Sequence record: PX246730.1
Direction: 5' to 3' (one strand)
DNA length: 64,000 bases
DNA from: a phage
Shown here: positions 1-64,000 of the stretch, one piece after another
How the letters are laid out: each line of letters begins with the position of its first letter
Position numbering within the stretch: position 1 is the first letter of the stretch
The notes under the pieces: generated by a model
Seen by the model: only the letters and a program-made list of their open reading frames with translations
The model's database searches: none
Told to the model about the DNA's origin: nothing
Position numbers and translations under genes: made by a program

Positions 1-2292
1 ATGACACCTGAAATGTTCAGCCTTCTGAGTTCTGGTGTATACACGTTTAAAGAGCGAGCAGTGATTCGTGAACTGTCATGTAACGCAGTAGATGCTCAGA
101 AAGAAGCTGGAAAAGAAAACATCCCATTCCATGTGCATTTACCTACTCGATTTGAGCCTTACTTTGAAGTCCGTGACTTTGGAACTGGTTTAACCCATGA
201 CAAAGTAATGAATTTGTATATGAACTACGGGGCTTCTACGAAGAATGACTCTAATGATTACATTGGTGCAATGGGCATCGGCTCAAAGTCACCGTTTGCA
301 ATTGCTCAGTCATTCACAGTATCTAGCTATGTTGATGGTGTTGTTAATAAGTACTCTGTTTACCTTGAGAATGGCATCCCTCAAGTAACTAAGCTTACTA
401 CTAACCAAACAAATGAACCTAATGGCTTAGCTGTACGTGTGGCTGTTGCTGACCATCGTATTTCAAAGTTCTTTGAAGAGGCTGGTAACGTATACTCATA
501 CTTTGCTGTAAAACCAGAAAGTAATATTGTATATGATGACGTGTTAGCAGATATGAACGTCATTGCTCGTGAAGAAGGTGTTTATGATGCTATGATTCAT
601 AAGCAAAGCTGGCGTTCTAGTGGCAACAGGACAGAGTTTAATGTGGTGATGGGTAATATTGCCTATCCAGTGAGCATGGAAGCATTACTTGGTGATGATT
701 TCTTCAAAGTCTTGCCAGAATTTTTCCGTAGGAGCGTAGACCTTGTAAACATTTACATGCCTATTGGTTCAGTTGCTATTGCAGCTTCTCGTGAAGCATT
801 GCAGATGAATGATACGACAAAGAATGTTATCATCGAGGCTACCAAAAAGATAACTGAAGCAATTACAAGAGATGTTATTAAGGGAGTTAATAACCAACCT
901 ACACTCATGGATGCTGCACAGGCTTATGCTGAGTTACGTTTGAACTCACGAGAGATGTTTAATGCTGTGTGTCCAAAGTTAGAGTGGGGAGGCGTTAAGC
1001 TTGATTCTCTGGAAGAAGAATTACTAAACATTCGTCGTGGAATTATCTACGCAGAAGACGGCTCAGTCATCTATGAACGTGACGGCAAAGGCAATATTAA
1101 GGTTGATAGGAACGGGAACAACATCCCTAAAGTAGATTATCTTTATAACCCAGTTGCTTATGTCAAGTTCAACTCTTTAGAGAGTAAGATTCGTGCAACA
1201 GCACTTTCCTACACTCAAGAGGCAAGTATGTTCAATATCTTTGGTGCAATGCGTAAAAGCCAAATTGAACAGTTTTTGTTCGTGATTAATGACCGTCGCA
1301 ATAAAAACGGTACTGAGAAGACTGTAGGACGCAATCAAATCTTGCGTGGTGCATGTCGAGACTACGCTAATGAGTCAAGTCTGTTCCACAGATACAATGG
1401 TATTGTGTTTGTATTCTCGACTGAAAAAGAGTTAGATGATTTAATCAATCTACACAAACTTGATAAAAGCTTGTTGAAGATTGTGAAGATGTCTGATAAG
1501 GAACACCATTATCAGCGTAAAGAAGCTGTGAGGGGTGTTGTAAAACTCTGGAAAGCTGTTCCAGCAGAAGGTGTAGCTTCCTATAAAGAGGTTTCAGAAG
1601 ACTTAGATACGATTGAAGAGCCTCAACTTTATATTAAGGCAGTAGGTGACACAGTTGATGGCGAATGTTTTTGCTCATCTCCAGAAGATGTAGCTAAGTC
1701 AGTTGCTAATGTTACAGGGAAGACAGTCTATGTTTTCCGAAAAGCAAATTGGAAAAAGATACCAGAAGACTGGATTGAAGTAGATGAGAAACTCTTGAAC
1801 GACAGCTTAACTGATGTTCATTGGATTAATCATAACAGGTATATGACACGTATCTATATGAATGGTGTCCTTGACCTTACAAGCAGTTGGATTATTGCCA
1901 GAAACTTTACGTTCAATAACAGGAAGATTTCTCGTGGCTATTGCTATTCACGAGACACAAACAAAACTATCTTCTTAGAAGGTAATGAAGATGCTGTCGA
2001 GGCAATGTTTGGTAAAATCCAATACGTTGCTGCACCGTTTGCATACACTTACACTATTAGTGTGTTGAAGACTTTGAAAGACTGTCTTGACAATGATACA
2101 AAGCTGTACAAGAAAATTAAGAAAGCTGGTGACCGTATGGCCATTAAGGTGACAAACTACCTTTCAAAAAGAAAACAAGAAAACTTCTTGCTTTCTCATT
2201 TAGATTGGAATAAAGTGTCACCCGTCGAAGTGAGTAAGTTCTTAGGATTTGATGTGAAGTGTGTCCCAGAAGGGACTACAATTTACGATTAA
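1..2292 (+). CDS. rIIA: rIIA-like protein with GHKL/HATPase-type N-terminal domain; probably 5'-truncated at window edge
   Basis: 763-aa ORF; motifs RAVIREL..NAVDA, RDFGTGL, NDYIGAMGIGSKSPF resemble the T4 rIIA N-domain (recalled from memory); followed by an rIIB-like gene. Confidence 0.8.
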   Translation: MTPEMFSLLSSGVYTFKERAVIRELSCNAVDAQKEAGKENIPFHVHLPTRFEPYFEVRDFGTGLTHDKVMNLYMNYGASTKNDSNDYIGAMGIGSKSPFAIAQSFTVSSYVDGVVNKYSVYLENGIPQVTKLTTNQTNEPNGLAVRVAVADHRISKFFEEAGNVYSYFAVKPESNIVYDDVLADMNVIAREEGVYDAMIHKQSWRSSGNRTEFNVVMGNIAYPVSMEALLGDDFFKVLPEFFRRSVDLVNIYMPIGSVAIAASREALQMNDTTKNVIIEATKKITEAITRDVIKGVNNQPTLMDAAQAYAELRLNSREMFNAVCPKLEWGGVKLDSLEEELLNIRRGIIYAEDGSVIYERDGKGNIKVDRNGNNIPKVDYLYNPVAYVKFNSLESKIRATALSYTQEASMFNIFGAMRKSQIEQFLFVINDRRNKNGTEKTVGRNQILRGACRDYANESSLFHRYNGIVFVFSTEKELDDLINLHKLDKSLLKIVKMSDKEHHYQRKEAVRGVVKLWKAVPAEGVASYKEVSEDLDTIEEPQLYIKAVGDTVDGECFCSSPEDVAKSVANVTGKTVYVFRKANWKKIPEDWIEVDEKLLNDSLTDVHWINHNRYMTRIYMNGVLDLTSSWIIARNFTFNNRKISRGYCYSRDTNKTIFLEGNEDAVEAMFGKIQYVAAPFAYTYTISVLKTLKDCLDNDTKLYKKIKKAGDRMAIKVTNYLSKRKQENFLLSHLDWNKVSPVEVSKFLGFDVKCVPEGTTIYD

Positions 2293-2371
2293 AGTGTTTG
2301 ACAAGGGGCTTTGAATCCCCTTAGAATAACCTAACAAAATGATTTATTAACTAACAAGAGAGAGTAATAAG

Positions 2372-3481
2372 ATGACTACTAAAACTAAAGCACAGATTGA
2401 CGCAGAAATTTACAAACTGGTTAAAGAGGGCAAGCTGACTAAAACAGCTATTGCACAGAAGTTCAATACTTCAACCCGTTCAGTTGGTCGTGCTGTAGAG
2501 CGTCATGAAGCAACTTTAAAAGGGAATAAGAAGGCGTCTTCTACACCAGCTACGAAGACTTTGAAGCAAGTTGCTAAGACCTTTAAAAAGAAAGCTGACA
2601 AACCAGTTGAAAAGATTGTTAAAGATGCTGTACAGAAAGCTCCAGTAAATAAACTGCACGAAGCTATGCAGAAAGATGACAAGATTGAGTACATGATTAC
2701 TGGTGACTCTGTAATTATGACTTACGGTTCAGAATCTGAAATTGTTGAGTCTACTCATCCGAACTATCAAGAGATTGTAGTTCATGTTGTGAAAGGTGAG
2801 TTTAAGAAAGCCTTTGAACTGATGAACATTCGTAAGTCTATCGAAAACTTCACTCAGGGTGCTATCACAATCAAAGGTGACAAGTTATTCTACGGTGCTG
2901 TTGAGATGCGTTCTACTCTGGTTGACCGTATTCTTCACATGATGAAGACTGGAGATAAAGGTTTCGAACGCCTTGTGATGTTCTTCGAAAAACTGATGGA
3001 AAACCCATCTAAAGATTCCGTAGAACAACTTTGGGGCTTCGTATCTCACCTTGATGTTGAAATTGATGAAGAAGGCTACATCATTGGTTGGAAGAAAGTA
3101 TCTACTCGTGAAGGCAAGCTGGTTGACTCCCACACCTACAGAGTACCTAATGATTTGGGTAACATTGTAGAAATGCCACGTTGGATGGTTGATAATAACC
3201 GTAACGTAACTTGCTCTCAAGGTCTTCATGTTGGTGCTTGGGATTATGTTCGTTGCTTCTCAGGTGATACCATCCTGAAGGTTCGTGTCCATCCACGAGA
3301 TGTTGTATCTGTACCAACTGATTACAACGATATGAAGATGCGTTCATCTCGTTATGAAGTTGCAGCAATCGTTGATAATCAGCGTAAAGTGCTGAAAGCG
3401 TGGGATGGTAAGACTGAAGCTTTGCATGTCATCGTTGGCACTGCTGGTGAACTCATCTCTCAACGTAAACGTGAAATCTAA
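2372..3481 (+). CDS. rIIB: rIIB-like protein
   Basis: 369-aa ORF directly downstream of rIIA; segment RSTLVDRIL..FFEKLMENPS resembles T4 rIIB (from memory); ATG preceded by AG-rich RBS. Confidence 0.7.
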   Translation: MTTKTKAQIDAEIYKLVKEGKLTKTAIAQKFNTSTRSVGRAVERHEATLKGNKKASSTPATKTLKQVAKTFKKKADKPVEKIVKDAVQKAPVNKLHEAMQKDDKIEYMITGDSVIMTYGSESEIVESTHPNYQEIVVHVVKGEFKKAFELMNIRKSIENFTQGAITIKGDKLFYGAVEMRSTLVDRILHMMKTGDKGFERLVMFFEKLMENPSKDSVEQLWGFVSHLDVEIDEEGYIIGWKKVSTREGKLVDSHTYRVPNDLGNIVEMPRWMVDNNRNVTCSQGLHVGAWDYVRCFSGDTILKVRVHPRDVVSVPTDYNDMKMRSSRYEVAAIVDNQRKVLKAWDGKTEALHVIVGTAGELISQRKREI

Positions 3482-3495
3482 TAAGTAATTTCTTA

Positions 3496-3522
3496 AAAGG
3501 CTGCTTCGGCGGCCTTTTTTAT
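3496..3522 (+). terminator. rho-independent terminator after rIIB
   Basis: GGCTGC-TTCG-GCGGCC hairpin followed by TTTTTT. Confidence 0.75.
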
Positions 3523-3550
3523 TTGTATTTTGTGCAGAGTGCTGTATAAT
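3523..3550 (+). promoter_or_regulatory. sigma70-like promoter (TTGTAT-N16-TATAAT)
   Basis: hexamers read directly; sits between terminator and next RBS. Confidence 0.4.
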
Positions 3551-3581
3551 TGTTGTCACGATAAACTAAACAGGAGAACCA

Positions 3582-4130
3582 ATGAAGAAATTGATTCTAG
3601 GTTTGTGCTTAATGTTTACAGCACACTTATCTTATGCAGTTGACTGCCCAGAGCTATCAATTAGCCAAAAAGTAAACATGTTAAAAGCTTACCAGTATGG
3701 TGAGAATAACATGGGTAAAGGTTGGGGTATCACTCTAGCTGCTATAGCCTTACAAGAGTCAGAGCTAGGTCTGAAGGTAGAGAATAAAAAGACACACGAT
3801 TATGGTATTTTCCAGAATCACTTGAAGACTGTTGTAAAGCGTAACAAAATCAGCCCTAATGTGGCTAAAAAGAAACTCTTAAGAGACTTTGATTATGCTG
3901 CGAAGGAAACTCACAAAGAGCTTGAGTTTTGGACAAAGGTGCATGGTCAGCCAAAGTCAAAGAAGACTTTACAAAAAGTTTTAGCATCATATAATGCTGG
4001 GTATTCGTACAGAATCCCTAAAGCTAAGAAATATTCTCAAGATGTCTATAACAACATGAAAGTCATTGCTCAATGTGAATTTGCAATAAACATTTCTAAG
4101 GTAAACCATGAAAAAATTAAAAAAGTCTGA
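3582..4130 (+). CDS. secreted lytic transglycosylase-like protein (SLT domain)
   Basis: N-terminal signal peptide MKKLILGLCLMFTAHLSYA; SLT motifs LQESELGL, GIFQNH, SYNAGYSY; RBS AGGAGA. Confidence 0.5.
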   Translation: MKKLILGLCLMFTAHLSYAVDCPELSISQKVNMLKAYQYGENNMGKGWGITLAAIALQESELGLKVENKKTHDYGIFQNHLKTVVKRNKISPNVAKKKLLRDFDYAAKETHKELEFWTKVHGQPKSKKTLQKVLASYNAGYSYRIPKAKKYSQDVYNNMKVIAQCEFAINISKVNHEKIKKV

Positions 4131-4803
4131 TGAAGTACTGTGTCATGCTTACGACTTACATCCTCATGAGTTAGGTCTTGATTCCTGTGTATGGACTCCA
4201 GAACAGTGTAGGGATTTTGAAGACACTGCAAGAGAAGTTGTATGTTCACTCGAAGAGTTCCACACATCAGAGCCAATTGTGAATGTTGTAGATAAAGAGA
4301 CTGGACAAACTATAGGTGTAAGTCGTGATAGCTTAGTCATAGTCAATAGAGACCTTGTAGAAAAAGGTAACCTCATCTTAGCAGATATTGATGGTGTTCT
4401 TACAAATTTTAATCACGAAGATTGCTCAACGGAATTGACTGATGGGTCATTCTCACAGTACACTAATCTTCTTGACTCTGTAAGAGCAAAACCAACGTAT
4501 GTCTTTAGTATTATTGATGCAATTGCTAATCATGCTGCCATTGGACTCTTGACAGCGAGAGGTGAATCTCAGAGAATACCTACTGAGATGTTTTTAAGGC
4601 ATAACACAGAGCATGACTATATGCTTTTTATGCGTGGTTTTGGGACTAACTCTATAAGTGCAGAAAGTTTGAAAGTGAGGATGATTCAGTCTTGCATTCT
4701 GCCTTACTTTAATATAGTATGTTTTATAGAAGACACAGAGAAGAATGTGCAGAAGGTGAACAGAATACTTCCACACATCAAAACCATGTTAGTTAAACAT
4801 TGA
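4108..4803 (+). CDS. HAD-like phosphatase-fold protein (hypothetical)
   Basis: 231-aa ORF; HAD motif I-like ADIDGVLTN; no P-loop. Confidence 0.4.
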   Translation: MKKLKKSDEVLCHAYDLHPHELGLDSCVWTPEQCRDFEDTAREVVCSLEEFHTSEPIVNVVDKETGQTIGVSRDSLVIVNRDLVEKGNLILADIDGVLTNFNHEDCSTELTDGSFSQYTNLLDSVRAKPTYVFSIIDAIANHAAIGLLTARGESQRIPTEMFLRHNTEHDYMLFMRGFGTNSISAESLKVRMIQSCILPYFNIVCFIEDTEKNVQKVNRILPHIKTMLVKH

Positions 4804-4813
4804 GAGAAAACTT

Positions 4814-5278
4814 ATGAACAATATCATTACGGTAGCACTGGACGTTACGGCAAACAAATCTGAAGTAGTTCGTAACATTATCAAGAGCAACTTTGAGGGT
4901 AAAATTTTCCGTGCTGTCAACGTAAAAGCAGATGGTAACATTCGAGAGTATCGCGCTCTTTTGAATGTTAAGAAACACGTAAAAGGTTCTGGCTCAACGA
5001 CAGCACACAAAGAAAACCTGATGACTATCTATGATATGGGTATGGCTTCAGAGTTAGGTGCTGAAGGTATCGTTAAAGAAGGTGCTCCGTATCGCTCTTT
5101 CAATCTGGAAACTGCTCTTATGCTTTCCTTTACAAGTGGTTCTAAAACAACTACTTATCTCTTTACTGATGCTGCAACGGTATCTGCTATCAAGGATAGT
5201 ACTGTCAAAGCTGGGGTAGCTGCTGCTGCAAAAGCTTCTTCGATGGCTGCAAATGTCCTTGCTAAAGTCCTCGGTTAA
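4814..5278 (+). CDS. hypothetical protein
   Basis: 154-aa ORF with RBS; followed by strong terminator. Confidence 0.5.
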   Translation: MNNIITVALDVTANKSEVVRNIIKSNFEGKIFRAVNVKADGNIREYRALLNVKKHVKGSGSTTAHKENLMTIYDMGMASELGAEGIVKEGAPYRSFNLETALMLSFTSGSKTTTYLFTDAATVSAIKDSTVKAGVAAAAKASSMAANVLAKVLG

Positions 5279-5288
5279 GGTTAAGATA

Positions 5289-5317
5289 CAGGCTCCTTCG
5301 GGAGCCTTTTTCATTTT
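5289..5317 (+). terminator. rho-independent terminator
   Basis: GGCTCC-TTCG-GGAGCC hairpin plus T-tract. Confidence 0.8.
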
Positions 5318-5330
5318 AGGAGATTGTTAA

Positions 5331-5678
5331 ATGACATTTAAAGAGTTCTGTCAAGCTACTTTCATAATTGTTTTCTTAGTTGGGGCAGGTGTCTGGGGAG
5401 GATACTCTTACAGAGACTATCAAGTTGCTGAAACTGAGCTAAACAATGAGAAACTCATCAGTGTTGCTAAAGATGCTTACCAGGAAGGTTTAGCCACACT
5501 GAGCACCAATTACAAAAATGATTTGAAAGATGTGCTTGCTAAGAATAAGCATACAAAAGAGGTACTAACGTATGAAAAGGCTAAGCCAGAGTTTTATAAT
5601 GTTTGTGTTACTGATAATTATGTCAGGGTGTTCAACGAACAAAGTGAGCAGTACATTCAAAAACTCCCAAGTAAGTGA
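5331..5678 (+). CDS. i-spanin-like membrane protein (N-terminal TM + coiled coil)
   Basis: TM segment FIIVFLVGAGVWGG then charged helical region; 3' end overlapped out of frame by a lipoprotein ORF. Confidence 0.45.
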   Translation: MTFKEFCQATFIIVFLVGAGVWGGYSYRDYQVAETELNNEKLISVAKDAYQEGLATLSTNYKNDLKDVLAKNKHTKEVLTYEKAKPEFYNVCVTDNYVRVFNEQSEQYIQKLPSK

Positions 5679-5841
5679 GAGTGATAAGTACACTCAAGAA
5701 GAATCACGGTATATCATCAAAGGCAACACAGGTAGTGATGTAGCAGCAGCACTTGAGTTCTACCGTGACGGATTTTACCAGTGTACAATCAAAGCTAATA
5801 ACCTTATTGACATGATTTTATTAGGGAATAAGCAGCAATGA
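5572..5841 (+). CDS. o-spanin-like lipoprotein
   Basis: lipoprotein signal with lipobox LIIMSGC; embedded/overlapping arrangement typical of Rz/Rz1. Confidence 0.45.
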   Translation: MKRLSQSFIMFVLLIIMSGCSTNKVSSTFKNSQVSESDKYTQEESRYIIKGNTGSDVAAALEFYRDGFYQCTIKANNLIDMILLGNKQQ

Positions 5842-6107
5842 CAGAGAACGAAGATACTTTCTATGTAGAAGGGTACTTACTGCTACCACGACCAAAAGAA
5901 ACTTATATGCGGGTTGATTTCTCACCAACCATTATGGATAATGTGATGTGTCATATCTTTATGCAAGGTGTCACAGCACAGCTTAAGCATGTTGGTAAAG
6001 AGTGCAAAATAAAGGTTGACACTCATCCAGAAATCAAAGAGAATCATTACACATGGTTCTTACCAGATTCTAAAGAAATCTTAGCAGTTCTTAAAACGAG
6101 GAAGTAA
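5838..6107 (+). CDS. hypothetical protein
   Basis: 89-aa ORF, start overlaps previous stop. Confidence 0.5.
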   Translation: MTENEDTFYVEGYLLLPRPKETYMRVDFSPTIMDNVMCHIFMQGVTAQLKHVGKECKIKVDTHPEIKENHYTWFLPDSKEILAVLKTRK

Positions 6108-6109
6108 CT

Positions 6110-6436
6110 ATGCAGATTAATGGAAGAGACTTTGTAGCCGTTTACTACGAGAATGATAAAGAGGTTGGTGTAGCACAAGTAACTTATGGCAATGGTAAGT
6201 GGCTATATGGAACAATCGCAGTAGTAGGAACAAGGAGTGATACAAAAACTTTTAAAGATTGTGTTGACCTTCTTGAAGAATCCATCCAGAATCATTGGTG
6301 TCTGATATGGATGACTGATAACGAAGTGATAGAACGCTTCAAAAAGATTGATATCAACATTGATAGTATTGAGCATGTTGATTTATATGAACTGACTGAG
6401 AAGGTAAATTATGAGAGTAATTCTAGCCAGAGATAA
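6110..6436 (+). CDS. hypothetical protein
   Basis: 108-aa ORF with RBS. Confidence 0.5.
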   Translation: MQINGRDFVAVYYENDKEVGVAQVTYGNGKWLYGTIAVVGTRSDTKTFKDCVDLLEESIQNHWCLIWMTDNEVIERFKKIDINIDSIEHVDLYELTEKVNYESNSSQR

Positions 6437-6638
6437 AAAGACACGGAAAATTATCCGGTCAGCAGTATTCATTGGAAGAAATAAAGTGATTCCATTTACA
6501 GCAAATGATGTGATAGCCTACAGGGAAAAATTAGCATTTAGTTATTGCTTGCGTGGCTTCATCTCACAACCATTGGAAGACTTCAAAAGTCGTTGTGGTA
6601 AAGGTATCATCATTCAAGAGGCAATTATCAATGGCTGA
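6411..6638 (+). CDS. hypothetical protein
   Basis: 75-aa ORF, tightly packed. Confidence 0.45.
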   Translation: MRVILARDKKTRKIIRSAVFIGRNKVIPFTANDVIAYREKLAFSYCLRGFISQPLEDFKSRCGKGIIIQEAIING

Positions 6639-6831
6639 CTTCTGCAAAGACTGTTCTATAGAAATGTTTGGACGTGATACAGGTGACTTAAAAGGTCTTA
6701 TCACTGAAGATGACTTTAAAGCTGGCTACGCAATGCCAGTAATCTGTGAAGGTTGTGGGTGCATCTGGGTAGACCACGAAGGACAGCGTGTAAAACCTTC
6801 AGAAGATAAAGAATCTTGGGAGAGATGTTAA
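6631..6831 (+). CDS. small Cys-rich (zinc-ribbon-like) protein
   Basis: CxxC...CxxC spacing (CKDC, CEGCGC); start moved to internal ATG with GAGG RBS. Confidence 0.4.
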   Translation: MADFCKDCSIEMFGRDTGDLKGLITEDDFKAGYAMPVICEGCGCIWVDHEGQRVKPSEDKESWERC

Positions 6832-7617
6832 ATGGGTATTGTAAAAATAATCAATGGTGATATCTTTGCCGCATTTGATAAAGGTAAGTTTGACATCATC
6901 GGTCACGGTTGCAACTGTATGAATTTAATGGGTGCAGGTATCGCTGACAAGATTTCTAAACTTTACCCAAAAGCATATGAGACTGATACAGAAGTTTATC
7001 TGTATGCAGGTGGCATAGGTCACAAACCCTGTGAAAATTTACTAGGCAATTTCTCTGTAGCACGTTTAGAACAAGGCCGTATAGCTAACCTTTACACTCA
7101 GCTTAAGACTGGTAAAGATGCCCGATACAGTGCTTTAGAGTTATCTTTGAAACAACTTAACAGATACTGTGAAGTCAATCAGTTGAAGAAAGTCGGGTTA
7201 CCTATGATTGGTGCAGGTATCGGTGGACTTGACCCTCAAGCTGTCACAGTTATCATTAATCAGGTGATGAAGAGTGTAGATGTTTATCTATATGTCTATG
7301 AAGGAGAAATGTACCACAAGTTACGCTCAGGTTGGAAGAACTACTGTGAACCAGAATACTTTGCAGGTGTAGCAGTGTTCACAGATAACGCAGTTACCCT
7401 CTTCAGACGAAGAAAAGGTAAGATACATCAAAGTAACCCTCCGGTTGAAAAGATGTCTCTAAGTAACGCTCTAGTTACCCACCTGTCGAAGAGCAATCAC
7501 AGGATTGCAGTAACATTTGGCAGTGATGCAGATGCTTATATCTATGCAAGAACTGATGAGAATATTGAGACGATTTTCTCTTCACCAGAAGTTACCTTCT
7601 TAGACGCAAAGAACTAA
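6832..7617 (+). CDS. macro-domain (ADP-ribose binding/processing) protein
   Basis: 261 aa; macro-domain motifs NGDIF, GHGCNCMNLMGAGIA, LPMIGAGIGG. Confidence 0.55.
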   Translation: MGIVKIINGDIFAAFDKGKFDIIGHGCNCMNLMGAGIADKISKLYPKAYETDTEVYLYAGGIGHKPCENLLGNFSVARLEQGRIANLYTQLKTGKDARYSALELSLKQLNRYCEVNQLKKVGLPMIGAGIGGLDPQAVTVIINQVMKSVDVYLYVYEGEMYHKLRSGWKNYCEPEYFAGVAVFTDNAVTLFRRRKGKIHQSNPPVEKMSLSNALVTHLSKSNHRIAVTFGSDADAYIYARTDENIETIFSSPEVTFLDAKN

Positions 7618-7689
7618 GAAACTCTGTAAAATATTCACAATAGGTTAAGCCTTTCTTATCTGGTAAAATTTTCAGGTAAGGAGGGCTTT

Positions 7690-7868
7690 TTCATTTCAGA
7701 ATTGTGCAGGTAGAGTTCTGTAGAGAAATCTGTAGAGAGAATTTTGAACTCCAAAGAGAAAATTCATTTTCAAACTGTGCAGGTAATCTCCAAAGAGCTT
7801 TTTCATTTTCAAAACGTGCAGAGAAAATCAGGTCGGGCAAGAAAAATCATTTTAGAATTGTGCAGGTA
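7690..7868 (+). repeat. four direct repeats of a ~23-bp motif TCATTTTCARAAYTGTGCAGGTA
   Basis: copies at ~7690, 7763, 7801, 7846, read directly. Confidence 0.7.
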
Positions 7869-7884
7869 AATTTTTATAGACAGC

Positions 7885-7924
7885 CAGCCCAACCCCTCTC
7901 CCCCTCTTACTCCCCCTCTCCCCA
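7885..7924 (-). repeat. C-rich tract (CCCCTCTCCCCCTCTTACTCCCCCTCTCCCC); G-quadruplex-prone on the minus strand
   Basis: four or more G-runs of >=4 on the complement within 40 nt. Confidence 0.6.
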
Positions 7925-8044
7925 AAAGTCAAGAGAAAAATTTGTAGCGGATTGAAAAATAATTCTTGATTTGCGTTCTGTTTTGTGGTAGTCGTGCGCA
8001 CCCGTTTCATTACAGTTTTGCCAAAAATATTTTTAAAATTTTTA

Positions 8045-8104
8045 TTGACTCTTTGAACGTGGTTATCTAATATTTACATCAACGGGGAGGGAATGACCTT
8101 CCCC
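8045..8104 (+). promoter_or_regulatory. early promoter (TTGACT-N17-TAATAT) + 5' stem-loop A + conserved RBS leader
   Basis: hexamers; hairpin GGGGAGGGAATGACCTTCCCC; leader CCTAAACTGGAGATTCAAAAATG. Confidence 0.6.
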
Positions 8105-8136
8105 ACTAAATAAAATCCTAAACTGGAGATTCAAAA

Positions 8137-8325
8137 ATGGCATCAAGAAAAATTAAAGTTGGCGATGAGGTTAACATTAAGCACGAACACTCTTACAAAA
8201 TGCTAACTATACGCTCTTATAAGGTTTATCAGGTGGAAGCTATCCACAAAGATAATACTTTTTCCTTAAAAGGGTATAGCGAACGTTTCCCTGCTGAACT
8301 CTTTGAGAAATGGAGCGCGAAATAA
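8137..8325 (+). CDS. small protein, KIKxGDxV paralog family
   Basis: 62 aa; conserved leader/RBS; motif KIKVGDEV shared with ORFs at 10680 and 13068. Confidence 0.55.
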   Translation: MASRKIKVGDEVNIKHEHSYKMLTIRSYKVYQVEAIHKDNTFSLKGYSERFPAELFEKWSAK

Positions 8326-8531
8326 TGCTTTACAGTCGTGAATTGATGGTTACAACTAACGTTAACACAAAGGTAAAACGTTTTTACATGCAAATTTGTG
8401 ACGTATGGTCTAGAATATCAGAAGCTGACTATTGCAACTATGTAGAAACAGCTATAAACTCTAATTGCTACCTTACAAGAAATACTAAGAATTTTACAAG
8501 GCAAACAGCGATTTACTGTTACGATAAATAA
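8325..8531 (+). CDS. hypothetical small protein
   Basis: start ATG overlaps upstream stop (TAATG). Confidence 0.4.
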   Translation: MLYSRELMVTTNVNTKVKRFYMQICDVWSRISEADYCNYVETAINSNCYLTRNTKNFTRQTAIYCYDK

Positions 8532-8544
8532 AAGTACTTTACAT

Positions 8545-8573
8545 GGGGCTTATAGTTCGATAAAGTAAGCCCC
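8545..8573 (+). repeat. intergenic hairpin B (GGGGCTTA-13nt-TAAGCCCC), copy 1
   Basis: perfect 8-bp stem; same sequence found 5 times. Confidence 0.7.
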
Positions 8574-8620
8574 AGATAAAGAGCTTTACCAAATTAAACC
8601 TTAAACTAGGAGATTCAAAA

Positions 8621-9001
8621 ATGGCTTATCGTGCACCGAAATTCATCAACAAAGACAACTTCCGCAACGCACTGGAGAAGTCACTTGATGAAAAATTTAA
8701 CGGCAAATTGATTGTTGTTCACGCATTCAATTTTAAGTATGATGTAAACGGGAATAGAATCAACCATTACACGGCAACCATGTTAGATGGTACACTTTCA
8801 AGTGAAAAAGCCGTACTAAATGCACTGGCAGGACGTGGAAAGGTATTAGTAAGATGTGATAAGAGACGTTATCAGGGCGGCGCATATGGTTATGATGATG
8901 CTGTTTACCATCTTGAAAATATGGGCTATCAAGTAGAAAAAGCTGGAGCATCACAAATCATCGGCAGCGATGGTTATGTAACTATCTTCAAAATTAACTG
9001 A
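8621..9001 (+). CDS. hypothetical protein
   Basis: 126 aa; conserved leader ACTAGGAGATTCAAAAATG. Confidence 0.55.
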   Translation: MAYRAPKFINKDNFRNALEKSLDEKFNGKLIVVHAFNFKYDVNGNRINHYTATMLDGTLSSEKAVLNALAGRGKVLVRCDKRRYQGGAYGYDDAVYHLENMGYQVEKAGASQIIGSDGYVTIFKIN

Positions 9002-9016
9002 TAAAGTACTTTACAG

Positions 9017-9045
9017 GGGGCTTATAGTTCGATAAAGTAAGCCCC
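9017..9045 (+). repeat. intergenic hairpin B, copy 2
   Basis: identical stem-loop. Confidence 0.7.
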
Positions 9046-9090
9046 AGATAAAGAACTTTACCACTAAATCCTAAATTGGAGGACTTAAAA

Positions 9091-18198: not shown

Positions 18199-18780
18199 TC
18201 AAGAGTATTTTTTAGGCAGCAATGCACTGCGCTTATTGCTCTCTTCACTCAACAGTGCAATGAAATCATCACTTTTACCTTTCCACGGGCTGAATGAAGG
18301 GATATGTTCGCGGATAGCCTCAATCACTGTTTTAAGTGCTGTGTTCTTCATCCACCAATCAGAATCTGCTGATGCTACCACGTAGTATCCACCATCATCA
18401 GTTAGAATTGGCTCTGAGATACATGGTGAAATCAAAGTGGTGATGATTGAACCGTTGTTCATGTAGTATGTTCGTTTCATAACCTTTTCAAGAAGCTTGT
18501 GAAGGTCACCAAACAGTGTTACAAGCTCTTTGTGGTCAATGTCTTTTTCGAGATTTGCACGATACTTCAACAAAGCTGCATCAACTTCTCTGTCATTGAA
18601 CTTGAAGTACTGAACTTCATCAACAAGACAAACACTGATATTGTTGATATTCATAGTCAACTTACAAACTTTTGCAGGAGAGTTGATACTTGGTTGAAAA
18701 AGTGCAACACACCCTTCAATGTTTCCAAAGTGTTGGACTAGTGTAACTTGTGGAGTGATATTCTGTTGCTCTTCTGACAT
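18199..18780 (-). CDS. hypothetical protein
   Basis: 193-aa ORF. Confidence 0.5.
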   Translation of the reverse strand: MSEEQQNITPQVTLVQHFGNIEGCVALFQPSINSPAKVCKLTMNINNISVCLVDEVQYFKFNDREVDAALLKYRANLEKDIDHKELVTLFGDLHKLLEKVMKRTYYMNNGSIITTLISPCISEPILTDDGGYYVVASADSDWWMKNTALKTVIEAIREHIPSFSPWKGKSDDFIALLSEESNKRSALLPKKYS

Positions 18781-19124
18781 TACAGTTTCCTCATTAAATA
18801 CTTTTTAAGTTGTGTGTTAGGTTTCTCAAAAACTTCTATAGAAGATATCTTGACAGATTCACCACGCATACCAGTATGTTTGAATATGTAGTACTCTAAC
18901 ATTCCTATGTACTTTGCTGGTAAGTCATGCTTGACATATACCGTCACAGAATCTTCAAACTCAACAACCTTTGTACCATCTTTGTAGTTAAACTCTTTAG
19001 GATGGTCGTAGTTGTCTATGTCATACATTAAAAAGAGTCTTTTACGTTGTAAGTCAAGCTTATTTGTTAAAGACTCTTTGATATCTGAGAAGTTTTTGTA
19101 AACTGTGACATGGAGCTTACTCAT
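18780..19124 (-). CDS. hypothetical protein
   Basis: 114-aa ORF, start/stop overlap with neighbours. Confidence 0.5.
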   Translation of the reverse strand: MSKLHVTVYKNFSDIKESLTNKLDLQRKRLFLMYDIDNYDHPKEFNYKDGTKVVEFEDSVTVYVKHDLPAKYIGMLEYYIFKHTGMRGESVKISSIEVFEKPNTQLKKYLMRKL

Positions 19125-19410
19125 CGTTAAACTCTCTGACGAAGAAATAGTTGACTTTGTTATTACCTACCATAAGGTCAAAACAGGTATTCTCAAAAGG
19201 CTTGTTGTAGGCATCATATGAAACATATGGGTCAGCTACTTGCTTAGTGCTTAACTTCTTACTTGATGGGTTTAAGAGGCCACCATACAGCTTCTTGATA
19301 GCCTCTTCTACAACAGACCAGATAATCTCGTCAGTAATTTCTTCGTACAGGTCAAGTTCACGCTCTAGTGAGAAGTCACAAATAGGGAAAACAACCTGTA
19401 CTTTACTCAT
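19117..19410 (-). CDS. hypothetical protein
   Basis: 97-aa ORF. Confidence 0.5.
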   Translation of the reverse strand: MSKVQVVFPICDFSLERELDLYEEITDEIIWSVVEEAIKKLYGGLLNPSSKKLSTKQVADPYVSYDAYNKPFENTCFDLMVGNNKVNYFFVREFNDE

Positions 19411-19805
19411 TAACGAATAACCTGTGTTACCTGAATAGCTTCAGTTACTGACAAATCACCAACCGTTTCTTCTTTGACGAAGGTGAAGGTCAGTTCAACA
19501 GGCTCTTGCTCTTCTTGCTCAACTGGAACACCATTAAGCTCATCAAAGATTGACTGAGTTGTCCAGTCCTCTCCACCATCTGGATAGTGGATTGCATAAA
19601 GAGGAAACTCTAAATTATACCAAGCAAAAACAGGGCAACCATCTACATCATCTCGGCATCTGTGGAGATATGTGTTTGTACCTTCAAAATGTAAATGCAG
19701 ATTACCATTCTTCTCATAGAGAATCGCATCTCGCAGGTCTAATTCTTCATCCCCACTGTAACGGCTAACATCGACTTTAACTTTAATCTGATTGATATTA
19801 CTCAT
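19410..19805 (-). CDS. hypothetical protein
   Basis: 131-aa ORF. Confidence 0.5.
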   Translation of the reverse strand: MSNINQIKVKVDVSRYSGDEELDLRDAILYEKNGNLHLHFEGTNTYLHRCRDDVDGCPVFAWYNLEFPLYAIHYPDGGEDWTTQSIFDELNGVPVEQEEQEPVELTFTFVKEETVGDLSVTEAIQVTQVIR

Positions 19806-20196
19806 AAAAACCTCTCTCTGCTAGTTTTATCTTTTCTTTGAGAGTTTCGCAACGCTCTATGTGGTATTTTGCTTCACACTCATGGGTTGCTAACTCTCTT
19901 TCAAGTAGAGTTTTATAATAACTCGACAACTGCTCTGCTGTCAATGGGTGTTCAGAAATAATATCTAATCCACTTTCTCCAAGATGGTTGAACCGACCGT
20001 ACTCATCTACTTTGTAAGTCTCGAACCTGAAAAACCCATTCTTAGCACGGGTAATAGGTGATAGTTCAGCTAACTCTACAGTGAACTTTGTACAAACCTC
20101 ATCGCCCCTTACTACAATCTGGCTGCCAATAATTCTCACCATTGAACCATCACGAGTGTACTTAAAAGTTCCAAAGTCACTAGCCCAAAGTTTCAT
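19798..20196 (-). CDS. hypothetical protein
   Basis: 132-aa ORF with AGGAG RBS. Confidence 0.5.
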   Translation of the reverse strand: MKLWASDFGTFKYTRDGSMVRIIGSQIVVRGDEVCTKFTVELAELSPITRAKNGFFRFETYKVDEYGRFNHLGESGLDIISEHPLTAEQLSSYYKTLLERELATHECEAKYHIERCETLKEKIKLAERGFYE

Positions 20197-20210
20197 AGTT
20201 TTCTCCTTAG

Positions 20211-20240
20211 AAAATAAAAAAGGCTCCCGAAGGAGCCTAT
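20211..20240 (-). terminator. terminator/attenuator downstream of endolysin
   Basis: GGCTCC-TTCG-GGAGCC hairpin with T-tract on minus strand. Confidence 0.6.
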
Positions 20241-20247
20241 GAAGATA

Positions 20248-20712
20248 TTACTTTGGGTATACACTGTCAAGATAAATGTCAGCTTCCATTCTACGTCTGT
20301 TTTTCAGGCCGTTTGAAGTGACCTTCTTACCTTTGACTGTAACCTTGTTCCACCATTGCATAGCTTCTGCACAACCTACCTTATTACCATCGTTGTGGCG
20401 CTTGATAAATGTAGAGTCCTGCATAGCTGTGATGCCAATGTTGTATGTTTCACTTACAAGTGCATCAAACTCGTTCTGAGAAGTTGGAACCTTGACGGAT
20501 TTGTTCACTGCTGCAACGAACTTTTCAACATCTGCGAGAAGATACTGTTCAGCTTGTTCAGCGGTAATCTTCATACCCATCTTAACAGGTTTACCAGCAA
20601 TACGAATTGTTCCATACCCAATTGTAGGGATTCCAGCAGAATCTTCGTAAGCCTCTAGCTTAAGACCTTCAAAGAACTTAATAGCTTCTAAGCCTTTCTG
20701 TGAGAGTTGCAT
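20248..20712 (-). CDS. endolysin, T4-lysozyme-like (GH24)
   Basis: N-terminal catalytic region FEGLKLEAYEDSAGIPTIGYG matches the E..D..T motif of GH24 lysozymes. Confidence 0.85.
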   Translation of the reverse strand: MQLSQKGLEAIKFFEGLKLEAYEDSAGIPTIGYGTIRIAGKPVKMGMKITAEQAEQYLLADVEKFVAAVNKSVKVPTSQNEFDALVSETYNIGITAMQDSTFIKRHNDGNKVGCAEAMQWWNKVTVKGKKVTSNGLKNRRRMEADIYLDSVYPK

Positions 20713-21596
20713 TATGCCCCTCCTGCTGGGTTAACTGTAACTGTTGCTGCATTAGATGTTACAGAACCACCTGCACCAGTAACTACACAAGTGTAGCTTC
20801 CTGCATCAGCAGCGGTTGCACCTTCTTTGGTGTAAGTTGCAGCAGTTGCATCGAGGATATCTTCCTCACCTTTCTTCCACTGGTAACCTGTTGCACCTGT
20901 TGCCACAACATTCAGTGTTAAGGTCTCACCCTCATTGATAGTCTGGCCAGAAGGTTGCTGTGTAATCACAGGTAGTGCGTTGACAGTAACTGTTGCTGCA
21001 TCTGAGGTAACACTTGTCCCAGCCTCTCCAGACACAACACAAGTATAGGAACCTGCATCTGCTGGCAGTACACCAGACTTGCTATAGGTAGCATTTGTAG
21101 CTGAAGGGATGTCAGAGCCATCTTTCTTCCACTGATATCCAGTGGCATTAGTTGCAATAACACTTAGGGTGAGTGTGCCGCCTTCATTTACTGTTTGATT
21201 GGTTGGTTGCTGAGTGATTGATGGTGGCTGGATAGCATCCTTCAACTTAGCATTCAACATTGAGAATGGTTTAACTCTTGCCAGCCATTCACAATAAACT
21301 GTATCAACGTCTTTACCATTGATAATTGCATATTGTAAGTCCATGAAGAAGTCAGAAGTTCTCATTTGAGCACCAATGCTGTAAAGCAACTCATCACTAA
21401 ATGGGACTTTATAGGCTGGCTTGTAGTCAAACTTCTTAACCTCTGCAATATCAGCTTCAGGCCAATACGAGCTATAGGTAAGCGGTAAAATAGCCTCTTG
21501 ATATGTTCTAAAATCATATCTCTTACCAGCCTTTACGTTTGCAACAAAACCTTTTACAAACTCTTTGAAGTCTGGGTAAGTCTTTGCTTTAATCAT
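20712..21596 (-). CDS. protein with two tandem Ig-like domains
   Basis: repeats GYQWKK..GSYTCVV occur twice; tandem duplication also visible at DNA level. Confidence 0.6.
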   Translation of the reverse strand: MIKAKTYPDFKEFVKGFVANVKAGKRYDFRTYQEAILPLTYSSYWPEADIAEVKKFDYKPAYKVPFSDELLYSIGAQMRTSDFFMDLQYAIINGKDVDTVYCEWLARVKPFSMLNAKLKDAIQPPSITQQPTNQTVNEGGTLTLSVIATNATGYQWKKDGSDIPSATNATYSKSGVLPADAGSYTCVVSGEAGTSVTSDAATVTVNALPVITQQPSGQTINEGETLTLNVVATGATGYQWKKGEEDILDATAATYTKEGATAADAGSYTCVVTGAGGSVTSNAATVTVNPAGGA

Positions 21597-21781
21597 TTCT
21601 TTTTATCCTCTAAATGTGCGTTTAATCTTAAATAAACTTTATGTAGTGGGACACATCACCAACAATGACGCACTTCACTATTTTCACGGAATTGATGTGT
21701 AGTTGTGGGAGCAATAAAAGTCTTTTACCCTTATAGGGTGTGCTTATAAATAATTAAAGGGGCATTAGCCCCTATTCACAC

Positions 21782-22372
21782 TCAAGCTTTGGTCTTAAGT
21801 AGGTTCTTAAGTTTTTTGAGATTCATGCTCTCATCAAACTTAAAACCAAATCCATTGACATAATCAATGAACTCGGATTTCTTACTAAGTGACAATGCGT
21901 AACTCATATCAAAGTTCTTACCTGTTTCTGCATCTGGACTAGAGTTCACATCAAATGAAATTTCTGTAGGTTCAAGCTTGCCACTTCCCATATTATCAAT
22001 CAACAAACATGTATAGTTTGCTGGATAGAAGTTTACACTACCATCAACGTAGCTGTACTTATTATTATGGATAAGGTTGGAAAATACCTTAAGAAATGTT
22101 TCTGAGTCGTGGCATACAAGTTTAAATTGATTTAGTTCTCCAAGAGCCACTAAAGAGTAAGGACTTCCACTATCAATATCATAATTTGGATTCGATGTCG
22201 TCACTGTTACACGCATCAAGTTATTGGCAATAGTCTTCTGTTTAAAAGAATTTGGAACATAGTGAAGACCTCTATCACACTGATTAACTAATTCTTTCAA
22301 TAGGTCGTTTGCATACGGTGAATTAATTGATACAGAGCCATCACTATTGTAATTAAAACTTACTGTTAACAT
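21782..22372 (-). CDS. hypothetical protein
   Basis: 196-aa ORF. Confidence 0.5.
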   Translation of the reverse strand: MLTVSFNYNSDGSVSINSPYANDLLKELVNQCDRGLHYVPNSFKQKTIANNLMRVTVTTSNPNYDIDSGSPYSLVALGELNQFKLVCHDSETFLKVFSNLIHNNKYSYVDGSVNFYPANYTCLLIDNMGSGKLEPTEISFDVNSSPDAETGKNFDMSYALSLSKKSEFIDYVNGFGFKFDESMNLKKLKNLLKTKA

Positions 22373-22599
22373 TTTTCAGTTCTCCTGCGGTTTATAATTT
22401 TGCTGCAATAGAGAAACGAAGTAAACTCACTGGAAGAAACCATTAAGTGTTGTTCACTAGATTGAGCCATTGCCCTGAAATACATTCCAGTCAAAGCATC
22501 ATAGTGACTATTCTTTCCAATTGAGGTTATATAGCCATGACTCTTTGCAGTTTTATATAAATCTATAATATCTGCGATTTCTAATTGGGAACTACACAT
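22366..22599 (-). CDS. hypothetical small protein
   Basis: 77-aa ORF, weak support. Confidence 0.3.
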   Translation of the reverse strand: MCSSQLEIADIIDLYKTAKSHGYITSIGKNSHYDALTGMYFRAMAQSSEQHLMVSSSEFTSFLYCSKIINRRRTEKC

Positions 22600-22991
22600 A
22601 GATAATCCTCTTGTCTTCTGTAATTTTGAAAGAACAGGTACAGACCAATTTCAGAGGATGAATAGTAGAGTAACTCTACCCTTTTTGATTCCTTACAGTG
22701 ATTGGTATTTTTACCTTTCTTCGGGTTGTTTGATTTTCTCATTAAGTCTCCTTTGTAGAACAAGGCAGACCTACAGCTTTAAGTAAGATGGTACAGTAAT
22801 CCATACAACAAGTCAAGAACTATTGCAAGTTAAAAAAGTTGTTGACAAGGTACTTGACAAGGTGTAGGCTTATAAATACTTAGAAGATTACTTAAAAGGT
22901 TCCTCTAAAAAGGCTATTTAAACAGATATCTTTCTGGATATCTATCTTTTATCTTAAAAGCCTTTTAAGAGGTCTTATAAGAGGCATACCA

Positions 22992-23363
22992 ATGAAAAAC
23001 AGAACAAACAAAGGCCAGTTTAAAAAAGGCCAGTCTGGAAACCCATCTGGAAGACCAAAAGGCTCTCGTAACAAAAGCTCTCTCGTAAAAGCTCAACTGA
23101 CCATTGATAATTCTGCTGAGTTTGCTGCAAAGTTGTTTGAGGCGATTGTTACAAGGGACGCTGCTAAGCTTGCAGAGTTCGGTTTGACGACTGACGATGT
23201 AAACCTGAAGTCGATGATGGAAGCTGGTAAAACTATCATGACCCACTCAGCAGGTGAGATGAAAGCCATTGCAGCAGATACTAAGAAGACCCCTGATAAC
23301 GGTGGTCAGTCTCAGACAGATAACAAACCAACGTTCTCTGCTGTAGCGACTCTCAAAAAATAA
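22992..23363 (+). CDS. basic protein with GNPSGRPKG motif
   Basis: 123 aa; ATG with RBS. Confidence 0.5.
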   Translation: MKNRTNKGQFKKGQSGNPSGRPKGSRNKSSLVKAQLTIDNSAEFAAKLFEAIVTRDAAKLAEFGLTTDDVNLKSMMEAGKTIMTHSAGEMKAIAADTKKTPDNGGQSQTDNKPTFSAVATLKK

Positions 23364-23444
23364 TTTTAAAAGGTGTTGACAGACTCTACAAAGTTGCTCT
23401 AAAGTCTGTCACATCAAACAACAAATGAGAGAAGAGAGTAAAAT

Positions 23445-24860
23445 ATGAGCGAGTTATTCAAACATGCGCACCTTCATGCAGGTCGAACTGAAAATGGTGC
23501 TGTAAACCATACTTCATCAATGTCTGCTCTGGTAGACTTCTACAAAGCCGCTGGCTCAAGCCGTAGCAATGTAGAAATCTTACCAGACCTGTTCTACAAA
23601 GCTTTGCGTGAGGATGTTGATGTTGCAGTTCGTATTTTACTGCATATGCGAGATGTACGAGAAGGTATGGGTGAGCGTAAAGCCTTCAGAACTGTTTTGC
23701 TTCAAGCGATTGAAGACAAAGTTTTAGAGCCTACACAGGTTCTTCGCATTATGGATAAGATTGCAGAGCTTGGTCGTTTTGATGACTTCAAAATCTTCGT
23801 AGGTACTCGTTTTGAGACAGATGCCTTTAAGCATTTAGAAGCAGCATTACTAGACCCTGAGACAGCAGGTTTAGCAGCCAAGTGGTTACCACGAGTAAAA
23901 CCACGACACAAACAGTTTGTAAAACGTTTCTGTAAGTTTGCAAACTTAAGCGAGAAAGAGTATCGCACACTGTTATCTGCACTGTCTGATACGGTTGAGC
24001 AAAAAATCTCTGCTAATGAGTTTGGTAAGATTGATTACAGTAAGATTCCTTCTCTTGCTGCTGCACGTTACCAAAAACTCTTTAACCGTAAAGATGGAGA
24101 ACGCTACAAAGCTTACATTGAGTCGCTATCAAAAGGTGAAGCTAAGATTAATGCTGGTGCTGTCTACCCATACGATGTGATTAAATCTATCAAGCATGGT
24201 AATGCAGATGTTGCTAATGAGCAGTGGAAAGCACTACCAAACTGGATGGCAGAAGGTGAGAACATCTTGTGTATGACTGATGTCTCAAGCTCAATGTCTT
24301 GGGTGAATCTTGGTTCAATCACGGCTCTTGATATTGGTGTATCTCTTGCCCTGTATGTAGCAGAACGCAATACTGGTTGCTTTAAGAATGAGTTAATGGT
24401 TTATTCAACAAACCCTCATTTCATTGAACTGAGTGGTGATTTACGAAACCGTCATCGTCAGGTGATGCGACACGTTGAATATGGTTCAACTAACTTACAA
24501 GCAGCTTTTGACCGTATTCTTGAGACAGGTAAAAGAAACAACTTGACTCAGAAAGATATGCCAAGTAAGCTTATCATCTTCTCAGATATGGAATTCAATC
24601 AGGTTGATGGAGCTAATGGTCGTACAAACTTTGAAGCAATTCAGAGTAAGTACAAAAAAGCTGGATATGAGATGCCACAACTGGTATTCTGGTACTTAGC
24701 AAACCGTAATGGTACTTGCGAAGTGTCTGTTAAGGATAACGGTGTAGCAATGGTATCTGGTTTCTCTCCAGCCACTTTAAAAGCTCTGCTTGGTGGTGAG
24801 AAGTTTGACCCAACCAGCGTAATGCTCAAAGCAGTAATGATTGACCGTTACATCTGGTAA
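23445..24860 (+). CDS. vWA-domain protein resembling Ro60/Rsr (TROVE + vWA)
   Basis: MIDAS motif DVSSSM followed by LGSI; C-terminal IIFSDMEF and GFSPATLKAL segments resemble Ro60 vWA (from memory); N-domain not verifiable. Confidence 0.55.
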   Translation: MSELFKHAHLHAGRTENGAVNHTSSMSALVDFYKAAGSSRSNVEILPDLFYKALREDVDVAVRILLHMRDVREGMGERKAFRTVLLQAIEDKVLEPTQVLRIMDKIAELGRFDDFKIFVGTRFETDAFKHLEAALLDPETAGLAAKWLPRVKPRHKQFVKRFCKFANLSEKEYRTLLSALSDTVEQKISANEFGKIDYSKIPSLAAARYQKLFNRKDGERYKAYIESLSKGEAKINAGAVYPYDVIKSIKHGNADVANEQWKALPNWMAEGENILCMTDVSSSMSWVNLGSITALDIGVSLALYVAERNTGCFKNELMVYSTNPHFIELSGDLRNRHRQVMRHVEYGSTNLQAAFDRILETGKRNNLTQKDMPSKLIIFSDMEFNQVDGANGRTNFEAIQSKYKKAGYEMPQLVFWYLANRNGTCEVSVKDNGVAMVSGFSPATLKALLGGEKFDPTSVMLKAVMIDRYIW

Positions 24861-24878
24861 AAAGTTTTAAAAAGGGTA

Positions 24879-24907
24879 TTGACAATGTGTTTGATACCCT
24901 TTAATAT
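24879..24907 (+). promoter_or_regulatory. sigma70-like promoter TTGACA-N17-TAATAT flanked by 8-bp inverted repeat
   Basis: AAGGGTAT...ATACCCTT brackets the promoter. Confidence 0.55.
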
Positions 24908-24969
24908 GTCCTACATAGAAACGAAATGAGAGCTTTTCTAAGATACTGAAAAATATTTTAAAAAAGTTC

Positions 24970-24998
24970 TTGACAACCACTAAAAAATAATGTTAAAG
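24970..24998 (+). promoter_or_regulatory. candidate promoter (TTGACA-N17-TTAAAG) with dyad ACCACT/AGTGGT, upstream of tRNA array
   Basis: read directly; -10 weak. Confidence 0.35.
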
Positions 24999-25025
24999 TG
25001 GTTACATAGAGTTTGAAAAGTTTAT

Positions 25026-25102
25026 CTCTGTTTAGCTCAGCTTGGTAGAGCGTTCCGTTTGGGGCGGTAAGGCCGGAGGTTCAAGTCCTCCAACAGAGAC
25101 CA
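25026..25102 (+). tRNA. tRNA-Pro(TGG)
   Basis: 7-bp acceptor CTCTGTT/AACAGAG, D-loop AGCTTGGTA, anticodon loop TTTGGGG, T-loop TTCAAGT, CCA encoded. Confidence 0.75.
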
Positions 25103-25109
25103 AATTAAT

Positions 25110-25187
25110 GTTCCAGTAGACAAAATGGTATAGTCACCACTCTTTCAAAGTGGATATTTGAGGGTTCAAATCCCTTCTGGAACGCCA
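25110..25187 (+). tRNA. tRNA-Glu(TTC)
   Basis: acceptor GTTCCAG/CTGGAAC, anticodon loop CTTTCAA, T-loop TTCAAAT, CCA encoded. Confidence 0.7.
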
Positions 25188-25192
25188 GTTTT

Positions 25193-25267
25193 GACAGAAG
25201 ACCAATTGCAGCAAACTTAATCTTATTCATCTGAAGGTAAATCGGACAAAGAAGAGATTTGGTCTGG
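25193..25267 (+). ncRNA. framed element a (ACAGAAGACC ... GGTCTGG closing stem)
   Basis: member of 4-copy family with covarying closing stem; function unknown. Confidence 0.3.
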
Positions 25268-25279
25268 TCATTAAGAATT

Positions 25280-25355
25280 GCGGGTATAGAGAAAGGGCGT
25301 CTCACATGTCTCATTAGCATGGTATCGGCAGGTTCGACTCCTGCACCCGCCTCCA
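25280..25355 (+). tRNA. tRNA-Met/Ile2(CAT)
   Basis: anticodon arm CATGT-CTCATTA-GCATG, T-loop TTCGACT; acceptor register ambiguous. Confidence 0.55.
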
Positions 25356-25360
25356 AATTT

Positions 25361-25436
25361 ACAGAAGACCGTTTACAGCAATACTTATTAAATTTTTAGC
25401 GGAAAAAATTGAAAGATACGGTCTGGTAATACTAAA
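25361..25436 (+). ncRNA. framed element b
   Basis: AGACCG/CGGTCT closing stem (compensatory change versus element a). Confidence 0.3.
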
Positions 25437-25439
25437 CAT

Positions 25440-25513
25440 GGTTAGGAAGCACATAAGGTATGTGCGGTCGCCTGTTAAGCGAATGGCACAGGGTTCGAAT
25501 CCCTGACTAACCG
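25440..25513 (+). tRNA. tRNA-Asn(GTT)
   Basis: D-stem GCAC/GTGC, anticodon loop CTGTTAA, T-arm CAGGG-TTCGAAT-CCCTG. Confidence 0.7.
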
Positions 25514-25525
25514 CAAAATTTAAAT

Positions 25526-25613
25526 GTGTCGTTATCCCGTAGATGGTAGCGGTGGGGACTGTAAATCCCTTGTCATTGAGACTCGGTAGGTTCGACTCCT
25601 ACACGGCACACCA
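25526..25613 (+). tRNA. tRNA-Tyr(GTA), long variable arm
   Basis: acceptor GTGTCGT/ACGGCAC, anticodon loop CTGTAAA, 15-nt variable arm, CCA encoded. Confidence 0.7.
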
Positions 25614-25674
25614 ATTTTGAGAGGGCTATTTAGCCCCTCCCTTAAAGAGTTCTTACGAGTATTCTTTAAAGGAG

Positions 25675-25748
25675 CAGAAGACCAAATACAGCAAGTTACT
25701 TAAAATTTCAAGCCAATTTAATTTTGAAAAATTTAAAACTTGGTCTGG
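25675..25748 (+). ncRNA. framed element c
   Basis: AGACCA/TGGTCT closing stem. Confidence 0.3.
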
Positions 25749-25760
25749 CTCAACAAATTT

Positions 25761-25893
25761 ACAGAAGACCGTTTACAGCAAAACTTAAACAATCTATTTC
25801 TCTGGTAAAGAAAAGGCGAAGGTTCGATTCCTTCACTCGGCAGATGTCGAGTTGGTGTAATGGTAGCACTTAAGATGATAAACAACGGTCTGG
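25761..25893 (+). ncRNA. framed element d enclosing permuted tRNA halves
   Basis: GACCGTT/AACGGTC closing stem surrounds 25797-25870. Confidence 0.35.
25797..25870 (+). tRNA. candidate circularly permuted tRNA-Thr(GGT): 3' half precedes 5' half
   Basis: 3' half = anticodon arm TTTCT-CTGGTAA-AGAAA + T-arm GAAGG-TTCGATT-CCTTC + ACTCGGC; 3 nt later 5' half GTCGAGT + D-arm GTGT-AATGGTA-GCAC; acceptor strands complementary at 7/7 with one GU. Confidence 0.4.
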
Positions 25894-25896
25894 TAA

Positions 25897-26036
25897 TTAT
25901 CTTTGTAGATAAGTTATTAAGCTTACCTGTGAGTATGCGACCACAAAGGGTGAAAGGGTAAATTCTAGATTTAAACCCAACAAGGCACATCGCTACAGAC
26001 CTTAAGCAAGTCTGGGTAGCTTATCTACAAAGATAA
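25897..26036 (+). ncRNA. ~140-nt element closed by 15-bp stem (TTATCTTTGTAGATAAG / CTTATCTACAAAGATAA)
   Basis: long-range perfect inverted repeat. Confidence 0.3.
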
Positions 26037-26042
26037 TTTAAT

Positions 26043-26118
26043 GGAAGTGTAGCAGAATGGTGATGCGGCAGACTTTTAATCTGACAGGCGATGGGTTCGA
26101 ATCCCTCCACTTCTACCA
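26043..26118 (+). tRNA. tRNA-Lys(TTT)
   Basis: acceptor GGAAGTG/CACTTCT, anticodon loop CTTTTAA, T-loop TTCGAAT, CCA encoded. Confidence 0.7.
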
Positions 26119-26122
26119 ATAT

Positions 26123-26199
26123 GGTTCAGTCGCAGATAAGGTAATGCAGGGGTCTCATAAGCCCTATGAATGTGGGTTCGATTCCCATCTGAACCTCCA
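26123..26199 (+). tRNA. tRNA-Met/Ile2(CAT)
   Basis: acceptor GGTTCAG/CTGAACC, anticodon loop CTCATAA, CCA encoded. Confidence 0.7.
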
Positions 26200-26201
26200 A
26201 T

Positions 26202-26277
26202 GCTGTGAAAGCACATATGGATGTGCATTCGGCTGATAACCGAAAGGAAGAAGGTTCGAATCCTTCTCACAGTACCA
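26202..26277 (+). tRNA. tRNA-Ile(GAT)
   Basis: D-stem GCAC/GTGC, anticodon arm TTCGG-CTGATAA-CCGAA, CCA encoded. Confidence 0.75.
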
Positions 26278-26290
26278 ATTTCAATAAAGT

Positions 26291-26319
26291 TGTTGACACT
26301 GAGATGTGACTACTTTATA
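26291..26319 (+). promoter_or_regulatory. strong sigma70-like promoter TTGACA-N17-TATAGT inside tRNA array
   Basis: read directly. Confidence 0.6.
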
Positions 26320-26526
26320 GTAACCTTAGTTTTCGTTGCGTAGCGTCTATTTTGCAAATTTAAAATAAATGCAAACGACAATGTTTTTCTGGCAGTAGCT
26401 TGATAGGCTAAACACCAGTGAGGTCTTCCAATCCCTCATCAAAGAATTTGGCGTACTAGCCCACGGTATGATTAATAAGGTGGGCATCTTTAAGGGCTTT
26501 CTAAGAGAGTCTTTAAAGATTAATTA

Positions 26527-26608
26527 CGGGGCGTATCTCATCTGTCTTCTAAACAGACGTTAACCGAGTAAGTGGAGTATGCGGGTTCGAGTCCTGCCGC
26601 CTCGACCA
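26527..26608 (+). tRNA. non-canonical tRNA-like element with Arg(TCT)-type anticodon hairpin and no recognisable D-arm
   Basis: acceptor CGGGGCG/CGCCTCG, hairpin TCTGT-CTTCTAA-ACAGA, 23-nt extra segment, T-arm GCGGG-TTCGAGT-CCTGC, CCA encoded. Confidence 0.4.
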
Positions 26609-26751
26609 ATTTAGTTAGCAGATTACTTAGACGACCTAAGCGGGTCTTCCTGTAGGGAGGTGGTCTGTATCTCATGTTTTCCAGAACATGTAAATAATCT
26701 GAGAAGGGGCTTTACAGTGTTGAGATAATACGGTAAGCTTCGAATTATAGT

Positions 26752-26834
26752 ATGGGACGATGTTAAGACTCTAAGGCATGAGCAACGGCTTCCAACACCG
26801 TTTCAAAGGGGTTCGACTCCTCCGTCCCATGCCA
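26752..26834 (+). tRNA. tRNA-Trp(CCA), atypical (extra nt between acceptor and D-arm)
   Basis: acceptor ATGGGAC/GTCCCAT exact, anticodon loop TTCCAAC, CCA encoded. Confidence 0.55.
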
Positions 26835-26847
26835 AAGTCTTATTAGG

Positions 26848-26935
26848 GGTAGGTAGCGGCTAATGGTAGCCAAACTGTCTTGAAAACAGTTGCCACTGTA
26901 GAGATACGGTGAGGGTTCGACTTCTTTACTTACCG
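26848..26935 (+). tRNA. tRNA-Ser(TGA), long variable arm
   Basis: anticodon arm ACTGT-CTTGAAA-ACAGT, 20-nt variable arm, T-loop TTCGACT. Confidence 0.7.
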
Positions 26936-27091
26936 CCTAATAAGATTTTAAAGCCAAGCTTCATTCGGATGTTGCTTTGGTATCCCTCGTGTTGTCGAAC
27001 ACACTAATAAAGCACCTAGTAGGTGTCACGGAGAAGAGATAATATCAAGCTCTCCAAAGGTTCTAGTCACCGGATTAAACAAGACTATGCA

Positions 27092-27112
27092 AAGACCTTT
27101 TTAGGTCTTTTT
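27092..27112 (+). terminator. hairpin AAGACC/GGTCTT plus T-tract inside tRNA array
   Basis: read directly. Confidence 0.45.
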
Positions 27113-27191
27113 AGAGGGCTTCTAAGGTTATTACAGCTTGTTGTGGAACCTTGTTGCTTAGGTTCTTAGAAGTTCTCTAAAAAGATTTAAT

Positions 27192-27269
27192 GGGAGATTG
27201 ACGGTAATTGGTAAACCTATCTCGCTTAGAACGAGATGTTTGAGGGTTCGAATCCCTTGTCTCCTACCA
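27192..27269 (+). tRNA. tRNA with anticodon TAG (Leu-type), short variable loop
   Basis: acceptor GGGAGAT/GTCTCCT (GU ends), anticodon arm TCTCG-CTTAGAA-CGAGA, CCA encoded. Confidence 0.6.
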
Positions 27270-27276
27270 AATTAAT

Positions 27277-27352
27277 GCAGGTGTAGCAAAATGGTTATGC
27301 GGCTGACTCTTAATCAGTAAGACGATGGGTTCAATTCCCTCCACCTGTACCA
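27277..27352 (+). tRNA. tRNA-Lys(CTT)
   Basis: acceptor GCAGGTG/CACCTGT, anticodon loop CTCTTAA, CCA encoded. Confidence 0.7.
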
Positions 27353-27358
27353 GATATT

Positions 27359-27434
27359 GGGGATGTAGTTTACATGGTTAAAACATAAGTTTTGCAAAAT
27401 TAAGTACAGGGTTCAATTCCCTGCTTCTCCACCA
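27359..27434 (+). tRNA. tRNA-Ala(TGC)
   Basis: D-stem GTTT/AAAC, anticodon loop TTTGCAA, T-arm CAGGG-TTCAATT-CCCTG, CCA encoded. Confidence 0.65.
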
Positions 27435-27440
27435 ATTAGT

Positions 27441-27515
27441 GCATCCATAGTTTAAACGGGAAAATTACAGTCTTCCAAACTGAGGTTGAGGGTTCGATTC
27501 CCTCTGGATGCTCCA
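27441..27515 (+). tRNA. tRNA-Gly(TCC)
   Basis: acceptor GCATCCA/TGGATGC exact, anticodon loop CTTCCAA, CCA encoded. Confidence 0.7.
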
Positions 27516-27521
27516 AATAAT

Positions 27522-27598
27522 GCTGCTTTCGTATAATTGGCTATTACACATCCCTTGTAAGGATGGAAATGCAGGTTCGAGTCCTGTGAGCAGCACCA
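27522..27598 (+). tRNA. tRNA-Thr(TGT)
   Basis: anticodon arm CATCC-CTTGTAA-GGATG perfect, T-loop TTCGAGT, CCA encoded. Confidence 0.75.
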
Positions 27599-27602
27599 AT
27601 TC

Positions 27603-27688
27603 AGAGGTCAAGTGAAAGACCGCTGGTGTCAACTGAAGACCGTAACAAATTCCACGGAGTTGAGTTAGCGGCACAACTTCAGACCTCT
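27603..27688 (+). ncRNA. framed element f (AGAGGTC ... GACCTCT) containing GAAGACCG motif
   Basis: long-range 7-bp inverted repeat between tRNAs. Confidence 0.3.
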
Positions 27689-27693
27689 TTCAC

Positions 27694-27768
27694 ACTCGCT
27701 TAGTTTATATGGTAAAACACCACCCTTACAAGATGAAGAAAAAGGTTCAAGTCCTTTAGTGAGTACCA
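27694..27768 (+). tRNA. tRNA-Val(TAC)
   Basis: acceptor ACTCGCT/AGTGAGT, D-stem GTTT/AAAC, anticodon loop CTTACAA, CCA encoded. Confidence 0.6.
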
Positions 27769-27769
27769 T

Positions 27770-27847
27770 GTTCCAGTATCCCAATTGGCAGAGGATGCAA
27801 GCTCAAACCTTGTACTAGTGACGGTTCGAATCCGTCTTGGAACACCA
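27770..27847 (+). tRNA. tRNA with anticodon CAA (Leu-type), short variable loop
   Basis: acceptor GTTCCAG/TTGGAAC, anticodon arm GCAAG-CTCAAAC-CTTGT, CCA encoded. Confidence 0.6.
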
Positions 27848-27852
27848 ATTTT

Positions 27853-27928
27853 GCAGGATTAGTTCAAATGGATAGAGCAACAGTCTACGAAGCTGTTAAT
27901 AGGGGTTCGAATCCCTTATCCTGCGCCA
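27853..27928 (+). tRNA. tRNA-Arg(ACG)
   Basis: acceptor GCAGGAT/ATCCTGC exact, anticodon loop CTACGAA, CCA encoded. Confidence 0.7.
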
Positions 27929-27947
27929 ATTTAAAGAGGCTATTTAG

Positions 27948-28505
27948 ATGAGATATTTGAAGTATGCTTCATGGATTTTCTTAGCTTTGTTAGAGCCATT
28001 TGCAGCAATCTTAGCAGTAATTTTAGCACCCTTTGTGGTTCCATTCTACAGTGAAAAGAAAGGACACTTACCTTTTGGATTCAGATGGATGGAGACTTAT
28101 GATAACCCAATTGATGGTGACAAAGGCCACGTTGAGAGATGGGCTAAGATTAGAAAGATTGGTAAGCTCGGTGTTTATATGCAGAGAGTTGGATGGCTCT
28201 GGAGAAACAAAGCTTATAACTTCTCTTACCATGTGCTAGGAAGAGATGTAAAAGATGTTACTAAGTGGAAAGGTAATATCAACGTAAGTTCTAACCCTGA
28301 AGATAATCAGACAGGTTATCTCCTAATGTGGAACAGTAATGCTTGGGGATTATTCGCTTTTACCCCATCAATTAAAATCTTTGGTAAACAATTCTACTGG
28401 AGAATTTATGTTGGATGGAAACTTAAAAGTGTTGTCCCAGAAGAAAGAGCATTCTCAAGGGAAAGAGTTATGTTGGCATTCTTTATTCATCCACTAAGAA
28501 AGTAA
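27948..28505 (+). CDS. membrane protein encoded inside tRNA array
   Basis: 185 aa; N-terminal TM IFLALLEPFAAILAVILAPFVVPF; ATG verified. Confidence 0.45.
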   Translation: MRYLKYASWIFLALLEPFAAILAVILAPFVVPFYSEKKGHLPFGFRWMETYDNPIDGDKGHVERWAKIRKIGKLGVYMQRVGWLWRNKAYNFSYHVLGRDVKDVTKWKGNINVSSNPEDNQTGYLLMWNSNAWGLFAFTPSIKIFGKQFYWRIYVGWKLKSVVPEERAFSRERVMLAFFIHPLRK

Positions 28506-28513
28506 AGATTTAA

Positions 28514-28589
28514 AGGGGATTAGTTTACAAGGTTAAAACCTCGGTCTTTGAAATCGAAGAAGTTGGTTCAATTCCAACATCCCCCACCA
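28514..28589 (+). tRNA. tRNA-Gln(TTG)
   Basis: D-stem GTTT/AAAC, anticodon arm TCGGT-CTTTGAA-ATCGA, T-arm GTTGG-TTCAATT-CCAAC, CCA encoded. Confidence 0.7.
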
Positions 28590-28591
28590 AT

Positions 28592-28670
28592 GCTCCATTA
28601 CTCCAATTGGCAGAGAGGCCAGACTTAAAATCTGTGTTATGTATCGGTTCGAATCCGATATGGAGTACCA
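28592..28670 (+). tRNA. tRNA with anticodon TAA (Leu-type), 7-nt variable loop
   Basis: acceptor GCTCCAT/ATGGAGT, anticodon loop CTTAAAA, T-arm ATCGG-TTCGAAT-CCGAT, CCA encoded. Confidence 0.55.
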
Positions 28671-28675
28671 AATTT

Positions 28676-28751
28676 AGCGGTATAGCATAACTGGCAATGC
28701 AGCAGTCTCTGAAGCTGTCCTATTAAGGTTCAAATCCTTATGCCGCTGCCA
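28676..28751 (+). tRNA. tRNA-Gln(CTG)
   Basis: D-stem GCAT/ATGC, anticodon loop CTCTGAA, T-arm TAAGG-TTCAAAT-CCTTA, CCA encoded. Confidence 0.7.
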
Positions 28752-28782
28752 CTTCTAAGGGTTCTTACGAGAGTCCTTAAAT

Positions 28783-28858
28783 GTGGCCTTATCATAAAAG
28801 GTAATGACCCATGCTGTGAACATGGTCTATACGGGTTCAAATCCCGTAGGTCACCCCA
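28783..28858 (+). tRNA. tRNA-His(GTG)
   Basis: anticodon arm CCATG-CTGTGAA-CATGG perfect, T-arm ACGGG-TTCAAAT-CCCGT, CCA encoded. Confidence 0.75.
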
Positions 28859-28863
28859 ATTTA

Positions 28864-28937
28864 TAGTCCAAGTAGCTTATATGGTAAAGCGCGTGTCTGA
28901 AAAACATGAGAAGAGGGTTCAAATCCCACTGGACTAC
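28864..28937 (+). tRNA. tRNA-Phe(GAA)
   Basis: acceptor TAGTCCA/TGGACTA exact, anticodon loop CTGAAAA; 2 extra nt before D-stem. Confidence 0.6.
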
Positions 28938-28955
28938 CAATTTCAAAGGTGCTTA

Positions 28956-29690
28956 ATGAAAGAGATGACAGAACAAGGTAAGGAGATTTTTAATCTCTTA
29001 AAAACCGGTAGAGGGTTTTCTAATCCCCTTATTACTGGTGCAGCAGTTCTCGGTGGAACCGTAGCTGCCTCTACATCACTTGTAAGCTCTATTAGCTCTG
29101 TAACAGACCCTACAATAAAAGATAAGCTTGTTGCTGCTGGGCTTACAACAGTCCTCCTAAACAGCTTTACAACAAGCCTGACAAGCACTACAGCAACTAC
29201 TAAGACCCTGACAGACTACGGTCAAAAGTCTATTGATGAGTTTTCATCACGTATGCAGGTAGCAAAGGGATACTCCAATGTTATGGGTGCAGCAGGAGAA
29301 CAAGTTGGTTGTACACCATTCAGTGGTATTATGGGTGTTGCTACAGAGTATGGTCAAAAAGCTATTGACATGATGAACAGTACACTAGATAGTGTTAATG
29401 GTGTGTTAAGTGACTTACAAGATGCTATTGATAAGGGTCTTGATACTGTTTCTGATTTAGCTAACCAAGCTGTTAGTAAGATTAATGAAGGTATCTCGAA
29501 GATTACAGCTTATGCAGATGAAGTTGTGCAGATGATTGAAGAAGAAGCTGCCCTTATTGCAGAGTACCTTAAAACGAATATCAATGGGTTCTTAGCAGGT
29601 ATCTTACCAGACTGGTTTGATGATGCCTGTAAAACTGGTGTAATTGACACTATTGCAACACCAGAAATGAAGAGCGCATTACAGAAATAA
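28956..29690 (+). CDS. hypothetical protein (Ser/Thr-rich N-region)
   Basis: track ORF 28740 reads through three tRNAs; start moved to first ATG downstream of tRNA-Phe. Confidence 0.4.
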   Translation: MKEMTEQGKEIFNLLKTGRGFSNPLITGAAVLGGTVAASTSLVSSISSVTDPTIKDKLVAAGLTTVLLNSFTTSLTSTTATTKTLTDYGQKSIDEFSSRMQVAKGYSNVMGAAGEQVGCTPFSGIMGVATEYGQKAIDMMNSTLDSVNGVLSDLQDAIDKGLDTVSDLANQAVSKINEGISKITAYADEVVQMIEEEAALIAEYLKTNINGFLAGILPDWFDDACKTGVIDTIATPEMKSALQK

Positions 29691-29691
29691 T

Positions 29692-29784
29692 GGAAGATTA
29701 ACCCTAAAAGGTAAGGGAGCAGTTTGCTAAACTGCCAGTAGCTGAGAAATCGGTGTACCAGTTCAAGTCTGGTATCTTCCTCCA
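29692..29784 (+). tRNA. tRNA-Ser(GCT), long variable arm
   Basis: acceptor GGAAGAT/ATCTTCC exact, D-arm CCC..GGG, anticodon arm GCAGT-TTGCTAA-ACTGC, 21-nt variable arm, CCA encoded. Confidence 0.75.
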
Positions 29785-29788
29785 ATTT

Positions 29789-29864
29789 GAATCCGTGACA
29801 GAAATGGATATGTGCCTGTCTGCAAAACAGGTTTATAAGGGTTCGAGTCCCTTCGGATTCTCCA
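29789..29864 (+). tRNA. tRNA-Cys(GCA)
   Basis: acceptor GAATCCG/CGGATTC exact, anticodon arm CCTGT-CTGCAAA-ACAGG, CCA encoded. Confidence 0.75.
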
Positions 29865-29901
29865 AGTTATTTTACTCTCTCTCAATTAAAATAATAATAA
29901 T

Positions 29902-29961
29902 GCCCTGCTATAAGTATTCTTCCTTTCGCTACCGAAGAGTATTTTTAGACAGGGCTTTTTT
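29902..29961 (+). terminator. long hairpin terminator after tRNA array
   Basis: GCCCTG ... CAGGGC enclosing inner stem, then TTTTTT. Confidence 0.6.
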
Positions 29962-30026
29962 ACAGAGTTATACTTTATAGGAAGACTTATACAGTATGTC
30001 TCTGACGTACATTGTGGTTTCTCCTT

Positions 30027-30050
30027 GACGGTCTCTGTGCCGTCTTTTTT
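30027..30050 (+). terminator. rho-independent terminator
   Basis: GACGG-loop-CCGTC plus TTTTTT. Confidence 0.6.
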
Positions 30051-30086
30051 AAGGAGAAACAAGATTAATTATTTGGAGAAAACATA

Positions 30087-30287
30087 ATGAGTGAGAACGT
30101 TTATAAAGAACTTTATGAAGCTAACAAGAAGTTAGAGTTTATGCAGAATACTATCATGGCAATTGCAGATAGATTATCTGTAGCAACAGGTATTGATATT
30201 AAAGAAGCATCTATGGATGCACTTCTTGATGCTGTTGATGCAAAGTTCGAAGTTAAGAAAGAAGAGACTGCTACAGACTCTGAATAA
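30087..30287 (+). CDS. hypothetical small protein
   Basis: 66 aa; GGAGA RBS; ATG verified. Confidence 0.5.
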   Translation: MSENVYKELYEANKKLEFMQNTIMAIADRLSVATGIDIKEASMDALLDAVDAKFEVKKEETATDSE

Positions 30288-30308
30288 TTCTATTTGCGGA
30301 GGCGCTTA

Positions 30309-31910
30309 ATGGACTTAAATGCTGTTAAGCAGAAGCGAGTGGAAGATGTTAGGAAAGTCCTAGCTGGAGAGTTGGGGCTTTCTGATGAAGTAAAAGAAAT
30401 TATCAAATCATTCGGTAAAGACCCCTCTAAATTCCTTCCAACTCAAATTCTGACTTTATTAAGATATACACCAGACCAAGTTCGCCTCATCTTTAAATTG
30501 ATGACTGATAAGAACTATGTAGCCCCTCAACCGGGTTCTCAAGAGGTCTTTTTAAATACTAATGCTGACTTGGTTCTTTATGGTGGTGCTGCTGGTGCTG
30601 GTAAAACTGCTGCATTGTTAATGGACTCTTTAAGGTTTATTGAAGACCCTAACTATAATGCTGTATATTTCCGTCGAAACACAACACAGTTACAAGGTGG
30701 TTTATGGCCTGCTGCAAAGAAACTATTTGGTAAGTTTGGTGGGGTTCCTCACGAGCAGAAAATGACTATCACATTCCCTTCTGGGGCGACTATCAAGTTT
30801 ACCTACCTAGAACTTGAAAAGCACGCTGAAGGTCATCAGGGTATTGAATACTCAGCTATTTACTTTGACGAAGGTACACACTTCTCTGCTTCACAGATTT
30901 CATACCTACAAACCCGTCTACGTTCTGGTGCTGAAGGTGATTCATACATGAAGATTTCCATGAACCCAGACAGAGACCACTTTATTTATGATTGGGTAGA
31001 ACCATTCCTAGATGAAGAAGGTTATCCAGACCCTGAAAAGTGTGGTCGTATTCGTTGGTATGTAATGAACGATGGTGTGATGGTTTCTGATTGGGAGAGA
31101 GACAAGATTCTTGAAATGTTCCCTCTTGAGATTCCTCAAACATACACCTTCATTTCTGGTACGATTGATGATAACCCAATTCTTGACTTCTTAGAACCAA
31201 AGTATCGTGGTAAGCTTGAAAACAACACTCCTGTAAACGTTGCAAGACTTCGTTTCGGTAACTGGAAGGCTCGTGCAGAAGGTTCAAACTATTGGCAAAG
31301 ACAATGGTGTGAAATTGTTGATTCACTCCCAGAAGATGTATTTGATGTTAGAGCATGGGACTTAGCAGCAACTTTACCATCTGAGGTTAACCCTAATCCA
31401 GACTGGACAGCAGGTGTTAAGATGGGTAAATCTAAAAAAGACGGTTGCTATTATATCATTGATGTAGTAAGATTTAGAGATAGACCCTCTGGAGTCGAAA
31501 CACAAATTAATTTGACTGCTGAAAGTGACGGTAAGCGAACTGGTATTTTTATCCCTCAAGACCCAGGCGCTGCTGGTAAATCCTACGCAACATCCCTCAT
31601 CAGGAAACTTGCCGAGAAAGGTTATCGAGCAAGAGCTAAACCAACAAATAAAGATAAAGTTACCCGATTTGCGGGGTTTTCTGCTGCTTCTGAAGCTGGA
31701 CTTGTAAAAGTCTTGAGAGGTAGCTGGAATGAAGCTTACTTCCAAGAGCTTGAAGGCTTTTGTGGTGATGGTAAAACTAAAGATGACCAAGTGGATGCTA
31801 CCAGTGATGCTTTCAACAGTCTTAACGAAGTTAAATTATTCAAGCCACCATCAATGGGTGCTCACACAGACTTAGTGAGAGGAAACCCATATGAGGGGCT
31901 TAGACGTTGA
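30309..31910 (+). CDS. terminase large subunit
   Basis: Walker A LYGGAAGAGKTAAL, Walker B-like IYFDEGTHF; start set at ATG after GGAGG (track start is TTG at 30294). Confidence 0.85.
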   Translation: MDLNAVKQKRVEDVRKVLAGELGLSDEVKEIIKSFGKDPSKFLPTQILTLLRYTPDQVRLIFKLMTDKNYVAPQPGSQEVFLNTNADLVLYGGAAGAGKTAALLMDSLRFIEDPNYNAVYFRRNTTQLQGGLWPAAKKLFGKFGGVPHEQKMTITFPSGATIKFTYLELEKHAEGHQGIEYSAIYFDEGTHFSASQISYLQTRLRSGAEGDSYMKISMNPDRDHFIYDWVEPFLDEEGYPDPEKCGRIRWYVMNDGVMVSDWERDKILEMFPLEIPQTYTFISGTIDDNPILDFLEPKYRGKLENNTPVNVARLRFGNWKARAEGSNYWQRQWCEIVDSLPEDVFDVRAWDLAATLPSEVNPNPDWTAGVKMGKSKKDGCYYIIDVVRFRDRPSGVETQINLTAESDGKRTGIFIPQDPGAAGKSYATSLIRKLAEKGYRARAKPTNKDKVTRFAGFSAASEAGLVKVLRGSWNEAYFQELEGFCGDGKTKDDQVDATSDAFNSLNEVKLFKPPSMGAHTDLVRGNPYEGLRR

Positions 31911-31926
31911 TAGCTAGGTGAGAAGA

Positions 31927-33393
31927 ATGGCAGATATTACAGAAACACAAGAAAGCTTACCACCATTTAGAATGGGTGAAGTAGGTTCTTTGGGTCTGAA
32001 GGTTAAGAATGGAAGAATCTATGAAGAACCTCGTCAGGCACTAAGGTTCCCTGAAAGTATTAAAACTTTCCAATTAATGATGCGTGACCCTGCTGTAGCA
32101 GCATCTGTAAATATTATTAAGATGTTTGTCAGAAAAGTCAACTGGAGATTCGTACCTCCAAAGGGAAAAGAGCAAGACCCTAAAATGCTTGAAAGAGCAG
32201 ACTTCTTTAATTCTTTAATGGATGACATGGAGCATGATTGGGCAGATTTTATTAACTCTGTAATGTCATTCTGCACTTATGGGTTCTGTGTTAACGAAAA
32301 GGTTTATAAGAAACGTCAGGGTAAAAAAGGAAAGTACCAGTCAAAATTTGATGATGGTCTAATTGGGTGGGCTAAATTACCAATCAGAAACCAATCAACA
32401 CTTGATAAGTGGTATTTTGACGAAGACTTTAGAAAAGTTACTGGTGTCAGACAGAATCTGAGAAATGTTTCACATATTGCTGGAGCAATTAATCTTGGAG
32501 AAAGACCACTAACAAGAAAACTTCCACGAGCTAAATTCATGCTGTTTAAGTATGATGATGAGTATGGTAACCCAGAAGGTCGTTCACCATTGCTTAATGC
32601 TTATGTACCGTGGAAGTATAAAGTTCAGATTGAAGAGTACGAAGCTGTTGGTGTTTCAAGAGACTTGGTAGGTATGCCAAAGATTGGTTTACCACCAGAT
32701 TATCTGGATGAAAATGCAGAACCTGAAAAGAAAGCTTTCGTACAATACTGCAAAACTGTTGTTAATGATATGATTGCTAATGACAGAGCAGGTTTAATCT
32801 GGCCTAGATATATTGACCCAGATACTAAAGAGGATATTTTTGAGTTCTCATTAGTTTCTAGACAGGGTGCTAAAGCATACGATACAGGTTCTATTATTGA
32901 CAGATATTCCAAGCAGATTATGATGGCATTTATGTCAGATGTTCTTGCTATGGGTCAGTCAAAATATGGTTCATTCTCTCTTGCAGATTCTAAGACAAGC
33001 TTACTAGCAATGTCAGTAGATATTCTGCTGAAGCAAATTAAGAACGTAATTAACCGTGATTTAGTTGCACAGACTTATGCTCTTAATATGTGGGATGATG
33101 AAGAACATGTGCAAATCACATATGATGATATCGAAACCCCAGACCTTGAAGTAATTGGTTCTTATATCCAGAAGACTGTTGCAGTAGGTGCTTTGGAAGT
33201 TGACAAAGAGCTATCTAACAAACTTAGAGAGCATATTGGTCTTCCTCCTGCTGATGAGTCTCAGCCAGTATCTGAAAAGCTTTCTCCAAATAGCCAAAGC
33301 CGTTCAGGAGATGGTTATAAGACCGCTGGGGAAGGTACTGCAAAGACACCTTCAGCGAAAGACCCAAGCACAGCAAATAAGGCAAATAAATAA
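31927..33393 (+). CDS. portal protein (by position and size)
   Basis: ~488 aa directly after terminase; start set at ATG (track start GTG at 31918). Confidence 0.55.
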   Translation: MADITETQESLPPFRMGEVGSLGLKVKNGRIYEEPRQALRFPESIKTFQLMMRDPAVAASVNIIKMFVRKVNWRFVPPKGKEQDPKMLERADFFNSLMDDMEHDWADFINSVMSFCTYGFCVNEKVYKKRQGKKGKYQSKFDDGLIGWAKLPIRNQSTLDKWYFDEDFRKVTGVRQNLRNVSHIAGAINLGERPLTRKLPRAKFMLFKYDDEYGNPEGRSPLLNAYVPWKYKVQIEEYEAVGVSRDLVGMPKIGLPPDYLDENAEPEKKAFVQYCKTVVNDMIANDRAGLIWPRYIDPDTKEDIFEFSLVSRQGAKAYDTGSIIDRYSKQIMMAFMSDVLAMGQSKYGSFSLADSKTSLLAMSVDILLKQIKNVINRDLVAQTYALNMWDDEEHVQITYDDIETPDLEVIGSYIQKTVAVGALEVDKELSNKLREHIGLPPADESQPVSEKLSPNSQSRSGDGYKTAGEGTAKTPSAKDPSTANKANK

Positions 33394-33893
33394 TGGCTGA
33401 AGTTATCTCTATTTCAAATGCTACACGAGTGCATTCGTATAGGGGTGTCCTTATCATTACTGATAAGTTATCTGTAGAGGCTGGCTCAAGGGTCAGCCTT
33501 TCAGGTTATGTTAGTGATGGTGGAACCTCTGACGTTTTCACTATTTGCAGGTTACTTGATGCTTCAATGAGTGGAAAACCGTTTATTTCAGGAAATTGTA
33601 GTGAAATTGTTAAAATTCCATTTGACAGTTCATGCCTTTTGGGTGTAAAGTTATATAACTGCGAGAATAAACGTATCAATGTTAATAGCATTGAAGCCGC
33701 TTTCATTACCCTCGACACTGCATTTCAATCTCCAATGACAGTTGATAAAGAAACAAACAGACTTGAATACATTTTTTCACAAAATGATTACAAAGTACTT
33801 GTCAAAGGTAAAGTATATGATATGATTGTAAATGTGGTAGATGAATCTGGTAACCATTCAACAGTCCTTAAACAAAAAGTAAGGTTTAATTAA
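33393..33893 (+). CDS. hypothetical protein (head module)
   Basis: 166-aa ORF. Confidence 0.45.
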   Translation: MAEVISISNATRVHSYRGVLIITDKLSVEAGSRVSLSGYVSDGGTSDVFTICRLLDASMSGKPFISGNCSEIVKIPFDSSCLLGVKLYNCENKRINVNSIEAAFITLDTAFQSPMTVDKETNRLEYIFSQNDYKVLVKGKVYDMIVNVVDESGNHSTVLKQKVRFN

Positions 33894-34225
33894 TGGGAAC
33901 ATTAACTATTGATGGTAAGAATAAAATCCTCGCCACGCTAACCCCAACGACTATTATTTTACACAATGTAGACCCAACGGCAGACCCTACAGCAAATAAG
34001 GTTACTCAGCCAGTGGCTATTTATTTTTCTGAACCGGATAATGGCTTAATTGCCTCAGAAGACACAGTTAACATTACTGTTCCAGCTTCTGTAACGGTCT
34101 CACACTATAGCTTGTGGGATGCTAACGATAAATGCGTGGCAACTGGTGCTCTTAGCAAACCTCAATTCTTTGCTGAAGAAGGTATCTATGTTATCTCTTC
34201 AGTCTCTGTAGATTTAAACAAATAG
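33893..34225 (+). CDS. hypothetical protein (head module)
   Basis: 110-aa ORF. Confidence 0.45.
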   Translation: MGTLTIDGKNKILATLTPTTIILHNVDPTADPTANKVTQPVAIYFSEPDNGLIASEDTVNITVPASVTVSHYSLWDANDKCVATGALSKPQFFAEEGIYVISSVSVDLNK

Positions 34226-34236
34226 GGTGAGTAAAA

Positions 34237-35583
34237 ATGAGTTCGAATATCTTCAGACTTGCTGATAGATTATTCAACCAACCTTTACTAGCCACTGAAT
34301 CATTAGCTCACTCAGCAGCAACTTATGTGAATAACAGATTGCTGGGTGATGTCCAAGCAGCAGTAAACTTTGATAAACCCAAAGGTGAAGCAAGAAGTCT
34401 TTTAAAAGTAAAAGATGACATTGCTATTATCCCTATTATGGGTGGTTTAACCCATCGCATGACATTCATTGATGCAATGTGTACAGGTGGATTAAGCTCT
34501 TATGAGGGTTTACGTAGAGGCTTTGACGAAGCTTTAGCAGATGAGTCAATTAAGACTATCGTTCTGCATATTGATTCAGGTGGTGGTGAAGCTTCAGGTT
34601 GCTTTGAATTAGCACGTCACATTATGGCTTCAAGAGGCCAAAAGAAAATTATTGCTTATGTAGATGAGTTCGCTTGTTCCGCTGCATACGCTCTTGCATC
34701 TTCTGCTGAAGAAATTATTGCATCACCAGATGCAGATGTTGGTTCTATTGGTGTAATTATGGTTCATCAGGAATTAACTAAGGCATTTGAAAAGAATGGC
34801 GTAACAATTAACGTCATCAAAGCTGGTGAGTTTAAAGGTATGGGTTCACCATTCCAAGCACTTTCAGAAGAAAGCAAAGAAAGACTTCAAAAGAGAATTA
34901 ATGATACCTACGCAACCTTTACAGGTTTTGTAGCCGAATCCCGTAATCTCTCTGAAGAAGCTGTAAAGAATACTGAGGCGAATGTTTATTCTGCTCAGGA
35001 AGCTCTTGAACTTGGTTTAATTAACTCAATCATGTCTCAAGATGATTTCTTAAATTACTTACAAGGTTCTGAAGAGGCTCCTGTAAGTTTAAACGTTAAC
35101 AATTCAGGTGAAGAAATGACTGAACAAGAAAAGCAAGAACTAGAAGCTTTGCGTCTTCAGGTTGCTCAAATGAAAGCTAAAGAACAGGAAGCTGCTTTGT
35201 CAGATTTGACTAATAAGATTTCTGCTTCTGCTGAAGCTTTTGGATTTGATGCAAAAGAAGCTGCAACGACTATTTTAGGTGCTGGTCTTGATAACCCTCT
35301 GAGTGTTCTGTTTATGAATGCTATGGAAGGTGCTAACCAGAAACTTAATGAAACTATCGCGTCCCATGCTTCTGCAATGGAAGAAAAAGAATCAGAAATT
35401 ACCAAGCTGAAAGAAACTGCTGGTGCTGTTCTTGAACATTCCAACGCTATGGAAGAAGTGGGTAATGACGGTGAAGCTGATTTGGTTGAAGAAGAAAAAG
35501 AACCAGCTAAGAATGCTTCCGAAGACACTGCTGAACAACGCAAACTGGCTCTCCAGAATGCTCTAAAATCTCTTATCAAATAA
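34237..35583 (+). CDS. prohead protease (ClpP/S49-like) with C-terminal coiled-coil scaffold-like region
   Basis: segment IVLHIDSGGGEASG ... DEFACSAAYALAS resembles ClpP-like serine protease; Ala/Glu-rich helical tail. Confidence 0.6.
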   Translation: MSSNIFRLADRLFNQPLLATESLAHSAATYVNNRLLGDVQAAVNFDKPKGEARSLLKVKDDIAIIPIMGGLTHRMTFIDAMCTGGLSSYEGLRRGFDEALADESIKTIVLHIDSGGGEASGCFELARHIMASRGQKKIIAYVDEFACSAAYALASSAEEIIASPDADVGSIGVIMVHQELTKAFEKNGVTINVIKAGEFKGMGSPFQALSEESKERLQKRINDTYATFTGFVAESRNLSEEAVKNTEANVYSAQEALELGLINSIMSQDDFLNYLQGSEEAPVSLNVNNSGEEMTEQEKQELEALRLQVAQMKAKEQEAALSDLTNKISASAEAFGFDAKEAATTILGAGLDNPLSVLFMNAMEGANQKLNETIASHASAMEEKESEITKLKETAGAVLEHSNAMEEVGNDGEADLVEEEKEPAKNASEDTAEQRKLALQNALKSLIK

Positions 35584-35594
35584 GGAACACAATA

Positions 35595-35972
35595 ATGGCA
35601 TATCAAGGTTTTACTAAGTTAGGTAACAGAGAACCTCTGAATGATATCATTCTTTGGGAACAGATTACCCCAACAGGCCACTCTCGCAAAGAGTACACTC
35701 CGGTTGCTTCAACAGAATACCGTGTAGGTGAAGTTCTGAAAGCAGATGGTACTAAGGTTACAGCAGGGCAAGAAGCTCAGGCTGACTCTGTATGTATCGT
35801 TAACTTCTACGCAGACTCACAACTGTCTTATCATGGTCAGTTGAAAGTGGTAGGTATCTACCGTGATGCAGAACTGAAAGACATGCTTACTCTTGAGGCA
35901 AGCGTTGACGCTGCCGCAGTCAAGAAAGCTCTAGCTGCTAAAGGTATTGATTTCGTACCAACTGGCCTGTAA
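35595..35972 (+). CDS. small capsid-associated protein (decoration protein candidate)
   Basis: 125 aa between protease and capsid genes. Confidence 0.35.
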   Translation: MAYQGFTKLGNREPLNDIILWEQITPTGHSRKEYTPVASTEYRVGEVLKADGTKVTAGQEAQADSVCIVNFYADSQLSYHGQLKVVGIYRDAELKDMLTLEASVDAAAVKKALAAKGIDFVPTGL

Positions 35973-36005
35973 TAACAATAATAAGACATTCTGGAGAATT
36001 TTACA

Positions 36006-37118
36006 ATGTTGACTAATTCTGAAAAAAGCAGATTTTTCCTTGCTGACCTGACTGGTGAAGTCCAGTCTATCCCAAATACTTATGGGTATATTTCCAACTT
36101 AGGTCTGTTCCGTTCAGCACCAATCACCCAAACTACTTTCCTGATGGACTTGACTGATTGGGATGTTAGCTTGCTTGATGCGGTAGACCGTGATAGCCGT
36201 AAAGCAGAGACTAGCGCACCTGAGCGTGTTCGTCAAATCAGCTTCCCAATGATGTACTTCAAAGAAGTTGAAAGCATTACTCCTGATGAGATTCAGGGTG
36301 TACGTCAGCCAGGCACTGCAAATGAACTGACTACTGAAGCTGTAGTACGTGCTAAGAAGCTGATGAAGATTCGTACCAAGTTCGATATTACTCGTGAGTT
36401 CCTGTTTATGCAAGCTCTGAAGGGTAAAGTTGTTGATGCTCGTGGTACTCTGTACGCTGACCTGTACAAGCAGTTCGACGTTGAGAAGAAGACTATTCAC
36501 TTCGACCTTGACAATCCTAATGCTGACATCGACGCTGCTATTGAAGAACTGCGTATGCACATGGAAGACGAAGCTAAGACTGGCACTGTAATCAACGGTG
36601 AAGAAATTCACGTAGTTGTTGACCGTGTATTCTTCAGCAAACTGGTTAAGCATCCTAAGATTCGTGACGCTTATCTTGCACAGCAGACTCCACTGGCTTG
36701 GCAACAGATTACTGGTTCTCTGAGAACTGGTGGTGCTGACGGCGTTCAGGCTCATATGAACACTTTCTACTACGGTGGTGTTAAGTTTGTCCAGTACAAC
36801 GGTAAGTTCAAAGACAAGCGTGGTAAGGTTCACACTCTGGTTAGCATTGATGGTGTTACTCAGGATGGAACTGTAGGTGTAGGACATGCTTTCCCTAACG
36901 TTTCTATGCTGGGTGAAGCAAACAACATCTTCGAAGTGGCATATGGCCCATGTCCTAAGATGGGTTATGCGAATACACTTGGTCAGGAACTGTACGTATT
37001 CGAATACGAAAAAGACCGTGACGAAGGTATCGACTTTGAAGCTCACTCTTACATGCTGCCATACTGTACTCGTCCTCAGTTGCTGGTAGATGTTCGTTCT
37101 GACGCTAAAGGCGAATAA
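36006..37118 (+). CDS. major capsid protein
   Basis: 370 aa, position after protease/decoration genes; strong RBS. Confidence 0.6.
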   Translation: MLTNSEKSRFFLADLTGEVQSIPNTYGYISNLGLFRSAPITQTTFLMDLTDWDVSLLDAVDRDSRKAETSAPERVRQISFPMMYFKEVESITPDEIQGVRQPGTANELTTEAVVRAKKLMKIRTKFDITREFLFMQALKGKVVDARGTLYADLYKQFDVEKKTIHFDLDNPNADIDAAIEELRMHMEDEAKTGTVINGEEIHVVVDRVFFSKLVKHPKIRDAYLAQQTPLAWQQITGSLRTGGADGVQAHMNTFYYGGVKFVQYNGKFKDKRGKVHTLVSIDGVTQDGTVGVGHAFPNVSMLGEANNIFEVAYGPCPKMGYANTLGQELYVFEYEKDRDEGIDFEAHSYMLPYCTRPQLLVDVRSDAKGE

Positions 37119-37139
37119 TATTCTTAAGGAGGGTTATGA

Positions 37140-37589
37140 ATGTGTTATACAGGCGACCCAGCCAATAACCCTCTTGATAGAGTAAGAATCCTCTGCACAG
37201 ACACTAATAATGATGAAATTCTTATTGAACAGTCTGTGCTAGAGTGGTTCTATCTAGAATCTGGAAAGGATGAAAAGAAAGCAGCCATCAAAGCTCTTAA
37301 ATATTTACTCTTTCAAGTAGCCAAGATGGGAGATGAGAAGGTTGGTGGTGTTTATTTACGTAACTCTTCCAGATTCAAGTCTCTGAAAGCTGTTTATGAC
37401 GACCTTGTTAAAAGCTCTGTTTCAGGACTACCCTATGTAGGTGGTATTAATCAGTGTGATATTGACATGCGTCGTCATAATCCTTGCTCTGTCAAGAAAT
37501 ACACAGAATATGGTGATGCTGCCAGATACGAAGGCAGAGATTACTGCAACCGTGTTAATGGCGTATTTATTATCGAGCGAGATGAATAA
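37140..37589 (+). CDS. head-tail connector/completion protein candidate
   Basis: position between capsid and sheath. Confidence 0.35.
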   Translation: MCYTGDPANNPLDRVRILCTDTNNDEILIEQSVLEWFYLESGKDEKKAAIKALKYLLFQVAKMGDEKVGGVYLRNSSRFKSLKAVYDDLVKSSVSGLPYVGGINQCDIDMRRHNPCSVKKYTEYGDAARYEGRDYCNRVNGVFIIERDE

Positions 37590-38071
37590 TGGTTAAAAGG
37601 GTTATTCACCCCGCTAGAGCAAAATTAGTCGGGGCTATGAAGAACTTGCAAACGGCTAATGCTCAAGTTGGGTATTTTCAAGAACAAGGTCAACATAGCT
37701 CTGGTTTTTCTTATCCTGCTTTAATGTATTTACAAGAAGTTATTGGGGTTCCTTCAGCTTCTGGTAAAGTATATCGTAGGTTGTTTGAAATCACTATGAT
37801 GCTAAACAAACAGACCTTGTTAGAGCAGACTAAGAAGAATCTATATAAGCAACTTAGTAGTCTTAACACAGACCCTTCAAATACCTTAGAAGCATTTGCA
37901 AAGAATGCTCAAAAGGCAATTAAAAGGGGCTTTGGTAATTCTGCTATCCTCCCTCCTAACGCACCTTCCACAGTCAAGAAAAAAGGCTTTAACGCACCTC
38001 TTGTTGAGACAGGTGACTTAAGAGATAATCTTGCTTATAAAATTTCTACTAAGAAGGGTATTAAGAAATGA
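37589..38071 (+). CDS. head-tail connector/completion protein candidate
   Basis: 160-aa ORF, overlapping starts. Confidence 0.35.
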   Translation: MVKRVIHPARAKLVGAMKNLQTANAQVGYFQEQGQHSSGFSYPALMYLQEVIGVPSASGKVYRRLFEITMMLNKQTLLEQTKKNLYKQLSSLNTDPSNTLEAFAKNAQKAIKRGFGNSAILPPNAPSTVKKKGFNAPLVETGDLRDNLAYKISTKKGIKK

Positions 38072-38469
38072 GACTCTTAAACAGACACAGCTTTGTAGTA
38101 AAGCGTAAAGTCTCTGAAGACGGTTATTACAATGATGATGGTGATTGGGTAGCTTCACAAGATATTGTAGAGGTTAACTGCAAAGGTAATATCCAGCCAT
38201 ACATTAAAGGTTCTGTAAAGAACGGTACACAGATTGCTTTACCGGAAGGTATCAGGCTTACCGATACAAGAATCCTGTATACCACATATAAACTTAGAAC
38301 TTCAGATGATGTAGAGTGGAATGAGTCTGATATTGTTATGATTGATGGTCATGAGTATGAAGTATTTATGACTATGGATTGGTCACAGCAATTAGCCCAT
38401 ACGTCCCATTATGAATATATCATTATTAGAAGGGATAAAATGAATGCAGTTAGAAACAGCAGAACTTGA
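38068..38469 (+). CDS. head-tail connector/completion protein candidate
   Basis: 133-aa ORF. Confidence 0.35.
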   Translation: MRLLNRHSFVVKRKVSEDGYYNDDGDWVASQDIVEVNCKGNIQPYIKGSVKNGTQIALPEGIRLTDTRILYTTYKLRTSDDVEWNESDIVMIDGHEYEVFMTMDWSQQLAHTSHYEYIIIRRDKMNAVRNSRT

Positions 38470-39043
38470 AAAAGGTCTAGTTAGAACCTTAGTGGATGTT
38501 ATTGGTCACAGATTGGCTCGTGATAAGAATAATAGACCAAATGTAATTAGAGCTTACCCTTCTGATAACTCAAATGACAAAGGTTTAAAACCTGACCAGC
38601 CATTTATTACCGTATACTGTCAAGATGCTGCAACACCTTATGGTTGGGTTCTTGATAAGTTTGTTGAGGATGATGTAGTTTGCTACAGAATTGCTTTTCA
38701 GATTCCAGTATTAATTACGGTAAATGGCAAAGGTGCTCACAGTATTATGCTTGAGCTTAAACAAAGATTAGAGATGAGTTCAGTCAGAGATTTAATCCTT
38801 GAAGAAACAGGAGCTACAGTACTGGACACTGGAGCAATCCCAAATGATTACACTTATCTCAATACAGATTTCGAAAATTCTGCACCTCTTGTTGTAACTC
38901 TTGTAAAAAACTCAGTCCTGAAAGATGAACGTGGAAGTATTATTGAGCGTGTCATTGTTGATGGTGAGTTAGTTTATGAAGAAGGACAAGAGCCACCAGA
39001 ATATACTATCCATCTAGATGTAGACTCCAAAGGGGTAAAATAA
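38444..39043 (+). CDS. tail completion/neck protein candidate
   Basis: 199-aa ORF. Confidence 0.35.
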   Translation: MQLETAELEKGLVRTLVDVIGHRLARDKNNRPNVIRAYPSDNSNDKGLKPDQPFITVYCQDAATPYGWVLDKFVEDDVVCYRIAFQIPVLITVNGKGAHSIMLELKQRLEMSSVRDLILEETGATVLDTGAIPNDYTYLNTDFENSAPLVVTLVKNSVLKDERGSIIERVIVDGELVYEEGQEPPEYTIHLDVDSKGVK

Positions 39044-40396
39044 ATGTGGAATCCAATTGTTAATGTAGATATTACATTGAACACCGCAGGAACTACAAGA
39101 GAAGGTTTTGGTTTGCCACTATTCTTAGCTTCAACAGATAACTTTGAAGAAAGAGTACGTGGCTACACTTCCTTAACTGAAGTTGCTGAAGATTTCGATG
39201 AGAGGTCTGCTGCATATAAGGCTGCTAAACAACTTTGGAGTCAGACTCCTAAAGTAACTCAGCTTTATATTGGTAGACGTGCTATGCAGTACACTGTATC
39301 AATTCCTGATGCCGTTGCTGAAAGTACAGACTATTCAATTACTGTAGCTGCTGGCGGTGGAATTTCTCAACCATATCAGTATACAGCACAAAGCTCAGAT
39401 ACTGCTGAGGTAGTTTTGCAACAGTTTAAAACACAGATTGAAGCTGACCCAACAATCAAAGATAAGGTTTCTGTGAACGTAACTGGTAGTGGTGCTTCTA
39501 CCACAATGATTATTACTAAAGCTGGTGATAATGACTTTGTGAAAGTAACAACCACAGCACAGACTGTATATATTGCAGGTACAACTGCTGATACAGCATC
39601 AACTGCTCTGGCAGCCATTGAGGCTTATTCTACCGACTGGTATTTCATTGCAGCAGAAGACAGAACTCAACAGTTTGTCTTAGCAATGGCTTCTGAGATT
39701 CAGGCTCGTAAGAAAATCTTCTTCACTGCTAACTCTGATGTAACAGCACTGCAAGGTACAGAATTAGCCAGTGCAAATGATGTTCCAGCACAGCTTGCTA
39801 AGAGTATGTATACTCGCACAGTTTGCTTGTGGCATCACGCAGCGGCAGAAGACTATCCAGAAATGGCATACATTGCTTATGGTGCTCCATACGATGCAGG
39901 TTCAATTGCTTGGGGTAATGCTCAGTTAACTGGTGTAGCAGCTTCTCTACAACCATCTAATAAGAGACCTCTGACAAGTATTCAGAAGTCTGCTTTAGAT
40001 GCACGTCACTGTAACTTTATTGACCTTGATGGTGGTGTTCCAGTGGTTCGTAGAGGGATTACTTCTGGTGGGGAATGGATTGATATCATCCGTGGTGTTG
40101 ACTGGTTAGAATCAGACCTGAAAACTTCTCTGAGAGACTTGCTAATTAACCAGAAGGGTGGTAAGATTACTTATGATGATACTGGTATTACCCGTATTCG
40201 TCAAGTCATTGAAACCTCTCTGCAAAGAGCAGTCAACAGAAACTTCCTGTCATCTTACACAGTTAATGTTCCTAAAGCCTCTCAAGTTGCTTTGGCAGAC
40301 AAGAAAGCGCGTATCCTGAAAGACGTTACCTTCGCAGGTATCTTAGCAGGGGCTATCTTGGATGTTGACTTGAAAGGTACAGTGGCTTACGAATAA
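39044..40396 (+). CDS. tail sheath protein (by synteny)
   Basis: 450 aa immediately upstream of small tube-size ORF, chaperones and tape measure. Confidence 0.5.
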   Translation: MWNPIVNVDITLNTAGTTREGFGLPLFLASTDNFEERVRGYTSLTEVAEDFDERSAAYKAAKQLWSQTPKVTQLYIGRRAMQYTVSIPDAVAESTDYSITVAAGGGISQPYQYTAQSSDTAEVVLQQFKTQIEADPTIKDKVSVNVTGSGASTTMIITKAGDNDFVKVTTTAQTVYIAGTTADTASTALAAIEAYSTDWYFIAAEDRTQQFVLAMASEIQARKKIFFTANSDVTALQGTELASANDVPAQLAKSMYTRTVCLWHHAAAEDYPEMAYIAYGAPYDAGSIAWGNAQLTGVAASLQPSNKRPLTSIQKSALDARHCNFIDLDGGVPVVRRGITSGGEWIDIIRGVDWLESDLKTSLRDLLINQKGGKITYDDTGITRIRQVIETSLQRAVNRNFLSSYTVNVPKASQVALADKKARILKDVTFAGILAGAILDVDLKGTVAYE

Positions 40397-40411
40397 TAGA
40401 GGTAAATTGGA

Positions 40412-40858
40412 ATGGCTATGTATCAGCAATATTCCCCTAAAGACGTTGTATGTAGCTGGAATGGTATTGCCATTGAAGGCTTTGCCCCAGACTCATTCTT
40501 ACGTCTACAGAGAACATCACCACTTATCACACCAGTTGTAGGTGCGGGTGGTCAGGTTGCTCTGACAAGAAATGCAGACAAGACAGGTACTATCGAGATT
40601 GAGCTAATGCAGACTTCTCTCTCTAACCAGATGCTTTCTGCAATTCAAGCTAAACAAGACAATATGGAACTTGAAGAAGATATCTCTTCTAACTTCGTAA
40701 TCTACGACCCATCAGGCTCTGTTCTGGCAACTGGTATTAATGCTTGGTTGCAGGAATTACCACAGATTGAACTTGGTCGTGACCAGAACTCTAAAACTTG
40801 GATTTTTGGTTGTGAGAAGCTAGACTACACTTCTACAATTCCAGCGTCAAGTGTTTAA
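40412..40858 (+). CDS. tail tube protein (by synteny)
   Basis: 148 aa, followed by strong terminator. Confidence 0.45.
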   Translation: MAMYQQYSPKDVVCSWNGIAIEGFAPDSFLRLQRTSPLITPVVGAGGQVALTRNADKTGTIEIELMQTSLSNQMLSAIQAKQDNMELEEDISSNFVIYDPSGSVLATGINAWLQELPQIELGRDQNSKTWIFGCEKLDYTSTIPASSV

Positions 40859-40870
40859 TAAATCCTATAA

Positions 40871-40903
40871 GGGGGAGACTTTAAAAGGTCTTCCCCTTTT
40901 TTT
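40871..40903 (+). terminator. strong rho-independent terminator after tube gene
   Basis: 9-bp stem GGGGGAGAC/GTCTTCCCC plus TTTTTTT. Confidence 0.8.
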
Positions 40904-40932
40904 GTTTCTTTTAAAAGTATTAAGGAATCACA

Positions 40933-41331
40933 ATGAAAACAGAATTTAGAGTAATTAATGGTAAGAAAGTAAATATCGTTCTGCTTGGGGCAAGAGATGG
41001 TATTAAGATGTCTATGAAGTTGGGTAAAATTGTTGTTCCAACTTTTGCGCAGATGCTGTCAAGTCTGACTGACAAGGGTAAGAAAGAAGCTCCGACGGTT
41101 CCATTCAAAGAGCTTGTTGAAGCTTGTTTTGACAGAATTGAAGAAATTAACCTTGAAGAAATGGCTACCCTGTTATTTCAAGGGGCAACTGTTGATGACT
41201 TCCCACTTAATATTGATACGTACTTCCAAGCAAACTACGGTGAATTTATTGATTACTTAGCATTTGCGCTGGAGGCAAACTTCGGAAGTTTTTTCGAAGC
41301 AAGCATTTTCAAAAGCCTAACTTCTCAGTAA
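40933..41331 (+). CDS. tail assembly chaperone candidate
   Basis: 132 aa upstream of tape measure. Confidence 0.4.
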   Translation: MKTEFRVINGKKVNIVLLGARDGIKMSMKLGKIVVPTFAQMLSSLTDKGKKEAPTVPFKELVEACFDRIEEINLEEMATLLFQGATVDDFPLNIDTYFQANYGEFIDYLAFALEANFGSFFEASIFKSLTSQ

Positions 41332-41333
41332 AC

Positions 41334-41572
41334 ATGGGTAACACTCTACAGACACCACTGACTGATGCTGCTGTAGAGTCAACCTATGAAGAAGCAGACG
41401 AGATGAAATTTGTGCTTGCTATTTATGGTATGGAAGGGTGTAAAGAAACACTTGACCAACTCTTTGCTATGACATTCTCTGATTTATTATCATTGAGACA
41501 ATTTCTTGAAATTCAGAGGTCGTATAAAGAGGAAATTGCTTACAACGAACTTAGAAGAGCAGGAAAAATGTA

Positions 41573-41573
<1 letters not shown>
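41334..41573 (+). CDS. tail assembly chaperone candidate
   Basis: 79 aa upstream of tape measure. Confidence 0.35.
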
Positions 41574-49574
<8,001 letters not shown>

Positions 49575-49576
49575 TA

Positions 49577-50749
49577 ATGGCAGTAGGTGAAATTCAAATT
49601 AGTGCCTTGCCTCAAGCAGCCTTACCAATTGACCTTAGTGATATCTTCCATCTTAAGCAGGGTATTGAGGATAAGAGATGTACTCTTGAGCAATTACTTG
49701 CTCCACACTCAAGCCTAAGAAATAACCCTCATGGTGTTACTAAAACACAAATTGGTTTAGATAATGTTATTAATGCTCTTCAGTTAGTTGCTGCAAATAA
49801 CTTATCAGATATTGTTGATGTATCTGAGGCAAGAGCAAATCTACAGATTATGTCTTCCGAAGAGGTCAATAGTCTTGTTCAACAGCATATTAATGATAAG
49901 AGTAACCCGCACAATACAACTAAGGCACAGGTCGGGTTGAGTAATGTCCAGAACTGGACAACATCTAACCTTTATAATGAAGATGCAGATAAGTACGCTA
50001 CAGCAAGAGCAGTAAATAACTTGTACAAGGCTGTTCAGGCTTCTTATCCAGTAGGTACTATCCATCTTTCTATGAACTCTGCAAACCCTTCTACATATTT
50101 AATTTGTGGAGGTACTTGGGAGTTAGTTTCAAAAGGTAGGGCATTAGTTGGTTATGACTCTGATACAAGACCAGCAGGTTCTGTATTTGGTGCTTCAACT
50201 GTCACTTTGTCAGTTAATAATATGCCTCAACACTCTCACTCTGTATCTCTTAGTGGTGGTGGTCATACCCATAATGCAACTGTGTCAATTTCAGCTTTTG
50301 ACTATGGGACTAAGACTACCAACTCTTTTGACTATGGAACAAAGGATACCAATACAACTGGTAACCATACACACAACGTATCAGGGAACACAAGTACAAA
50401 TGGCACTCACAACCATGATGTATACCCTAGAGAAAATGATGGTACTGGTAATGCTGTAGCTGACTCTGATGGTGGTGGTGCATGGAGAACATCAAGAACT
50501 TCTAGTGACGGTGCACACTCACATAGTTTTAGCGTTACATCTGGTACATCTGGTAACCACAGCCACTCTGTAGGTATTGGTGCTCACAGCCACACAGTCG
50601 GTATTGGTTCACATACACACAGTGGTACTGTGACAGTTTCTTCTTCTGAGCATACACATAGTGGGAACACTAACAGTGTTGGTGGAGGTCAGGCAGTTAA
50701 TATTGAACAGCCATCCTTCGTACTATATGTGTGGCAGAGAACAGCTTAA
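49577..50749 (+). CDS. tail fiber protein with His-x-His repeat C-terminal domain
   Basis: repeats GGHTHN, GNHTHN, GTHNHD, AHSHS, NHSHS, AHSHT, SHTHS; C-terminus homologous to next ORF. Confidence 0.6.
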   Translation: MAVGEIQISALPQAALPIDLSDIFHLKQGIEDKRCTLEQLLAPHSSLRNNPHGVTKTQIGLDNVINALQLVAANNLSDIVDVSEARANLQIMSSEEVNSLVQQHINDKSNPHNTTKAQVGLSNVQNWTTSNLYNEDADKYATARAVNNLYKAVQASYPVGTIHLSMNSANPSTYLICGGTWELVSKGRALVGYDSDTRPAGSVFGASTVTLSVNNMPQHSHSVSLSGGGHTHNATVSISAFDYGTKTTNSFDYGTKDTNTTGNHTHNVSGNTSTNGTHNHDVYPRENDGTGNAVADSDGGGAWRTSRTSSDGAHSHSFSVTSGTSGNHSHSVGIGAHSHTVGIGSHTHSGTVTVSSSEHTHSGNTNSVGGGQAVNIEQPSFVLYVWQRTA

Positions 50750-50795
50750 TTTCTTTACAGGGGCTTTATAGCCCCTTTTAAGAGGAAAAATTATA

Positions 50796-53153
50796 ATGGC
50801 AGATTACAAGTTGAGTGAATTAAACTCAATTGATACAATTCGTTCAGATGACCTTCTTCATGTCAGGGTTAAAAAGAGACCTGAGATGTTGGGTGATGAA
50901 GACCGTCGAATGACCTATCAAGACTTCTTAGCATCTTTTAAACTTGAAAGATTTGTTCAGATTGCTGGTAGTACTATGACGGGTGACTTAGGGATTGTTA
51001 AGTTACTTTATGGTGGTAAGGCAGTATTTGACCCTACAGGTTCTTCTGAAATTACTATTGGGGATGTTTTAAAGACTTTTAAACTTAACGCAAGTGGTCT
51101 TAAACTAACTATTGCAGATGCTTCAAGGTCAGCAACTGTTTATCATACTCTGAATAAGCCAAGTCCTAATGAGCTTGGTATGAGAACTAATGAAGAGAAT
51201 GACGCAAGATATGCAAGACTTGCTGTAAATAATACCTTCAGGGGCACTCAAACTATTTTATCTGATAATGAAGCACTTATTGTTAAGAATAACACACAGG
51301 GTATGCCACTAGGTATTCGTGGTCGAGATGCAGATGGAGCTAATAGATGGTATTTTGGCAATGATAATAGAGACTCAAATACTCTTGTATTATCGAATGT
51401 AAAGACTGGTGTTTCAATTGGTATTCTTGAAAATTTGGTGTCAGTCAACAGAACTCTTCAAATTGCTGGTCAAGTTCAGCCTTCAAGTTTTGCTAACTTA
51501 GATGCTAGATACTTTACTCAGACGGCAGCTAATCAGAGATTTGCACAGTTAGCTGCTGATAATACTTTCAGAGGCGCGAACACATTTACCCGACTAAGTG
51601 TTTTCAAAAAAGATGGTGAGGCGATTAGGCTACAGAATAACAATGCTACACAGCCATTGTACATTATGGCGATGGATAGCGAAGGTGCCAAAAGATGGTA
51701 CGTTGGTAATACTGATAGTAGTGGTAACGTAGTTCTAGAAAACTACAAAACTGGTGGAAAAATTACTGTAGGGACAAGTGTTAATATCAATAAAACACTA
51801 ACTGTAACTGGTCAGGTTCAGCCTTCTGACTGGGCTAACATTGACTCTAGATACATTCCAGCAGCTACTTTGAGTAATCTTGCTAAACTCAGTGACATGA
51901 ATACCTTTAGGTCTGCACAAATTATTACACAAAATGGTTCATTGTTGCGACTAAAAAACACTGTTCAGGATAATGAACTGTACTTGTCTGGTCATAATGC
52001 TGATAATGTGAGAAGGTGGTACATCGGGACTGCTGATAGAACACACCCATCTAGATTCATTATCCACAATGATAAAACTGTGACCACTATTTTTATGGAA
52101 GATGACTTTTTGCTAAATAAAACTGTAAGGATTACTGGTCAAGTTCAGCCTTCAGATTGGGCTAACATTGATGCAAGATACTACGGTAAATCAGAAACTG
52201 ATTCGAAGTATTTCTGGTCAGCATCCAGAGGTCTGGTAGAAGAGACTGAAGGTGGTGTAGCTTGGAATCAACCTTCAGGAATCTATCTTGAGACAACTGA
52301 GACTGGTTGGTCAAACCGCTTAGTCTTGCACCTGTTTGCTAATACGACAGCATCGACACCATCTGCACAATTAAGGTTTGATTACAGAAATGGTGGAATG
52401 TGGTATAGAACAGCCAGAGATGCAAATGGTTTTGAGATTGAATGGTCTAGGGTTTACACTAGCGCCGACAAACCAACCCCTGCTGAGATTGGTGCATACA
52501 CTAAAGCAGAAACTGACCAGAAGATTGCACAGGCAATTAGTGACTCCACAGACCTTAATAAAATCTATCCAGTAGGTATTGTAACATGGTTTAATAGTAA
52601 TGTTGACCCTAATACAGCACTACCTGGGTTAACTTGGACGTACCTTAACAATGGTGTTGGTAGGACTATCAGGATTGCAGCAGCAAATGGTTCAGATGTT
52701 GCTACAACTGGTGGTTCAGATTCTGTGACGTTAGCTGTTGGTAACTTACCATCACACACCCATAGTTTCTCTGCAACTACTTCATCTTTTGATTATGGTA
52801 CGAAGGGAACTAACACTACGGGTGGACACACTCACTCTGGTAGTGGTTCTACTAGCACAAATGGTGAGCACACCCACTACATTGAGGCGTGGAACGGTAC
52901 TGGTAGAGGTGGTGATAAGATGTCATCATATGCCGTATCATACAGGACGGGTGGGAGTTATACTAATGCAGCAGGGAACCACAGTCATACTTTCTCTTTT
53001 GGTACTAGTGGTGCTGGTGACCATTCCCACTCTGTAGGCATTGGTGCTCACAGCCACACAGTTAGTGGTAACACTGGTGGTACAGGTTCTGGTTCAGCAT
53101 TTAGTGTTACTAACCAGTTCTACAAGTTAATGGCTTGGGTAAGAACTGCTTAA
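50796..53153 (+). CDS. long tail fiber protein with three tandem ~105-aa repeats and His-x-His C-terminal domain
   Basis: repeat ends [16 protein letters not shown] occur three times; C-terminal [19 protein letters not shown] ... AHSHTVSG. Confidence 0.65.
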
Positions 53154-53232
53154 TCCCTTGTTGACTGATTGTTAAGATGGTGTTAATATTCTTTATAGGT
53201 ATTCTCACCATCTTGGCTGATGAGGTGATTAA

Positions 53233-53427
53233 ATGCCTACAATCCTAGCAATTCTTCTAAAAAATCTAGGTAGCTTCTTCTGGAAACTCATTTTATCCCT
53301 TCTAAGTGAATACATGATTGAGAAAGTGTTCTTTAAGCTTGCAAGATACCTTGCGAGTAAAACAGACACACCTATTGATGATGAGTTCGTAGATAACTTA
53401 GAAAAAGCTTTTAAGGGGGAGAAATAA
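53233..53427 (+). CDS. small membrane protein (holin-like candidate)
   Basis: 64 aa, hydrophobic N-half. Confidence 0.3.
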   Translation: MPTILAILLKNLGSFFWKLILSLLSEYMIEKVFFKLARYLASKTDTPIDDEFVDNLEKAFKGEK

Positions 53428-53799
53428 ATGAAGTGGCTAGAGGAAGCTTTTAAAAATAATATTGGTGCAATTGTAGTTGGTATTTTTAGTGTTATTGGGA
53501 TGTATACCACGATGCAAGTCTCAAGTGGTAAGCAAGAAGTATCTGTCACAACAAAGTTACAGCAGCTAGATAATTATTCCAAAAGTAACTATTCAGCTAT
53601 TCGTGATTTGCAGTCTGACATGAGACTGATTCAGCTAGGGATGGAGAACCAGAAAGTTCAGTTAGAGAATGTTAAGGGTGAAAACGCAAAACTTACCAAA
53701 ACTCTTGATAAATTCTCTGACAGTGTGAATAATCTGGCTCAATCAGTATCAGCCCTCCAAGCTATTACTGAGAAGAACACAAAGAATACTGAAAAGTAA
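53428..53799 (+). CDS. membrane-anchored coiled-coil protein
   Basis: N-terminal TM IGAIVVGIFSVIGMY then heptad-like region. Confidence 0.35.
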   Translation: MKWLEEAFKNNIGAIVVGIFSVIGMYTTMQVSSGKQEVSVTTKLQQLDNYSKSNYSAIRDLQSDMRLIQLGMENQKVQLENVKGENAKLTKTLDKFSDSVNNLAQSVSALQAITEKNTKNTEK

Positions 53800-53805
53800 A
53801 GTTTA

Positions 53806-53836
53806 AGGCTCCTTTTGATGGGAGCCTTTTTTGTTT
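53806..53836. terminator. bidirectional terminator between convergent blocks
   Basis: AGGCTCC-loop-GGAGCCT flanked by A-tract and T-tract. Confidence 0.7.
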
Positions 53837-54736
53837 TTACTTACCTACTGACAAAGGCGCTTCAATCTTTCCTGCATGTTGGTAGTTGTTAATTCCACCG
53901 ATAAAATCACTTGCAGTAAGGTGTTTTAAATCACTTAGAGTGTTAAGCTGCACACCAATCTCAAAAGTAGGTGCATGGAACTCTTCATTATTCATCAGTT
54001 CATAAACCTGTTTCATATGGTTCTGATAAATCTGAGTATCTCCAAAGACACCTATCAAGTACCGTGGAGTGTATCCAGTCATCTTGCAAAGAACTTCCAG
54101 AATAAAACCATAAGATGCAATGTTAAACGGAAGTCCTAAAAAGGTGTCTACAGAACGTTGATACCATTGTAAGTCAACTTCACCTTCGTTAGTGATATAA
54201 ATCTGAAACAGAACATGACAAGGTGCTAAAGCCATTGAGTTAGCTGCAATATCTGCTGCATTCCAAGCATTAACAAGCATGTAACGGTCTGTGATATCAC
54301 CTTTCATCTTCGTTACTAAGGTCTCTAACTGGTCTACAACACAACCATTATGACCTTCAAAGTTTCTCCACTGAACCCCGTAGATTCTCCCACCTGCATC
54401 CTCTAACCAGTCTTGTTCAGAAGAATAGTTAGAGCTTAACCAGCGTTTAAAATCATCTGACCAGATAGTCCAGCGTTCCCCATCATTTTCACCCCAAGTG
54501 CGATAACGGAGTTCACCAAGTTTATTCTCGCCATTCATGAACCATAAAGCTTCCCCAATAACTTGCCGTGTAAACACCTGTTTAGATGTTAAGAGTGGGA
54601 AACCAGTTCGCATATCAAAACGAAACTGTGGTGGAGCAAATGCAGAGATAACATCTCCAGTTCGTGTAGTACGCAGTTCACCAACGGATAAAACATGGTT
54701 CAGGATATTTTTGTAACTCAAATCAGCTTGTGACAT
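53837..54736 (-). CDS. thyA: thymidylate synthase
   Basis: catalytic Cys in LAPCHVLFQ; motif GLPFNIASYGFIL; 299 aa; ATG verified. Confidence 0.9.
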   Translation of the reverse strand: MSQADLSYKNILNHVLSVGELRTTRTGDVISAFAPPQFRFDMRTGFPLLTSKQVFTRQVIGEALWFMNGENKLGELRYRTWGENDGERWTIWSDDFKRWLSSNYSSEQDWLEDAGGRIYGVQWRNFEGHNGCVVDQLETLVTKMKGDITDRYMLVNAWNAADIAANSMALAPCHVLFQIYITNEGEVDLQWYQRSVDTFLGLPFNIASYGFILEVLCKMTGYTPRYLIGVFGDTQIYQNHMKQVYELMNNEEFHAPTFEIGVQLNTLSDLKHLTASDFIGGINNYQHAGKIEAPLSVGK

Positions 54737-54737
54737 A

Positions 54738-55283
54738 TCAAAAGTGTCCTTTTACTTGTGGAACATAAATTTCAAAGGTTGCTTTACCATCATCCGATGG
54801 CCTTGACTGTACCTTTGCAAATACACGGCTATCATACAGCTTCTCAAAGAAGTTTTCAAAAGGTAAATACACAGTGGCCTCTTCAGTAACTTTATGGAAA
54901 ACTGTATGGAAAACTACACCAGCATACGGTAAAGCACTGACAAGAACACCTGCACCACCAATTACAAAGACATCTTCATCAATAGAGCTATCAAGATACT
55001 TCAAAAATGCTCCAAATGACTCTTTGCTGGCCTTAGCATACATTACATCATCTTTGTCAAAGTCTATACCCAAATATGGAACAGAGTTCGTTAAGACGAG
55101 GTTTGTGCGTTCTGGTAAAGGTTTACTACCCAGAGTCTTAAAAGTTTCATTACCCATGACTACTAAGTTGTCTTTAGTGAGTCTCTTAAACTCTTGCATA
55201 TCCTGTTTATGTCGAGGCCACGGCATACCAGTTGGAGTACCAAACTCCCCATTTTCACCACTTGCAAAGATTAATTTAATCAT
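54738..55283 (-). CDS. folA: dihydrofolate reductase
   Basis: N-terminal IFASGENGEFGTPTGMPW and VVMGNETFKTLG motifs; adjacent to thyA. Confidence 0.85.
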   Translation of the reverse strand: MIKLIFASGENGEFGTPTGMPWPRHKQDMQEFKRLTKDNLVVMGNETFKTLGSKPLPERTNLVLTNSVPYLGIDFDKDDVMYAKASKESFGAFLKYLDSSIDEDVFVIGGAGVLVSALPYAGVVFHTVFHKVTEEATVYLPFENFFEKLYDSRVFAKVQSRPSDDGKATFEIYVPQVKGHF

Positions 55284-55540
55284 TTTGTAAACCCTTTCTT
55301 AATGAACCAGTTGATAACATTCTTCACAGCTTTATTGCTATGGTAGATTAAGTGCGGTGTAGGTTGGTATAAACCATAAGCCCAGAAAGCAATGATTTCA
55401 TTACATCCTGTACACCTTGTACTCTCTTCAGCAATATGACCGTTGACTATTTCACTTACCTCGCCTTGTAAGTCTGTACACCCACAATGTGGGCATCGGA
55501 TAGGTGTTCCATCAGACTCATAGCAGTGTTCAATTTTCAT
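55280..55540 (-). CDS. small zinc-ribbon-like protein
   Basis: CPHCGC ... CTGC pairs. Confidence 0.4.
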   Translation of the reverse strand: MKIEHCYESDGTPIRCPHCGCTDLQGEVSEIVNGHIAEESTRCTGCNEIIAFWAYGLYQPTPHLIYHSNKAVKNVINWFIKKGFTK

Positions 55541-56056
55541 CTATTTAACCTCAAAAACTGGCTCAAGAACCAATATAAAGTCTACACAGTCATCTTCTTC
55601 ATCCAGAATACCATCAAAGTTCTTAGGAACGAAGTCGAAGAGGCTCATCACAAAGCAGTCAGAAGTGACCTTGATAGTTCCTCCCATGTTCTCTACAGTT
55701 AACACTGTACGACTTTCTTTTACCTCCCTCAGAAGATTACCCACAAAGTCATCTAAGAAGTACTTCATTAGTGACTTAAAACCTTTAGGATAATCTGTAC
55801 CAGAGTATGTTTCAATCTGAGGCACAAGCTTAACATTTATACTAGTCTTTGTTAAGAACGTGTTAGAGAACATACTATCAGGTAACTTACAAACACTCTT
55901 TCCAGTACCTTCATGTTCAATCTCAACAAAACCAGCTTCGTCGCCACATGTAACTATTTTAAAAGATGCTTCATTCTCATACTGTGAAGCCATAAACTTT
56001 TTAAGCATCTCTTTAAGGAAATCTGCATGAGCATCTTGTAAGTAGATATCAATCAT
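55541..56056 (-). CDS. hypothetical protein
   Basis: 171-aa ORF. Confidence 0.5.
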   Translation of the reverse strand: MIDIYLQDAHADFLKEMLKKFMASQYENEASFKIVTCGDEAGFVEIEHEGTGKSVCKLPDSMFSNTFLTKTSINVKLVPQIETYSGTDYPKGFKSLMKYFLDDFVGNLLREVKESRTVLTVENMGGTIKVTSDCFVMSLFDFVPKNFDGILDEEDDCVDFILVLEPVFEVK

Positions 56057-56069
56057 AGTTAATCACCTA

Positions 56070-56429
56070 TTATGGGAACAAACACTTAATGTCATCGTTT
56101 TTGAAAACGAAACTTGTGTAGTTATGACCATCAACATCCAACCAAACAGCCTGAACATCTACACCATCAAGATTCTGGTAAAGCTCTTTGATGAAGTGGT
56201 CTTTCACAATCTGGCTACTAGTGGTTTCCAGCTTGATGTTTGAGATTGCTGAACCTACAGCCATATAGCCCATGACACGTTTCTTCTCAGTGTGCTTAAT
56301 CTTACCATCTTTGTAAGCCATAATGAGATTGGAGAGAACCTTCACACCATAATACTTTTCAAGGTGAGTTGGTACGCCATAAAAGCCTAATGCGAAGTTT
56401 TCAGAGTGGATAATGTTTTCACGTTTCAT
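56070..56429 (-). CDS. hypothetical protein
   Basis: 119-aa ORF. Confidence 0.5.
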   Translation of the reverse strand: MKRENIIHSENFALGFYGVPTHLEKYYGVKVLSNLIMAYKDGKIKHTEKKRVMGYMAVGSAISNIKLETTSSQIVKDHFIKELYQNLDGVDVQAVWLDVDGHNYTSFVFKNDDIKCLFP

Positions 56430-56430
56430 A

Positions 56431-56760
56431 TTAATCTGCCAACCTTAAATTGAAATTAACACCAAATTTTTCACACACTTCCAACATATACTCAAGAGAG
56501 ACATTACCAGTGAGGTGGATTATGTTGGATACACGAGCCTGAGAGATACCACAAATTTTAGCAACTTGCTCTTGAGAAAGACCTCTGGATTTAATCTCTC
56601 TCTTAAAACGATGTGCAACGAAATCTCTCATTTCGTCTACATCCATTGGACAAATATAACTCTCCATTTCAGCCTCTCTGTCAGCCCCCCAATCATCTTG
56701 TGGAGCATAAGGGTCAAAAACCTCATTCATCTTTCTTCTTCCGTTTTCGTGAAGTGTCAA
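56431..56760 (-). CDS. helix-turn-helix DNA-binding protein candidate
   Basis: segment LSQEQVAKICGISQARVSNI resembles an HTH. Confidence 0.45.
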   Translation of the reverse strand: MTLHENGRRKMNEVFDPYAPQDDWGADREAEMESYICPMDVDEMRDFVAHRFKREIKSRGLSQEQVAKICGISQARVSNIIHLTGNVSLEYMLEVCEKFGVNFNLRLAD

Positions 56761-56935
56761 TCAATGAATCTATGTTTGTAGCCCTAACCTTTTCACGTTC
56801 ATCATTAAGATAATCATCAAGAGTCTTTTCAATCTGTGAATCATCTTGACAGATAACGGTAAAGACTGTAAAGCCATCTGTATCGTCAATTATCTTACCA
56901 TAACCGCTTCTGGGATGTAACTTTTTAAGAGCCAT
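56723..56935 (-). CDS. hypothetical small protein
   Basis: 70-aa ORF. Confidence 0.35.
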   Translation of the reverse strand: MALKKLHPRSGYGKIIDDTDGFTVFTVICQDDSQIEKTLDDYLNDEREKVRATNIDSLIDTSRKRKKKDE

Positions 56936-56936
56936 A

Positions 56937-57320
56937 TTAGATACCTGTACAGCTTCTGTTTTCTAAGAAATACTCAACACCATACATAGCTTTTTGCATC
57001 AAATCTTCTTTAAACTGAATACGATGATTGAGCATAGTTTGTACATCAATATCGTCATGGTGTTTCTCTTTAATATTTGCAGATTGTAGGAAATACTCTG
57101 CAAGAACACGATACTGATAGTCAGTTACCTTATCAGTCATCTCTGTCAAAGACTCTTCAGAGATTGGTTTAAGTAACTCACCATTAGATAGAGCAACACC
57201 TTTTACAATCTGGCAAGTGTCTTCTGGGACACCTGATAAGTCCACATTTGGGAGTTCTGTTGCATTGACTGGTAAATTCATTGCCATAACCATTGCAGCA
57301 GCTAATAAAATCTTTTTCAT
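56937..57320 (-). CDS. secreted protein
   Basis: signal peptide MKKILLAAAMVMAMNLPVNA. Confidence 0.45.
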   Translation of the reverse strand: MKKILLAAAMVMAMNLPVNATELPNVDLSGVPEDTCQIVKGVALSNGELLKPISEESLTEMTDKVTDYQYRVLAEYFLQSANIKEKHHDDIDVQTMLNHRIQFKEDLMQKAMYGVEYFLENRSCTGI

Positions 57321-57405
57321 AATGACCTCAAAGTTATATTAAATTTTGTATTACATTGAGTATAAAATAAGCTATAACACCTGACTTGTCAACAGATTTT
57401 ATAGC

Positions 57406-57830
57406 TTATTTAGCAGATTTTTTATAAGGCTACTGCCATCCTTCCATACATTACCTTACCACACCCTACCATACCTAACCAAACTACACCATACCATACC
57501 TAACCAAACTACACCATACAATACCTTTTTAAAAGACCTTGTTTAAAGGCCTTTTAAAAAGGTAAGTCTCATTTTAATGTAGCTGAGACTAACTACCCAT
57601 ACATTACCTTACCATACCAGACCTCACCCTACCTTAACTTACCTTACTCTATCCTACCAAACACCACTTAAAAACCCTCTTAGAAGACTCTTAAGTGATG
57701 TAATCGGATTTTTATGTAGCTCCGATTAACTACCCATACCAAGCCTAACCTGACCGCACCAAACCTTACAACACCACACCATACCAAACCTCATTAAAAG
57801 ACCCTCTTAAAGACCTTTTAAAAAGGAGCC
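57406..57830. repeat. left copy of ~0.4-kb composite direct repeat (C/A-rich tracts, TTAAAAG boxes, covarying hairpins)
   Basis: near-identical blocks shared with 58965-59265. Confidence 0.7.
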
Positions 57831-57853
57831 TCCGAAGAGGCTACCTAGTCAAC

Positions 57854-58294
57854 TTAGAAAGGTTTTCTACGTTGCTTGTTAATGTTAGCTTTCATAGCAG
57901 CTAAATGGTTTTGCTGTTCAATCAGTCGTGAACGTTCTTGATGACTAAGTGCCATAGTGTTCACATTCTCAATCGCTTGAGTGGCTTGCTTTAAAGCGCG
58001 ACCAATCTTACCAGACATTTTACGTTTTGCAATAGTTGCTTGATGCTTAGGTTCAACCACACGATAACCAACACCCATTGAAGCAACCAGATAAATCTTC
58101 TCTTCTTTAAGAAGCTTCTCAATAAACTTCTCAAGTCGGTTTAGACGTGTAAGCGCATAAGCCTTCATTTCATCTTCGTACTTAACAATGTCGCCTTGAT
58201 AAGTTGGCTTCACAATACCTAAGAAGGTATCCATCTCAGAGTGTGATACAGTGTCACCGTAACTAAACTTTGCTGCTAATGCTTTTGTATTCAT
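57854..58294 (-). CDS. hypothetical protein
   Basis: 146-aa ORF inside repeat-bracketed unit. Confidence 0.5.
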   Translation of the reverse strand: MNTKALAAKFSYGDTVSHSEMDTFLGIVKPTYQGDIVKYEDEMKAYALTRLNRLEKFIEKLLKEEKIYLVASMGVGYRVVEPKHQATIAKRKMSGKIGRALKQATQAIENVNTMALSHQERSRLIEQQNHLAAMKANINKQRRKPF

Positions 58295-58296
58295 AA

Positions 58297-58902
<606 letters not shown>

Positions 58903-58964
58903 TTAGTTGATTGTTAAGTTGTTTGTAAAGAACCCTCAACAGAAGACTCTTTAGAAACTTGGCA

Positions 58965-59265
58965 GATTTTTTATAAGGCTACTGCCATCCTTCCATACAT
59001 TACCAAACAGTACCGTGCCACAACACACCATACCCAACCCCACCTAACTCTACCACACCTCATTAAAAGACCTTGTTTAAAGACCTTTTAAAAAGGTAAG
59101 TCTCATTTTAATGTAGCTGAGACTAACTACCCATACATTACCTTACCATACCGTACTTTACCTTACCGTACCGTACTTTACCCTACCGTACCGGACAATA
59201 CTTAACCCGACCTCGCCCTACCGGACATCACTTAAAAACCCTTTTAAAAGACTCTTAAGTGATGC
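58965..59265. repeat. right copy of ~0.4-kb composite direct repeat
   Basis: shares GGCAGATTTTTTATAAGGCTACTGCCATCCTTCCATACATTACC and GTCTCATTTTAATGTAGCTGAGACTAACTACCCATAC blocks with left copy. Confidence 0.7.
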
Positions 59266-59329
59266 TGGTGAGTACCCGTTGGTTTATGCTGCTCAGTATA
59301 CTCACCAAATTTTCTATGTCAACAACTTT

Positions 59330-60433
59330 TTATTCGTAGTCTCGAATAACTAACCCAACAGGGAACTGTAAAGAACCTTTACGAGTCATCTTCTGGAACT
59401 GAACCGTTAAAGGCTTCCCGATAAACTCTTCAGGATGTTCAGCAAGATACTGTTTCTTCTCATGAGTAGTCTTCCATGAGACATCTACAAAGACGTTAGG
59501 AAGAGTCTCTACAACAAACTTGCCATGACCACGCTTATCAGTCTTTACACCAGTCACTTTAAACTCTTCAGTGTGCATCTTCTTGTGCTTAATCAAGAAG
59601 TATGAACGGTGACAACACTCATAGAAGGAGTCTTCAGAGATTGAACGGTACATTGCACCTTCAAACTTAGCTTCAACCCACTTATCATGAGCTTCATCGA
59701 ACTCTTCCCAAGAATTTACACGACGAGACTTAACAGGGACAACTTTACAACCATCTCTCAAATCATTCAATGGTGAAGTCTCAATAATATCTCTACGCTC
59801 AGGCCACGTTTTAGTACTGTCACAGATATCATACCAGTAGAACTTAAGTAAGTGTCTGTCAGGATTGTCTTCATTTTTAATCATGGAGACAATATCTTCT
59901 AAGTCCCAACCATGAGCATAAATCTCTCCATCAAATTCATCAACATCTTTGTGGAGCCTTAACATTGCCATAATGTCGGGTATTAGTTCAGTAGGGATTT
60001 TATAAACAGTATTTTCACGAGAGTATGCTGTGAATACACTACCAATGCTTAAGTGTCTTGAAATTCTACAACGGACACCATCAAGTTTTGGTTGAGCATC
60101 AGCAGGGAACTTCAGATACTTTGCATGACTAACCTTTGCAGCATCATGAGCAAGCTGTACACCTACCTTCTCAGTATTCTGTGCAGACTCTTTTGTGTAA
60201 GCGTAACCTTTGCGGTCAACTTGCTTTTTATACTTAGCAGCAACTTCAAAGAGAGCTTGCTGTTCAGCGTTACGCTCATTCTTTTTACCGATGTTTTTAG
60301 GTTCTGCTGTATACTCTTCAAACATCATCTTGCCATTTTCTTTACCATAGGTTGTAATAACTTTGTCACCTACAGCAACACACGACCAGACGTTGAAGGA
60401 ACCATCTTTATTTTGTTTGTACAGAATTGTCAT
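59330..60433 (-). CDS. ATP-dependent DNA ligase
   Basis: adenylation motif KLDGVRC (KxDGxR); 367 aa; ATG verified. Confidence 0.8.
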   Translation of the reverse strand: MTILYKQNKDGSFNVWSCVAVGDKVITTYGKENGKMMFEEYTAEPKNIGKKNERNAEQQALFEVAAKYKKQVDRKGYAYTKESAQNTEKVGVQLAHDAAKVSHAKYLKFPADAQPKLDGVRCRISRHLSIGSVFTAYSRENTVYKIPTELIPDIMAMLRLHKDVDEFDGEIYAHGWDLEDIVSMIKNEDNPDRHLLKFYWYDICDSTKTWPERRDIIETSPLNDLRDGCKVVPVKSRRVNSWEEFDEAHDKWVEAKFEGAMYRSISEDSFYECCHRSYFLIKHKKMHTEEFKVTGVKTDKRGHGKFVVETLPNVFVDVSWKTTHEKKQYLAEHPEEFIGKPLTVQFQKMTRKGSLQFPVGLVIRDYE

Positions 60434-60636
60434 TTTCTCTTACCACCAATTTCTACGTCAATAACTTGAACATCGCCAGCAACATCAAACTTATGAATGA
60501 TGCTTTCCACAGTGTAAGTCCAATCCTCAATGCGAACCAACTCACCTTCTCGTGGGACGATTGGATTACGTTGAGCTACCGTTGTAGTGGAGTGAACAAC
60601 ATCATAACGGTAGATATAGTTTACTAGGACTTCCAT
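60430..60636 (-). CDS. hypothetical small protein
   Basis: 68-aa ORF. Confidence 0.35.
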   Translation of the reverse strand: MEVLVNYIYRYDVVHSTTTVAQRNPIVPREGELVRIEDWTYTVESIIHKFDVAGDVQVIDVEIGGKRK

Positions 60637-60645
60637 AGTTTTTCC

Positions 60646-60879
60646 TTAAAAGGGTAAGTCGATATCAATACGTTCACCCTTAAGGACTCCAGTACGGTCT
60701 TTTGCAATCTTCCCTTCAACAATAAGAATGTGTGCAGACCTTAAAGTGTCACTGTTAAAGGCTTTTACGAACTTACTAGGCATCACTACAATGGACATCT
60801 CCTGAATCAACTCTGGAGTATAGCAATTGTCGTGAAGTTGCTGAATAACGTCTGCAAGTGTCATTTTTGATGTCTCCAA
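60646..60879 (-). CDS. hypothetical small protein
   Basis: 77-aa ORF. Confidence 0.4.
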   Translation of the reverse strand: METSKMTLADVIQQLHDNCYTPELIQEMSIVVMPSKFVKAFNSDTLRSAHILIVEGKIAKDRTGVLKGERIDIDLPF

Positions 60880-61070
60880 TACTCAATGTCAATAAGTTCT
60901 TGTGCAATGCTTTTCAGATTACCTTTCAAGAAAACCTTCTCAGAACCTGAAAGAGATGAATTGTCAATTAACCTGTTCATTCTCTCAAACAACTTCTGTT
61001 TACGATTCTTGATAGTTTCCTTTGAAGCATCTTTCATCATCGCTGCATGGGTTCTTCCACGGTGGCTCAT
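60861..61070 (-). CDS. hypothetical small protein
   Basis: 69-aa ORF. Confidence 0.35.
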   Translation of the reverse strand: MSHRGRTHAAMMKDASKETIKNRKQKLFERMNRLIDNSSLSGSEKVFLKGNLKSIAQELIDIEYWRHQK

Positions 61071-61121
61071 AAGCCCTCCTATACAAGATGTAGTATAAGG
61101 TACTCTTCCCTGAGCACCTTG

Positions 61122-61634
61122 TCAACTTAGTTTTGCAAACTCTCCGTGAAGTTTAATAGCAGCTTCACAGTAAGCTTTATGGGCTTCTTCTTCTGTTGTG
61201 TATGTCCCTATATGTATAGTCTTGCCATTATGGTTAATCTGGGCTTTCCACTTACCAGACTTACTTCTACTTGTACCTTTTAAGTTTTTTGATGTTCTAG
61301 GTTGTCTCCTATTAGACATATTCTGTTCTTTTGTGGCCTCTCTTAGATTGTCCCAAGCGTTATTCAAACCATCTCCATCTTTGTGGTCAATTTGCTTATC
61401 AGGCCACTTGCCTGTCATCCAGAACCAAGCAATTCGGTGATTGCCTGTCCTGTATCCTAAAATCTGTGTGTGCATATACACACCAGACCTTGTGCGCTTA
61501 ATTGCTCCGGCTTGGCTTCCAATAACCACCCTACTACTGTGTGGAGGTCTGCCAATCCATGTTAAGACCCCTGTTTCGGGGTCATAATCTAACCAAGATT
61601 TTAACTGTTCATGTGTGAATCCACAATCTCTCAT
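61122..61634 (-). CDS. HNH endonuclease with AP2-like DNA-binding domain
   Basis: HNH motif IDHKDGDGLNNAWDNLREATKEQN; AP2-like GKWKAQINHNGKTIHIGTYTTEEEAHKAY; ATG overlaps polymerase stop. Confidence 0.7.
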   Translation of the reverse strand: MRDCGFTHEQLKSWLDYDPETGVLTWIGRPPHSSRVVIGSQAGAIKRTRSGVYMHTQILGYRTGNHRIAWFWMTGKWPDKQIDHKDGDGLNNAWDNLREATKEQNMSNRRQPRTSKNLKGTSRSKSGKWKAQINHNGKTIHIGTYTTEEEAHKAYCEAAIKLHGEFAKLS

Positions 61635-62193
61635 CAATGTACCTCATACCACGATTTACCAACCTTTGCTGTACCAGTTACAAGTGTTTCTTTCCTCAAA
61701 CCTAAGTTTTTTGAAGCTTGTCCATACATCCAGTCAGCAATTGCTTTCATATCCTGTGTCATACCCTCTGGACATTCCCAACTATTTTCATCGTGATATG
61801 CCAGAAGTAACCTTGCTCCGATAGCTGGTTTTCGAGCATTCAGTTTTGTCAGGCCATCTTCACAGGCTTTTCTTGCTGCTAGGTTGATGGCCTCATTCTG
61901 AATCTGGGCTTCCGAACTCATCAAGAGGTAGTTCAGTAGTTTATGTGGAGATTTGCACCATATCCATGCTCCAGCGACCCTGATATAACCACCTTTAGCA
62001 ATTGAAGAATTCTTCCCAAAAACCTCTTCCAGAGCCTTTTTAGACGCCTTAAAATCGGCTTCTAAGCTATCAAGTAACTTCTTAATCTTTGGCAGACGCA
62101 TATAGTAAGTTTGTTTAGTCAATGCACCTTCTTCCGTAGATGATGCTTTGATAGTTTTTGCAAACTTCTCATCACCTGCACCAAACAATACAT
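61634..62193 (-). CDS. DNA polymerase (family A, T7-type), exon 2 (C-terminal palm)
   Basis: LFGAGDEK, SPHKLLNYLL, AYHDE (motif C), KVGKSWYEVH align with T7 gp5 C-terminus. Confidence 0.8.
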
Positions 62194-62464
62194 CTGGTCA
62201 ATACACTCGCAAGGTGTACCAGTTCTCTTATGAACTTCTCCGCATTTCTACGGAGTGTCGGACTATATCACGTAGTAGTAATACTACCGTTGCACTTGGG
62301 AATGGTCATTAGCTTACCACCCTACTCTACTCAGTTCATACATTAAGTATGCTTTTCGATAGTCTCTGAACGTTCCTCTTAAGAGGCTTCGCTGCTGATT
62401 ACCATATCTTTACAGACTTAGGCTTCCAGCAATTCACAACGTTTTACATGCGCCACTGACGCAT
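62194..62464 (-). mobile_element. group I intron (ORF-less) in DNA polymerase gene
   Basis: on the RNA strand, in order: P AAUUGCUGGAAGCC, Q AAUCAGCAGC, R GUUCAGAGACUAUCG, S GAUAUAGUCCGACA; interrupts reading frame within motif B; splice sites approximate. Confidence 0.8.

Positions 62465-64000: not shown

Follow-up and report, generated by a model that had tools for sequence, protein, structure and literature searches.

The gene at positions 6,832-7,617 of the window (the whole 64,000-nucleotide stretch of phage DNA analyzed here, sequence record PX246730.1) encodes a two-domain protein: a macrodomain with an invariant Gln where DarG and TARG1 have their catalytic Lys, followed by an orphan C-terminal domain. 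The macro fold, the family relationships and the conservation of an active site with this Lys to Gln replacement are established by the analysis. We give about an even chance to the reading that the protein is an AdfM-type (anti-DarT factor macro), Gln-type macrodomain hydrolase which strips DarT2-attached ADP-ribose from thymidines of single-stranded phage DNA and neutralizes DarTG2.

The identity of the macro protein is already recorded in GenBank, and the counter-defence role of AdfM was published in 2025-2026 for T4 and PhiKZ. What is new is the explicit tie between the Felix O1-type protein and AdfM, the recognition of its clade as Gln-type and SCO6735-like, and the description of the orphan C-terminal domain. 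The original prediction, which had proposed a phage macrodomain protein from the letters of the sequence, contained neither the replacement of Lys by an invariant Gln, nor the lineage-specific character of the C-terminal domain, nor the existing GenBank annotation.

The macro gene closes a compact operon in a Felixounavirus genome

The window is a Felixounavirus genome (Felix O1-like, Ounavirinae) whose first gene is rIIA. The region 6000-8500 has 92-96% nucleotide identity to its counterparts in over 150 Felixounavirus phages from Escherichia, Salmonella and Shigella, and the phage origin of the DNA is borne out by 96% nucleotide identity to genomes of this genus. The predicted reading frame is present, on the + strand and with 261 codons before the stop, and the N-terminus MGIVK is common to homologues of the 261-residue protein. 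The gene and its immediate surroundings comprise the following features:

6631..6831, + strand: 66-residue CxxC...CxxC ORF upstream of the macro gene; its stop abuts the macro ATG
6818..6824, + strand: Shine-Dalgarno-like GGGAGAG, read in the sequence, 7 nt 5' of the ATG
6832..7617, + strand: CDS of the 261-residue macrodomain protein, stop codon included, from the ORF list
7647..7688, + strand: terminator-like hairpin with a T run after it, at the end of the macro operon; phage ASO1A has an annotated terminator here

A second terminator-like hairpin, likewise annotated in ASO1A, lies at the other end of the operon (5290-5307). Between the two hairpins runs a tight series of small overlapping or abutting ORFs, of which the macro gene is the last. 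The gene lies 3' of rIIA/rIIB, and the small ORFs around it have sigma-70-like promoters; early expression is plausible.

We scanned the neighboring ORFs for ADP-ribosyltransferase, NAD and RNA-repair functions and found none. No ADP-ribosyltransferase is annotated in the 50 kb inspected of a closely related genome, and there is no DUF4433/darT gene near the macro gene. A role for the macro protein as regulator of a phage ADP-ribosyltransferase (compare T4 Alt/Mod) was considered and rejected because no such gene was found.

Several observations concern the flanks of the gene. The 66-residue ORF directly upstream contains two CxxC pairs and looks Zn-ribbon-like, and it matches no Pfam family. 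A distant relative (L004) has a different, 63-residue CxxC...CxxC ORF (7810-8001) which overlaps the macro start; the 66-residue ORF may be a conserved small partner of the macro protein. Further upstream in the same + strand block, a 231-residue ORF (4108-4803) has no Pfam match at E ≤ 0.01, and its counterpart in L004 bears a weak HAD_PNKP (polynucleotide kinase-phosphatase-like) Pfam mark. Just 3' of the macro terminator, the intergenic interval 7691-7865 holds four direct copies, spaced 39-73 nt apart, of an element of about 19 nt, TCATTT(T)CAnAnnGTGCAG. The element is essentially confined to this interval, with a chance expectation of about 0.08 matches per whole window, and the four copies could form a regulatory or protein-binding array.

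The N-terminal 160 residues form a macrodomain

6832..7311, + strand: macrodomain, residues 1-160 (ALC1/TARG1-DarG-Poa1p-like class, Gln-type), from Pfam, profile comparison with the PDB, Foldseek and BLASTP

The segments originally read as macrodomain signatures are all in place: NGDIF at residues 8-12, GCNCMNLMGAGIA at residues 26-38 and LPMIGAGIGG at residues 123-132. Pfam Macro (PF01661) matches residues 25-141 with an E-value of 8.2e-7 and 29.4 bits, above the gathering score of 22, and the match spans positions 2-117 of the 118 in the profile. A family profile built from 32 homologues and searched against the PDB returned solved macrodomains with E-values from 3e-18 to 7e-15: TARG1 (2.8e-18), Mycobacterium tuberculosis DarG (2.2e-16), Streptomyces coelicolor SCO6735 (PDB code 5E3B; 3.6e-16), Thermus aquaticus DarG (5.5e-15) and yeast Poa1p (7e-15).

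The AlphaFold2 model of the 261-residue protein (pLDDT 89.7, pTM 0.88) tells the same story at the level of structure. Foldseek comparison of this model with the PDB gives target-normalized TM scores of 0.80-0.82 for TARG1, 0.74-0.77 for DarG and about 0.72 for Poa1p. There were 227 matches at E ≤ 0.001, and the ones listed are all macrodomains except two designed-hydrolase entries. From the model and these comparisons we firmly assign residues 1-160 to a predicted three-layer α/β/α macro fold. The reading of the N-terminal ~160 residues as a macrodomain is thus upheld by Pfam, above threshold, and by agreeing profile and structure comparisons. The original prediction had named a profile or structure comparison that gave a non-macro fold as the result that would speak against it; with Pfam, profile and fold matches all macro, no such fold was found and that objection fails.

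The protein belongs to a large phage family which includes AdfM

The best PHROG of the protein is 335, labeled "phosphatase" (E-value 2e-112), and PHROG 335 is also the best match of T4 Tk.4 and of PhiKZ gp104. BLASTP aligns residues 3-157 with T4 Tk.4 at 35% identity (E-value 1e-23). By tblastn, the macro part occurs in 2,838 phage records, including the T4-like gene that adjoins vs; the T4/Felix-type clade of phage macro proteins exceeds 4,000 members, and a second deep protein search returned close family members only. The sole NCBIfam match is to the macrodomain part of DarG (NF048014, an equivalog model; E-value 3.6e-12). It covers only positions 4-154 of 338 and scores 46.2 bits against a cutoff of 250, far under the equivalog cutoff, and the protein is therefore a relative of DarG and not DarG itself.

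Relatives are labeled in GenBank as phosphatase, (putative) macro domain protein or O-acetyl-ADP-ribose deacetylase, and the source names for the gene also include "Poa1p_like". The name "phosphatase", in GenBank as in PHROGs, is a transferred annotation.

Two members of PHROG 335 have been tied to defence. Growth of a T4 transposon library on bacteria with DarTG2 gave one significant HIDEN-SEQ hit only, T4 Tk.4 (named AdfM), and clean knockout of Tk.4 renders T4 sensitive to DarTG2, so that the gene is conditionally essential on such hosts; this support for T4 AdfM is purely genetic and has appeared as a preprint (bioRxiv 10.1101/2025.11.20.689424). PhiKZ gp104, also an AdfM, strips ADP-ribose from thymidine (T-ADPr) on oligonucleotides in vitro and shields chimalliviruses from DarTG2 (PMC13309987).

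Tk.4 and the window protein have an identical motif set (HGCNC, MGxG(I/V)A, NLYTQ and PxIGAGIG), with Gln at the position of DarG K80. Tk.4 is, however, a 155-residue stand-alone macrodomain whose gene adjoins vs/tk, whereas the window protein sits in another genomic context and has an extra C-terminal domain of 100 residues. With 261 residues in two domains, it differs from the stand-alone macrodomain of ~150-160 residues that characterizes AdfM; the two-domain architecture is limited to Ounavirinae-like phages. PhiKZ gp104 retains the Asn (N23, corresponding to N28) and the Gly-rich loops. It differs in its low identity (23%), in keeping the DarG-type Lys (K78, in FPTK) where the window protein has NLYTQ, in being imported into the phage nucleus and in having no C-terminal domain.

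The active site is conserved and of the Gln type

6904..6945, + strand: HGCNC motif (H25, N28) and phosphate-binding loop MGAGIA (residues 33-38), from alignment and conservation
7087..7101, + strand: NLYTQ motif, with Q90 in the column of the catalytic Lys, from alignments
7201..7227, + strand: second ADP-ribose-binding loop PMIGAGIGG (residues 124-132), from alignments; P124, G127 and G129 are conserved

We aligned the active site of the window protein with those of E. coli and M. tuberculosis DarG, PhiKZ AdfM, TARG1 and T4 Tk.4, and counted conservation over 124 non-fragment homologues. The HMMER alignment to TARG1 agrees with this multi-protein alignment. H25, G26, N28, M33, G36, N86, Q90, P124 and G129 are invariant in 124 of the 124 homologues, which argues for a conserved catalytic center and not a decayed one. 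N28 falls in the column of DarG N22 and PhiKZ AdfM N23, and the loops MGAGIA (33-38) and GAGIGG (127-132), both conserved among the 124 homologues, align with those of DarG, TARG1 and PhiKZ AdfM.

The residue expected to carry out Lys-based chemistry is missing. Q90 occupies the column of the catalytic Lys (DarG K80, PhiKZ AdfM K78, TARG1 K84), and T4 Tk.4 likewise has Gln there. Gly131 stands in the column of TARG1 D125, the residue that resolves the lysyl intermediate, so that both hallmarks of the Lys-type ALC1-like hydrolases TARG1 and DarG, the catalytic Lys and the D125 equivalent, are absent. DarG W83, which stacks on thymine, has no counterpart either. With the DarG Lys and W83 both missing, the active site does not by itself reveal a DNA-thymidine substrate.

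A characterized enzyme with Gln at this position is SCO6735: its Gln85 stands where DarG has K80 and TARG1 has K84, and both Q85A and Q85E abolish activity (PMC9411070). SCO6735 protects against DarT and efficiently cleaves thymidine-linked ADP-ribose on single-stranded DNA, a reaction proposed to be water-mediated (PMC9411070; PMC9967889). The equivalence of Q90 and SCO6735 Q85 is transitive, through DarG and TARG1. The spacing of H25-G26-C27-N28 is that of SCO6735 H24-V25-x-N27, the link being the profile match at an E-value of 3.6e-16, and 41 residues separate Q90 from the Gly-rich loop, as they do Q85 from G126. Spacing also pairs the mutated SCO6735 residues H24, N27, K34, Q85 and G126 with H25, N28, A35, Q90 and G131. 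Unlike the phage family profile, E. coli DarG used as query gave no SCO6735 match at E ≤ 0.001. SCO6735 is, like the window macrodomain, of the ALC1-like type, but it lacks a C-terminal domain and is encoded by a bacterial chromosomal gene with a DNA-damage promoter.

The other solved relatives resemble the protein in part. DarG (T. aquaticus, M. tuberculosis and E. coli; PDB codes 5M31, 5M3E and 5M3I) belongs to the same macro class, has N22 at the N28 position and has the same presumed substrate; it differs at K80 and W83, as above, and it has a C-terminal DarT-binding domain and a partner darT, whereas the window protein has neither. Human TARG1/OARD1 (4J5Q/R/S) and yeast Poa1p (6LFQ-U) are the best PDB matches in fold and sequence and have in common with it the His of the HxxN/HxCNC motif; both are eukaryotic and single-domain. 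TARG1 differs in its K84/D125 pair (here Q90/G131), and Poa1p in acting on ADPr-1''-phosphate. Window residues 17-56 align with Poa1p chain residues 18-57, which places H25 on Poa1p H23, the residue mutated in PDB entry 6LFS. For this offset we assume a 3-residue tag in the chain, going by the native length of Poa1p.

The C-terminal domain is an orphan confined to the lineage

7303..7614, + strand: C-terminal β-rich orphan domain, residues 158-261

The ~100-residue extension noted behind the macrodomain is real and is conserved in 243 phage records. AlphaFold2 predicts residues 158-261 to form a six-stranded, β-rich unit packed against the macrodomain. Conservation is weak, with three near-invariant positions only. 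Among cultured phages, the 243 records are all Ounavirinae save two that are oddly labeled; uncultured relatives that share the rIIA-rIIB...macro synteny have the domain too.

Searches with residues 158-261 found no Pfam family and, among PHROGs, PHROG 335 itself only. An HMM search of 1.84 billion representatives recovered the domain in two-domain macro proteins and one fragment only; weaker matches, to PQQ/BamB β-propeller repeats and a retroelement polyprotein, were set aside as likely artefacts of repeats or composition. Foldseek against BFVD found only the orthologue from phage SUSP2, which superposes poorly, and the predicted fold of the isolated domain is therefore not fully reliable. 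The domain is an Ounavirinae-specific add-on.

Comparison of its profile with the DarT-binding C-terminal region of E. coli DarG (hhalign) gave a probability of 0.2%, and by this profile comparison the two domains appear unrelated. Net charge and pI range from acidic to basic across orthologues, an inconsistency that leaves a DNA-binding role without support. We consider it improbable that the domain provides a second mode of action, by binding a toxin or target or by retargeting the enzyme to another substrate. If it did bind a toxin, the protein would be a two-pronged analogue of DarG, a hydrolase joined to a direct inhibitor of DarT or another ADP-ribosyltransferase; if it retargeted the enzyme, Felix O1-like phages would be countering an as-yet-undescribed defence based on ADP-ribosylation.

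Proposed function and its alternatives

In the proposed mechanism, a DarT2-type toxin of the host would ADP-ribosylate thymidines of single-stranded phage DNA, and the macro protein would remove the ADP-ribose during infection, restoring replication and allowing the phage to escape DarTG2. The chemistry is probably not the Lys-based type of DarG and TARG1 and more likely the Gln-type, water-mediated one of SCO6735: Q90 would position the distal ribose, H25-G26-x-N28 and the two Gly-rich loops would hold the ADP-ribose, and a bound water would take part in catalysis. Hydrolytic activity, a DNA-thymidine substrate, a role against DarTG2 and early expression together make up what we infer to be the most likely reading.

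The suggestion that a phage macro protein could reverse host defences based on ADP-ribosylation gains backing from homology, namely the 35% identity to T4 Tk.4/AdfM and the common PHROG of PhiKZ AdfM. The accompanying caution that the target is unreadable from sequence alone was correct; the closest relatives narrow it to DarT2-type thymidine-linked ADP-ribose on single-stranded DNA. Against this DarT2-DNA reading, DarG is roughly equalled in score by Poa1p, TARG1 and SCO6735, enzymes that act on ADPr-1''-phosphate or on protein-linked ADP-ribose. A search of the literature on Felix O1 or Felixounavirus with macro domain, DarTG and early transcription found nothing relevant.

We weighed three other explanations. 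The protein might be a Poa1p-like hydrolase of small ADP-ribose derivatives which quenches or detoxifies NAD-derived molecules and does not repair DNA, with ADPr-1''-phosphate, O-acetyl-ADPr, or immune signals and toxins such as Thoeris-type cyclic or His-linked ADPR as candidate substrates. The "phosphatase", "O-acetyl-ADP-ribose deacetylase" and "Poa1p_like" labels (GenBank, PHROG and source names), the profile match and TM score for Poa1p, and the alignment of H-x-C-N-C with Poa1p H23 all point this way, and a comparative-genomics survey proposes that phage macrodomains act mostly on small ADP-ribose derivatives (PMC9503650). We nevertheless judge it unlikely: T4 depends on Tk.4, the nearest relative for which a phenotype is known, specifically on hosts with DarTG2; the Gln-type site fits SCO6735, an enzyme of macromolecular ADP-ribose; and among the adjacent genes we found none that makes or needs such metabolites. 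Macromolecules other than DNA are the targets in a further reading, by which the protein would remove mono-ADP-ribose from phage or host proteins (Asp/Glu-linked) or from RNA modified by host ADP-ribosyltransferase toxins. TARG1 is the top match in both sequence and fold, and SCO6735 also clears Asp/Glu-linked ADP-ribose from proteins; but the TARG1 catalytic pair is lost, and the 50 kb inspected of the related genome has no annotated ADP-ribosyltransferase. T4, despite Tk.4, is strongly restricted by CmdTAC, an mRNA ADP-ribosyltransferase system (PMC11618068), which argues against an RNA target of the CmdTAC type. Such a role seems to us quite unlikely.

It is highly improbable that the protein is a non-catalytic ADP-ribose binder, that is, a reader, a sponge or a stoichiometric inhibitor of an ADP-ribosyltransferase whose C-terminal domain makes the protein contact. 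The canonical catalytic Lys is indeed absent, DarG, TARG1 and SCO6735 retain their inhibition of DarT through interaction when catalytically dead (PMC9411070), and the C-terminal domain could serve for binding, as that of DarG does. However, the Gln, Asn and His positions with known importance for catalysis in SCO6735, DarG and Poa1p are strictly invariant here, and the C-terminal domain, besides being poorly conserved, is unlike that of DarG.

Host DarTG and significance

The system that the proposed hydrolase would counter is found within the host species: of 5,426 complete E. coli genomes, 249 carry one macro-type darTG allele. In E. coli CP061270.1 (518374-521823), this pair of darT (DUF4433) and darG is flanked by the hsdS and hsdR genes of a type I restriction-modification locus, and the allele is almost always chromosomal. 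Felix O1-like phages are widely used in Salmonella and E. coli typing, biocontrol and therapy. If the protein is, as is probable, an anti-DarTG2 enzyme, its recognition would aid the prediction of host range on the approximately 5% of E. coli with macro-type DarTG. The invariant Gln suggests that the T4/Felix-type clade as a whole, with its more than 4,000 proteins, probably uses the less-studied SCO6735-type chemistry. Current concepts are unchanged; the family described in 2025-2026 is extended to another phage subfamily.

Other features of the window

Elsewhere in the window, 24 tRNA genes with interspersed small ORFs occupy 25026-29864 on the + strand, a kind of cluster typical of Felix O1-like phages. 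Proteins with DUF7338 and DUF7217 are encoded within it, at 27948-28505 and 28740-29690, respectively. Directly 5' of the cluster, positions 23445-24860 encode a 471-residue protein with DUF2828 and DUF7788, which bears the label "RNA-binding protein" in a relative.

Follow-up and report, generated by a model that had tools for sequence, protein, structure and literature searches.

A subfamily-wide array of bipartite direct repeats at the edge of the terminal early block in a Felix O1-like phage

Four direct repeats in a non-coding gap of the phage genome analysed here (sequence record PX246730.1; the whole 64,000-nucleotide stretch is called the window) carry two short sequence blocks that scarcely vary among relatives. 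Judged from alignments, the array is under strong purifying selection and is the phylogenetic footprint of a functional cis element. The near-unchanged preservation of the motif across the subfamily Ounavirinae indicates that the four units are very probably docking sites for a DNA-binding protein. We tentatively favour sites for one dedicated, probably phage-encoded protein that would control transcription at the boundary of the terminal early block and at a promoter at 3545. The binding of a protein, its identity and its effect on transcription are what we infer from the sequence.

Felix O1-like phages are widely used in Salmonella typing, biocontrol and therapy, and their regulatory and replication signals are essentially unmapped. 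Conservation of the array far exceeds that of its neighbouring genes, and its position is precisely the border of the terminal early block. Knowing which protein binds the array would give access to one of three subjects in Ounavirinae (how early gives way to middle gene expression, where replication starts, or how the DNA enters the cell), and would show phage engineers which intergenic DNA to leave undisturbed. The array is unannotated in every record examined. The direct-repeat list of the Felix O1 genome paper includes other repeats and not this array, the PhageMaP Bas63 screen targeted genes only, and a literature search returned no paper pairing Felix O1-like phages with iterons.

The repeat units and their surroundings

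By nucleotide identity, the window is a Felixounavirus (Felix O1-like) genome, 96% identical to phage ASO1A. Many Felixounavirus genomes match the array region (7500-8200) at 96-97% identity, and it has the same coordinates in Escherichia phage vB_EcoM_ASO1A. The array is placed in a 519-bp gap between a macro-domain gene upstream and the first small early gene (8137) downstream, and lies between the macro-gene terminator and the early promoters. The 3' stem and T-run of the terminator pass straight into repeat copy 1; the same terminator-then-array layout is seen in phiEa21-4 and in a second Kolesnikvirus locus (L135). The coordinates of all features are given in Table 1.

Table 1. Features of the array locus and related sites (window coordinates unless a locus is named)
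Feature	Position	Strand	Sequence	Basis or details
Solitary, weaker motif copy	3513-3542	+	CCTTTTTTATTTGTATTTTGTGCAGAGTGC	Best sub-threshold + strand matrix score in the genome, 8.9
Macro-domain gene, 261 aa	6832-7617	+		Pfam PF01661; PHROG 'phosphatase'
Intrinsic terminator of the upstream operon (macro-domain gene)	7647-7688	+		Terminator scan; annotated in ASO1A, KhF3 and wV8
Repeat copy 1, 22-nt unit	7691-7712	+	TCATTTCAGAATTGTGCAGGTA	
Repeat copy 1, 30-mer	7685-7714	+	GCTTTTTCATTTCAGAATTGTGCAGGTAGA	Cores TCATTT 7691-7696, GTGCAG 7704-7709
Repeat copy 2, 22-nt unit	7764-7785	+	TCATTTTCAAACTGTGCAGGTA	
Repeat copy 2, 30-mer	7758-7787	+	GAAAATTCATTTTCAAACTGTGCAGGTAAT	Cores 7764-7769, 7777-7782
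Repeat copy 3, 22-nt unit	7803-7824	+	TCATTTTCAAAACGTGCAGAGA	
Repeat copy 3, 30-mer	7797-7826	+	GCTTTTTCATTTTCAAAACGTGCAGAGAAA	Cores 7803-7808, 7816-7821
Repeat copy 4, 22-nt unit	7847-7868	+	TCATTTTAGAATTGTGCAGGTA	
Repeat copy 4, 30-mer	7841-7870	+	GAAAAATCATTTTAGAATTGTGCAGGTAAA	Cores 7847-7852, 7860-7865
Variable, strongly G/C-skewed tract	7871-7925			Alignment; column identity 0.68
Second conserved non-coding block	7926-7971		AAGTCAAGAGAAAAATTTGTAGCGGATTGAAAAATAATTCTTGATT	94-100% column identity
First early-cassette promoter	8045-8073	+	TTGACT-N17-TAATAT	Promoter scan; annotated in ASO1A
Homologue of the UAB_Phi87 DTR, about 0.6 kb	13834-14453			BLAST with the published DTR; 82% and 80% identity
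Kolesnikvirus leftward promoter	L004 2774-2803; L135 6136-6165	-	TTGACG-N18-TATACT	Promoter scan

The four repeats share one orientation. When they are anchored on GTGCA, their 30-mers align without gaps as G-[CTTTT/AAAAW]-TCATTT-N6/7-YGTGCAG-(GTA), from which the true unit appears to be longer (about 26-30 bp) and bipartite. Each unit consists of two 6-bp blocks that do not vary and whose centres are about 13 bp apart; the spacer between them is fixed in length and variable in sequence. The 19-nt pattern TCATTTTNNAANTGTGCAG matches exactly the four copies at 0-1 mismatch in the 64-kb window; elsewhere in the window only two unrelated matches occur, both at 3 mismatches, and six matches were reached in 0 of 100 shuffles. 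A position weight matrix built from the repeats was used to search an 87.6-kb genome composed of the window and the remainder from ASO1A. No further site scored 12 or more, and Markov-shuffled genomes peaked at 7.4 ± 3.6; as the matrix was trained on the four copies, the scan supports their uniqueness and not their existence. A reading of each unit as a promoter was ruled out, a -10 element at a consistent distance being absent.

These measurements amend several details of the earlier note, in which the array had been described from the letters of the window. The four direct repeats are present on the + strand where they had been placed, with a unit length of 22 nt in place of about 23. The literal 23-nt consensus matches one place only, even at 3 mismatches, because the units are 22 nt long. 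Start-to-start distances had been given as 73, 38 and 46 bp and are 73, 39 and 44 bp; the absence of a fixed period stands. The AAAGAG(N2)TTT context ascribed to every copy precedes copy 3 (AAAGAGCTTTTTC) and in part copy 2 (AAAGAGAAAATTC); the terminator stem and T-run (AAGGAGGGCTTTT) come before copy 1, and GGGCAAGAAAAA before copy 4. The TTGACT-N17-TAATAT promoter described about 180 bp downstream was recovered by the promoter scan, 177 bp after the end of copy 4.

The tract that follows the array is C-rich on the + strand (mainly at about 7884-7923), with a G4-like run on the - strand, in a genome of 38% G+C. At this position about half of the Felixounaviruses carry an unrelated allele with a G-rich + strand, and the C-rich form is retained by Moogle-, Susp- and Kolesnikviruses. 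The second conserved block, further right, may hold a weak leftward promoter (-35 TTGACT, 7932 to 7927; -10 TAAGAG, 7909 to 7904), which the promoter scan of the window did not call. At the equivalent position in Kolesnikvirus the scan calls a good leftward promoter aimed into the array. It stands back to back with the first early promoter, and its -35 and -10 elements are conserved with a differing spacer. The minus-strand 'promoters' called within the Kolesnikvirus array depend on its 37-bp period and are absent in the window phage. The 8045 promoter has an invariant A/T-rich upstream element at 8028-8037.

The early region beyond (8045-13360) is made of repeated promoter, stem-loop and RBS modules around small ORFs and resembles the mobile promoter/stem-loop cassettes of T4-type phages. 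One class of module comprises 93-nt units with a hairpin (GGGGCTTA...TAAGCCCC) and another comprises 51-79-nt units with a GGGAGGG...CCTCCCC stem-loop and a common RBS. The first gene after the array differs among relatives.

A solitary, weaker copy of the motif was located immediately after the terminator of the rIIB-like gene, which ends 32 bp before the site (gene coordinates 2372-3481). An SLT-like gene at 3582 has a hand-read TTGTAT-N16-TATAAT promoter, and this copy spans about -44 to -15 of it, covering the -35 element and spacer. The promoter has a good -10 (TATAAT) and a poor -35, and is absent from the scan calls. The operon beginning there terminates at the repeat array. The solitary site is kept at the orthologous junction in three genera (Felixounavirus, Suspvirus and Mooglevirus); in Moogleviruses it scores 21-24, and only about 1% of shuffled genomes reach 20. 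It was looked for and found absent in Kolesnikvirus. The matrix scan gave no motif in any of the other early-cassette promoters. The position of the solitary copy over the -35 and spacer of a promoter favours a transcription factor as the binding protein; the site could, on the other hand, share ancestry with copy 1 as part of a terminator-plus-motif module rather than a function.

Conservation across the Ounavirinae

The locus was sampled by way of the macro protein in 27 IMG/VR contigs together with GenBank records, and column identities were calculated from an alignment of 23 distinct Felixouna-, Susp- and Mooglevirus sequences. In this alignment the TCATTT and GTGCAG cores have column identities of 98.6-100% in each of the four copies, which bears out the conservation in relatives that the earlier note had proposed as a check. 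The corresponding values are 94% and 82% at codon positions 2 and 3 of the macro gene and 68% in the tract after the array (7869-7925). The inner spacer keeps its length and varies in sequence, each orthologous copy retaining its own spacer. Two invariant blocks, a free spacer and no compensatory changes together point to recognition of duplex DNA by a protein.

Four copies spaced 73/39/45 are found in the Felixounaviruses and, with the same spacing, in Suspvirus; in Mooglevirus the spacing is 75/41/45. Kolesnikvirus (phiEa21-4 and an MM7-like contig) has four copies spaced 37/37/39, with GTGCAT in place of GTGCAG. Three copies are present in Si3-like Salmonella phages. A divergent 88-kb metagenomic lineage, which is syntenic and shares 46-58% amino-acid identity, has four copies scored by the matrix and one degenerate copy recognized by eye. 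The spacings correspond to 3.5-7 helical turns of mixed phase in the window phage, Mooglevirus and Kolesnikvirus, and are neither tight nor regularly phased. In every lineage that carries it, the array follows the terminator of the macro-domain gene, and it is kept across genera while the neighbouring macro protein falls to 36-69% identity; between phiEa21-4 and Felixounavirus this protein is 36-42% identical and the array is still present. Among Kolesnikvirus, the Si3-like phages and the 88-kb lineage, some have a macro protein of just 36-46% identity. The intergenic region is matched by about 290 records, compared with about 303 Ounavirinae records counted by DNA polymerase. With a stringent two-unit pattern the array was found only in Ounavirinae-like viral contigs, and bacterial genomes gave only unrelated tandem repeats.

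Some of the records sampled have features of their own. In the divergent 88-kb lineage (locus L141, IMGVR_UViG_3300045988_063805, 560-760, reverse strand) TTAACA units, phased at about 11 bp, occupy some 150 bp after the array; the unit is the inverted form of the hexamer that fills the Felixounavirus terminal repeat, and the locus has no match among GenBank phages. Felix O1-like sequence at 86-92% identity occurs in the records 'Staphylococcus phage SA1' (GU169904.1, 147 kb) and 'Campylobacter phage A132' (MG065664.1), and both consequently look mislabelled or chimeric. One IMG/VR locus (L016) continues into unrelated G+C-rich sequence after repeat copy 3 and is probably an assembly chimera.

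A proposed binding protein and the competing readings

In the mechanism that we tentatively favour, one sequence-specific protein, most likely encoded by the phage, would read TCATTT and GTGCAG about one helical turn apart on double-stranded DNA. The array marks the junction between the rII-to-macro operon and the terminal small early genes with their sigma-70-type promoters; the operon that ends there is driven by the promoter whose core carries the single related site. Once made, the protein would occupy both the promoter site and the four-site cluster, and its occupancy would repress or insulate transcription across that junction. It might act on transcripts reading through from the upstream operon, on a leftward transcript into the array and/or on the promoter of the SLT operon. 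The single site and the cluster may also be bound cooperatively or be joined by a loop.

Several observations argue for such transcription control. The footprint is bipartite, with cores at 98.6-100% against 82% at codon position 3, and the array is found across genera and is near-universal in Ounavirinae. The sole other site in the genome lies in a promoter core (3513-3542) and is conserved in three genera. The array itself separates a terminator from promoters, is non-coding and gives no RNA signal, and the leftward promoter of Kolesnikvirus fires at it. Against this, the distance to the nearest called promoter (177-355 bp, copy 4 being the closest) is far for a classical operator, the other early promoters are without the motif, and the units are co-oriented and asymmetric, which is more typical of iterons than of operators bound by dimers. 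The solitary site of the window phage also scores low (8.9) and is missing in Kolesnikvirus. Phage regulators with dispersed asymmetric operators are known, such as P1 C1 with its 17-bp operators and phi29 p4 with sites between early and late promoters. The likeness lies in short asymmetric sites read as units, of which one overlaps a promoter core and others are clustered in intergenic control DNA; unlike those operators, the cluster here is more than 170 bp from the nearest promoter and the motif occupies only two loci in the genome.

A candidate regulator was not found among the scanned proteins. Searches of Pfam, PHROGs and NCBIfam detected no DNA-binding domain in 23 nearby proteins; the one exception is the N-terminus of the rIIB-like protein, which resembles an HTH below threshold. 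Comparing nearby proteins with PDB sequences did not point to a binder either. The rIIB-like N-terminus matches the ISL3 and IS21 transposase HTH below threshold (E = 0.0013 and 0.022), and its three-helix segment has a pLDDT of 60-72 within an otherwise poor model. Two single-sequence AlphaFold models (mean pLDDT 33.7 and 44.7) are too poor to use.

The suggestion of the earlier note that the repeats are operator or enhancer sites holds as far as a protein-binding cis element is concerned, given the conserved bipartite cores, the non-coding setting, the lack of RNA signal and the solitary copy in a promoter core. Control of the 8045 promoter is not established, as it lies 177-355 bp away and the motif is absent from the other early-cassette promoters. 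The anatomy agrees about equally with an origin or with a boundary for DNA entry. A host regulator, which the note had also entertained, finds no backing: similarity to DnaA boxes is at chance level in the window phage and E. coli genomes and plasmids contain nothing similar.

It is unlikely, in our judgement, that the repeats are iterons of a phage replication origin, at which an initiator or a protein-aided, transcript-primed R-loop would load a T7-type replisome near the A/T-rich, G/C-skewed stretch 7871-8044. Origins of related design are familiar: the lambda origin has four 19-bp O-binding repeats that act as iterons, the iterons of R6K and pSC101 are about 22 bp long, iterons are also found in T4 oriE, and the origins of T7 and T4 are primed by transcripts. 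The array resembles the lambda, R6K and pSC101 iterons in comprising a few (3-5) asymmetric direct repeats of about 20-30 bp (22-30 bp in the array), in one orientation at a single non-coding locus near A/T-rich DNA, conserved across genera. Its region is also one of two large non-coding regions noted on the arm, the other being the terminal-repeat region at 13.3-14.7 kb. The Kolesnikvirus promoter transcribes into it, and the adjoining A/T-rich blocks and G/C-skewed tract could stabilise an R-loop or a G4. The A/T-rich blocks coincide with promoter upstream elements, however, and the skewed tract is not conserved. The spacing of 37-75 bp is irregular, whereas iterons usually repeat tightly, at about every 22 bp. 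No adjacent initiator gene was found: the proteins scanned, which came from the surroundings of the array, the early cassette and the replication module, showed no Rep-, O- or RepE-like domain, and the primase-helicase, in a replisome that is T7-like, resembles T7 gp4 (Toprim and DnaB_C) with no origin-binding domain detected. The sign of the skew change is also wrong. On this arm, which is uniformly coded on the + strand, GC skew falls from +0.11..+0.19 to about 0 going rightward past the array, the opposite of what is expected of an origin. A more conventional place for an origin is the point at about 65 kb (DNA polymerase/primase) where the two gene arms diverge. The further site within a promoter core, a fifth, also fits an origin poorly.

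As an observation in its own right, the skew drop is located at about 7400 on the + arm (65 kb via the genome origin to 13.8 kb) and coincides exactly with the start of the early cassette; AT skew remains high.

By analogy with T5, the array might instead be an iss-like boundary for DNA entry. The right end would enter first, the early block would be expressed, and a bound protein would pause or anchor the DNA until early proteins act; we rate this as improbable. Transfer of T5 DNA stops at 7.9% of the genome, in a conserved untranslated repeat region past the pre-early genes (Davison, bioRxiv 10.1101/866236). The present array is 6.77 kb from the right physical end, or 7.7% of the genome length in the window phage, and 7.86 kb (9.3%) from the right end in an MM7-type Kolesnikvirus, the contig of which ends at DTR-like sequence. 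Only small early genes with sigma-70 promoters, transcribed toward that end, lie in between, and the array is placed just past the most distal promoter of the early block. Like the T5 injection stop signal (Repeat Region 3 of the left terminal repeat), it is a conserved untranslated repeat region past the promoters of a terminal early block and is more conserved than the surrounding ORFs. Kolesnikvirus units additionally contain a DnaA box at 1 mismatch (CTATGCACA). The T5 signal is within a 10-kb repeat and has inverted repeats and palindromes nested in one another, whereas the array consists of simple direct repeats and lies beyond the terminal repeat, here of about 0.6 kb; a search within the array found no inverted repeats or large palindromes. 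DnaA-box pairs are lacking in the window phage, and in the E. coli/Salmonella phages the similarity to DnaA boxes (2-3 mismatches) is at chance. The solitary promoter site would be left unexplained. We know of no report of two-step DNA transfer in Felix O1-like phages. A more specific version, to which we give very little probability, is that the array is the stop or anchor for a terminal domain, about 7-9% of the genome, that enters first and carries host-takeover genes, a two-step entry like that of T5 that would have evolved independently with another cis signal and protein.

An element acting at the RNA level is also very improbable. The repeats would be protein- or sRNA-binding motifs in read-through RNA, or would be read in an antisense transcript from a leftward promoter. 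All copies are on one strand, the array is immediately 3' of a terminator, and the Kolesnikvirus leftward promoter faces it. The terminator, though, should exclude most + strand transcription from the array, the window phage has a weak leftward promoter or none, and the solitary site is in promoter DNA that is not transcribed. A pattern in which the blocks stay invariant, the spacer varies and compensatory changes are absent also argues against an RNA element. A search of the array against Rfam gave only noise (E = 3.4-4.9) and no match even at E <= 5, and folding was no better than that of shuffled sequences on either strand (z = -1.1 on the + strand, mostly owing to the terminator, and +0.9 on the - strand). 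With both results negative, a known or structured RNA is not supported.

Least probable of all is that terminator/linker modules were duplicated and left these repeats behind as relics without function, in the manner of the adjacent mobile regulatory cassettes. The 10-nt string AAAGAGCTTT is common to the array and the 93-nt repeats of the early cassette, copy 1 and the solitary site each adjoin a terminator, and the copy number ranges from 3 to 5; decay would be expected of relics, yet the orthologous copies hold both cores at about 100% where the neighbouring protein is 36-69% identical, and the spacers and adjoining tract diverge while the cores do not. Promoter-early stem-loop (PeSL) mobile regulatory cassettes are known from T4-type phages. 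The neighbouring 8045-13300 region is similarly built of promoter, stem-loop and RBS modules, with which the array has the 10-nt string in common; unlike them, the array units have no promoter, stem-loop or ORF and are conserved as orthologous copies rather than shuffled.

The array is a subfamily-wide instance of a familiar class, the direct-repeat protein-binding arrays.

Rejected identities and other observations

Some further identities were considered and set aside. A protein-coding function was ruled out, as no ORF over the array is common to all lineages. Tiny CDSs are annotated over it in some records (wV8 gp13 and three pharokka CDSs), and the 50-aa ORF is absent from the window, the Moogleviruses and the Kolesnikviruses. 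DnaA boxes were ruled out in the window phage: the units are 2-3 mismatches from TTWTNCACA, which is the expectation for random A/T-rich 30-mers. Homology to plasmid iterons or host DNA was rejected, nothing similar being found in plasmids or E. coli genomes. The consensus sequences of CRP, IHF, Fis, marbox, sigma-E, sigma-54 and EcoKI give no convincing match by eye, an impression that counts for nothing as evidence.

A genome terminus or terminal repeat was also ruled out for 7690-7868. The genome ends of UAB_Phi87 have been mapped experimentally and its DTR is 608 bp (PMC4837284); the homologous sequence maps to 13834-14453, and the array is 6.0 kb to the left of it. The identical 1232-bp ends of record OR125561 are not genome termini either, since the duplicated ends start inside the macro gene and so represent an assembly overlap. 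The ends of several metagenomic contigs, 300-415 bp past the macro gene, are probably breaks in the assembly graph at sequence shared between strains.

The region around the DTR homologue (13270-14700, core 13834-14453) is the point at which the two gene arms converge. It comprises about 1.4 kb of non-coding, repeat-dense sequence with TTGTTA[A/G], TATAAAG and TAAAAGG motifs and many inverted repeats, and probably holds packaging signals.

Two other repeat-rich parts of the window were observed. A tRNA gene cluster at 25000-29900 is visible as families of T-arm repeats. Long degenerate ACC-rich repeats occur at 57418-57790 and 58993-59264, about 1.5 kb apart, with CCATACC/TTACC units behind heads of the form 'ATTTTAATGTAGCT...'.

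What the first reader, a model, noticed from the sequence alone, without database searches (positions are those of the whole stretch)
23445..26608. Ro60/Rsr-like TROVE-vWA protein next to a tRNA array that contains tRNA-like non-canonical RNAs
The 471-aa protein has a clear vWA MIDAS motif (DVSSSM...LGSI) and C-terminal segments resembling the Ro60 vWA domain. Bacterial Ro60 orthologs (Rsr) bind Y RNAs that mimic tRNAs and are usually encoded next to rsr. About 1.7 kb downstream, a strong promoter (TTGACA-N17-TATAGT at 26291) precedes a ~200-nt structured leader and a tRNA-like element (26527-26608) with a perfect acceptor/T-arm scaffold and CCA but no D-arm and a 23-nt extra segment. This makes a phage Ro60-Y RNA-like module plausible. 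The N-terminal TROVE assignment is from memory, not alignment.
Basis: partly seen in the sequence, partly recalled or inferred. Interest (0 to 1): 0.65.

Follow-up and report, generated by a model that had tools for sequence, protein, structure and literature searches.

The report
Phage Ro60-like protein with its small RNAs
A Felix O1-type phage encodes a ring-shaped Ro60-like protein followed by four small RNAs hidden between its tRNA genes, and these RNAs carry the same signature as the "Class I" RNAs thought to exist only in Dictyostelium amoebae.

Summary

It is a D-arm-less tRNA-Arg(UCU) derivative; sister genera have a normal tRNA-Arg there.

The likely partner RNAs are four unannotated elements in the tRNA spacers: A 25192-25270, B 25359-25429, C 25672-25751 and D 25759-25896. 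All share a clamp: [A/U]G-stem, then UNCAGCAA, a variable insert, then stem'-C[U/A]G. D encloses a T-arm, a closed acceptor stem and a D-arm, as in YrlA.

This clamp sits beside homologous genes, on the gene strand, in about 60% of 157 unrelated phage and bacterial loci. A covariance model built only from dictyostelid Class I RNAs finds the same elements (31 of 31 hits on the gene strand in an untrained set).

No binding or expression data exist for these RNAs. The verdict is a new variant of the Ro60-Y RNA system.

The parts
23445..24860 (+). Gene for a 471-aa Ro60-fold protein (Pfam DUF2828 + DUF7788; TROVE-like helical ring plus vWA domain with an intact MIDAS site). Ortholog of Bas63 gp130.
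24879..24999 (+). Two sigma-70-like promoter matches (24879-24907 and 24970-24999, 10 of 12 each) ahead of the tRNA / small-RNA array. These are consensus matches only.
   Evidence: The total number of matches in the region is no higher than in shuffled sequence.
25192..25270 (+). Element A, a short clamp RNA: UGAC / AGA / AGACCAA - UUGCAGCAA ... UUGGUCU / G / GUCA. It fills the spacer between tRNA-Glu and tRNA-Met.
   Evidence: R1 scores 43.9 bits at 25198-25267. Conserved in Moogle with a G.U-compatible change.
25359..25429 (+). Element B, a short clamp RNA: UUAC / AGA / AGACCGU - UUACAGCAA ... ACGGUCU / G / GUAA. It fills the spacer between tRNA-Met and tRNA-Asn.
   Evidence: R1 53.5 bits. 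Rfam RF01414 (Dictyostelium Class I RNA) 20.7 bits. Dictyostelid-only model R2 19.6 bits, E=0.07.
25672..25751 (+). Element C, a short clamp RNA: GAGC / AGA / AGACCAA - AUACAGCAA ... UUGGUCU / G / GCUC.
   Evidence: R1 50.6 bits. The lower stem covaries with those of A, B and D.
25759..25896 (+). Element D, a long clamp RNA with a permuted tRNA-like insert (YrlA-like).
   Evidence: The same architecture occurs in at least 8 other lineages.
25818..25869 (+). tRNA-like core of element D: T-arm 25818-25834 (GAAGG-UUCGAUU-CCUUC), closed acceptor-like stem 25835-25852 (ACUCGGC-agau-GUCGAGU) and D-arm 25855-25869 (GUGU-AAUGGUA-GCAC).
   Evidence: The acceptor-like stem is fully different yet still paired in Moogle (ACCCUUC/GAAGGGU) and SUSP2 (ACACG/CGUGU). 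Covariation over 11 elements is shown.
26293..26321 (+). It drives the conserved leader and the next tRNA block, not elements A-D.
26527..26608 (+). It was assessed and is not assigned to the RNP.
   Evidence: A canonical tRNA-Arg(TCT) sits at the same place in relatives.

Best explanation
Shown:
- ORF 23445-24860 encodes a Ro60-fold protein of the DUF2828/DUF7788 family.
- Four RNA elements share one terminal clamp. It has an invariant G-C pair preceded by a covarying A-U or U-A pair, then a 5-7 bp stem of free sequence. A single-stranded (U)NCAGCAA follows directly after the 5' strand, and a G follows the 3' strand.
- This clamp co-occurs with the gene family across very distant phages, on the gene strand and next to the gene.

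Inferred:
- The protein binds this clamp as Ro60 binds the Y RNA stem.
- The four RNAs are transcribed with the tRNA array from the promoters at about 24.9 kb. RNase P and tRNA 3'-end processing of the flanking tRNAs then release them, because elements A, B and D each fill the gap to a neighbouring tRNA or element to within a few bases (C begins about 58 nt after tRNA-Tyr).
- The resulting particles contain either a short 'Class I-like' RNA (A, B, C) or a YrlA-like RNA (D). D's permuted tRNA mimic would give the ring access to enzymes or nucleases that recognise tRNA.

Likely role: RNA quality control and counter-defence during infection. The 99%-identical Bas63 gp130 neutralises the ppl defence system.
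For: Fold:
- AlphaFold model with pLDDT 86 and pTM 0.87.
- Foldseek's top 10 hits are all Ro60/Rsr/TROVE.

Motif in the window:
- AGAAGACCNNNTNCAGCAA occurs 4 times in 64 kb, all at 25196-25781, against 0.14 expected.
- The four copies fold alike. Both the lower stem (GAC/GUC, UAC/GUA, AGC/GCU) and the upper stem (AA/UU versus GU/AC) covary.

Association with the gene:
- In 77 diverse viral loci, CAGCAA on the gene strand is 3-6 times enriched within 500 nt of the gene. It is not enriched on the other strand.
- A strict descriptor gives 101 hits on the gene strand against 14 on the other.
- Covariance model R1 gives 79 of 80 hits on the gene strand.
- In an untrained set of 80 genome loci, R1 gives 84 of 85 hits on the gene strand, in 50 of 80 loci.
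- R1 also finds untrained elements beside 29-36%-identical homologues in Listeria, Staphylococcus and Campylobacter phages.
- Mini-hairpins with the same signature sit 10-20 nt before the start codon of the gene in several loci. This suggests autoregulation by the protein.

tRNA-like insert:
- T-arm 100% paired, acceptor-like stem 86% paired and D-arm 82% paired over 11 elements. All 7 acceptor pairs show changes on both sides. Slid controls give 41-53%.
- Rfam YrlA gives sub-threshold hits in relatives at 39.2, 38.9 and 28.7 bits.

Function: Bas63 gp130 is 464/471 identical and counters ppl (PMC11482910).
Against: - There are no binding, expression or processing data for elements A-D.
- gp130 alone, from a plasmid or inserted in T7, rescues T7 on a ppl host. 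That phenotype therefore does not need the phage RNAs.
- The canonical Ro60-binding motifs (GGUCCGA, GNCGAA) are absent. No Rfam Y_RNA or YrlA hit occurs in the window even at E<=10.
- About 40% of homologous loci show no element within the fetched flanks.
- The stem statistics of alignment A2 are partly circular, because its elements were picked for having a stem. The strand and position statistics are not circular.
Confidence: 0.7

Rival explanations
1. One reading: the Y RNA partner is the D-arm-less tRNA-like element 26527-26608, made from the strong promoter at 26293 through a structured leader.
For: - The element exists. It passes the Rfam tRNA threshold but is non-canonical.
- The promoter and leader are conserved.
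- Y RNAs of the YrlA type mimic tRNA (PMC4201824).
Against: - It has no CAGCAA clamp, and R1 gives no hit there.
- It keeps a perfect anticodon arm with UCU. REP9 shows a compensatory U-A to G-C change in that stem.
- Moogle, SUSP2, Sf16, KMM2 and Bas63 carry a canonical tRNA-Arg(TCT) at the same position. It is therefore a lineage-specific tRNA-Arg variant.
- It is not found beside homologues in other phages.
Confidence: 0.07
2. The clamp elements are cis-acting signals rather than free RNAs. They could be processing or stability hairpins of the tRNA precursor, or operators and UTR elements that control the DUF2828 gene.
For: - In the window they sit exactly in tRNA spacers.
- In several loci a mini-version overlaps the 5' UTR of the gene.
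- There are no expression data for free RNAs in this phage.
Against: - Most loci that have elements have no tRNA gene within 4 kb. Only 21 of 60 loci have any tRNA.
- The elements occur as tandem arrays of 2-5 copies, either upstream or downstream of the gene.
- Many carry a complete tRNA-like domain.
- The matching dictyostelid RNAs are abundant, stable, free cytoplasmic RNAs (PMC7919456).
Confidence: 0.13
3. The RNAs are real, but they work with another partner, such as a host or phage RRM-type protein or PNPase. The Ro60-like protein would then be only a genomic neighbour that acts on its own against ppl.
For: - gp130 works without the phage RNAs in T7.
- In Dictyostelium, the one protein shown to bind a Class I RNA directly is the RRM protein CIBP/Rnp1A.
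Against: - The linkage is tight, strand-specific and conserved over protein identities down to 29%, in phages of Proteobacteria, Firmicutes, Actinobacteria and Campylobacterota.
- The protein has the fold of an RNA-binding ring whose relatives are encoded next to their RNAs (PMC4201824).
Confidence: 0.1

Closest known systems
Bacterial and phage Ro60 (Rsr) with Y RNAs YrlA/YrlB (Chen et al. 2014, PMC4201824; Thermus phage phiLo Ro60 with Yrl1/Yrl2, PMC12135203)
   Same: - The protein fold is the same: a TROVE ring plus a vWA domain with a MIDAS site.
- The small RNA genes lie next to the protein gene.
- There is one long RNA with T-arm, closed acceptor stem and D-arm in the YrlA order, plus shorter RNAs without it, as with YrlB.
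- The setting is a phage, and the role is linked to RNA metabolism or counter-defence.
   Different: - There is no Pfam TROVE match. The family is filed as DUF2828/DUF7788.
- The RNA module that should bind the protein is different. It is an AG-stem / UNCAGCAA / CUG clamp, not the GNCGAA(N)G or GGUCCGA bulged helix.
- Rfam YrlA is not reached: there is no hit in the window, and relatives score 28-39 bits against a threshold of 69.
- The RNAs are interleaved with a tRNA array.
Dictyostelid Class I RNAs (Rfam RF01414; Kjellin et al. 2021, PMC7919456)
   Same: All conserved features are shared:
- a terminal stem of about 6 bp that starts with an invariant G and covaries freely;
- the motif (C)CUUACAGCAA directly 3' of the 5' strand;
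- a 3' end reading CUG(U);
- a variable A/U-rich middle and a total length of about 45-70 nt.

Some Class I RNAs also carry T-arm inserts (DpuR-22, asu_can_20, ppa_can_99).

A covariance model built only from 29 dictyostelid RNAs finds the phage elements. The best hits reach 33 bits (E about 1e-5), and 53 of 58 and 31 of 31 hits are on the gene strand.
   Different: - They are eukaryotic genes with their own DUSE promoter.
- They are dispersed in the genome and are not known to be linked to a DUF2828 gene.
- The only proven direct binder is an RRM protein.
- The phage elements score 13-24 bits against Rfam RF01414, below its threshold of 41.5.
- The Felixounavirus copies have an extra 4-bp lower stem with an AGA/G internal loop.
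Bas63 gp130 (PhageMaP preprint, PMC11482910)
   Same: It is the same gene. The protein is 99% identical and the synteny is identical, directly upstream of tRNA-Pro. It has already been called Ro60-like by structure and shown to counter the ppl defence.
   Different: That work guessed that some annotated tRNA genes might be Y RNAs. The elements found here are not annotated as tRNAs in Bas63. They lie in the spacers or under spurious minus-strand ORFs bas63_0137 and bas63_0138.

Membership tests
Ro60 / Rsr (TROVE + vWA RNA-binding ring) | Helical TROVE ring followed by a vWA domain (overall fold) | tested here: met
Ro60 / Rsr (TROVE + vWA RNA-binding ring) | Sequence-profile match to the TROVE domain (Pfam PF05731) | tested here: not met
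   At E<=1 only DUF7788 and DUF2828 match. phmmer against PDB sequences finds nothing. The family profile finds Ro60 only at E=1.5, over the MIDAS segment.
Ro60 / Rsr (TROVE + vWA RNA-binding ring) | MIDAS motif DxSxS...T...D in the vWA domain | tested here: met
   D279, S281, S283, T349 and D381 are invariant in 37 homologues.
Ro60 / Rsr (TROVE + vWA RNA-binding ring) | Partner RNA with the conserved Ro-binding helix (GGUCCGA in animals, GNCGAA(N)G in bacteria) | tested here: not met
   This motif is absent from elements A-D. The Rfam YrlA consensus 5' end reads cgGCGAAUGC, whereas the elements here read AGACCNN-UNCAGCAA.
Ro60 / Rsr (TROVE + vWA RNA-binding ring) | Physical binding of the protein to the adjacent RNAs | not testable with these tools
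   This needs RIP/CLIP or gel shifts.
YrlA (Rfam RF02553) | T-arm, closed acceptor-like stem and D-arm, in that order, inside a terminal stem | tested here: met
   Element D spans 25818-25869. Covariation over 11 elements is shown.
YrlA (Rfam RF02553) | Score at or above the Rfam gathering threshold (69 bits) | tested here: not met
   There is no YrlA hit on 25740-25920 at E<=10. Relatives reach 28.7-39.2 bits.
Dictyostelid Class I RNA (Rfam RF01414) | Terminal stem of about 6 bp that begins with an invariant G, and a 3' end reading CUG(U) | tested here: met
   Elements A-D read (A)G-ACCNN...NNGGU-C-U-G-G. G3, C62 and G64 are invariant in 31 phage elements.
Dictyostelid Class I RNA (Rfam RF01414) | 11-nt motif next to the 5' strand, with U3, C6, C9, A10 and A11 conserved (CCUUACAGCAA) | tested here: met
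   B and D read GUUUACAGCAA and A reads AAUUGCAGCAA. C reads AAAUACAGCAA, where position 3 differs.
Dictyostelid Class I RNA (Rfam RF01414) | Score at or above the Rfam gathering threshold (41.5 bits) | tested here: not met
   Element B scores 20.7 bits and element D 13 bits. Relatives reach 24.4 bits. My own dictyostelid-only model gives 19.6 bits for B and up to 33.5 bits elsewhere.
Dictyostelid Class I RNA (Rfam RF01414) | Dictyostelid gene context (DUSE promoter about 60 nt upstream) and abundant cytoplasmic expression | not testable with these tools
   The phage copies lie in a bacterial-type tRNA operon. No expression data are available.
Pfam DUF2828 / DUF7788 | Matches above the curated thresholds | tested here: met
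   DUF7788 scores 149 bits (cut-off 27.1) and DUF2828 scores 104.1 bits (cut-off 29). PHROG 850 matches at 4e-184.
   Rfam tRNA scores 33.4 bits, above the threshold of 29. The acceptor stem, anticodon arm (UCU), T-arm and CCA end are present. The D-arm is absent, and ARAGORN does not call the element.

The most novel reading that the evidence does not exclude
DUF2828/DUF7788 proteins would be a second, widespread branch of the Ro60 family with their own class of Y-like RNA. Dictyostelium Class I RNAs, published as unique to dictyostelids and tied to their multicellular development, would be the eukaryotic members of that RNA class. These RNAs would then be bound in the amoeba by a DUF2828-type Ro60 paralog. 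One candidate is the uncharacterised pull-down protein DDB_G0281243. Plants and other eukaryotes with DUF2828 genes might carry undiscovered RNAs of this kind. The link at the RNA level is shown statistically here. The protein link in Dictyostelium could not be tested.
Probability: 0.4. Interest if true: 0.9.

Novelty: new variant of a known kind. Interest (0 to 1): 0.8.

Why it matters
- It names concrete, testable RNA ligands for a phage counter-defence protein that already has a phenotype: Bas63 gp130 against ppl.
- It gives a first functional handle on DUF2828/DUF7788. This family has thousands of members in phages, bacteria and plants, and the papers I could search contain no functional work on it.
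- It defines a second protein-binding module for Y-like RNAs.
- It connects a 20-year-old orphan RNA class of Dictyostelium to the Ro60 world. If the connection holds, it would overturn the view that Class I RNAs are a dictyostelid invention. It would also suggest what they bind and do.

Tried and rejected
1. Alternative pairing of the repeats, with the 3' half of one element pairing to the 5' half of the next so that the stems would bracket the tRNAs. I rejected this because the two variable base pairs next to the GACC/GGUC core match only within an element: AA/UU in A and C, GU/AC in B and D.
2. Rfam Y_RNA and YrlA searches on the window gave no hit, even at E<=10 on the 181-nt stretch.
4. 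I tested whether the Listeria phage CKA15 'most transcribed region' (26,236-26,727) equals the clamp elements. It does not. It maps about 700 nt further upstream, to a different non-coding stretch of about 490 nt. That paper therefore gives no expression evidence for the clamp RNAs.
5. I tried to find out whether Dictyostelium DDB_G0281243 is a DUF2828 protein and could not.
   - The afdb50 library is not installed.
   - Avesson 2011 and Aspegren 2004 are not held.
   - The identifier and family motifs are absent from the truncated proteome files in the supplement.
   - The library holds no functional literature on DUF2828, DUF7788 or UCP015417.
6. The covariation count on alignment A2 shows 100% pairing. 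I discount it because those elements were selected for having a stem.

Full report
**Source and protein.** The window is a Felix O1-like myovirus. The region 23445-27200 matches 277 phage records, nearly all Felixounavirus and related Ounavirinae. The best matches are 96.7% identical. ORF 23445-24860 (+) is 471 aa long. It matches Pfam DUF7788 (1.6e-43) and DUF2828 (1e-29) and has no TROVE hit at E<=1. It also matches PHROG 850, 'RNA-binding protein' (4e-184). The family is very large. I counted 2904 homologues among the scored candidates and 710 phage records. These include mycobacteriophage proteins annotated 'Ro-like RNA binding protein' (31-34% identical) and homologues in Listeria, Staphylococcus, Enterococcus, Campylobacter and Vibrio phages.

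**Prior art.** The ORF is 464/471 identical to Bas63 gp130 and sits in identical synteny. The PhageMaP preprint reports three things about gp130. It resembles Ro60 structurally. Its deletion cripples Bas63 on hosts carrying the ppl defence. And gp130 alone, from a plasmid or inserted into T7, restores T7 growth on ppl hosts. The authors guessed that some annotated tRNAs might be Y RNAs (PMC11482910). A Listeria phage study made the same guess for a distant homologue (PMC12282133).

The promoter-like site TTGACA-17-TATAGT is at 26293-26321, with 11 of 12 matches. The leader at 26322-26490 is almost invariant across Felixounavirus, Mooglevirus and Suspvirus. The element 26527-26608 passes the Rfam tRNA threshold (33.4 bits) but is not called by ARAGORN. 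It has a 7-bp acceptor stem, a T-arm, a CCA end, no D-arm and a 22-nt extra segment. It also has a perfect anticodon arm with UCU. REP9 carries a compensatory U-A to G-C change in that stem. Moogle, SUSP2, Sf16, KMM2 and Bas63 have a canonical tRNA-Arg(TCT) at the same position. I read it as a lineage-specific, restructured tRNA-Arg and not as a Y RNA.

**Four repeated elements in the tRNA spacers.**
- Reading 24840-27200 showed four copies of AGAAGACCNNNUNCAGCAA. Each is followed 50-120 nt later by GGUCUGG. The pattern occurs only at these four places in 64 kb, against 0.14 expected.
- All four fold the same way. There is a 4-bp lower stem, an AGA/G internal loop and an upper stem AGACCNN/NNGGUCU, followed by single-stranded UNCAGCAA.
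- The lower stems differ in sequence yet all pair (UGAC/GUCA, UUAC/GUAA, GAGC/GCUC). The two variable pairs of the upper stem covary within each element.
- Elements A, B and D each fill the gap to a neighbouring tRNA or element to within a few bases; C begins about 58 nt after tRNA-Tyr.
- Elements A, B and C are short: 25192-25270, 25359-25429 and 25672-25751.
- Element D (25759-25896) encloses a T-arm (GAAGG-UUCGAUU-CCUUC), a closed 7-bp acceptor-like stem and a D-arm-like hairpin (GUGU-AAUGGUA-GCAC). This is the permuted order that defines YrlA (PMC4201824).
- All four elements are conserved in Moogle, SUSP2, Sf16, KMM2 and Bas63. The acceptor-like stem of D is completely different yet still paired: ACUCGGC/GUCGAGU here, ACCCUUC/GAAGGGU in Moogle and ACACG/CGUGU in SUSP2.

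**The clamp travels with the gene family.**
- Mycobacteriophage Bazzle has three elements right after its Ro-like gene. One of them has a tRNA-like insert. All read UGG-stem-UAACAGCAA...stem-CCAGU.
- In 77 diverse viral contigs whose homologues are 39-48% identical, CAGCAA on the gene strand occurs 69 times in the first 500 nt after the gene and 37 times in the 500 nt before it. The background is about 12 per bin, and the opposite strand shows 3 and 8.
- A strict descriptor, [A/U]G-stem, then 0-5 nt, then CAGCAA ... stem'-C[U/A]G, gives 101 hits on the gene strand against 14. Seventy of the 101 lie within 500 nt of the gene.
- In an alignment of 31 short elements, the G, the CAGCAA, the C and the final G are invariant. 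The A-U pair in front flips to U-A in five of them.
- The covariance model R1 built from that alignment finds 80 hits at E<=1 in 734 kb, 79 of them on the gene strand. In the window it hits only A, B and C.
- R1 also finds untrained tandem elements next to homologues of only 29-36% identity in Listeria, Staphylococcus and Campylobacter phages.
- In a wholly independent set of 80 loci from bacterial and archaeal genome assemblies, R1 gives 85 hits at E<=0.5. Of these, 84 are on the gene strand, in 50 of the 80 loci, mostly within 500 nt upstream of the gene.
- Several loci carry a 33-38-nt mini-version 10-20 nt before the start codon of the gene. This looks like an operator for autoregulation.

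**Long elements.** At least twelve long elements from eight or more lineages carry the T-arm, closed acceptor stem and D-arm inside the same clamp. Over 11 of them the acceptor-like stem is 86% paired, with double-sided changes at all 7 pairs, and the D-arm is 82% paired. Slid controls give 41-53%. Several acceptor loops read N-CCA, as expected of a permuted tRNA. Rfam YrlA gives sub-threshold hits in relatives (39.2, 38.9 and 28.7 bits against a threshold of 69). Its 5' module (cgGCGAAUGC) differs from the clamp.

**The Dictyostelium link.**
- The only Rfam family that repeatedly touched the short elements is RF01414, Dictyostelium Class I RNA. It scored element B at 20.7 bits, Bazzle at 18.9 bits, and L076 and L079 at about 24 bits. 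Each hit coincides exactly with an element boundary.
- Published Class I RNAs are described as 42-65 nt long. They have a covarying 6-bp terminal stem that starts with an invariant G, an 11-nt motif CCUUACAGCAA next to the 5' strand, and a conserved CUGU end. They are reported as absent outside Dictyostelia (PMC7919456).
- The sequences, for example GUUGAC-CUUACAGCAA...GUCAAC-UG, fit the phage descriptor.
- Some members carry T-arm inserts: DpuR-22, asu_can_20 (with an adjacent closed hairpin) and ppa_can_99.
- I built a model, R2, from 29 dictyostelid RNAs of six species only. On the viral set it gives 58 hits at E<=10, of which 53 are on the gene strand and 16 have E<0.02. The best reach 33.5 bits (E about 1e-5), and they coincide with the R1 elements.
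- On the independent set, all 31 R2 hits are on the gene strand, with a best E of 9e-6.
- No paper in the library links Class I RNAs with Y RNAs.
- The published pull-down with Class I RNA DdR-21 recovered GuaB, NdkC, the RRM protein CIBP and an uncharacterised protein, DDB_G0281243. I could not determine what DDB_G0281243 is.

**Context.** In 21 of 60 diverse loci, tRNA genes lie within 4 kb, always on the gene strand. The Listeria locus also carries an RtcB-type ligase gene 1.2 kb downstream. This recalls the rsr-yrlBA-rtcBA operon of Salmonella; that comparison rests on established knowledge and was not tested here.

**Interpretation and limits.** The protein fold, the RNA structures and their tight, strand-specific, phylogenetically broad linkage are shown. 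Binding, release of the RNAs from the tRNA precursor and the biological role are inferred. One point cuts against an obligate RNA requirement: gp130 works against ppl without the phage RNAs. About 40% of loci show no element in the flanks I fetched. The Felixounavirus module is best filed as a new variant of the Ro60-Y RNA system, with a different RNA-recognition module. The broader claim about Dictyostelium rests on RNA similarity alone and needs the protein look-up and a binding experiment.

Noticed in passing
window 25897-26042 (+): A structured RNA of about 140 nt lies directly after element D and is closed by a stem of about 23 bp. Mooglevirus and Suspvirus have a different sequence but keep the stem through several compensatory pairs. 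A long double-stranded stem of this kind would suit RNase III. Its identity is unknown.
   Followed up: partly
window 26322-26490 (+): The 'leader' after the strong promoter is almost invariant across three genera, far more conserved than its surroundings. One hairpin shows 3 compensatory pairs. It has only weak, non-significant resemblance to tmRNA models (15.6 and 24.7 bits). It is probably a separate conserved non-coding RNA.
   Followed up: partly
window 26750-26835 (+): A second non-canonical tRNA-like element. It has a 10-bp acceptor-type stem (AUGGGACG.../...CGUCCCAU), a T-arm and a GCCA end, and a hairpin with a 9-nt loop containing CUUCCAA. Its fold z-score is -2.5. ARAGORN does not call it.
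   Followed up: partly
window 62238-62521 (-): A group I intron matches Rfam RF00028 at 64.2 bits, above the gathering score of 50.
   Followed up: no
L012 3953-3988, L017 1763-1797, L020 2858-2892, L029 3950-3986, L031 3903-3938, L067 3906-3945: Mini-hairpins of 33-38 nt with the full clamp signature sit 10-20 nt upstream of the start codon of the DUF2828 gene, just before the ribosome-binding site. This looks like an operator through which the protein could repress its own translation.
   Followed up: partly
L088 (Listeria phage VAfA18) 1946-2437 and 6200-7519: The region homologous to the most highly transcribed stretch of Listeria phage CKA15 is a non-coding segment of about 490 nt with its own consensus promoter. 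It lies between the tRNAs and the clamp RNAs and is distinct from them. An RtcB-type RNA ligase gene lies 1.2 kb downstream of the Ro60-like gene.
   Followed up: partly
L046 3734-3834: Here the clamp encloses a nearly complete, non-permuted tRNA-Thr(UGU)-like sequence, which ARAGORN calls at 3753-3824. The tRNA-like insert therefore comes in more than one topology.
   Followed up: no
PMC7919456 supplement 48: DpuR-22, asu_can_20, ppa_can_99; DdR-66/67, DpuR-27 to DpuR-30: Some dictyostelid Class I RNAs contain a tRNA T-arm (GGGGUUCGAAUCCCC; CUAGGUUCGAUCCCUAG followed by a closed hairpin). Another subgroup shares a long insert (GGUGUAGAAUAGGUGGGAG...GUGAAAUACCACCAC).
   Followed up: no
window 25619-25671 (+): Two back-to-back hairpins (GAGAGGGCU...AGCCCCUC and CUUAAAGAG...CUUUAAAGG) lie between tRNA-Tyr and element C. 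REP9 annotates this stretch as tRNA-Thr(CGT), which looks spurious. The window lacks the tRNA-Asp that Moogle, Sf16 and Bas63 carry here.
   Followed up: no
L172 (Bas63) 3749-4023: The minus-strand ORFs bas63_0137 and bas63_0138 overlap element C, element D and the structured RNA. They are probably not genes.
   Followed up: no

What the first reader, a model, noticed from the sequence alone, without database searches (positions are those of the whole stretch)
25193..25893. Four paralogous framed RNA-like elements in the tRNA array with covarying closing stems
Four intergenic elements (a 25193-25267, b 25361-25436, c 25675-25748, d 25761-25893) start with a conserved box (T)ACAGAAGACC(N3-4)(T)ACAGCAA(N)ACTTA and end with GGTCTGG. 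The AGACC(A/G) and (T/C)GGTCT arms covary between copies (A:T in a and c, G:C in b and d), which argues for a selected RNA stem, not chance. Similar frames are the 15-bp stem element at 25897-26036 and AGAGGTC/GACCTCT at 27603-27688. They could be processing signals, stable small RNAs like the T4 tRNA-region RNAs C and D, or promoters of the form TTTACA-N17-ACTTA.
Basis: seen in the sequence. Interest (0 to 1): 0.6.

Follow-up and report, generated by a model that had tools for sequence, protein, structure and literature searches.

The report
Phage Y-like RNAs beside Ro60-like gene
The four framed elements are real: they belong to a widespread, undescribed family of small structured RNAs that always lies next to, and on the same strand as, a phage gene for a Ro60-like RNA-binding protein, so they are most likely that protein's partner "Y RNAs".

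Summary
Four elements (a 25192-25270, b 25359-25429, c 25672-25751, d 25759-25896) share one frame. It is a 4-bp outer helix, an AGA/G internal loop, then a 7-8-bp helix AGACC(R)(W)/(W)(Y)GGUCU. Two bases after that helix comes (A/G)CAGCAA..CUUA. The window is a Felixounavirus. The ORF just upstream (23445-24860, DUF2828+DUF7788) models as a Ro60/TROVE+vWA ring.

The same frame recurs beside homologues of that gene. The consensus is 5' A|AGRNUNN|NU|(A/U)CAGCAA ... NNANYCU|G. I found it in 76 distant viral loci and in 80 independent loci from bacterial and archaeal assemblies. It is always on the gene's strand, and all seven pairs covary.

A covariance model trained only on distant phages ranks b, c and a as the top three hits in the 64-kb window.

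Element d also carries a permuted tRNA mimic (V, T arm, acceptor-like hairpin, D arm). That is the YrlA layout, and it recurs in distant members.

Best reading: these are Y-RNA analogues released from the tRNA-array transcript and bound by the Ro60-like protein. They fail the classical Ro60-binding motif (GNCGAA) and match nothing in Rfam, so I rate them a new variant of a known kind. Binding and RNA ends are inferred, not shown. The promoter and terminator readings are not supported.

The parts
23445..24860 (+). Gene for a 471-aa Ro60-like protein (TROVE-like helical ring plus vWA domain with a DxSxS MIDAS motif). It is the proposed binding partner of the elements.
   Evidence: Pfam DUF2828 (1e-29) and DUF7788 (1.6e-43). 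AF2 model with pLDDT 86.4 and pTM 0.87. The ten best Foldseek PDB hits are all Ro60/TROVE proteins: 2i91 at E 5.9e-8 and TMq 0.65, 9kop (Thermus phage Ro60), 2nvo (Deinococcus Rsr). D279, S281 and S283 are invariant in 37 homologues. There is no PDB hit by sequence.
24879..24999 (+). Two sigma-70-like promoters (24879-24907 and 24970-24999) between the gene and the tRNA array. They are the inferred start of the transcript that carries tRNAs and elements a-d.
   Evidence: Both score 10/12 on the promoter scan, and no + strand terminator-like site was found in 24700-30000. Use of these sites is inferred.
25192..25270 (+). Element a. Outer helix TGAC/GTCA, loop AGA/G, inner helix AGACCAA/TTGGTCT, linker TT, GCAGCAA at 25208-25214. 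It lies between tRNA-Glu (ends 25187) and tRNA-Met (starts 25279).
   Evidence: CM R2, trained only on distant phages, gives 25.0 bits and E 5.5e-3.
25359..25429 (+). Element b. Outer helix TTAC/GTAA, loop AGA/G, inner helix AGACCGT/ACGGTCT, linker TT, ACAGCAA at 25375-25381. It lies between tRNA-Met (ends 25355) and tRNA-Asn (starts 25440).
   Evidence: R2 gives 30.7 bits and E 2.7e-4, the best hit in the window. The outer helix has covarying alleles in relatives.
25672..25751 (+). Element c. Outer helix GAGC/GCTC, loop AGA/G, inner helix AGACCAA/TTGGTCT, linker AT, ACAGCAA at 25688-25694. It has an inner hairpin TTTCAA-GCCAATTTAATT-TTGAAA.
   Evidence: R2 gives 29.8 bits and E 4.5e-4. A similar inner hairpin is present in the distant locus L095 at 8344-8412.
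25759..25896 (+). Element d. Same frame (TTAC/GTAA, AGA/G, AGACCGTT/AACGGTCT, ACAGCAA at 25775-25781), enclosing a 102-nt insert with a permuted tRNA-like domain.
   Evidence: R2 matches only its 5' part (13.8 bits) because of the long insert. It is conserved in about 250 public Ounavirinae records and is unannotated there, or overlaid by 'hypothetical protein'.
25797..25813 (+). d: V hairpin (TTTCT-CTGGTAA-AGAAA).
   Evidence: MFE and centroid fold. In L021 and L022 another hairpin, CTTTCA-GGGTA-TGAGAG, takes its place.
25818..25834 (+). d: T-arm mimic (GAAGG-TTCGATT-CCTTC).
   Evidence: nearly invariant. Partial Rfam tRNA match at 25785-25835, 26.8 bits, below the gathering score of 29.
25835..25852 (+). 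d: acceptor-like closed hairpin (ACTCGGC-AGAT-GTCGAGT, 7 bp).
   Evidence: Three of its pairs change on both sides among relatives and 100% of cells stay paired (ACACGTT/ACGGCGTGT in L019 type; ACCCTTC/GAAGGGT in L021 type).
25853..25869 (+). d: U8-like T, then the D-arm mimic (GTGT-AATGGTA-GCAC, with GG in the loop).

Best explanation
Elements a-d are small non-coding RNAs that play the role of Y RNAs for the Ro60-like protein encoded just upstream.

Inferred steps. They are transcribed with the tRNA array from the promoters at 24879 and 24970. They are freed as pieces of about 70-140 nt when the neighbouring tRNAs are matured (RNase P on the 3' side, tRNA 3' processing on the 5' side).

Shown by folding and covariation. 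Each folds so that its two ends pair. The basal 7-bp helix, the G that follows it, and the single-stranded NU(A/U)CAGCAA(..CUUA) that starts two bases after the helix form one conserved module.

Inferred. This module is the docking site for the Ro60-like ring. The variable interior is the effector module: a small AU-rich hairpin in a, b and c, and a permuted tRNA mimic of YrlA type in d. By analogy with Ro60-Y RNA particles, the effector module would gate the protein or tether it to another factor such as an exoribonuclease or a tRNA-binding enzyme. The particle would act on RNA quality control or counter-defence during infection. The Felixounavirus Bas63 protein gp130, taken to be the orthologue, was reported to counter the ppl defence.

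In many distant relatives a minimal copy of the module sits in the gene's own 5' UTR against the Shine-Dalgarno sequence. This suggests the protein also represses its own translation through the same site (inferred).
For: 1. Protein identity. The ORF 23445-24860 models as Ro60/TROVE+vWA; the top ten PDB fold hits are all Ro60 proteins. A preprint found the same for Bas63 gp130, which lies directly upstream of that phage's tRNA genes, and guessed that Y RNAs hide among them.

2. Gene linkage in distant phages. In 76 viral loci whose protein is 39-48% identical, ACAGCAA occurs 127 times on the gene strand and 45 on the other. With the geometry taken from the window (7-bp helix at -9..-3, complement within 220 nt) there are 57 hits on the + strand and 2 on the - strand. 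G follows the helix in 54 of 57, and there are 39 distinct stem sequences.

3. Covariation. In 70 distinct distant elements all seven pairs change on both sides, with up to five pair types per position. Pairedness there is by construction; the strand contrast is the unbiased test.

4. Independent model test. CM R2, trained only on distant phages, ranks b, c and a as the three best hits in the whole window on both strands (30.7, 29.8 and 25.0 bits). The next hit has E 0.76.

5. Replication on unseen data. In 80 loci from bacterial and archaeal assemblies (33-42% identity), R2 gives 62 hits and all are on the gene strand, mostly 0-500 nt upstream. The descriptor gives 132 versus 9, in 68 of 80 loci, with G after the helix in 118 of 132 and 19 stems holding a G.U pair.

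6. YrlA layout. Element d has V, T, acceptor-like and D hairpins in the YrlA order, with compensatory changes in the acceptor-like helix. The same layout recurs inside the frame in L047, L109 (twice), L087, L040, L099 and L060. T arms are about tenfold enriched inside elements. This matches the published YrlA description.

7. 5'-UTR copies. Minimal copies abut the Shine-Dalgarno sequence of the gene in L042, L047, L050, L059, L061, L094, L097 and L106.
Against: - There are no binding, expression or end-mapping data. The protein-RNA link rests on synteny, strand and conservation.
- The classical Ro60-binding sequence is absent. GNCGAA occurs only once, inside the T arm of d, and no Rfam family matches even at E<=10.
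- The protein resembles Ro60 only in fold (12-16% identity; no sequence hit to PDB).
- In the preprint, gp130 alone, expressed from a plasmid or from T7, was enough to counter ppl. The RNAs are therefore not required for that activity.
- Single-sequence folding energies of a-c are unremarkable (z -0.5 to -1.8).
- The window has no copy of the motif in the gene's own 5' UTR.
Confidence: 0.7

Rival explanations
1. The elements are purely cis-acting regulatory sites. They would be operators or decoys through which the Ro60-like protein controls its own synthesis or the fate of the tRNA precursor, with no role as free RNA-protein particles.
For: In many distant loci one copy lies in the gene's 5' UTR with its 3' arm and conserved G touching the Shine-Dalgarno sequence. 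In the bacterial-assembly loci most copies lie 0-500 nt upstream of the gene. In the preprint, gp130 works without the RNAs.
Against: In the window none of the four lies before a start codon; they sit between tRNAs 330-1040 nt downstream of the gene. Copies come in tandem sets of 2-5 with different elaborate interiors, including tRNA mimics, which an operator does not need. Bacterial Y RNAs also lie upstream of rsr and are cut from one precursor.
Confidence: 0.12
2. The elements are processing or stability signals of the tRNA-array transcript, recognised by host RNases. For example, leader-trailer helices that direct cleavage, unrelated to the Ro60-like protein.
For: They lie between tRNAs, 3-10 nt from mature tRNA ends. 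One distant frame encloses a nearly complete tRNA-like sequence (L076 3734-3834).
Against: The motif follows the DUF2828 gene even where it sits directly upstream of the gene rather than inside a tRNA array. The helices of 7 plus 4 bp are too short for RNase III (established knowledge). The invariant single-stranded (A/U)CAGCAA and the 3' G point to a specific reader.
Confidence: 0.08
3. The elements are degenerate tRNA-derived or selfish repeats (pseudo-tRNAs or miniature mobile elements with short inverted ends) that have no function.
For: d contains tRNA parts. The frame looks like short terminal inverted repeats. The neighbourhood is prone to indels, with tRNA-Asp, tRNA-Thr and HNH genes present or absent among relatives.
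Against: The frame is kept across proteins only 33-48% identical, with covarying pairs, G.U pairs and strict strand bias. All four copies are kept at fixed positions in 28 of 29 Felixounavirus loci checked. The acceptor-like helix of d shows compensatory change.
Confidence: 0.05
4. The elements are DNA-level signals: promoters of the form TTTACA-N17-ACTTA, or terminators.
For: b gives a weak sigma-70-like match, TTTACA-16-AATACT, 9/12.
Against: Only one of the four gives any match, while the array's likely promoters score 10-11/12 elsewhere. No + strand terminator-like site was found. The conserved positions covary as base pairs with G.U, and the -35-like TTTACA is not conserved in a, in c or in distant members.
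Confidence: 0.03

Closest known systems
YrlA / YrlB (bacterial and mycobacteriophage Y RNAs; Chen et al. 2014, PMC4201824)
   Same: They are encoded within a few kb of a Ro60-type gene on the same strand, often in sets of two or more cut from one precursor. The ends pair into a stem that carries the presumed protein site. One member (here d) has a tRNA mimic in the order V, T arm, closed acceptor-like stem, D arm. The others are simple hairpin RNAs like YrlB.
   Different: The GNCGAAN0-1G motif near the 5' end is absent. Instead there is a fixed 7-bp helix, a 2-nt linker, (A/U)CAGCAA and a 3' G. The partner protein belongs to DUF2828/DUF7788 and is not a recognisable TROVE sequence family member. 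No Rfam model matches. Minimal copies occur in the gene's 5' UTR.
Yrl1 / Yrl2 of Thermus phage phiLo with phage Ro60 (NAR 2025, PMC12135203)
   Same: A phage-encoded Ro60-fold protein with phage-encoded Y-like RNAs next to the gene. The phiLo protein (PDB 9kop) is among the best structural matches to the window's protein.
   Different: The phiLo RNAs were picked by a CGAA motif in a bulge and lie upstream of the gene. Here the motif differs and the RNAs are embedded in a tRNA array. Binding is shown for phiLo and only inferred here.
Deinococcus radiodurans Yrn1 / Yrn2 and metazoan Y RNAs
   Same: A stem formed by the 5' and 3' ends with an asymmetric internal loop or bulge, plus a variable effector loop. 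The 5' strand UACAGAAGAC loosely recalls UCCGAAGG of human Y1; this comparison is from memory and was not tested.
   Different: The conserved bulged helix GGUCCGA/UUGACUA is not present. The orientation and position of the conserved single-stranded motif differ.
T4 tRNA-region stable RNAs (species 1 and 2, RNAs C and D)
   Same: Small non-tRNA RNAs encoded inside a phage tRNA cluster and presumably released by tRNA-processing enzymes (established knowledge; not tested here).
   Different: I know of no link between the T4 RNAs and a Ro60-like protein or a CAGCAA motif. No sequence comparison was made.
Autoregulatory mRNA operators that mimic an RNA-binding protein's main target (ribosomal-protein leaders, T4 RegA and gp32; established knowledge)
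   Same: In distant relatives a minimal copy of the motif lies in the gene's own leader, with the helix end against the Shine-Dalgarno sequence.
   Different: This applies to distant relatives only. The window's four copies are not in a leader.

Membership tests
Y RNA (Ro60-associated ncRNA, general) | Encoded close to a Ro60-type gene, on the same strand | tested here: met
   The elements start 332-899 nt downstream of the stop codon of the Ro60-fold ORF 23445-24860, on the same strand. The same linkage and strand hold in 76 viral and 80 genomic loci.
Y RNA (Ro60-associated ncRNA, general) | 5' and 3' regions pair into a stem that carries the protein-binding site, with a variable loop module | tested here: met
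   MFE folds give an outer 4-bp and an inner 7-8-bp helix in all four. The helix covaries among paralogues, orthologues and distant members. The true RNA ends are not mapped.
Y RNA (Ro60-associated ncRNA, general) | Physically bound by Ro60 and dependent on it for accumulation | not testable with these tools
   This needs RIP/CLIP, EMSA, and Northern blots with and without the gene.
Y RNA (Ro60-associated ncRNA, general) | Conserved Ro60-binding sequence (metazoan GGUCCGA bulged helix; bacterial GNCGAAN0-1G / CGAA) | tested here: not met
   GNCGAA is absent from a, b and c. In d it occurs only at 25815, inside the T arm, not near the 5' end. The conserved sequence is (A/U)CAGCAA instead.
YrlA subfamily | tRNA-like domain: V, T, acceptor-like (closed) and D stem-loops in that order inside the stem | tested here: met
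   Met for d only: V 25797-25813, T 25818-25834, acceptor-like 25835-25852, D 25855-25869, with compensatory changes in the acceptor-like helix. Not met for a, b and c.
YrlA subfamily | tRNA-invariant nucleotides in the T and D loops (UUCRA T loop, GG in the D loop, U8 and A14 equivalents) | tested here: met
   T loop TTCGATT, D loop AATGGTA, and a T before the D stem (direct reading). A Levitt-pair equivalent is not evident (A with C/A).
YrlA subfamily | Detected by a curated covariance model | tested here: not met
   Rfam 15 finds only tRNA-type matches in 24800-30000 at E<=1 and in 25180-26045 at E<=10, and only tRNA and tmRNA in 14 distant loci. I did not verify whether Rfam 15 holds a YrlA model.
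YrlA subfamily | Modified by TruB and DusA; cleaved by RNase P when the acceptor-like stem has 7 bp | not testable with these tools
   The acceptor-like stem of d has 7 bp, so RNase P cleavage is conceivable. This needs experiments.
tRNA gene or pseudogene | Cloverleaf whose acceptor stem is formed by the two ends, with an anticodon arm | tested here: not met
   ARAGORN calls nothing in a-d. The Rfam tRNA model matches only 25785-25835 of d, at 26.8 bits against a gathering score of 29. The order of the arms is permuted.
Sigma-70 promoter | -35 and -10 hexamers 16-18 nt apart, present in all copies | tested here: not met
   Only b matches, at 9/12. a, c and d do not.
Intrinsic terminator | GC-rich hairpin followed by a U run on the transcribed strand | tested here: not met
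   No + strand site in 24700-30000.

The most novel reading that the evidence does not exclude
A large, undescribed class of Y-RNA analogues exists. It is defined by a 7-bp helix, NU(A/U)CAGCAA and a 3' G, and it partners a divergent Ro60 clade (DUF2828/DUF7788) in phages and prophages of many bacterial phyla. Members range from 32-nt leader hairpins to 60-nt hairpin RNAs and 100-240-nt RNAs that enclose permuted tRNA mimics. Together with the protein they would form a phage RNA-protein particle that acts in RNA surveillance or counter-defence.
Probability: 0.6. Interest if true: 0.8.

Novelty: new variant of a known kind. Interest (0 to 1): 0.72.

Why it matters
Ro60 and its Y RNAs are well studied in animals and in a few bacteria. 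In phages only a handful of cases are described, all recognised through the YrlA or CGAA motif.

Here a different and much larger protein clade, which carries only 'domain of unknown function' labels, turns out to have its own conserved RNA partner motif. The motif is absent from Rfam and unannotated in about 250 public Felix O1-like genomes.

This gives a concrete, testable candidate for the 'hidden Y RNAs' that the PhageMaP authors suspected next to Bas63 gp130, a protein reported to defeat the ppl defence system. It also supplies a simple sequence-and-structure descriptor for finding such RNAs in viromes. Finally, it shows that the tRNA-mimic module of YrlA has been combined with a second, unrelated protein-docking module.

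Tried and rejected
1. 'CAGAAGAAC' hits near the homologous gene in L031-L034 looked like distant copies, but they lie inside coding sequence. Rejected.

2. A sequence search of the protein against PDB found nothing. Only fold comparison showed the Ro60 relation.

3. Rfam at gathering and at permissive thresholds returned only tRNA-type matches and chance hits, such as Dicty_Class_I_RNA at 15-21 bits.

4. MAFFT on natural elements misplaced the 3' arms (A3). I replaced it with a gapless alignment of spliced ends (A4).

5. A second model, R2, built from R1's natural-sequence hits in distant loci, could.

6. CM hits at 10013-10057 (inside ORF 9812-10084) and at 56208-56267(-) have E 0.15-1 and are treated as chance.

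7. The descriptor hit at 28002 (GCAGCAA) lies inside ORF 27948-28505 and is treated as chance.

9. The supplementary tables of Chen 2014, which list the phages, are not held. Two reviews are not held.

10. My guessed accession for Bas63 was wrong; MZ501111 is Bas51. Orthology of the window ORF with Bas63 gp130 is therefore inferred from the paper's description: a Felixounavirus, a Ro60-like fold, a gene directly upstream of the tRNA genes.

11. A literature search on Felixounavirus transcriptomes gave nothing relevant.
Full report
**What the window is.** The 3.1 kb around the finding is 85-98% identical to about 280 Felix O1-like phages (Ounavirinae, Felixounavirus). It is the phage's tRNA array: 24 tRNAs, all on the + strand. 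Directly upstream lies ORF 23445-24860, which relatives annotate as 'RNA-binding protein'.

**The observation.** CAGAAGACC-N5-CAGCAA occurs four times in 64 kb, at 25195, 25362, 25675 and 25762. Shuffles give 0.13 expected. Each is followed by GGTCTGG.

Read as RNA, every copy has the same frame:
- a 4-bp outer helix: TGAC/GTCA in a, TTAC/GTAA in b and d, GAGC/GCTC in c;
- an invariant internal loop: AGA on the 5' side, G on the 3' side;
- a 7-8-bp inner helix: AGACCAA/TTGGTCT in a and c, AGACCGT(T)/(A)ACGGTCT in b and d;
- a 1-2-nt linker ending in T, then (A/G)CAGCAA and, a few bases on, CTTA.

MFE folding recovers both helices in all four, although the energies of the AU-rich a-c are not exceptional (z -0.5 to -1.8).

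All four elements sit at the same places in 28 of 29 related loci; my regex paired only three of the four in L011. Substitutions among the relatives are RNA-like. The outer helix of b exists as UUAC/GUAA or UUGC/GCAA. The helix of a is AGGCC:GGUCU, with a G.U pair, in two phages.

So the observation, including the covariation, is confirmed and extended. Refined limits are a 25192-25270, b 25359-25429, c 25672-25751 and d 25759-25896.

**The neighbouring gene.** The 471-aa product matches only Pfam DUF2828 and DUF7788 and has no sequence match in PDB. An AlphaFold2 model built from 37 homologues is confident (pLDDT 86.4, pTM 0.87). Its ten best PDB matches are all Ro60/TROVE proteins over the full length. 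They include Xenopus Ro60 (2i91, E 5.9e-8, TMq 0.65), the Thermus phage Ro60 (9kop) and Deinococcus Rsr (2nvo). D279, S281 and S283 are invariant in the family, consistent with a vWA MIDAS motif.

A preprint reached the same structural conclusion for gp130 of the Felixounavirus Bas63. That gene lies directly upstream of the phage's tRNA genes. The authors showed that gp130 counters the ppl defence and speculated that some 'tRNA genes' are really Y RNAs (10.1101/2024.10.10.617714). I infer that gp130 is the orthologue of the window ORF. I did not verify this by sequence.

**Element d is a YrlA-type tRNA mimic inside the frame.** Between ACAGCAA and the 3' arm, d folds into four hairpins:
- V: TTTCT-CTGGTAA-AGAAA;
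- a canonical T arm: GAAGG-TTCGATT-CCTTC;
- a closed 7-bp hairpin: ACTCGGC-AGAT-GTCGAGT;
- after a U8-like T, a D arm with GG in its loop: GTGT-AATGGTA-GCAC.

This is the order obtained when a tRNA is entered through the anticodon stem and its acceptor stem is closed by a loop. It is exactly the V, T, AS, D layout described for bacterial YrlA (PMC4201824).

Among 13 distinct orthologues the T and D arms are nearly invariant. The acceptor-like helix is replaced wholesale, with three pairs changed on both sides and 100% of cells paired. ARAGORN calls no tRNA here. The Rfam tRNA model matches only part of d, below threshold (26.8 bits against 29).

**The frame is a conserved motif tied to the gene.** I collected loci around homologues of the protein: 76 viral contigs with 39-48% identical proteins. 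There, ACAGCAA is 127:45 in favour of the gene's strand. It clusters either just downstream of the gene or in its 5' leader.

I then fixed the geometry seen in the window (a 7-nt arm at -9..-3 and its complement within 220 nt). The result was 57 hits on the gene strand and 2 on the other. G follows the helix in 54 of 57, and there are 39 different stem sequences.

Allowing (A/T/G)CAGCAA gives 94 distinct elements. A few of these are chance hits in coding sequence. The consensus is 5' A | A-G-R-N-U-N-N | N-U | (A/U)CAGCAA (often followed by CUUAA) ... N-N-A-N-Y-C-U | G. Sizes cluster at 55-63 nt, with further groups at 85-130 and 156-240 nt.

In a gapless alignment of 70 distant elements all seven pairs change on both sides. 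Pairedness there is by construction, so the strand contrast is the unbiased statistic.

**Covariance-model tests.** The final model, R2, was built only from distant phages.
- On the whole window, both strands, its three best hits are b (30.7 bits, E 2.7e-4), c (29.8 bits, E 4.5e-4) and a (25.0 bits, E 5.5e-3). The next hit has E 0.76. Element d is matched only in its 5' part because of the 102-nt insert.
- On the 76 viral loci it gives 76 hits at E<=0.05, all on the gene strand.
- On a set never used for training, 80 loci from bacterial and archaeal genome assemblies with 33-42% identical proteins, it gives 62 hits at E<=0.1. All are on the gene strand, in 43 loci, mostly 0-500 nt upstream of the gene.
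- On that same unseen set the descriptor gives 132 versus 9, in 68 of 80 loci. G follows the helix in 118 of 132, there are 60 distinct stems, and 19 stems contain a G.U pair.

Strict co-orientation, G.U pairs and covariation place the function at the RNA level.

**Subclasses recur.** Fourteen of 84 distant elements carry a canonical T arm inside the frame, about ten times the background density. Several show the full (V)-T-acceptor-like-D order of d: L047@316, L109@5794 and @8483, L087@5527, L040@7105, L099@3683 and L060@3429. One frame encloses an almost complete, non-permuted tRNA-like sequence (L076 3734-3834). The inner hairpin of c (TTTCAA-GCCAATTTAATT-TTGAAA) has a close counterpart in L095.

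Minimal 32-37-nt versions lie in the gene's leader, with the 3' arm and conserved G touching the Shine-Dalgarno sequence. An example is L047: AGAATTA-AT-ACAGCAA-ACTTTTTAA-TAATTCT-GGAGG-N7-ATG. This is the classic arrangement of an autoregulatory operator. The window itself has no such leader copy.

**How it most likely works.**
- Shown: the conserved structured motif, its linkage to the gene, the Ro60 fold of the protein, and the tRNA-mimic module of d.
- Inferred: the array is transcribed from the sigma-70-like promoters at 24879 and 24970, with no + strand terminator predicted.
- Inferred: tRNA maturation frees a and b. Their outer helices start 3-4 nt after the CCA of the upstream tRNA and end 8-10 nt before the next tRNA.
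- Inferred: the basal helix, the 3' G and single-stranded (A/U)CAGCAA dock the Ro60-like ring. The interior module recruits or mimics something else, as Y RNAs tether Ro60 to PNPase in Deinococcus, Salmonella and Thermus phage phiLo.
- Open: the biological output, which could be RNA surveillance, tRNA-related decoying or counter-defence. It is a caution that gp130 alone sufficed against ppl.

**Rivals.** A purely cis-regulatory role fits the leader copies. It does not fit four intergenic copies with elaborate interiors. General processing signals do not explain linkage to the gene outside tRNA arrays. The promoter reading fails: only b gives a 9/12 match. The terminator reading fails: there is no + strand site. 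Selfish or decayed repeats are contradicted by conservation with covariation across very distant hosts.

**Comparison with known families.** The elements work like Y RNAs, and d like YrlA. Membership in the described YrlA family is not supported. The defining GNCGAAN0-1G motif is absent. No Rfam model matches. The partner protein is a different sequence family.

In the held literature I found no description of DUF2828 in phages, nor any paper on phage Ro60 and Y RNAs that describes this motif. Element d is unannotated, or overlaid by 'hypothetical protein', in about 250 public records. I therefore class it as a new variant of a known kind.

**Limits.** There are no experimental data on transcripts or binding. 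E-values from the shortened calibration are rough. The training elements were chosen with a descriptor derived from the window, so the independent evidence is threefold: the strand asymmetry, the unseen genome set, and the fact that a model holding no Felixounavirus sequence recovers a-c.

Noticed in passing
window 25897-26040 (+): A separate 140-nt structured RNA lies directly after d. It is closed by a helix of about 22 bp (MFE -46.4, z -5.8). In relatives L020-L024 the closing helix is rewritten with compensatory changes (TAGATAAG../..CTTATCTA becomes CAGTGAC../..GTTACTG). An inner hairpin also covaries: CAGAC-CTTAAGCAA-GTCTG becomes CAAACC-CTTTAGCAA-GGTTTG. That hairpin (CUAC-AGAC..GUCU-GG-GUAG with an AGCAA loop) recalls the a-d frame, but the family model does not match it.
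   Followed up: partly
window 27599-27693 (+): A structured spacer between tRNA-Thr and tRNA-Val (z -3.0). It holds a degenerate 5' box, CTGAAGACCGTAACAAA, conserved in nearly all relatives, but has no matching 3' arm and no CM hit. It may be a decayed copy or an unrelated RNA.
   Followed up: partly
window 26527-26605 (+): A tRNA-like sequence scores above Rfam's tRNA gathering threshold (33.4 bits against 29) but is not called by ARAGORN. One relative (REP8) annotates a 'tRNA-OTHER' at roughly the corresponding place in its array.
   Followed up: no
window 26745-26835 (+): Another unannotated tRNA-like stretch (T arm GGGGTTCGACTCCTCC, ending in CCA-like sequence). It lies in a 570-nt spacer that also holds a strong promoter-like site at 26293-26321 (11/12).
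   Followed up: no
window 25614-25671 (+): Between tRNA-Tyr and element c the window has two small hairpins. Relatives carry an extra tRNA there: tRNA-Asp in EcoM2, or an 86-nt 'tRNA-Thr(CGT)' in REP8. The array is polymorphic by insertion and deletion at this point.
   Followed up: partly
L042 3950-3990; L047 1760-1799; L050 2855-2894; L059 3946-3989; L097 3903-3947; L106 3883-3946: Copies of the motif (most 40-45 nt, one 64 nt) lie in the 5' leader of the Ro60-like gene, with the helix end and conserved G abutting the Shine-Dalgarno sequence. This suggests translational autoregulation.
   Followed up: partly
L076 3734-3834 and L076 from 5422 (heptamer at 5431): One frame encloses an almost complete non-permuted tRNA-like sequence, which ARAGORN calls tRNA-Thr(UGU). 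Another element in the same locus has ACCA encoded right after the 3' strand of its acceptor-like stem, as if a CCA end could be exposed by cleavage.
   Followed up: partly
L031-L034, about 50-75 nt after the end of the 29%-identical homologue (e.g. L031 7489-7513): A hairpin AAGATT-AAAGAATACTTAC-AATCTT-G has the frame's helix and 3' G but no CAGCAA. It may be a diverged version of the motif for a more distant protein clade.
   Followed up: no
window 23380-23412 (+): An 8-bp hairpin GACAGACT..AGTCTGTC lies upstream of the Ro60-like gene. It overlaps a TTGACA-N18-TAAAGT promoter-like site that I read by eye. Its arms resemble the a-d frame (AGAC/GUCU-G) but its loop lacks CAGCAA, and it gave no CM hit.
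   Followed up: no
window 27948-28505 and 28740-29690 (+): Two protein genes (DUF7338, annotated as holin in a relative, and DUF7217) are embedded inside the tRNA array. The 316-aa ORF as listed overlaps the tRNA-Gln, His and Phe calls at its 5' end, so its real start is probably further downstream.
   Followed up: no

Follow-up and report, generated by a model that had tools for sequence, protein, structure and literature searches.

Inverted repeats recur between the genes of a Felixounavirus genome with 97% identity to Felix O1, analysed here as one window of 64,000 nucleotides. An earlier note described them as elements built on CTTAAAG cores and offered two readings, binding sites for a phage-encoded regulator or structured RNA motifs. 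Do these elements act as DNA or as RNA, and what might they do?

The repeated "palindromes" form one family of about ten copies, each an RNA hairpin of about 35 nt, with the consensus YUUWAARRG-YYUUC-loop-GAGRGUYYUUWAAR. The family is real, but CTTAAAG itself is not enriched genome-wide (14 observed vs 17.7 expected). The three inverted repeats cited as examples are all present, with coordinates off by 1-3 nt (true 25640-25672, 26486-26520 and 28757-28781). Of the further copies announced, the one at 12.3 kb and those of the 57.5/59.1 kb repeats were recovered. The one at 22.9 kb is only a weak relative, and those at 13.4-14.1 kb gain no support as members (E ≥ 1), even though the same short words abound in that block.

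Ten copies reach E ≤ 6e-4 when the 64-kb window is scanned with covariance model R1 (Table 1). Six of them belong to the repeat blocks at 57.3-59.3 kb, three to the tRNA array, and one lies at 12.3 kb. A split 24-bp version in the tRNA array (H3, 27.1 kb) comes in addition to these ten. Family members score 31-48 bits in the window scan with R1, which was trained on the same ten copies, and the next non-member match scores 20 bits; independent support therefore comes from relatives. The sole higher non-member score is a 24.6-bit antisense echo of the near-perfect palindrome 57525-57560. The ten paralogs align, and RNAalifold returns a single helix with both-side changes at 5 pairs. The hairpins are AU-rich (stems 24-40% GC) and contain several G·U pairs and small loops, namely UAA, UAAG, UAAAC and UACG, the last being of the stable UNCG type.

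Table 1. Hairpins of the family and related structures, with positions in the window.
Element	Position	Strand	Score	Description
H5	12317..12362	+	R1 37.9 bits, E 2.4e-5	family hairpin, arms AUCUUAAAGGG / UCUUUAAAGAU
DUF5681 leader	22888..22983	+	R1 16.6-20 bits, E 0.18-1	weak relative only; structured 5' leader of DUF5681 gene
H1	25637..25674	+	R1 38.9 bits	family hairpin, UACG tetraloop
H2	26486..26520	+	R1 35.4 bits	family hairpin, 16 bp uninterrupted
H3	27098..27190	+	fold -40.8 kcal/mol, z -5.3	24-bp stem of same sequence words, split by 40-nt insert
H4	28750..28784	+	R1 37.2 bits	family hairpin, UACG tetraloop
M3	57522..57564	-	R1 41.6 bits	19-bp family hairpin, block A, between two GGUNN arrays
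M1	57661..57701	-	R1 34.7 bits	19-bp family hairpin (CACUUAAGAGUCUUCUAAGAGGGUUUUUAAGUG), block A
M5	57789..57826	-	R1 47.7 bits	16-bp family hairpin
M6	58921..58958	-	R1 31.4 bits; hairpin scan	16-bp family hairpin, distal end of block B
M4	59056..59098	-	R1 42.4 bits	18-bp family hairpin, block B, between GGUNN arrays
M2	59225..59265	-	R1 36.6 bits	19-bp family hairpin

All ten window copies lie on the sense (transcribed) strand, and so do all 33 R1 matches at E ≤ 0.01 in the loci of ten relatives. The proportion of paired cells is higher on the sense than on the antisense strand for H1 (98.4% vs 91.8%), H3 (96.2% vs 77.5%) and H4 (99.3% vs 88.7%); in the covariation analysis of H3, 98.1% of cells are paired. 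The G·U pairs of the hairpins become C·A mismatches on the opposite strand; with a GC skew of about +0.1 the sense strand is G-rich throughout the genome, which alone favours G·U over C·A. Folding energies differ in the same sense: -16.2 kcal/mol on the plus vs -9.8 on the minus strand for H5, -19.7 vs -5.7 for H2, and, for elements read from the minus strand, -19.1 there vs -6.6 on plus for M1 and -16.0 vs -10.5 for M4. M3 folds at -23.9 kcal/mol (z -5.9) and M2 at -20.3 kcal/mol. In the DUF5681 leader, long-range pairing covers the AAGAGG ribosome-binding site, and the fold (z -2.6) is similar on both strands.

Substitutions point the same way. Family-wide, 93.3% of cells are paired and 4 of 10 pairs change on both sides; the alignment A10 was fitted to the model, so its pair counts are biased upward. 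The family-wide covariation score was reached by none of 500 shuffles, and that of H3 was matched by 7 of 500. The high identity of the relatives (84-99%) keeps covariation modest. Unpaired columns vary more often than paired ones, stems hold while loops and inserts vary, and the UACG loop changes to UGCG only, twice independently (UGCG is seen at H1 in one locus and at H4 in phage Barry). At H1, 8 loci have G-C in place of the A35-U50 pair, and G·U intermediates occur; a G·U pair of H4 becomes A-U in 3 of 10 distinct variants; H2 shows wobble-compatible changes in relatives; in H3 one pair goes from U-A to G-C and 8 pairs vary on one side only. The Felix O1 ortholog of H5 scores 26.4 bits with R1, and both Felixounavirus and Mooglevirus have conserved copies whose pairing is maintained. 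Sense polarity together with kept pairing indicates RNA structures rather than DNA boxes, and supports the conclusion that the hairpins act in the transcript, not in DNA. Of the two readings offered before, structured RNA motifs is hence the one borne out, by sense-strand folding and by pairing-preserving substitutions in relatives.

Copies occur almost exclusively within loci that make non-coding RNA. The first set occupies longer spacers of the 25-tRNA array, abutting tRNA 5' ends and bounding a Y-RNA-like unit and a tmRNA-like RNA. H1 comes after tRNA-Tyr (tRNA-Asp in relatives) and a 14-nt GC hairpin, and is followed by Y-RNA-like units. H2 forms the end of the promoter-driven tmRNA-like RNA, and 6 nt separate it from a tRNA-like gene at 26527 (tRNA-Arg(UCU) in relatives). 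H3, whose 5' arm overlaps a small terminator-like hairpin (27091-27112), ends 1 nt before the tRNA-Leu 5' end, and H4 fills the entire 31-nt spacer between tRNA-Gln(CUG) and tRNA-His, its 3' end overlapping the tRNA-His 5' end. The second set lies between GGUNN-repeat modules at 57-59 kb, with M5 coming right after the UUCG terminator of gene 57854-58294 and M6 adjoining a promoter-like site of gene 58297-58899. H5 stands in the leader upstream of ORF 12428-13003, with an A14 run after it. The earlier note had made association with transcript boundaries a touchstone, and such an association is present: copies either stop 1-6 nt short of a tRNA 5' end or delimit non-coding RNA units. The hairpin/tRNA junctions are kept in relatives whichever tRNA comes next.

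We suggest that the hairpins are probably processing or stability signals. The explanation that we favour, if only by somewhat better than even chances, is that the family punctuates polycistronic precursors. Host RNase III may cut the double-stranded stems of 16-27 bp. Alternatively, RNase P or RNase E might cut beside the hairpins and leave 3'-terminal hairpins that block 3' exonucleases. By either route, the hairpins would determine where the neighbouring RNAs end and how long they last. Family membership, polarity, conserved pairing and position are shown by the analysis; the acting nuclease and the outcome are what we infer. The location of H5 and M2 near promoters counts against processing and is compatible with a role in transcription.

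RNase III acts in the processing of T7 transcripts and in the maturation of T4 tRNA precursors. The present family resembles the T7 R0.3-R18.5 and T4 tRNA sites in comprising about ten related hairpins that lie, on the transcribed strand, between the genes of long phage transcripts, a tRNA cluster among them, and in that many stems approach two helical turns (16-27 bp). Whereas T7 sites typically have an internal loop, its stems are for the most part continuous and rich in AU and G·U pairs, and cleavage is here only predicted; our literature search found no cleavage or transcript-end data for any Felixounavirus. Measured against two turns of dsRNA (about 20-22 bp), H3 has 24-27 bp and M1-M4 have 18-19 bp, and H2, M5 and M6 (16 bp) are roughly of RNase III length. 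H1 (15 bp with bulges) and H4 (10 + 5 bp) are shorter than usual for such substrates. About 22 bp of dsRNA fit into E. coli RNase III (PMC6212723).

Other element classes were compared as well. The hairpins do not fit rho-independent terminators: their stems are not GC-rich, none of the members was called by the terminator scan and no U-tract follows any hairpin, the 3' flanks being GGAGCAG, AUUAAUUA, AUUUAAUG and AUGUGGCC. Rfam yielded only tRNAs and a group I intron at the gathering threshold, and nothing relevant in three regions at E ≤ 1-5; a 32.7-bit match of H3 to a plant microRNA family is spurious. The 'CUUCGG' hairpins of T4, which Tuerk and colleagues are said to have described in 1988, are reportedly unusually stable UNCG-tetraloop stem-loops in intercistronic regions. 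H1 and H4 are like them in their UACG loops (variants UGCG), intergenic sense-strand location and presumed RNA-stabilising effect. They do not belong to the C(UNCG)G class, however: their loop is closed by U-A, C-G coming only one step further down, and the other eight loops are non-UNCG (UAA, UAAG, UAAAC). Moreover, the members share arm sequence, which makes them a repeat family and not a loop motif alone.

It is unlikely, in our opinion, that the elements are primarily recombination linkers, short dispersed homologies at module boundaries that drive gain, loss and shuffling of tRNA genes and cassettes, with RNA structure incidental. Promoter-early stem-loop (PeSL) cassettes of T4-type phages would be the precedent, and REP/BIME are the palindromes of bacteria. 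Like both, the family consists of dispersed, imperfectly palindromic, transcribed extragenic repeats at boundaries of variable modules; unlike PeSL it has no internal promoter, and unlike REP it is not GC-rich and has no known transposase or gyrase link. Synteny among relatives breaks exactly at the edges of H1, H2 and H3: H1 is preceded by tRNA-Tyr, tRNA-Asp or something else, H2 is followed by a tRNA-like gene or tRNA-Arg, and H3 by two different tRNAs. Likewise, a two-gene cassette (57854-58899) that is absent from many relatives has a hairpin-rich block on either side. But tRNA genes are modules anyway, so that breaks beside them are expected, and DNA homology needs neither wobble or compensatory changes nor sense polarity. 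Felix O1, like Mijalis, moreover keeps a long hairpin of different sequence at the H2 site.

We regard it as equally improbable that the hairpins are RNA signals for a protein other than a nuclease. There are two variants of this idea. Firstly, they could be helices bound by a Ro60-like protein (23445-24860). Its gene (DUF2828/DUF7788) immediately precedes the tRNA array, the Bas63 homolog was reported to be structurally Ro60-like (preprint 10.1101/2024.10.10.617714), and a YrlA-like RNA is encoded after H1; the protein, however, has no sequence match to solved Ro60 structures, and the hairpins lack the conserved bulged helix of the Y-RNA type. Secondly, they could mediate nut/put-type antitermination through the many terminators; the mechanism of terminator read-through in Felix O1 is still an open question (PMC3185647). 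H5, with two TTGACA hexamers just upstream (the promoter scan gave no full consensus promoter there), and M2, which the strong promoter TTGACA-16-TATACT (59322-59295, minus strand) precedes by about 30-70 nt, are within about 70 nt of promoter elements, and GGUCUUUAAACA in some copies loosely resembles BoxA. Yet every member has at least 3 mismatches to GCUCUUUAACAA, only 2 of the 10 copies are promoter-proximal, and most (H1, H3, H4, M1, M3-M6) are far from promoters.

The punctuation of precursors also has to be weighed against sites on DNA, in which CTT-N2-AAG quasi-palindromes about 11-12 bp apart would bind a phage or host protein (regulator, late-promoter box, origin or packaging). Here the word counts matter. 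CTTNNAAG is five-fold enriched in non-coding DNA (28 observed vs 5.3 ± 2.1), and CTTWWAAG is in excess there too (17 vs 2.7 ± 1.7); 11 of the 28 non-coding CTTNNAAG copies fall within a 1.8-kb untranslated block (13.27-15.06 kb) of 12-bp tandem units such as GGCTTGTTAGAG, and every hairpin also admits a reading as three direct units. CTTTAAAG occurs 7 times against 3.0 expected, and 2 of 100 shuffles reach 7. GTTCTTACGAG occurs exactly twice, at 25649 and 28761; by our estimate, a single 11-mer common to two sites in 64 kb is not significant by itself. Some word matches are merely a terminator T-run followed by the ribosome-binding AAGAGG, e.g. at 50775. Bare words such as CTTAAAG are thus weak evidence for the family. 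The copies of the 13-15 kb block are outside it (E ≥ 1), so that block may be a separate phenomenon. Strict sense polarity and G·U pairs, which are mismatches in a DNA palindrome, speak against DNA sites, and substitutions preserve the pairing, not the word. A late-promoter box like T4 TATAAATA, as proposed earlier, shares with the family short AT-rich words repeated in non-coding DNA; the family consists of strand-specific RNA pairings of about 35 nt in RNA gene clusters, has no fixed late-gene position and no significant R1 copy upstream of structural/late genes at 30-53 kb. Its members sit past promoters or between RNA genes, which disagrees with any sigma-70 or T4-late-like box. We therefore hold DNA sites to be very improbable.

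Chance can practically be set aside: non-coding DNA is AT-rich and might yield functionless palindromes, and the core heptamer is not enriched, but stems of at least 14 bp number 14 in non-coding DNA against 1.08 ± 1.11 in dinucleotide shuffles, fold z-scores are -3 to -6.6 and pairing is kept across two genera, all of which contradicts base composition alone.

A further, rather doubtful possibility is a phage non-coding-RNA factory. A single dedicated activity for processing or binding, supplied by host RNase III or by a phage factor, would recognise the hairpins as common punctuation; it would free and stabilise unusual RNAs encoded next to them, namely a YrlA-like Y RNA (partner of the adjacent Ro60-like protein), the tmRNA-like tag template and tandem GGUNN-repeat small RNAs. 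In that case the family would be the signature of an RNA-based module for host takeover, so far unrecognised, in Felix O1-like phages. Taken alone, it is an ordinary kind of element, intergenic RNA hairpins, and valuable mostly as a map to the non-coding RNAs of the region, several of which are unannotated and which it helps to delimit. Felix O1-type phages are used for typing and therapy of Salmonella and E. coli, and the genome paper explicitly calls the timing and processing of their transcripts unknown; the hairpins provide concrete, mutable targets for studies of tRNA-array maturation.

Several other features of the window deserve mention. The analysis also turned up a YrlA-like Y RNA (after H1), a widespread tmRNA-like tag template and GGUNN repeat arrays. 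A separate family of 93-nt repeats at 8.5-13.3 kb has a PeSL-like look, and several terminators carry UUCG loops.

Ten elements of the window, each read on its own transcribed strand, align as a single family of RNA hairpins of about 35 nt, with the consensus YUUWAARRG-YYUUC-loop-GAGRGUYYUUWAAR. One member lies at 12.32 kb (H5), three at 25.64, 26.49 and 28.75 kb among the tRNA genes (H1, H2 and H4) and six copies (M1-M6) within 57.5-59.3 kb. H3 (27.10-27.19 kb) contains a like kind of stem, of 24 bp, interrupted by a 40-nt insert. When a covariance model trained on the ten elements was scanned over the 64-kb window, the members scored 31-48 bits and the best non-member match 20 bits. Stems of at least 14 bp are over-represented in non-coding DNA (14 versus 1.08 ± 1.11 in dinucleotide shuffles). 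The recurrence of CTTAAAG, named in the earlier note as the core of dispersed palindromes, is poor evidence, as the bare word is not enriched (14 versus 17.7 expected). Enrichment of CTTTAAAG is marginal (7 versus 3.0 expected) and GTTCTTACGAG occurs exactly twice; the gapped word CTTNNAAG is in clear excess in non-coding DNA (28 versus 5.3 ± 2.1 in dinucleotide shuffles). The three inverted repeats originally quoted do exist, 1-3 nt away from their reported coordinates. Further copies had been reported at four places: those at 12.3 kb and 57.5/59.1 kb belong to the family, 22.9 kb holds only a weak relative, and the 13.4-14.1 kb region carries the same words in plenty, yet reaches only E ≥ 1 with the covariance model and was rejected. 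The model search over the final 26 kb of Felix O1 found no additional copies, and an Rfam search for a known RNA family matching the hairpins found none.

The phage itself is a myovirus of the Felix O1 type, with ~97% identity to Felix O1 and many Felixounavirus records over bases 25000-30000. ARAGORN finds 24 tRNAs, to which Rfam adds a weak one at 26527-26605. The group I intron splits a minus-strand gene region that is the counterpart of the Felix O1 DNA polymerase. Insertion sites of HNH endonucleases in Felix O1 do not coincide with the hairpins.

Positions of the features discussed in the text
Feature	Position	Strand	Remarks
Early genes	up to 13.27 kb	+	
93-nt intergenic cassette, five copies	8530-8622, 9002-9094, 10082-10174, 10881-10973, 13266-13358		early region
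Untranslated, ORF-less 1.8-kb block	13269-15065 (13.27-15.06 kb)		after early genes; between convergent transcription units, terminators at both bounds
Minus-strand genes	up to 22.76 kb	-	
Plus-strand unit	~22.8 kb to 53.8 kb	+	DUF5681 gene, 471-aa DUF2828/DUF7788 gene, tRNA array, structural genes
tRNA array	25.0-29.9 kb	+	
Second, tRNA-less unit	25676-25752	+	ahead of YrlA-like candidate; like stem ends CAGAAGACCAAAUACAGCAA...CUUGGUCUGG
YrlA-like Y RNA candidate	25764-25895	+	unannotated; permuted tRNA mimic
22-bp stem AAUUAUCUUUGUAGAUAAGUUA / UAGCUUAUCUACAAAGAUAAUU	25895-26038	+	around ~100 nt; immediately 5' of tRNA-Lys
tmRNA-like RNA	26293-26520	+	unannotated; sigma-70 promoter at 5' side, H2 at 3' end
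Tag frame of tmRNA-like RNA	26371-26403	+	
tRNA-like gene without D arm	26526-26605	+	directly 3' of H2; Rfam tRNA, 33 bits
Replication genes	beyond 53.8 kb	-	
GGUNN tandem-module blocks	57321-57853, 58900-59329	- (sense)	unannotated
Group I intron	62238-62521	-	Rfam RF00028, 64 bits

The elements are RNA-level structures and not DNA sites, and four lines of evidence agree on this: polarity, G·U wobbles, pairing-preserving substitutions and constancy of the UNCG loop. Of the readings offered by the earlier note, that of a structured RNA motif is thus borne out. Firstly, all members lie on the locally transcribed strand (plus at 12 kb and in the tRNA region, minus at 57-59 kb), as do 33 of 33 model matches at ten loci of relatives. 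Secondly, the arms pair via G·U wobbles, where the opposite strand has C·A mismatches; sense and antisense fold energies are -19.7 and -5.7 kcal/mol for H2, -40.8 and -28.0 for H3, -16.2 and -9.8 for H5, -19.1 and -6.6 for M1, and -16.0 and -10.5 for M4. Thirdly, pairing is kept despite substitutions in 37 related loci, with 96-99% of cells paired in sense versus 78-92% in antisense. For example, in eight loci one pair of H1 is G-C in place of A-U, G·U intermediates being present, and H4 shows a G·U to A-U change. In H3 one pair turns from U-A to G-C, eight more vary one-sidedly and are still paired, and Mooglevirus has another inner insert. Over the whole family, 93% of cells are paired, 4 of 10 pairs changed on both sides and the covariation score was reached by 0 of 500 shuffles, counts that are inflated because the alignment was fitted to the covariance model. 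Finally, the only replacement of UACG in the loops of H1 and H4, seen in two independent cases, is UGCG, likewise of the UNCG type. A different long hairpin stands in for H2 at the same site in Felix O1 and Mijalis; here the predicted structure is retained, the sequence is not.

Spacers of the tRNA array are mostly 2-8 nt, and the hairpins sit in the long spacers. The end of H2 is 6 nt upstream of the tRNA-like gene at 26527 and that of H3 is 1 nt upstream of tRNA-Leu; H4 takes up the whole 31-nt gap between tRNA-Gln and tRNA-His, and H1 lies downstream of tRNA-Tyr with a small GC hairpin between them. These junctions are retained in relatives even with another tRNA next to them. At 57-59 kb the hairpins stand between tandem GGUNN-repeat modules. 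Because no member has a U-tract, intrinsic terminators are ruled out. From the single family, its polarity, the selection on pairing and the position at RNA boundaries we infer that the hairpins would punctuate polycistronic non-coding RNA precursors. Their stems could be cut as double strands by host RNase III, an enzyme with room for about 22 bp (PMC6212723); this suits stems of 16-27 bp, and the two short members less. Alternatively, they could act as 3'-terminal barriers that remain once RNase P or RNase E cuts alongside. A literature search for published transcript maps of Felixounavirus found none. Among known elements the hairpins come closest to RNase III sites in T7 and T4 transcripts, to T4 hairpins of the CUUCGG type and to dispersed palindromes of the PeSL and REP kind. 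The family does not figure among the direct repeats, promoters and terminators catalogued in the Felix O1 genome paper, which describes temporal control and terminator read-through as unexplained (PMC3185647).

Other explanations fare less well than such punctuation. One is that the hairpins are RNA signals bound by a protein, for instance as ligands of the Ro60-like protein or in antitermination. Their likeness to BoxA is weak; membership among BoxA/nut-like elements was rejected at three or more mismatches. If the hairpins were recombination linkers at module boundaries, the interrupted synteny at their edges and the optional two-gene cassette flanked by both 57-59 kb blocks would be accounted for, but wobble-preserving substitutions are left unexplained. 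DNA-level sites, including the regulator or late-promoter box once suggested, are contradicted by sense polarity, by G·U pairs that are mismatched in DNA, by pairing-conserving substitutions and by the lack of any copy before late genes in the window.

A small hairpin resembling a terminator, AAAGACC-loop-GGUCUUU with U's after it, lies at 27091-27112 (+); its stem is conserved among relatives and its loop is variable. Since its 3' arm is part of the 5' arm of H3, the two structures are mutually exclusive, and the pair may be a termination/read-through switch within the tRNA array.

The RNA that ends in H2 resembles tmRNA. It is driven by a strong sigma-70 promoter (TTGACA-17-TATAGT, 26293-26321), and its tag region AUAAAU-GCA AAC GAC AAU GUU UUU CUG GCA GUA GCU UGA reads ANDNVFLAVA-stop, with no in-frame start codon. 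The tag of E. coli tmRNA is ANDENYALAA. Unannotated homologs occur in Kuttervirus Vi01 and Klebsiella siphophages, and the downstream hairpins covary from one to another. Scanning for the exact pattern located the tag template in 103 IMG/VR viral contigs, in all of which the frame has 10 codons before its stop (TAA, TGA or TAG); the ten distinct peptides that they give follow the pattern AN[D/E]xx[F/Y]LAVA, synonymous changes being present. Rfam matches to tmRNA and permuted tmRNA are sub-threshold, ARAGORN calls a permuted tmRNA in relaxed mode only, and a search for a tRNA-like partner yielded no convincing one. The adjacent tRNA-like gene, which ARAGORN does not call, has the acceptor stem CGGGGCG/CGCCUCG and hence G3·U70, and A73 and an encoded CCA come next; together these are the alanine identity set of tmRNA. 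The anticodon-like loop of the gene is CUUCUAA. An ordinary tRNA-Arg(UCU) occupies this position in Barry, CL1, Z31 and Mijalis. A survey of 2014 lists no tmRNA for enterobacterial phages (PMC4131195).

About 900 nt 3' of the 471-aa DUF2828/DUF7788 gene lies the YrlA-like candidate. Its outer stem has 7 bp (AGACCGU/ACGGUCU) and is followed by the T arm GAAGGUUCGAUUCCUUC, then a closed hairpin that resembles an acceptor stem, and lastly a D arm, an order that matches the YrlA crystal structure paper. Relatives show three unrelated sequences for the acceptor-like hairpin, in which three pairs are doubly compensated; Rfam gives no match to the YrlA-like units. The Bas63 homolog of the 471-aa protein is Ro60-like according to a preprint. 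As the protein has no sequence match to solved Ro60 structures, the likeness rests on the preprint and Pfam DUF2828/DUF7788. In Mooglevirus-type relatives the neighbouring 22-bp stem shows covariation (GUAGAUAAG/CUUAUCUAC versus GCAGUGAC/GUUACUGC), its interior having diverged.

Each GGUNN module consists of a family hairpin, ~12-16 GGUNN pentamers (70-90 nt), conserved AUGGGUAGUUA and a hairpin GUCUCAGCUACAUUAAAAUGAGAC. The GGU phase is constant in wV8, Mijalis, dune and NS7, the NN bases and repeat number hypervariable. The block at 58900-59329 starts with a strong promoter (59322-59295). The two-gene cassette (57854-58899) is missing in many relatives, which carry a single block. Rfam has no match to the blocks; the arrays might serve as an RNA platform or sponge for proteins, contain a C-rich rut site in antisense, or form two-tetrad G-quadruplexes.

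The 1.8-kb block is crowded with the short words CTTNNAAG, GCTATAAAG, CTTGTTAG and TGTTAAG, contains 12-bp tandem units at 14791-14843, and diverges faster than its surroundings (85-91% identity, versus 96-97% in the tRNA array). The record of one relative (NBEco005) opens within it, and Felix O1-like phages are described in the literature as carrying direct terminal repeats. The block may contain an origin, a packaging site or the genome ends. The 93-nt cassette comprises a promoter-like TTTACA-17-TAAAGT with a GGGGCUUA...UAAGCCCC hairpin in its spacer, and is similar to the PeSL (promoter-stem-loop) cassettes found in T4-type phages; part of it is the 57-bp direct repeat of the Felix O1 paper (PMC3185647). 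A second early repeat, a GGGAGG...CCUCCC hairpin with a ribosome-binding region, is present in six copies at 8.09-13.07 kb.
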